Positions 1-64,000 of a stretch of DNA of 64,000 nt are shown in pieces. The notes beneath the pieces were generated by a model. It was given only the letters and a program-made list of their open reading frames with translations. It made no database searches and had not been told where the DNA came from. The stretch lies in the NCBI GenBank assembly GCA_977016875.1, contig CDRNST010000088.1, forward strand, positions 1,240,001-1,304,000, read 5' to 3'. This DNA comes from Pavona decussata. Its lineage: Eukaryota. Position numbers and translations under genes: made by a program. Numbering within the stretch: the first letter of the stretch is position 1; the number at the start of each line of letters is the position of its first letter.

Positions 1-38100: not shown

Positions 38101-41100
38101 TTCATCCGTGATCTTGGCCCACGAGGTCATAGACTGATTTAGTTGCCAAATTTTCGGTTAAACAAAACTAACCTTGAGGCACTCAGGTTAGCCTAAAAAA
38201 CACTCCGGTTAGCCTAAAGAACACTCCAGTTAGCCTAAATAGCACTTAGGTTAGCTTAAATAGCTCCCCGGTTAGCTTAACGGGTAGCAGTTTATGTTGG
38301 GGTTTTTCATGCCTCGCATGTTTCGTTCATGTTTACAATATGCGATCAAGATGTGCGAGGCATTCCTCACGGCCCGAAAACAAAGAACGCGACCGAGAAT
38401 TTAAAGAATTTGATAACACGACAGAAAACGTAACTCGTACCAGCGGAGTACAAAAAATGAGACCGAGAACAATAACTCATGGCCCGAAGTCTTATCTCTC
38501 GGCCGATCACGACCCCAAAGAGAAAAAAGAATTTGATAATGCTACCGAAACCTTAACTCGGTCTGCCTTACGGCCCGAGTAATAAAACTGATTGTGTGGA
38601 GTGGTACTTAGACATAGAGGGGTTTCACAGTAATTCAAATTTTCACAGATGTGAACAAAAATTGGGCAGATCCAGGGTACTGACTTTAAAATCCTTTAGC
38701 ACATACTGTAACATTTCTAAAATGTAATTCATGACCACAACTTGAATCTACAGGTACATGCATGACCTTTGTTAAGGCTTTTTAAAGCTTCTAAGAAACT
38801 ATTCATGATATCTGAGCTTCAAGGAATGCAGACAAAAATCAGTGTGACATCCTCAACACAATATTCATTGCTAGACCTTGTTATTTTTACACTTTCAGGT
38901 TTTTTTCAAAAGTAAATGGCAAAAATCTCCTCATGCTATAATCAGATTCATGTACTTTTTTCCAGTAGAGTCCAACATGGCATGACTGAAATATAAGGTG
39001 CCAGTGTAAAGTCTGTTTATTTACTTGCTATATGTACTTCAGCTGCTATCAGACAGATACATGTAGCATTGAAGTTATTTGGAGTGGAAGGTATAGAGCA
39101 ATGAGATATCTGGAAAACTTGTACTGTTTATATTTAGCACCAACCGACCTGCCTCAACAAAAATTATATGTACATGTATGTATGCCGGTTTGTATGTATG
39201 TATGTATGTATAATGTTGAGGATATGACATATAAATACCCAGGTCAAAACAAACAATTTTGATGAAGCAACAAGTTTTTATACTGTAAAATCAAAGGATA
39301 CTTACCATGGTCCATACATGAAGTCCCACTGATAATGCTAAGTACAATATTGAGATTATTATGGTTGTCTTGAACTTCCTTATAAGGAGTGACACCAATC
39401 CAGCTTGAAAAATGTAAGTGTTAAAAAACACCAAAAATACCACGATGATTGCAAAGATAATACAGAGGTCTTGAATTCTGCCAAGAAGAAAAAAGAAAAA
39501 AACAGACAGTTTGACAGAAAAAATAAATGATACTCAAAAGCTACCCAGTTTATTAGTGCAAAAGTGTATTCATGTATTAAAAATTGCCCTTAATTCCTTA
39601 ATTTGCTAATGCCAAATGAAGACTTAATTTCAACCAAATTGTTAATATTTTGATAGCAACAGCCATTTGTTTTGTTGTCTAACAGTGCTGTACAACTGAA
39701 GCTTAGACAAGGTTTTCCAGCATAAACCAACTAGGAATAATACTACACTTCAAGCATTATTAGCTCTCTTTAATGAATGACAAGATCCAATTATCACTTT
39801 AAGATGTAGTAGTCAGAATAATTTCCTCTCAAAACTCTATACTTGTAAACCTTCTAAATTATTTTATTATTATTGGAAAATTGCATCTATGGGACCACAG
39901 AAGAGATAACAAACACCCCGACTTTCAGAGATTTAAGGTCGGACTGAAACGTTTAATTATCAAATTGAACATTATATTACATGTAGTTTTAAAAACAAGA
40001 ATTCTAATTTGTTTAAAAAGAAATGGATCTTTCCACCTTCTCTATTATTCACCTAAGGATATTTTTTCTGTGTAATGTTTTTAATATTTCTCTTTAATTT
40101 TTGGACTAGCTTTTGGACTCTTTTTAGCATGTTTAATTTTGTCTGATTTTTTTAGCATGTTTAATTTTGTTTGTCAATTGTCAATAATATTTACTGTATT
40201 GTAATTATTATTATAAAATCAGTTTTGAATTTGTTTAAAAAAAACTAGGAATACGTGTATTACTGCTGCCCCCAACCAACTGGATGGGATGGTACATTGT
40301 AACCCACTGGATCTTGCTGGTTTTGATAACAGTTTATTATTACAGTCTCCAATAAAAAAAGAATGAGGAAATGCCAGCGATTCGCAAGAACACAGTCTCT
40401 TTTACTGATGTTTCCAGACTTTAATAAGGTTTAACTTGTCTCTCAACACCGTGAGAACTAAAGATTAAAATGTTTACAAATTACTCAACTGTACAAGATT
40501 ACGCGGATGAAAAATAATTGTTGCGCTAAACAAAAGGTAAAAATTACAATTTACGCAAATGGATAAAAAACAACTAAATGAAAACGCTAAGTACAGTGAC
40601 ATTGACTTGCATTAATATAAATGAAAATTAGAAAACAATACAAAGCAACAAAACTTAAGTTACAAGCGTCGCTAAGTACGCGTACGCTAATTGAAACATT
40701 AACTCGTAATAACATAAGCAGCGAAAATATTTACCTTGGTGCTGCCTTCGAATAACTGGAACGATAGTTTCTACTTTAGCTTGGTAGACTTTAACTTGAA
40801 CTTTCTTGCACTTTGTTGCACTTAAAAACCTTAACTTAACTTGGACTTTTACTTACTTCTTGAACTTGCTTACGACTTGTGACTTGTGACGAAAAAACTG
40901 AAACAGTTTGACTTTTTACTTAACTTGCGCTGTCGCGTGCCCTGTCGTGATCGTGTCGTGATCGGCAAGAGCGCGGGCTATTTAAATTACGCGCTTTCTA
41001 GAAACTTCTAGATAGTTCTACAAAAGACTAAAAGCATTACTTACGGAAAACCATTACTTAAATAAGCCGATTCCTAAAATAAATTACCGGCCTTTCTTAA

Positions 41101-44100
41101 ACAAATAACAACTTGATAAAACGTTAACAATATAAACAAATGCCGTGACTCTCACGGTTTCTTGCGGTAGCTACACTCCCACCAAATTATTAATGATTAT
41201 CTGAGAGAACCTTCACAAAATCATGAATAATTTCACGATATCACTGAGATTTGAAACTACTTTAATTTGGATCAGCGCCTTCTAAGAGAAGAACCACTTT
41301 CTGGATCGGCCTTTCGATCACGGATGATTGGGAATTGTTTCTCTCCTTCTCGGAACCTTTAACACCCAGCTTGATTCTGACCGAGCGAACGAGACCATCT
41401 TTATCTGGCGTTGTGTCCATAATCTTGCCAAGGGGCCACTCATTTCGTGAGGTCTCATGTTGCACGATGACGATATCTCCAATCTTCAGATTTCTTCTTG
41501 GTACTGACCATTTTTGCCTTGAATTTAAGGTGAGGAGATACTCTTTTCGCCATCTACCCCAAAACTGCTCTGCAAGATATTGTACCTTTCGCCATCGCTT
41601 TCGGGCGTAGATATCTTCTTGAACGAAATTTCCTGGTGGCGGGGAGATTAACGTGTTCTTCATGGTCAACAGATGATTTGGAGTTAGAGGCTCTAAACTC
41701 TTGGGGTCATTCAGGGTTTGGCAGGTCAATGGGCGGCTGTTGATGATCGCCATAACTTCATAGAAAAAGGTGCGAAGAGATGACGTGTCAAGTCTTCCCT
41801 TGAAATCTGTGAGAATATCATTGAGGATGCTTCTGGTTGTCCTCATTTGCCTTTCCCATACTCCTCCCCGATGACTTGAATACGGAACATTCATGACGAA
41901 ATCACAGCGATTCTTCGTGAGATATGATTGAATCTTATCGCCGTCCAGCTCCTTTAGGGCACTTGCCAGTTCGTTTCTTGCTCCTACAAAGTTTGATCCT
42001 TGATCAGACCTTAGCTGCTGAACAGGTCCTCGGATGGCGATGAAGCATCTTAATGCGTTTATGAAGGCATCGGTTGTCATGTCATCCAACTCTTCTATGT
42101 GTACTGCGCGAGAGCTCATGCAAGTGAATATCACTCCATATCTCTTCAAATCTTTGCGTCCTTCTTTGACGATAAACGGACCAAAACAATCCATCCCACA
42201 ATACGTAAACGGAGGAGTGGACTCTACTCTTTCTTGGGGGAGAACAGCCATCTTTTGACCTTCAGTTGATCTCCTTTGTCGTCTACATCGCACACATTTA
42301 TGGATGTGTGAGGATACTGCGGCGGACAGGCCTAGGACCCATAGTCCATTAGAACGAATCTCATTCATAGTCATTCCTTTTCCTTGATGTCTCACCTTCT
42401 TGTGAAAATGACCAATTATCAGGTCGGTGATGTGAGAACTTCTTGGTAAGATGATCGGGTGCTTCAATTCAAACGGCAAAGTGGATTTTTCAAGTCTTCC
42501 TCCAACTCGCAGCAAGCCATGATCGTCAAGAAAGGGATCTAACTTCAGGAGAGGACTATTCTTTATGAGCCTGCAGTTTTCTCCTTGGTTGCTGAGTCTT
42601 CTTATCTCATCCTCGAAAGCTGTGCGTTGCACCTCCTTGAAGATGAGTATTTCAGCTTCTTGTCGTTCAGCTACCGATGTGATAACTGTTTTTGGCTTGT
42701 TCTTGTTTGAGAGTCTCTTTAGGTATGAAACTACTCCCACTGCCTTGGCCCAGTCGGAGAATCTTGTCATGCAGTCGACGAGGCTAAATGAACTTTTGGT
42801 TGTAGTTGCGAGGACGGTGGATCTAACTTCTGGGTCCCCAATCTGAATGGCAGGAATTCCTTCTTCACCCAATGAAATTTCTTTCTCCCACAGAAAGGCT
42901 GGTCCACTGAACCAATCAGACCCCATCAACTCCAGGACGCTTACGCCCCTGGATGCGTGGTCAGCGGGGTTGCTTTTGGTGTCGATGTACCTCCATTCCT
43001 TGGGATCTGTGTTGGACCTTATCATCTGCACTCTATTTGCAACGAACGTATGGAATCTCTTGGCCTCATTGTTGATGTACCCAAGTACTACTTTCGAATC
43101 TGTCCAGAAGTACTGCTTAAGGCTTGCGTAGTTCAATTCTTCCTTTAGCATCACGCCAATCTTTGCTGCTACAACCGCTGCTGTAAGCTCCAGTCTTGGT
43201 ATAGTGGTTATCTTCGATGGAGCAACGCGAGATTTTCCCATTACCAGTGCAACGTTAACGTTGTCGTCTTCATCTTTGACTCTCAGGTATGAGCACTGTC
43301 CGTATCCGAATGTGCTAGCATCTGAAAAATTGTGTAACTCGTAGGTCTTTCTTTGACCTGTCATCTTTGGCTCAAAACATCTTGGTATTTTCAGCTCTCT
43401 TAAACGTAGAAGATCTATCTTCCATTGCTCCCACCTTGGCCTGAGTTCTTCGGGTAGTGGATCGTCCCAACTGATGCCCTTCTGACATACTTCTTGGAGA
43501 ATCTTCTTTGCTCTTAGGACCAAGGGGGCGAGGAATCCAAGGGGGTCATAAACGGAAGCTACGGTCGACAACACACCTCTTCTAGTCAGGGGTTGATCCT
43601 TCAGGACGATGGAGAAACCAAAGCAGTCCAGCTCCACCGACCATTGCACACCGAGAACTCTTTCTATCGGGAGCTGTTCTGACGGTAGATCCAACTTGAT
43701 GTCAACTGCTCTTTCACTCTTTGGTACTGACTCGAGTACTGAACGATCGTTTGAGACGAACTTGTGTAGACGAAGGCCGCCACTTTTACAAATTTCTCGA
43801 GCGCCTTGGATAAGACCTTTTGCTTGCTCCACGGATTGTACACTGGCTAGTCCGTCATCTACGTAGAAATCATGCGTCATGAACTGGGCTGCTGCAGGGT
43901 GCACTTCTTTCTCTTGATTCGCCATGTACTTGAAGGCGTAACTGGCACAACCAGGCGATGAGGTCGCACCAAACAGATGCACTTTCATTCTGTGCTCTTT
44001 GGGTTCTTGGCTGACGTCGCCGTTTGGCCACCAGAGAAATCGAAGGTAATCTCTGTCTTCTTTGTGTACGACGAACTGATGGAACATTTTCTCCACGTCA

Positions 44101-47100
44101 CAAGTTATGGCGTAGGGATATCTTCTGAACCTGCACAGAACACCGATCAAATTATTGGTCAGGTCGGGTCCGCTGAGCAAGTGATCGTTCAGAGAAGTTC
44201 CCTTGCACTTCGCTGAACAGTCAAACACCACTCTGATTTTGTTTTTCTTTGGGTGATAGACACCATGATGCGGTATATACCACTTTACGTCTTCTCGATC
44301 AGCTGCTGGGGCTTCTTCGGCGTCTCCTCTGCTTAAAATTTCGTTCATGAACTTGATATAATCTTCTTTATACTTTACATCTTTTAGAAATCTTCGTTTC
44401 AGGTGCTCAAGTCGTGTGAGTGCAGTGGAGCGATTGTCAGGTAGTAGAGGTCGTTCCTTAAATGGTAATGGCATCTCGTAGTGTCCGCTGTCTGCTCTTT
44501 TGATGCCTTCTTCCATGATCTTTAGAAATTGCAGGTCTTCTTGAGAGGTCATTTTTCCATCTTTCTTCTCATGAAAGTCTGACTCGAGGACACGTATTAC
44601 TTCACCCATTGTTACGACTGGTACTTCTTTTACGGCGACTCTGTGGCAAAAGGATCTTCCACTGTTCACGTTAGCAGTGCCTACGATACTCCAACCGAGA
44701 TCTGTTCTGATCCCATATGGCTCATTGGACTTGCTAGCGATAACTTCTCTTGGCGTTAGTGCTTGAGAGCAGTCGTATCCGATAAGTAGACCAACGTTGC
44801 AGTCCAACAAATCTTGCATGTCGTCTTCTATTGCTCGTAGGTGATCCCATCTCTTAGCAGTGGATTTTGTAGGTATGTGACCTTCATCGGTGGGAATCAC
44901 AGTTCTTGTATATGCTGTAGGGATAGGGATCTTGAGATCTGAATTATATCCTCTTACTTGGAGACTTAAGACCTTTTCGCTGTTAACAAGTAACTCTTGA
45001 CTCGTGATGGTGCTTAATCGAAGTTTCGTCGGCTCTGTTTCTGCGCCAAGCTCGTCACAGGTTTCCTTTAGAATGAACGTAGCGTCACTCTGTGTGTCTA
45101 AGATAGCGTAGACCAGTAGTTCCTTGTCAGGTCTGGAGCTTGATGATAACCACACAGGAACTATCATTGAGGTGCTAGTAGTTGAAACACCTTGTGAAGT
45201 GTACGAAGTTGACTTGGGAACGCTCCTGGATTCACTGTCACTTCTGTCTTCTTTCTTCTCTGGGGCACTTCGGTTTTCATGGAGACAGGTGGGATGCTTC
45301 TTCTTGCACATAGAGCAAGTCAATCTTTTTCGACAATCTTTGGACGCATGACCTTTCCTCAGGCATCCGAAGCAGAGTCTGTTTTCTTTGATGAACTCGA
45401 GTCTTTTCTCGAGTGCTTCAGTCTTGAACTTTAAACAAGCATCTAAGTGATGATCTGTCTTCTTACAGAATGTGCATTCCACCTGTTGTCTTAGATCTCC
45501 CTTTGGCTCTTTTAAATTTTCTTCAGTTGTCTTGGCGGAGAAGATAGTCTTGTTCCCTTTGATATCTTTGTTTCTTTGTCCCTTGTGTACGTTGTCTGAC
45601 ATTTCTAACTCCTTCACAGCGTTGCAGGAAGAAATTGGGTTGCACACCAGATCGGCTTCGGAAGTGACGAAGGTGACGAATGCCTTGAAATCCGGATACG
45701 TTTTGTGTTCTTTCAGGTGTTTATTTGCTTCTCTGTTCCATCGTGCGATGAACCAGTCCGGTAACTTGACGAGTAACTTCTGATTTTCGATGTAATCGTT
45801 TAGGACATTGAGGCCTTGTATTACTTGCATTGCGGTTAGCACGCTTGATAGGAAATCAGCAAACTTCCTGAGGCCTTGATGATCTCTAGCACCGATCTTC
45901 GGCCATCGTTGTAACTTATCTCTGTAAGCCTTTGTTATGATGAAGGGGTGACCAAACCTCTCATCTAAGATGCTCCACGCCCTTTCGTACGCTTCTGAGG
46001 AGTTTTGCAGGAAGAGACCACTAATAGCTTCTCTGGCGGCTCCACCAACGTATCGTTTCAAATAGTACATCTTATCACTTGGCGGCAAGGCTTTTCGGTC
46101 AATTAGAGCATGGAAACAGGACTTCCAGTCTGGATACTGAATAGGTTCACCACTGAAGACAGTTGGCTCAGGTACTGGGAGGCGGCTTAAACTAATTGAG
46201 TCAGTTATTGCGGTGATAATCGCGGCGGTACCGTCTGCTTTTGGTGTTGAATCTTGGCAATCAGAGGACCGGCGTTGATCAACTTGACCATGTGGGAGTT
46301 GATTGCTTTCATCAAAAAGGTACAACTGATTTACTTGCTGAGAGTGCTGATTGGACTGCGATAGCGGTCTGGGAGCATTTACAACTGTCGTCGAATCTTT
46401 GATCGGTATAGGCTGAGGGAAAGATGTTGGAGTTGTCTCACGGTTTGTCTGTAGAGTCGGAGGTGTGTGTAAGATATGATCTTCAATGGAATCCGCGTCG
46501 TCTTCCGGTTGTTCGACTTCTTCATATACCATTAACCTGGCTCTTGCTATCTCTATCTGTTTCTTCACTTCCATTTGTTCCAACTCTAGTTTTCTCCGCG
46601 CGAGTTCGTTCTCCATTTTCGCTGTTTCCGCTCTAAATTGCGCTTCCATTTTCGCTGTTTCTTCTTTGAGTTGCGCTTCCATCTTCGCTGTTTCTTCCTT
46701 ATACTTCGCCTCTTCTTGTAGAGCGTCGAACTCGGCTTGTTTCGCGGCCAGTTCTGCAGCTGCATCAGCCTTCTTTAAGTCTATGGAGGATGCCCTTGAA
46801 GATCTGCTGGCTCTTGACCTTGCGGATGCTTTACTGTAGACTGACCTTTTGTCCTCACCGTTGCGTGACTGTTCCTTTCTGAAGGACTGTCGATCGATTT
46901 GATGTTGTAGATTGCGTGTCTCTGCGTCGCAGGTGTCCACCATGCGGAGGATTTCTTGTCGTGGTAGTCGTATTTGTCGAAGCTTCTCGTAGACTTTGTG
47001 GACATTTTCGCAGTGAGTTTGTAGGTTGGAGATCCTTTCGTCTTTCTCCCCTTGCGATGTTGGTGCTTCACTGGCCAAGAACGTTTCGATTACCGTGACT

Positions 47101-50100
47101 TCCTTTTTCCATGTTTCGTAAACTCCGTTGAATTTCTTAAGTAGGCGATCTTCTTCTTTTTCTTTTTCTTCGCGGCGACATTCTTGATACGCCTGACCCT
47201 TTTCGGTTAAAGTTCGCTCTCGAGTACTTCTTGGATGTTCTTCGTGTTGACTTTCGATAGAGTCCGTGAGCACGCTTTTATCTCCATTTTCCTTGTCGAC
47301 CGATAACGATAGCGGCTCCTCAACGGGGATTTCTGAATCGGACATTTTACGCTAAATATACGCTTAACCTTCTTAACTTTAAATATAGTTATATAGTAAT
47401 AGCACAGTCGACTTGTATTAAAATAATTCGAGCGAACGAACTGTGCGATGTTTTTAAAATGTACTTAGATTTAATAAATGGGAAATAAATATGCGACAAA
47501 CTTTAAAGTACTCTTCCAAGTTACACTAAATTAACTACTTCAAGATCTGTTTCTTTCTACGGTAGTAAGGCTTCTTAACTTCAATAGTGTCTCTTAGAAT
47601 TCAAACGTTTCAACGTAAATAAAGACTTCTTTAACTTATAATATACTGTATTTACTGCGAAATCCGCGTGCGAAACGTTGATTCTTGACCTTTGGACTTG
47701 TTTACATCGCTTCACTCGGTTGGTCACGCGCAATCATCTCGTTGGTCGACCTGGTCACGCGCCATCACCACCGGCGTGAATTTGCGTCGTGATTTTTGAT
47801 GTTTGGTTGCACCAAGTTCTCACTGTCGCTCCAGCGATTCGCAAGAACACAGTCTCTTTTACTGATGTTTCCAGACTTTAATAAGGTTTAACTTGTCTCT
47901 CAACACCGTGAGAACTAAAGATTAAAATGTTTACAAATTACTCAACTGTACAAGATTACGCGGATGAAAAATAATTGTTGCGCTAAACAAAAGGTAAAAA
48001 TTACAATTTACGCAAATGGATAAAAAACAACTAAATGAAAACGCTAAGTACAGTGACATTGACTTGCGTTAATATAAATGAAAATTAGAAAACAATACAA
48101 AGCAACAAAACTTAAGTTACAAGCGTCGCTAAGTACGCGTACGCTAATTGAAACATTAACTCGTAATAACATAAGCAGCGAAAATATTTACCTTGGTGCT
48201 GCCTTCGAATAACTGGAACGATAGTTTCTACTTTAGCTTGGTAGACTTTAACTTGAACTTTCTTGCACTTTGTTGCACTTAAAAACCTTAACTTAACTTG
48301 GACTTTTACTTACTTCTTGAACTTGCTTACGACTTGTGACTTGTGACGAAAAAACTGAAACAGTTTGACCTTTTACTTAACTTGCGCTGTCGCGTGCCCT
48401 GTCGTGATCGTGTCGTGATCGGCAAGAGCGCGGGCTATTTAAATTACGCGCTTTCTAGAAACTTCTAGATAGTTCTACGAAAGACTAAAAGCATTACTTA
48501 CGGAAAACCATTACTTAAATAAGCCGATTCCTAAAATAAATTACCGGCCTTTCTTAAACAAATAACAACTTGATAAAACGTTAACAATATAAACAAATGC
48601 CGTGACTCTCACGGTTTCTTGCGGTAGCTACATACGTGTATTACTGCTGCCCCCAACCAACTGGATGGGATGGTACATTGTAACCCACTGGATCTTGCTG
48701 GTTTTGATAACAGTTTATTATTACAGTCTCCAATAAAAAAAGAATGAGGAAATGCCGAGCAAAGTTTCTTGACCAATGAAACAACGCAATGGCAGGGCCA
48801 GGCTTGAAACATGGATCTTCAGATTGAAAGTATGACACATAAGCCACTACACAACTACGCTCTTACGAGCTAAATTAATTAAAATGAACCAAAACAAATT
48901 AACAACTACTAGATGTGACACGCTGTTGTGCCTTGTTCAACAAAAATTGGGACTTCAAAGTTGTACCAGACCTTTGAGTAACACAATCCAGCACCATCTT
49001 TGAGTGACCAATCCAAAACATCAACAACAACAAAAGAAACAAACAAACAAAAAACACTAAAAAGTAAAGCCTACTTCTTGTACCCAATCCATGACAAAAT
49101 AATGGTAAATAAAACAAGACTCTTTCATAGCTTTCAAATGGTGCTCAATTTAGAAAATCAAATCATAAATAACTGTGATATTATAAAATTGATTTTTGAA
49201 CATTTCCATTTTCTTATTACTGTAAGTTCCCACCCAAAACATCAGTAAGAGAATTTTTGAAGAAACATAGGGGAGGGAGGGAGGGAGGGAGGGAGGGAGG
49301 GGGGATTAACATTCCTAGCCCCCCTCTCTCTCCAGCTCTGCTGTCTCTACCAGTTTGTACATGGGCGTTATGTACATGTACATGTAATAGTAGTAACAAG
49401 AAGACAACATTTGACAAGAAATTTAAACTGTAAGATGCACAAAATTTACTGTTATGGAATTTTGGCAGCTGTTATTCAATAATACGTTTGTTAGCTCTAC
49501 AAGCTTATGAGTAAGCAGCTTAATACAATTTTTATATTAAGCTGCTTACTTATTGCAAACAAGACATTTCACCCATCCTTACAATGCAATAACCCAGCTT
49601 TATTTGTAGGAATTTTTTACCCAAGTTGAACAAAAGAGCACTTGATGTACACGTATACCCCAATGAATAAATGAGAGCTACTGATTCAGTGTATATACAT
49701 GGATTCTTGGCAGTTACTTAGGGATTATTATATGATGGGTGACTCAGTTTTCAATCTATCACAGATGAAGCTTACACTGCAGAAACGAACTTGTAATTTC
49801 CAATTCCCAATCAAAAACCATGCCACACAGGATCATAATTAAGGTGACAAACTGCATAACAATTACTAAAATCCTATTATTGCCTTATAATGTGGACCCA
49901 ATATGTATGTCATAATTATTAGGTATGCATCTAATATAAACACTGTTAGAAATGTTGTATTAAAGGGGGGAAAAGGGGGTTCCTTTATGATTTTAGCAGA
50001 AAAATAAGCAACAAAGTTATCACAACATGCTACTATGCCACAATGAAAATAGAAATATTAATCTGTAAAAGATCAGATATTTTTAGCATGCTCATCTGCC

Positions 50101-51570
50101 AAAATTTGTGGGGATAAAATGCAAAGCACTTGGATTAAACGCTAAATTAGACTCTGTCTTTGTTATTCTTACATTCACGCACGTCCGTTCTGTGCCTTTG
50201 TATATTGAGAAAAAATTAATTTTGCCTTTTGTCTACAACAACATTTGATTCCTTGGATTCAATATTTTTACCTGGAGTGTCAAGTGAGTGTGATTTGACC
50301 AAAGCATTTTAAAGGTCAAGCCTTTCAGTAAAACTTATTAATAACTGCACAGAGCTTTTTGATCTAAAACACAACACTTTTAAATACCAACATGTGCAAC
50401 ACAAAACACAGACAGGACGAGGTACATGTATCAATGCATTCAATTTGCACTTGGTTTAAAGAAGAAATGCATTTCACATTGAGTTAGTTAAGGCAGAAAA
50501 AAAAAACATTGGCATACTAAAGGGTGAAACAACTCCGTTGTTTTCATGCAATTGGAGAGTAGCAGCATTACGGTATTATCAATATACACTACAGGCTTAT
50601 GTTATTACATGGATTTCTGCACGATTTGGTTCAAAAACGAATTAAAAAGGAATCTTAAGACCTTAATCCACTGAAAACTGAACTCAACTTTAAAGAAAGA
50701 TGAATCTACAAAAGCAGAATGCGATGCCTTTAGGATTTCCTATTAATTATACAATCTCCCAGCTGGGACAAATTGTAAACAAATGTGAAATATATAAGCT
50801 CAATGATGCTATCATTGACTCGACTAAAATCCACAACTACTTTTTTAATCACTTCGATGTACACGTTTTGATCCTAATTTCTAGTGATCTGATACTACTC
50901 TTTTAGGAATACAAGTATCTAAAGGAAATCGAGGGACCACAATCTCAGATCAGCTATCTCAACTGGTTATGAAATGAAACTTAAGACTTATATAAAGCTT
51001 ACAAATGTACTTCAACCGCCACAAGTAAACCGAAAAAATGAACTGGTAATTTGCACTTCTCTTATATTAATATGCCTTTGATCAGTGGATAGAATTCGTT
51101 GAACTGCACTAACACCTTCAGAAAAATATCGTAAAAATTGAGCTTTTCCAGATGCGAAAAATCTGATAAACCTCGAAAATTAAATTGACGCGATCGTCAT
51201 TCCGATAAGTCAAAATGCATGGGTTTTTAAACAACCCGAAGATACCACAAAGGCCAAAAAACTAACCAAAACATCGCCTGGTTAGCTAGAGACGATGTCG
51301 GGAATTCTAATCTGAATAAACAGTTCACTTAAAAACAATAAAAGCGCTCATCGAGTCAAGAGCGTAAAAACATTTTTTCGAATCGGAAATGCCCGCCGAA
51401 ACACCCACAGTGCTAAAAATAAGGTATGGTGCAAGATTTACTCACATGTACAACACCAAAAGAACGACATCTGCAGTGCGGAACAACTCTCCAAAGGAAT
51501 TAATGAACAAATCGACGAAAAGAAACAAGAGTTGGAGGTAAACTACGAAGCAAAACCGTGAAACTTTCAT
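35157..51570 (-). CDS. TMEM138: Transmembrane protein 138 (ciliary), 4 coding exons, 160 aa
   Basis: Exons 51570-51446, 39477-39306, 36026-35951 and 35266-35157, all GT-AG and phase-compatible (483 nt). Product [64 protein letters not shown] matches recalled TMEM138 motifs. Confidence 0.95.
37150..37232. mobile_element. 83-bp palindromic mini-MITE with 11-bp TSD
   Basis: TAGCCTGCGAGCAAGCTCTC...GAGAGCTTGCTCCCAGGCTA flanked by CCAAATAGATA twice. Confidence 0.85.
37478..37954. mobile_element. MITE with G/C-run termini, internal TCTTAAAC(A/G)GGG repeats and a ~46-bp tandem duplication
   Basis: CCCGGGG.AGGGGTACTCCCTTATGTGACCTTAACGGGGACGT occurs twice; poly-C end. Confidence 0.55.
38170..38281. 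repeat. ~21-bp minisatellite (CACTC.GGTTAGCCTAAA), about 5 copies
   Basis: Seen directly. Confidence 0.75.
39740..40242 (+). mobile_element. L1/Tx1-type LINE 3' fragment with A-tail and 11-bp TSD
   Basis: [15 protein letters not shown]...F..FK..YQIEHYI remnant; AACTAGGAATA at 39729-39739 and 40243-40253. Confidence 0.7.
40374..41175 (-). repeat. 3' LTR (U5 end clipped by 7 bp)
   Basis: Near-identical to 47831-48632. Confidence 0.95.
41262..47345 (-). CDS. BEL/Pao gag-pol polyprotein, intact (2027 aa)
   Basis: Three Cys/His knuckles, protease LDTQSD, RT (DVEKMF, FGATSSP, YVDD), Pao RNase H (FSDAS, WTDS, NPAD), integrase (HHCC, DCFGP, SDQGSNF, GVWER), in PR-RT-RH-IN order. Confidence 0.97.
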   Translation of the reverse strand: MSDSEIPVEEPLSLSVDKENGDKSVLTDSIESQHEEHPRSTRERTLTEKGQAYQECRREEKEKEEDRLLKKFNGVYETWKKEVTVIETFLASEAPTSQGEKDERISNLQTHCENVHKVYEKLRQIRLPRQEILRMVDTCDAETRNLQHQIDRQSFRKEQSRNGEDKRSVYSKASARSRASRSSRASSIDLKKADAAAELAAKQAEFDALQEEAKYKEETAKMEAQLKEETAKMEAQFRAETAKMENELARRKLELEQMEVKKQIEIARARLMVYEEVEQPEDDADSIEDHILHTPPTLQTNRETTPTSFPQPIPIKDSTTVVNAPRPLSQSNQHSQQVNQLYLFDESNQLPHGQVDQRRSSDCQDSTPKADGTAAIITAITDSISLSRLPVPEPTVFSGEPIQYPDWKSCFHALIDRKALPPSDKMYYLKRYVGGAAREAISGLFLQNSSEAYERAWSILDERFGHPFIITKAYRDKLQRWPKIGARDHQGLRKFADFLSSVLTAMQVIQGLNVLNDYIENQKLLVKLPDWFIARWNREANKHLKEHKTYPDFKAFVTFVTSEADLVCNPISSCNAVKELEMSDNVHKGQRNKDIKGNKTIFSAKTTEENLKEPKGDLRQQVECTFCKKTDHHLDACLKFKTEALEKRLEFIKENRLCFGCLRKGHASKDCRKRLTCSMCKKKHPTCLHENRSAPEKKEDRSDSESRSVPKSTSYTSQGVSTTSTSMIVPVWLSSSSRPDKELLVYAILDTQSDATFILKETCDELGAETEPTKLRLSTITSQELLVNSEKVLSLQVRGYNSDLKIPIPTAYTRTVIPTDEGHIPTKSTAKRWDHLRAIEDDMQDLLDCNVGLLIGYDCSQALTPREVIASKSNEPYGIRTDLGWSIVGTANVNSGRSFCHRVAVKEVPVVTMGEVIRVLESDFHEKKDGKMTSQEDLQFLKIMEEGIKRADSGHYEMPLPFKERPLLPDNRSTALTRLEHLKRRFLKDVKYKEDYIKFMNEILSRGDAEEAPAADREDVKWYIPHHGVYHPKKNKIRVVFDCSAKCKGTSLNDHLLSGPDLTNNLIGVLCRFRRYPYAITCDVEKMFHQFVVHKEDRDYLRFLWWPNGDVSQEPKEHRMKVHLFGATSSPGCASYAFKYMANQEKEVHPAAAQFMTHDFYVDDGLASVQSVEQAKGLIQGAREICKSGGLRLHKFVSNDRSVLESVPKSERAVDIKLDLPSEQLPIERVLGVQWSVELDCFGFSIVLKDQPLTRRGVLSTVASVYDPLGFLAPLVLRAKKILQEVCQKGISWDDPLPEELRPRWEQWKIDLLRLRELKIPRCFEPKMTGQRKTYELHNFSDASTFGYGQCSYLRVKDEDDNVNVALVMGKSRVAPSKITTIPRLELTAAVVAAKIGVMLKEELNYASLKQYFWTDSKVVLGYINNEAKRFHTFVANRVQMIRSNTDPKEWRYIDTKSNPADHASRGVSVLELMGSDWFSGPAFLWEKEISLGEEGIPAIQIGDPEVRSTVLATTTKSSFSLVDCMTRFSDWAKAVGVVSYLKRLSNKNKPKTVITSVAERQEAEILIFKEVQRTAFEDEIRRLSNQGENCRLIKNSPLLKLDPFLDDHGLLRVGGRLEKSTLPFELKHPIILPRSSHITDLIIGHFHKKVRHQGKGMTMNEIRSNGLWVLGLSAAVSSHIHKCVRCRRQRRSTEGQKMAVLPQERVESTPPFTYCGMDCFGPFIVKEGRKDLKRYGVIFTCMSSRAVHIEELDDMTTDAFINALRCFIAIRGPVQQLRSDQGSNFVGARNELASALKELDGDKIQSYLTKNRCDFVMNVPYSSHRGGVWERQMRTTRSILNDILTDFKGRLDTSSLRTFFYEVMAIINSRPLTCQTLNDPKSLEPLTPNHLLTMKNTLISPPPGNFVQEDIYARKRWRKVQYLAEQFWGRWRKEYLLTLNSRQKWSVPRRNLKIGDIVIVQHETSRNEWPLGKIMDTTPDKDGLVRSVRIKLGVKGSEKERNNSQSSVIERPIQKVVLLLEGADPN
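47824..48632 (-). repeat. 5' LTR
   Basis: TGTAGCT...AGCGACA on the minus strand; ATTAAA at 47882-47877. Confidence 0.95.
48633..48860 (-). mobile_element. Old tRNA-derived SINE split by the LINE and BEL insertions (other parts ~39700-39739 and 40243-40373)
   Basis: Degenerate A/B-box head near 48800-48860; body continuous across both insertion junctions. Confidence 0.55.
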
Positions 51571-52501
51571 CCTTTGTCAACCATGTTTGTTTGAACTCTT
51601 TGACAGAATGAATCCGCTGACAGAAGCTGTCTTCTTCTTCTCATTGTGTACTGGGAACTAGTGGTGGGAACGCCTGGCAGAAAACAACCATCAGTTGTTG
51701 AATGTTGTTGTTTTTTAATGTTTTTTTTAAATTTATCTTTTATTGTATTTATTTACTAATTTACTTGTTATTCATTATTGATGTTCTATAAAGCATGAGA
51801 GATATGATCCTGTTTTATCCAGTCGTGAAACTTAAAATCCAACGAGTTTACGTTTAGTCCATTTTTGGCCATATCATTCGTATAAATAAAATTTCCTGAA
51901 TGTTTATTTTTTTTTTTGACAAATAATTATGATGCATTCTAATTTCAAACTTTGCTAAATTTATTCCAAGGACTGAGGGTAGGGAATTGGATAAGATACT
52001 ACGAGCGCTGTTATTGGTTGAAAAGCCGTCAAATATTTCCTTGACAGAATTCAAATCAATTACATTTGAAAAACATTTTCTTTGAGCTTGTATTTCAAGA
52101 CCATTTCTTGTTTTCTCAAACTTCTACTCATTTCACGACAGCTCCATCGAACACCCAAACCTTTTTCTTAATTGCGTCGACTAAGGAGACGCTTCCTAAT
52201 CGAGTCGTCCCAATACTGTCCATCATCAGGAGCTTATGACCTGCCATCATGCCCAGCGCGCGTGTTCCTTAGCGCAAAAAATCGAGAAAATATGTCGGTG
52301 CAAAATCGCACCGTCACAATAGCATAATGAATATGACAGCCCATTATGCCCAGCGCGTTTCGTACCCAGTGCCTACCGCTGTAAATGTTCAGCGGCAGCA
52401 GCCCACCGCTGTAAATGTTCCTAAGCGCGAGTAATCGAGAAAAAAGGTTGTATATCGGATAGGATTGTATATCGGATGGGATTGATATAAAAATAGATAT
52501 T

Positions 52502-53048
52502 AACTAGTAGTAATCGAAGATTATAGTGCGTCGACTTAGGCCCCTAGGCTTCTAACTGGGTTGCATAAATCATGTTAAGATTACAGGAACCTGTAAGTAT
52601 AGTTGCAAAACATTAGGTTATTGTCTGGGGACAATTGTCAACAGCCGTTAGAAACGTTTTATGCTACCTGTCCCAGGTGTTCATAGGGCATCCTACCAAG
52701 GATGCGGCGGATATTTCAGAAAGAAAAGGATCTTACCTTGTCTTGTACTTTTCGTTTTGTACTTCTCGCAGCGAAACCACGAGGAACGGTACGAAACGCG
52801 CGCGGGACGTCAAGATGCTATTGTGACGTTTTTATAATGAACGGTGAAAGAAAAGTTCCTCAGAGATGCATGACATGTCCACACTGAAGAAACGTCTATG
52901 TTTTTTAAAAGCATTTTTGACACCTTTTGATATTTATTTTATAACAATTTAATTTACAGGTTCCTGCAATCTTAACATGATTTATGCAACCCAGTTAGAA
53001 GCCTAGGGGCCTTAGTCGACGCACTATAATCTTCGATTACTACTAGTT
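52502..53048. mobile_element. Fold-back element with ~94-bp near-perfect TIRs
   Basis: ACTAGTAGTAATCGAAG...CCTGTAA / TTACAGG...CTTCGATTACTACTAGT; no clear TSD. Confidence 0.85.
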
Positions 53049-53330
53049 TTAATTATAATCACTTTCATCAGGCTCTGTGATGTCATCATGATTTAATTTT
53101 TTATTAGTTTTTTCTCAATGATCATAAATGAACATGCCATGTTATAATTCAGGGAGCAGCGAGGTACAAATTTCTCCTACCTTTTTATCTTCAGATCTTC
53201 TCACACCATCAGTTCCAAGACGAACCACTTTTTCTTCTTTGGGGTAAGTTTAATTAGAACGTACAGAAAAGACTCCGTGAACTGGAGCGCGCGCAGATAT
53301 CTACAACCTCTTAAAATGTCGCACATATTG

Positions 53331-53365
<35 letters not shown>

Positions 53366-54809
53366 GTTTGTGTTTGTCTTTCTGCTGCTTAGCAGCTAGA
53401 GCTACAACAGACCTGCAAGCGGGTTATAGGTTCGACTTATCGTTTTTAAAATTTGTACTCAGAAGCTAAGCTTATCAGAGGTTTTTCTAGTCCTATGCTC
53501 GTGACAAACTCAATATAGATACTTAGTTTCTTACAATTTAAAAACGTGATAGACCACCGCATTTGTATAATTTTGAACGCAACTAAGCAGTTGCGAAAAC
53601 AAAAAATATCCAGGCTTGAACAGGACTCAAGCCTTACATTGCTGCAGTCAGATGTATTTACAACAAACAAGTAAAGTAAAATTTAATCAAACTGCTTGAT
53701 ATAAGTACAATATTACTTTAGATAAATTATTTGCCAATACGTCTTATCCACATGAGCCATTAGCCTGTAAGAGCAGATGTCTTTTGCTACGTGTTAAACA
53801 AGAGCAGCAAAAAGCGACTGCTTTCGCAGCCTAATCGGCCGCGTGCACATCGTCTTCCTGTAGAAGGTACTAGCGATATCTTGTGACTATCGAAACATTA
53901 TACATGATTGGGAGTAAAGGGCGACATGGTTAGTACTTGCAACTTAAATTTGACCTCCTGGGAAGAAAAACGGGTCTTTCCCCTGTTCCTAGCCAGTAAT
54001 TTTGTTTGAAAAGGCTGTGTCAGAACGATGGCGACAGCATTGCTGGAACTTCTTCGTAGTAGTGTACTGCAAAACATTTAAAACTAGTCTTCACTTTTCC
54101 TAAAGCTCTTAGGAAGACTTGGTGTTGTGAGAAAAATCACATTGCGAGCGGTCGGGAAATAGATTCATTATAAACAATTTGCCTTTCACAACACCGAGAG
54201 ATAAAGTTGCAAGTGATAACTCGCTAAAATGGCCTCAAATCAGCACAAAATAACAAACAGACAATAGGCAATACACCTTAGAAGCAAGGCATGTCATTTT
54301 TATTAAGAAATGTCCAATATTTTTACCTCCTTAACCTGATCGTAAGTATTCCCATACAAACTCTTATGTTTGCGCCCTGACCGCTATTACGCAAGATGAT
54401 CTTGAGCTTGGGCGGCCTGTGCTATAATAAGACATGTGAATTTTGAAGTAAAAGGTTCGGATGACTTGGATTCTTAGCCGGTTCATTTCTATATGGAGTT
54501 CTTTGCACCTATAGGGTCACCTATCAGTACTGTAAACCGAAGGTTTCCAAGACACACGCTATTATAACTATATGTACTTTTACAGGGTCTTCCAAAGGCC
54601 AAATAATGTGACGGGATGGGGTACGGAAGACACCAAATATGGAGGTATAGGAAAGCTGCCTGTCTTTCCCCAGGGCCCCGCTGTCGTTACAGACATCGTT
54701 AAAAGTCGCAGCCACAGACATTACTCCAGTGGCGTGAATAACTAGTAAGAATTCTCTTTTTTATTTTGCCTTACGTCCTTTACATCATGTATTATTACGT
54801 TTTCACAAA

Positions 54810-55320
54810 ACTCATTTATTTTAAGAGGCAAGGAGATCTTAAGCAAGCTCTGTTGGGCTTTTGTAAAGATCCCCCGTAATTAGTTATTACATAGTAGTGG
54901 GCGTCAAGAAAAGGATGGAATACTTATCATTAAATTAACAAGATTGTCCAAGCTTATGCATGTATCTTATTATTGTTTCTGATATTAACTTAAGATAATT
55001 GGTTTTGAATATACAATTTCAGTGATTTTTTAAAAGTTCTATATGATTTTGATTCCTTTAGAACAGCCGGTAAGCTGTTCCATACGACTGCTCCTCTGTA
55101 CTTAAGAGAAAATTTACCATATTTGTCCGTTTATAAGTAATGTGTATATTTGATGCTGATCGTGTATTGTACGTATGAATTTTATCATTTGTTGTGAAAT
55201 AGTCTTTGTAGAACATTGGTAAGCTATCATGAAAATAAGAGTACATGAATAGAGCTGTGAAAAATAAGTTCAGTTGATATATATTTAATAACTTAAGAGA
55301 CATAATATTTTGATCATCAT
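54810..55320 (-). mobile_element. CR1-like LINE 3' fragment
   Basis: LKLLNIYQLN..FMY..LP..F..N..IHTYNTRS..RTN, then a frameshifted KYRGAVVWNSLP; 3' stem-loop and AATAAA tail. Confidence 0.75.
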
Positions 55321-55581
55321 TCAGAAGAAAAGGCCATGTAAGGAACTCAGGATAAGCTAGTAAACAGGGTCCCCAGTAGGCTTCTCAGATCTCGCCTTGT
55401 CGCCTATTTTTCTCGTTAAAGTCACCATCCCGCTCTTCTTTCGTTGAAATCTTTCTTTCTAAGCAGCATGTTTGCTCCCCTGGATCCAAGGTTACAAAAT
55501 GTTCCAATTCATTCTCGTCGATTCCCCCGCATTACCGTACAAGTGATGTATATTTTCTCTCCGTCTCATGATATCTGAAGG

Positions 55582-58500
55582 ATGTCCCCTGTAGAATCAA
55601 TAGTTAATTCAATAGATAATGATTCTCTAGCAAAAGAGCCACTGCGGTCACGTTTATTCTTAGACATGTAAGTGACGTCAAAACGAGAGAATGGGTTAGA
55701 ACAATAAGAAGTTTAGGGAAACTGTAGTGTTTTTAAATTTGTTTCGATTCAAAATGAAATACTTCAAAGCGAAAATAAAATGATTTTAAAAGTGACTTGG
55801 AGTGAAAAGTATTTCATAAGTTATAAGATTTCTTCAATACTTCGTTTAAAACATTAACATGTTATTTTATGTCGTTGACGGCTCTTTCTCTTTGCAACGT
55901 CACTTTGTAGTTGATTTGAGTCTGAATCATTCTGCACAAACAAGTGAAATGACCGCAATGGCACTCATTAAAAATTACCAATAAGTCACAGCTTAAAGTA
56001 CTATCTCTTCCAGTCGAATGATTCACACCCAAAAACACTCTCAGTTCATATCCGTGTAGTAATGTCCTGGTAGACTGCCCCTGCAGACAACACCTTCGTT
56101 CCAATCAGGTGAAGCGAAAGCAGCTATCACCCTAATCTGTAGTTGTTATTCATTATTGATAACTCAGCAATTAATTACTATGCACTCTTATTGGAGGGGT
56201 AGCCAATCGGACGCTATAAAGAACTGCCAGAAAGACATTTCCAGGTCTTAACTATTTAAATCTAATCAACTTGCACTTGTTTACCTGCAATCACACCGTA
56301 CCACCACAGGTTGTTGTCTCTCAGTACAAAAATTGCGCTCTTTAATATCATTTGGATGGTCATAAATGAAATAAACAACTGCCTGACTTGCATGTGTACT
56401 ACAGATGATAATGCCCTTGGCTAGAAGATTGCCCACACGATTGTACAGTTGCCCTAGAAGCTTCACTTCTCGACCAACCGTCCAGTTTTCAGACAGTCTT
56501 TTAGCCCTGAGCATTAACCTCCAATACCCTAGCCACCTGATGGGTTTAGAGCGGTTTATTTACAGAACAAAGAGCCCCTTATGGCATGAGCAAGCGGCCC
56601 ACGCTCTGATTGGTCTCTCATTAGTAGGCTAACAGCTCGTATCCTAGGAGAGTAGAGAAGTCACGTGAGCCGATGAACACAAGATTTCGAGGCATAACTG
56701 TTAAGTGTCTTTTCATCTTTTCTAGCGGTAACGCTTGTAGTCAACCCTACGCTGTAACATCACTGTCCCTCAGCGCCTGCAGGACCAATGATCAGCTGTA
56801 AGTACTGTTATCATTCCTTGCTTATGACGATTTCCAAAGAGAATTAAGCCTCAATTTGGAAAAAAATGCCATGTATTTTCATGTATTTTAAAGATTTTTA
56901 GAGTTATTGCTGCTTAGTTATCTCTGAAAAATGCGTGCTTACCGCCGATTTCTTCATCCGTTTCAGTAGCCCTTCCTAAGACCCGCTTTCGCATAAAGTA
57001 AAAAACCATGCAAAAATACTTCTTTACTAGGAGGCACCGTCCTTAATGAGTCAAGTGACGCAATATGCTCTTACTATTAAAATTGGGGCAAATCTGAAGA
57101 AGATATTCCCTATAATCGTTACAACTGGAACAAACTAAGAAGTCAACATTCTACGCGAGCAGCTTCCAGTGAAAATATTTAAGGACAACAAACTTAATAA
57201 CCGTTTATTTTTAGTGTATATGGTATGTTACTGGCAGACGGTTATATTCTGGATTGTGGATGGGGTTAACAGGAGCACTATGCTTCGCTTGTTTAGAAAA
57301 AGAAAAAATACAATTATTGCTTCTTGAATGATAAACTGAAGTTATCCCAAATTCTGCTCTATCATAAACCGCTTGTTATCTCGAAGACTTTTTCCTTAGA
57401 TATTGCGTTATACAGCAATTTAGTACTCGTTAATTAATTATTTTGCGAACCTCGCTATCTTGAACACGATTCCTTCCCTTGGATATCGTTCTGCATGCAG
57501 TTTTTACAGTAATTTGAGTGTTTACGCACACTTATAACAGAAATCATGGCTACTCATAACCAATCAGATTCCAGAATTTTTTATAGTCAGTCATTTAACG
57601 AAAATATACTTCTTTTCACTTGCAGATTACCGTCTTCCTTGAATACCCAGTAAGTACCCCCAGGTTCCTGAATACTAATTTATGGATCCGCAACACGTGC
57701 ATACACTTAACATACCGTGACTTGAAAACATACAAAATAAAGGCTGTAAATCGCAAATATGGTATTTTAATATTGATATATCCAATGTTCATGACCGTAG
57801 GATAAACATTTTTATCATAGCCAAGAAAAACAGAAATTGTGTCCGACGTAATTCAATAATGACCTTTTTTTTCAATTTCTCTATTTCCAACAAAATGCGT
57901 TGAATTTAACAACTCGCTTTGTTTATACTTAAACTGTTATTTTATTTTACAGGCATGAGAAATTAGACGAGCCATGGCCTGGGCATGCCTACACGTCACA
58001 TATTTGTCGATTTGATGTTTTCCCAAGATTTGATCCTGAGCGCACGAAATTCAATGGTGAGATAATAAAACTACGAGATGAGTGAGACATAAATTATACT
58101 TGAGATCAAATCTATCCAAATAAGTATAAAATAGCCTAGCAGATATTCTTAGCTACTTACCAACATTCTGGTCAAAAAAAATTAACCGTTTGCACCCACA
58201 AAGGTAACACTACAGAGATGGCAGAACTGGTGTACAGTGTGCGCCGCGCCTGATTTCGTATACAGCCAAGTGCTAATATATCTAATATATAATATATAGA
58301 GGGGATTGCTTTGTCGATTTCAGTCCAGTTTCAGCAAGTTGTAAAGTAACTGAGTTGGCTGTAAAATCTCAGTGACTGTAGACTGAGATCAGTTTTTAAC
58401 CTCAAGGTTTTATTCTTATTTTAGTTCCTTGTCGGCAAAAACTTAAACAGGTGAGTTGGTTATCTTGGGGTATTTTAAAGATAATTATGACTTTCGCATT

Positions 58501-60508
58501 TATGAATGAATGGTGAGCGTTAATATGAAGCGAAGGGCGATTAAACAGACTTCTAAAAAGAGACGATCAACCAGACGTATTCCCACGGCATTAATGATGC
58601 AGTGATTTTAGAGTCAAGGAGAAATTTTTCCTGAAAATCTGTATATGGAGCTTTGTACCACGTAACTTGATTATAATCATCGTCCACACGATGTCCGAAT
58701 GTCGAATTCAAACCCTTAAAGGAATCAAAATACTGATGCACCGAGTCAGAATTTTATACTTAACTTGTGGTTAACAATTAAATCGGAGTGATCCTTTACT
58801 TTTGCTTTGATATAGCTACCTGTTCTGAGCTGTAAGTTTCAACAATCTCAGTATACTGTAACAGAAAGGACCTCGCTGACTTGACTGATCTTTGCTTTTC
58901 CTTAGAAACTATCTTCCGCAACAAAAGAAGCGCTGGAGCAACTATCAAACAAAATTTATCGCACCTCAGTTTACCAAGACACCACAAAGGAAACAAGACG
59001 CAGTCCAGTTCAAGTGGAAGAAGACTTGGTGGACAAGCTTACGAAATTAAACAAAGAAGACACTGAGTCATGTATACTTGAAAACTGGGAGGTGAATGAC
59101 CTGGACGAAATCAAGAAAATCGACTCAGGTGAAGACGATGATGAAGAGGCGGAAGTAAGCAATGAACTTTCATTCAGTTTTTCTGTATTTTACCTTAAGA
59201 ATTGTTTAATTATAGAAAAAGAAACTCGAATTTTCTCTCCCAATTTCTGACAAGCAGGCAGACTAGCAACGGTTTCCAACTGACTTCCCAGCAATTATAA
59301 TTTGATGAATTATTGGTACCAGTCTTTATCAGTTGATACTACAATAATGGTATAAAACAAATGCTTAATAATTTGGTAAACAAGTTATGGTCCGTTTTTG
59401 TTTACAAAATGGGTTACTATACCAACAGCTTAACGTGTTAAAACACCCCTAATTTTAGCTTTAAGTAGTTATAACTCAAAAAGGACCTCAGTGTCCCCCA
59501 TTTTTAATTAGGAACTGTAATCAGTATGTTCAGAAACCACTTTTTGCAGGAAAGCCGGTTCAGAACCACCTTAACCTTTTGTTTGCCTTACCCCCTTAAG
59601 AAAACGTAACGGACTACACGTAGTCCAGTAGCTCCTCATCAACATGAGGAGCTACACGAGTTGCATGCCTAGGCATGTAACTCATCGTATTTTAGGATTC
59701 TATTTTTTGCGTTTGTAGTCTTCATTCTCACCACGTTTACAGCGATTTCTTTTGTATGCCACTCTTCAAGGTTCAAAAGATTTTAAGTCAAATTCAAGCA
59801 TAATCAACACTACCACGACGCCTTGACTCTAATTTGTGACACCCTTAAACTTTGACTCAAACTAAACTTTTGAAATATGTTGAACTGACTACCAAGTAAA
59901 TTAAGCTTCAAAAACACCTTGATATTTTACTGTTTCAGGAAGACCTCGTAAAGGACGAAGCTAAGAACGTAAAGAACCTCGCAGATGAGGACTCAGCGGT
60001 GTGGCCCATTTGGCCAGTTGGACTCAATAACATGCGCAAAACTCCACTGAATTACCCCAAGATACCGCTGCCCACTTACACTGTGCAGGACTTTGCAAGG
60101 AGAAATCGTTTACAAGATCAAGACGCCACGGAAAACGCCAAAAGGGTTGCGGAGAAATACAGCTTGCCAAAACGTAACTCCACTGGAAAAACTAACTATG
60201 AAAATAGCGTTAAAATTACCAGCAAATACATTCCTGTTCTAACAGCATATAACTCAGACACTTTAGAACTTAGAAATTCAAAATATGTGAAGTTTACCAA
60301 TCTAGAACACAAGAACTTAAACGAAATGAGTCGTCTTCGTGTTGGTCTTGTCCCAGTAAAGCATTTAGCTGGAGTTGACTATGTAAGGCTTCCCATGATT
60401 CCACAAGAAAAGACAGCAGCACAATACCAGAAGACACTAGGAGCAAATAAGTATTGCGCCACTGGCATGCTGGGAGTGCGTTTCAAAACTGAAGCACACA
60501 AAAGGTAA
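55582..60508 (+). CDS. Uncharacterised 376-aa protein with a C7orf31/SPMIP4-like N-terminal motif, 7 exons
   Basis: Exons 55582-55667, 56726-56797, 57626-57649, 57953-58056, 58425-58450, 58906-59154 and 59939-60508, all GT-AG, giving one open 1131-nt frame. AATAAA at ~60527. Exon 1 is the least certain. Confidence 0.7.
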
Positions 60509-60761
60509 TGGGGTCACAAAATAGTCAATAAAATTTTTCCTGATGCTATAAATCAGTCCTCAAGAAAAATCTGAAATGGTTAAAATTAAATTAATTTTCT
60601 CGTGATAGGCTAAATATAGTCCCTGACTGTGAAATCAGCCTTGATCTTTTTTGGGTCATTTGTTCTACAATTTGTTACTGATTAGATCCTTTACTACAGG
60701 ATCCGGTACTTTTCTGTTGTCGCGGTGGTCCTTCCAAACAGTTACTGGAATCTAGTTTAAT

Positions 60762-60805
60762 TAGCCTTCCGCCCCCCACCCCCAAGAGAGCTTGCTCGCA
60801 GGCTA
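60762..60805. mobile_element. 44-bp deleted TAGCCT..AGGCTA mini-MITE with 8-bp TSD, inserted in a family B repeat
   Basis: AGTTTAAT at 60754-60761 and 60806-60813; same family as 37150. Confidence 0.7.
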
Positions 60806-60965
60806 AGTTTAATGGCCTTAGCTCCCACGAGTCTCCTGTAGCTCAGTGGTAGAGCATCCGAACTAGTAATCAGAAAGTCGTAGGTTCGACTCCTGAAAGA
60901 AGAACTCTGGTTTTCTTTTTGCGAGTATGCCTGTGTCACTAACTGAAAAAAATACATCACTCTCA
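60806..60965 (+). mobile_element. Family B tRNA-derived repeat, 5'-truncated copy
   Basis: Aligns with 1166-1324 and has the same 3' end (..CTCA). Confidence 0.8.
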
Positions 60966-63517
60966 CAGTTACTGGTTTTACTAAACTAAACACGCCGTTC
61001 GTACGATGGTGTCAAATGGCGTTAAATAGATTCCATTCTTAGATGTTGTTTTACTAAAAATCTTTTAAAAGATTTTTCTTTTCGTTTAGATACCATCAAA
61101 TTCACTCTGACGTCATTCCCGACCTGCGGGATTCAACCATCACTGGAAGACAACATTTCTTCTGGGGAATCCACGCATGCGCTCTGAGGTGACGCTAGTT
61201 CATGAAGAGACACTAGAGAGATCACCTCTTATTTTGGACAAAACACGTCAACATCTCACAATACATGTTCTTTGTGAAATCGAGTTTTGCCGGCTGGAGA
61301 AAAACCTTTCGAAGCAAATTTCGAAAAAAGTCGCATTGTATTTTGTTGAATAAGCGTCGTGCGTATAATTCGCTCACCCTTAGGAACATGCAGCAGCAGT
61401 CAACTTACTACCAGATGTACATTATGTAAAAATAAAGTTGTTTTATACCTCTTTCTATGTAGTACCATCTTGTGTGTATGCATTCATATATGTCGTCACA
61501 TGTTGCCAGTGGCCGATCTAGCCATCATCTATGGGAACTCCCCCACTCCCCACCCATGGTGCAGTCGAACGTTCGAAAACAGGTCCCCTACTTACGTGAA
61601 GCGGATCCTCCGCCACTGACCACTATAATGTTACGATTTGACAGTGCAACGAAAGGATATAAAAAAAAAAAACGTTTTATTTGGGCTTACTTTCGGCTTT
61701 GTCAGTTCCTTTATGCAGTTTATACTGATGAACGACGAGACAAAAACCGCAGCATGTTTGACTTTTGATTGGGTATTGCACTCATAATACCGTTTAATTT
61801 ATTATTTTAGTTGCCGAATTTCTACCTTTTTAATTAATTTTCTTTTCTAGTTTGTAACATAGAACACGACTTCAGGAACTGGTTAGCTGCATGGCTGTGT
61901 TGAATATTCGTTGTGATTTCTCTCTTTATACAATAATTTTTCCATCCAGATGAATTTATGATAACGCACGTTGATTTTGTTTATACATGCGTTTGACGAT
62001 GACATTTTGCTGTCGGAAATCCACTGAATAACACCGATTCTACAAACATACAGCAAAATGAATAATCGGGCGTGTTTGAGTGGGAGGGATATCTGATTCA
62101 GTATTCAGCATAACCAGGAAACGATTTGCGTTCATCGTATGACGTACTCAATCCCACGAGGAATATAATAATAATAGTAGAATTGAAAACAGCGATTTTG
62201 TTCACTTTTATGCCAACTTTAAGAATTGTTTGAAACCACAATAAGTTGACAGTTCTATCAGGAATCATTAACCTGCTGACCCACCAACTGTCGGTAAAAA
62301 ATCCTAAGGAACAAACCGGAAAAATGAAGCAATGATAGATGGGTTTACTGTCTCCAACCCAGTCGGATAAATCTCTTTGCATGAATGTCGCGAACTGAGT
62401 AATCACTGCTTTCTTATTTCCCAGACTACAACCAATTTAAAAACTGCCTAGTAAAGCGGATTTTTTCCGTGGTTGTGTAGTTTGTTATTTTAGCACAATT
62501 GATTATTTTTGTTCAGTGCACAGAAATGGAGCGTCGTAACTTGGTTGACAAGTTGACAACTGCATAATTTGTATTTAAAAATAAAAACACAGCTAGGTAA
62601 ATCTTAAAAGTTTAAATAATTACAAACTTGGAAGGCGGTGATGCACGCGGTATGAGCAGACTCGGTATATTGATTTAATTCACTTTTGTCCGTGAATGAG
62701 CCGGAAATTCTCCTTTGTGATCTACGAAACTGAGGGTAACTAGCATTGAACATTTGCAATCATGCCACACCGTTTTTAAAAGCATGTTTAATTGTTTCAC
62801 CATAAAGATAAAGGAAAAGGTCAGTATTTATTGGCTCCGGAGAGAACGAGAGAGATAAAAAACTCTAGCTTTTATGAAACTAAAAATAACTAGTCAAAAC
62901 TTTCACGTGGGTCAGGAATGATAAAATTACCTTTGAAAATTAATTGCTAGTCAGGCCAACGTCATTGAATGGTTTTGTGATTACACTTATATAATTAGCA
63001 CTTGAGGCTTCGAGTTATTTAATCAGGCCATCTTGAACTCCCTCTCTGTCGAACAAACTTTTGTTTCCTCTATTGAACGGTTTGCCGGGAGTATACTGTG
63101 CGAGATAAACGCGAAGATAAAACCACGTATTTCAGTATATTCTCTGAGCTTGGCGAGATACATCGAATTCCCTTAGAAATGACAATGAATGAGCTCGGAC
63201 CAGCCCAGCAGGACTGGGTCCTAAGCGAGAGCAAGTTTTGTGTAACTTTGTGTGGGCTGATGAATCACGATGTTCTTACAATAAAAATCGTACCTAGAGT
63301 CTATACCTTTTTATTGTAATCTGACACTACAACGCGCATACGGCTTGACGGCACCCACACACACACCTTCTCTCTCCCTCTCTCTGTGAATTTTTATGGC
63401 ACTTAGTTCGAGATGAAAGTTCCAGCCCAGTTAATTCAGACTGAGTTGGTATTTTCAACCTAGGATGGTTGCGAAACTTTTTTAAATGTGCAAGGACACT
63501 GCCATTATTGGAAGGAT

Positions 63518-63997
63518 TTAAACACGATCAAGACTGACCTTAATGTCCGCCTCAACCCACTCCTCCCCTCCTCCAAACCTAAGTGGGCTAAAAAATCTCC
63601 ATGTAATAGGACTCCAGCACACAGCATTGGAAGCCACTGGAGATGCTTTCAAAACAGTTTTGGGATTTCCCTTTGTGGCACCAACAGTATATTTATACCC
63701 CAAACAACAAACAGAGTGGATCATTCGAAACTGTCTTAAAAATGGTTTTATTAGAACTGCGTGCTATTCCCCCATTTCCGCTGACTGCGCCTTAATTTTC
63801 CGTCTTATTATTAAAAATTGCCCACCTTGGTTGACTCCCTTGGTTACCTGAAGCAACTTCAAGCGAAATTTATTGAAATTCCTGTAATATATTCCGACAC
63901 TTGGTTGTTTATTTCTTTGCACTGAATATTGGACGACATTCAAGTAATATTCTTTTGTTTCGAAGATTCTAGCCGATATTTTCACGATGATTTTCAT
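63518..63997 (-). CDS. Possible 3' exons of an unidentified gene (63997-63848 spliced to 63730-63518)
   Basis: CAG|GTAACC donor and CAG acceptor join two ORFs in phase 0. No recognisable motif. Confidence 0.35.
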
Positions 63998-64000
63998 TTG

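Follow-up and report, generated by a model that had tools for sequence, protein, structure and literature searches.

The BEL/Pao retrotransposon on the minus strand of the window (the whole 64,000-nt stretch of Pavona decussata DNA analysed here) appears to prime its own reverse transcription. Its sequence and that of its relatives are best explained by minus-strand DNA synthesis being primed, as in Tf1, by the 5' end of the element's own genomic RNA, a reading to which we assign a probability of roughly 80%. On the sense (minus) strand the 5' LTR ends in ...GCTGGAGCGACA at 47824 and is directly followed by GTGAGAACT (47823-47815), whose exact complement (9/9), AGTTCTCAC, lies inside the same LTR at 47916-47908, leaving a loop of 84 nt between the two words. 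The original prediction had the complementarity, the positions and the loop right, and we found that such a match is expected by chance in about 5 of 10,000 cases (the word turned up 100 times when the 189 nt upstream of the LTR end were shuffled 200,000 times; P ~5e-4, without correction for the choice of position). The 9-mer or its complement occurs five times in the window against 0.42 expected, three of these occurrences being the two LTRs and the post-LTR site. Self-priming is further supported by comparison with relatives, where the LTR word and the post-LTR word always change together, as would be expected if one served as primer on the other.

The assignment to BEL/Pao, already made in the original prediction, agrees with the Pfam domains along the single intact 2027-aa ORF, which follow one another in the order DUF1759, RVT_1, Peptidase_A17, rve and DUF5641. 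The element thus has a DUF1759-type gag, RT followed by IN, the Pao-specific Peptidase_A17 and DUF5641, the set that characterises BEL/Pao, and the proteins nearest to the ORF carry the same domains. Its LTR ends (TGTAGC...GCGACA) and polypurine tract TTGGTGGGAG are also of BEL/Pao type, as are the 5-bp target-site duplications (TSDs) of six relatives; the tract or a near variant of it is present at 18 loci, in 15 of them exactly. Membership of the Tf1/sushi phylogenetic group (Ty3/gypsy chromoviruses) was rejected, as domains and nearest relatives are those of BEL/Pao: the likeness to Tf1 would be one of mechanism, not of membership. A self-priming cut would need RNase H, which makes the region of the ORF bearing RT and RNase H relevant; in an alignment of 11 proteins the residues DAS..E..D..D are invariant, and these probably represent the RNase H active site.

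Self-BLAST pairs the two LTRs over 802 nt at 99.6% identity (47831-48632 with 40374-41175). The last seven nucleotides, AGCGACA, are absent from the 3' LTR, where a copy of about 125 nt of the 5' flank stands instead, ending in ACGTA, a probable target-site duplication. Since the 3' LTR is truncated and identity stops at 47831/40374, the LTR end ..GCGACA given by the original prediction is not readable from the window copy alone; its position at 47824 nevertheless holds, because in a relative 92% identical (L001) the LTR end ...GGAGCTACA adjoins the TSD ATGAT, and its 5' LTR is followed by the same GTGAGAACT. The window copy is intact and, judging from the near identity of its LTRs, young, and it may therefore still be active.

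Table 1. Features of the element and of its proposed priming region (window coordinates).
Feature	Position	Strand	Remarks
5' LTR, 809 nt, TGTAGC...AGCGACA	47824..48632	-	self-BLAST; starts after the 5' flank ...ACGTA; end by homology with L001
Proposed self-primer word AGTTCTCAC, taken as transcript nt 1-9 (start of R)	47908..47916	-	exact complement of 47823-47815
Invariant G after the word	47907..47907	-	putative RNase H cut between C47908 and G47907
ATTAAA poly(A) signal inside R	47877..47882	-	most relatives shown have AATAAA/ATTAAA at the corresponding position
Predicted cleavage/poly(A) site, CA of conserved CATCAGTA; predicted R/U5 border	47863..47864	-	
Predicted U5, 39 nt	47824..47862	-	spans predicted poly(A) site to LTR end
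Proposed primer-binding site GTGAGAACT	47815..47823	-	flush with the LTR end
gag-pol ORF, intact, 2027 aa, BEL/Pao type	41262..47345	-	contains RT and the RNase H-bearing region
Polypurine tract TTGGTGGGAG	41176..41185	-	directly before the 3' LTR
3' LTR without its last 7 nt	40374..41175	-	self-BLAST; second copy of the word at 40459-40451
5'-flank copy (= 48632-48760) joined to the truncated 3' LTR	40251..40378	-	ends in ACGTA

The comparison rests on 29 elements, the window copy and 28 relatives from corals, a sea star, an acorn worm and fish, which together display 16 distinct pairs of complementary words. In relatives at 36-92% protein identity both words, post-LTR and LTR, are present and always complementary, so that the co-variation test proposed with the original prediction came out in its favour. 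The relatives fetched by protein similarity alone, which with the window copy form the unbiased set (window and L001-L008), each have, inside the LTR and 59-126 nt further upstream, a word complementary to the one that follows the LTR; four word pairs occur among them (AGTTCTCAC, AGATCTCAC, AGATCTTAC and AGCTCTTAC), and in six the LTR end is fixed independently by 5-bp TSDs (L001 ATGAT, L002 ATCAG, L003 CTACA, L006 TGATG, L007 GATGT, L008 GTAAG). Pairing extends over 7-11 nt, and the binding site always starts with GT, directly after an LTR-terminal ACA or ATA. In a 20-sequence alignment, compensatory double changes affect seven of the nine base pairs and none is broken, the latter partly by selection of the sample, since L019-L070 were found by requiring complementarity. 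On the sense strand of 826 kb of related loci, 22 A[CT]A/GT sites (slash at the LTR end) have a 9-mer complement 31-220 nt upstream against 1.3 expected, versus 2 against 1.1 expected on the antisense strand of the same 826 kb. The double changes and this excess indicate that the pairing is under selection.

In the mechanism that we propose, transcription would start at A47916 in the 5' LTR, and the first nine nucleotides of the RNA, AGUUCUCAC, would pair with GUGAGAACU (47823-47815), closing the R-U5 loop. The element's RNase H would then cut after C9, before the invariant G10, and the 3'-OH of the resulting 9-nt fragment would be extended, the first DNA base copying the last base of the LTR; the 3' end of the primer must pair at the binding site because the LTR end marks the start of minus-strand synthesis. 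In later plus-strand synthesis the RNA primer would serve as template for the primer-binding site, so that a change in the LTR word could pass into that site and yield perfect co-variation.

If R starts at the word, the R-U5 layout is a normal one, because the interval from the word to the LTR end contains the poly(A) signal, the conserved CATCAGTA and a GT-rich stretch (TGTGTTC after CATCAGTA in the window element). The ATTAAA signal is found, as originally described, 35 nt from A47916 (47882-47877, nt 35-40 counted from that A), and an ATCAGT motif located 10-20 nt past the poly(A) signal is kept in corals, sea star and acorn worm. The predicted poly(A) site at 47863 corresponds to a position near 40406 in the 3' LTR. 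Two further searches concerned transcripts: the Logan contigs L098-L107 were discarded as transcript evidence, being LTR-collapsed circular DNA contigs, and no contig that ends in poly(A) after R, or that clearly derives from RNA, was found.

Co-variation proves pairing, not priming, and the helix might instead be a selected long-range structure of R-U5 (with a role in packaging or dimerisation, or in hiding the 5' poly(A) signal), the primer being something else. The 5' poly(A) signal does lie inside the closed loop. In favour of self-priming, the word/binding-site helix is the only consensus structure that RNAalifold returns for 20 elements, and the minimum-energy fold of 47916-47805 contains seven of the nine word pairs; against it, the region as a whole folds barely better than shuffled sequences do (z = -1.8). 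A U5 hairpin beside the binding site appears in the single-sequence fold, and RNAalifold, which supports the terminal helix alone, finds no conserved inner structure such as a U5-IR-like stem in the R-U5 loop. An Rfam scan of 47300-48700 gave no match. We consider a purely structural role improbable: in every element the 3' arm abuts the LTR end exactly, at a position that is set by the 3' end of a primer, no other conserved primer site stands downstream, and a length of 7-11 bp together with the invariant AC/G (slash at the proposed cut) better fits a primer with a cut site.

The two ends of the word also bear on where such a primer would come from. A47916 sits in the initiator-like context TTTAGTTC, and this feature of the original prediction recurs across relatives. 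Among 22 distinct contexts, 21 have pairing that starts at an A after pyrimidines (TTTC or TTTT, then AGTTY); position +1 is A in 21 of the 22, +2 is G in 17, +3 is T or A in 20, and a pyrimidine occupies +4 in 19 and +5 in 20. The start at the initiator-like A holds whatever the length of the pairing (7-11 nt), as would be expected if the transcript began there. At its other end the word closes with an invariant AC followed by an invariant G (A8, C9 and G10 in all 20 aligned elements, and in 22/22 contexts), a candidate RNase H cut site. In a variant of self-priming, the cut would release the primer from the word's copy in the 3' R or from a second RNA packaged alongside, and the word would then not have to be the first base of the transcript. 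R stands at both ends of the RNA, each RNA thus carrying the word twice (the second at 40459-40451 in the 3' LTR), and the copies are indistinguishable by sequence; however, this variant leaves the constant start of pairing at an initiator-like A unexplained, and we give it as small a chance as the structural role.

Slightly less probable still is a host RNA as primer, either half a tRNA cleaved in its anticodon loop (the type used by copia and Ty5) or some other small RNA, the resemblance to the LTR then being unrelated. Half-tRNA primers do exist in Ty1/copia lineages (PMC6317226). In our own reading, many of the words have a U..A-C pattern that could be taken for an anticodon loop. The reading as anticodon loops of tRNA halves was rejected, since A-G at the start and A-C-G at the end are common to all the words irrespective of their middle, and a host primer would explain neither this, nor the pyrimidines before the A, nor the copy in the LTR. 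The longest match of the required primer to either of the window's two tRNA-Ala-like genes is 6 nt, no tRNA gene was found in 15 related loci, and we know of no match of the words to the anticodon arms of animal tRNA-Glu and tRNA-Lys beyond 6-7 nt. A conventional site fares no better: neither the window element nor its closest relatives have a TGG tRNA-type site directly after the LTR, and TGGTGCA, a tRNA-Gly-like 7-nt motif 9 nt downstream of the LTR end which the original prediction had held in reserve, is not conserved even in the closest relatives. The element thus appears to depart from BEL/Pao priming as described by ICTV. A host primer is unable to explain why the binding site co-varies with a word in the element's own LTR, which tracks every change over 16 pairs. 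The chance of a fortuitous match is negligible: although a single 9-mer in one element is weak evidence alone, different words in many lineages, the excess of paired sites and the compensatory changes refute it.

Self-priming by the element's own RNA would place it beside several known systems. In Tf1 the first 11 nt of the RNA pair with the binding site, and RNase H makes the primer by cutting between nt 11 and 12 (PMC7175516, PMC4600332). Tf1 and Tf2 of Schizosaccharomyces pombe and Tj1 of S. japonicus, which are Ty3/gypsy elements, likewise have a post-LTR site complementary to an LTR word at the transcript start (here a predicted start) and no tRNA-type site, whereas the window element belongs to another superfamily. 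The pairing is also shorter, 9 nt (range 7-11) against 11 in Tf1, and the U5 stem-loop by the helix that Tf1 requires has no conserved counterpart in the RNAalifold consensus. Self-priming has been predicted from sequence in the Tf1/sushi group of vertebrates and fungi, in the Tcn1 clade (Ty3/gypsy) and in the TAR lineage Houba/Osr-1 (Ty1/copia) (PMC6317226), on the same basis of LTR/post-LTR complementarity and a missing tRNA site; those lineages lie in the other two LTR superfamilies, and here cross-phylum co-variation is added. In copia, Ty5 and Osser, which use half-tRNA primers, the binding site corresponds to an internal stretch of initiator tRNA-Met (PMC6317226) and likewise does not start with TGG, but the site of the window element matches its own LTR and co-varies with the LTR word. 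Within BEL/Pao, the ICTV profile of Belpaoviridae describes priming by host tRNA via an 18-nt site, with tRNA-Arg or tRNA-Gly (PMC8742986), and a tRNA-Tyr primer is described for Achilles (PMC4580426). Gene content and order, TG..CA-type LTR ends, 5-bp TSDs and a polypurine tract are common to described BEL/Pao (Tas, Achilles) and to the clade studied here, which in contrast lacks the 18-nt host-tRNA site. We found no description of self-priming in BEL/Pao in the openly accessible full-text literature.

The priming of reverse transcription is among the steps that define the life cycle of a retroelement, and it is also put to practical use by LTR-finding programs, which search for tRNA-type primer sites. 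Of the three LTR superfamilies, BEL/Pao has been studied least. If self-priming is correct, a third superfamily of LTR retrotransposons would join the self-primed list, all three would then contain self-primed lineages, and the ICTV account of Belpaoviridae replication would be incomplete. It would also mean that self-priming works with only 8-9 base pairs. A signature for annotation would consist of a word starting at an initiator A and ending in AC/G, then an LTR end ACA directly followed by the GT-starting complement, where tRNA-based tools would score the primer site as absent, and the 16 word pairs would provide natural compensatory variants for the study of primer/binding-site co-evolution. 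We consider it slightly more probable than not that self-priming is the normal mode of an ancient and extensive BEL/Pao clade found in cnidarians, echinoderms, hemichordates and teleost fish, with a minimal capped primer of 8-11 nt that would be set by the initiator and the AC/G cut site.

Counting against self-priming, about half of the related loci with enough upstream sequence have no clear word pair. Some of these are decayed copies, L051 with one change in each arm and L083 with LTRs only 88% alike. No relative was found in the IMG/VR viral contigs. Inverted pairs returned by an unbiased scan in L027, L058, L064, L097 and L066 (ACCAGGTTTG/CAAACCTGGT) were judged to be chance or coding sequence, a context-free scan being expected to give about 80 chance pairs in the sequence searched; L066 is kept among the 29 elements with a different 8-bp pair, AGTTTTAC. 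Finally, in a side lineage of three elements (L047, L067 and L074), an LTR word ending in ..GGGACCA pairs with a site that starts with TGG, and this lineage may reflect a switch between priming by tRNA and self-priming.

The sense strand of the retrotransposon is the minus strand of the window, and the word pair lies in its 5' LTR region. By self-BLAST the two LTRs match over 802 nt at 99.6% identity, and they enclose one intact ORF of 2027 aa, along which Pfam families follow in the order DUF1759, RVT_1, Peptidase_A17, rve and DUF5641. Peptidase_A17 is a Pao-specific family, and this arrangement therefore identifies the element as BEL/Pao. The closest database proteins are 92%, 71%, 70%, 69% and 67% identical to the ORF, the closest named host among the protein matches being the stony coral Oculina patagonica, followed by fish, sea star and acorn worm at 47-55%. 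These matches point to a probable coral origin for the window. A polypurine tract, TTGGTGGGAG or a near variant, adjoins the 3' LTR in 18 loci (exact in 15/18). The N-terminal, gag-proximal part of the ORF also carries a short tandem repeat.

Features of the window, on its coordinates
Feature	Position	Strand	Details
LTR pair	47831-48632 / 40374-41175	-	extent by self-BLAST
LTR word	47916-47908	-	AGTTCTCAC; TCTTT immediately before
Poly(A) signal	47882-47877	-	ATTAAA
5' LTR end	47824	-	...GCTGGAGCGACA
Post-LTR word	47823-47815	-	GTGAGAACT; flush with 5' LTR
BEL/Pao ORF	47345-41262	-	
Tandem repeat in ORF	46612-46697		33 nt, 2.6 copies, 88%
Flank copy	40251-40378		direct copy (~125 nt) of 48632-48760, just upstream of 5' LTR
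tRNA-Ala(GGC)-like sequences	824-896; 12129-12201	-	~90% identical; 11.3 kb apart
RT/GIY-YIG ORF	18462-20522	-	686 aa
GPCR ORF	26025-27131	-	intronless, 368 aa; 7tm_1, E = 6e-38
Palindromic repeat	37150-37232; 60765-60805		short, common to both places
Tandem duplication	37482-37574		46 nt; beside palindromic repeat

The two words, the 84-nt loop separating them and the poly(A) signal all stand in the sequence where the original prediction had placed them. The 9-mer or its complement occurs 5 times in the window, against 0.42 expected; when the 189 nt leading up to the LTR end were shuffled 200,000 times, the 9-mer came up 100 times. The proposed LTR end itself is not readable from the window's own LTR pair, because the last seven LTR bases (AGCGACA) are missing from the 3' LTR, whose truncated end is joined to a copy of the 5' flank. 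However, it is settled by a 92% identical relative, L001, in which the LTR terminates in ...GGAGCTACA, the 3' LTR runs into an ATGAT target-site duplication, and the 5' LTR leads into the same post-LTR word. In the window, the junction between 3' LTR and flank copy, at 40 kb, runs through a shared GG, and the flank copy ends in ACGTA, a probable 5-bp target duplication, before a new flank, TTCCTAG. This layout resembles a 125-bp 'target duplication' and may reflect aberrant integration, end repair or an assembly artefact.

For the first relatives, genomic surroundings were taken by protein similarity only and LTRs were defined by self-BLAST; in six of them a 5-bp target-site duplication independently locates the LTR end (L001 ATGAT, L002 ATCAG, L003 CTACA, L006 TGATG, L007 GATGT, L008 GTAAG). 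We found that in every relative an exact complement of the nine bases directly after the LTR lies 59-126 nt further upstream, within that LTR, bearing out the proposed co-variation. LTR word and post-LTR word are AGTTCTCAC and GTGAGAACT in the coral group (window copy and L001-L005), AGATCTCAC and GTGAGATCT in the sea star Patiria miniata (L006), AGATCTTAC and GTAAGATCT in the acorn worm Glandiceps talaboti (L007), and AGCTCTTAC and GTAAGAGCT in the cod Gadus morhua (L008), while the remainder of the LTRs is too divergent across these lineages for good alignment. The acorn worm locus has a second copy of GTAAGATCT at 9256-9264, 41 nt downstream of the first. The fallback primer site that had been suggested, TGGTGCA, is replaced in the closest relatives by TGCCCGC, TGCTGAA or TGACTGA and was discarded.

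Scanning JGI metagenome contigs with an alignment of 11 proteins gave 80 further loci at 36-75% identity. We counted A[CT]A|GT sites in 826 kb of loci, requiring that the 9-mer after the site have its complement 31-220 nt upstream: the sense strand has 22 such sites, where 1.3 would be expected, and the antisense strand has 2, where 1.1 would be expected. The full table, which takes in contigs starting near the word and pairings of 7-8 nt, holds 29 elements with 16 different words, among them AGTTTCGAC, AGTTTTTAC, AGATTTTAC, AGTGTTTAC, AATCGTTTGAC, AATTCGTTTAC, AGTATTAC and AGTCTTAC. In 20 word-to-binding-site segments, RNAalifold recovers the helix of LTR word and binding site as the sole consensus structure, with compensatory double changes at 7/9 pairs and no pair broken, the latter partly by selection because L019-L070 were found by asking for complementarity; the window copy and L001-L008 were chosen independently of it. 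In an RT tree of 89 loci the signature occurs in both halves. About half of the related loci show no clear word pair; several such rows of the tree are identical or nearly so to signature rows, and absence is therefore often detection failure or decay. A 71% identical relative (L051, ~120-215), with word AGTTCTCAA and site GTGAGAAGT, has one non-compensatory substitution per arm and looks like a decayed copy. Many metagenome/Logan contigs are LTR-collapsed 'circles' of equal length and different rotations with terminal overlaps of 30-127 nt (L012, L035-L037, L046, L049, L053, L054, L059, L062, L066, L070, L078, L079, L087, L098-L103), and should be read neither as circular DNA nor as transcripts.

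The elements share a common anatomy. Complementarity starts at an A in 21 of 22 distinct contexts, irrespective of pairing length (8, 9, 10 or 11 nt). T-T-T-C/T stands before this A, and G (17/22), T or A (20/22) and two pyrimidines (19/22 and 20/22) come after it, a context that matches the metazoan initiator (YYANWYY, TCAGTY). In all elements the LTR word ends in AC with G next, the LTR terminates in ACA or ATA, and the binding site starts with GT. Between the arms follow AATAAA or ATTAAA (in most elements shown), a conserved CATCAGTA and a GT-rich stretch. If the RNA starts at the word, the window copy would have an ordinary layout, with R of ~54 nt and U5 of ~39 nt. In the minimum-energy fold of 47916-47805, 7 of the 9 pairs form and a U5 hairpin sits beside the binding site, but the stability of this fold exceeds that of shuffles only marginally (z = -1.8); RNAalifold found no conservation of inner structures between the arms across the aligned elements.

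Since minus-strand synthesis begins at the LTR border, the primer 3' end must read ...AGTTCTCAC in corals and ...AGATCTTAC in the acorn worm, and in each lineage exactly the required sequence is present in the element's own LTR. Tf1-like self-priming, where the element's own RNA 5' end serves as primer, fits all observations, and from these comparisons we give it a probability of about 0.8. The transcript would start at the word and anneal to the binding site through its first 9 nt; cleavage is predicted after C9, just before the invariant G10, which would leave a 9-nt fragment for extension as primer. During plus-strand synthesis the RNA primer would then serve as template for the new binding site, so that a change in the LTR word could reach this site within two cycles and thereby produce the co-variation seen; we infer this transfer from the standard reverse-transcription scheme.

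A purely structural helix, with another primer in use, is improbable: one arm lies flush with the LTR end, and there is no other conserved site. Equally improbable is a primer cut from the 3' copy of R or from a second RNA, which is a variant of self-priming and does not contradict it. Slightly less credible still is a primer of host origin, for instance a tRNA half, as host RNA of any kind leaves unexplained that the LTR word tracks each change of the binding site. A host tRNA primer would leave a site starting with TGG, and none is present at the LTR end. Pairing by chance, set beside the sense-strand excess, is negligible. The two tRNA-Ala(GGC)-like sequences in the window, which may represent tRNA pseudogenes or heads of a tRNA-derived SINE, match the primer site over at most 6 nt.

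In Tf1, the binding site anneals to nt 1-11 of the RNA, and RNase H cleavage falls between nt 11 and 12 (PMC7175516, PMC4600332). Tf1 and Tf2 are established self-primers. Self-priming has likewise been inferred in Tj1, the Tf1/sushi group and Tcn1 (all Ty3/gypsy), and in the TAR lineage of Ty1/copia it is a prediction (PMC6317226, PMC4600332). The window element would work like Tf1, but lies outside the Tf1/sushi group. BEL/Pao elements are described with an 18-nt site complementary to tRNA-Arg or tRNA-Gly (PMC8742986), and Achilles with a tRNA-Tyr site (PMC4580426). We found no description of self-priming in BEL/Pao in the open full-text literature.

Other candidate word pairs occur among the relatives. 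In L047 (~2900-3000), L067 and L074, TGGTCCCGAG directly follows ..GTATAT; in the L047 lineage its exact 10-nt complement, CTCGGGACCA, lies 71 nt upstream and ends in ..ACCA, like a tRNA 3' end. This might be a tRNA-mimicking self-primer, or else a tRNA site whose upstream complement is a chance match or has a structural role. The diverged copies L048 and L049 share AGCTTGCCC in a TTTGT|AG context and, 118-121 nt downstream, GGGCAAGCT after ..CGTTGT; these may be one more word pair, in which the LTR ends differently and AC|G is absent.

Elsewhere in the window, an ORF combines reverse transcriptase with a C-terminal GIY-YIG nuclease domain, the hallmark of Penelope-like elements; GC skew peaks strongly over the same stretch, reaching 0.29 at 18-20 kb. 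A rhodopsin-family GPCR ORF is also present, and L001 likewise adjoins 7tm_1 genes. Finally, the palindromic repeat and the neighbouring tandem duplication may together represent a small MITE-like element.
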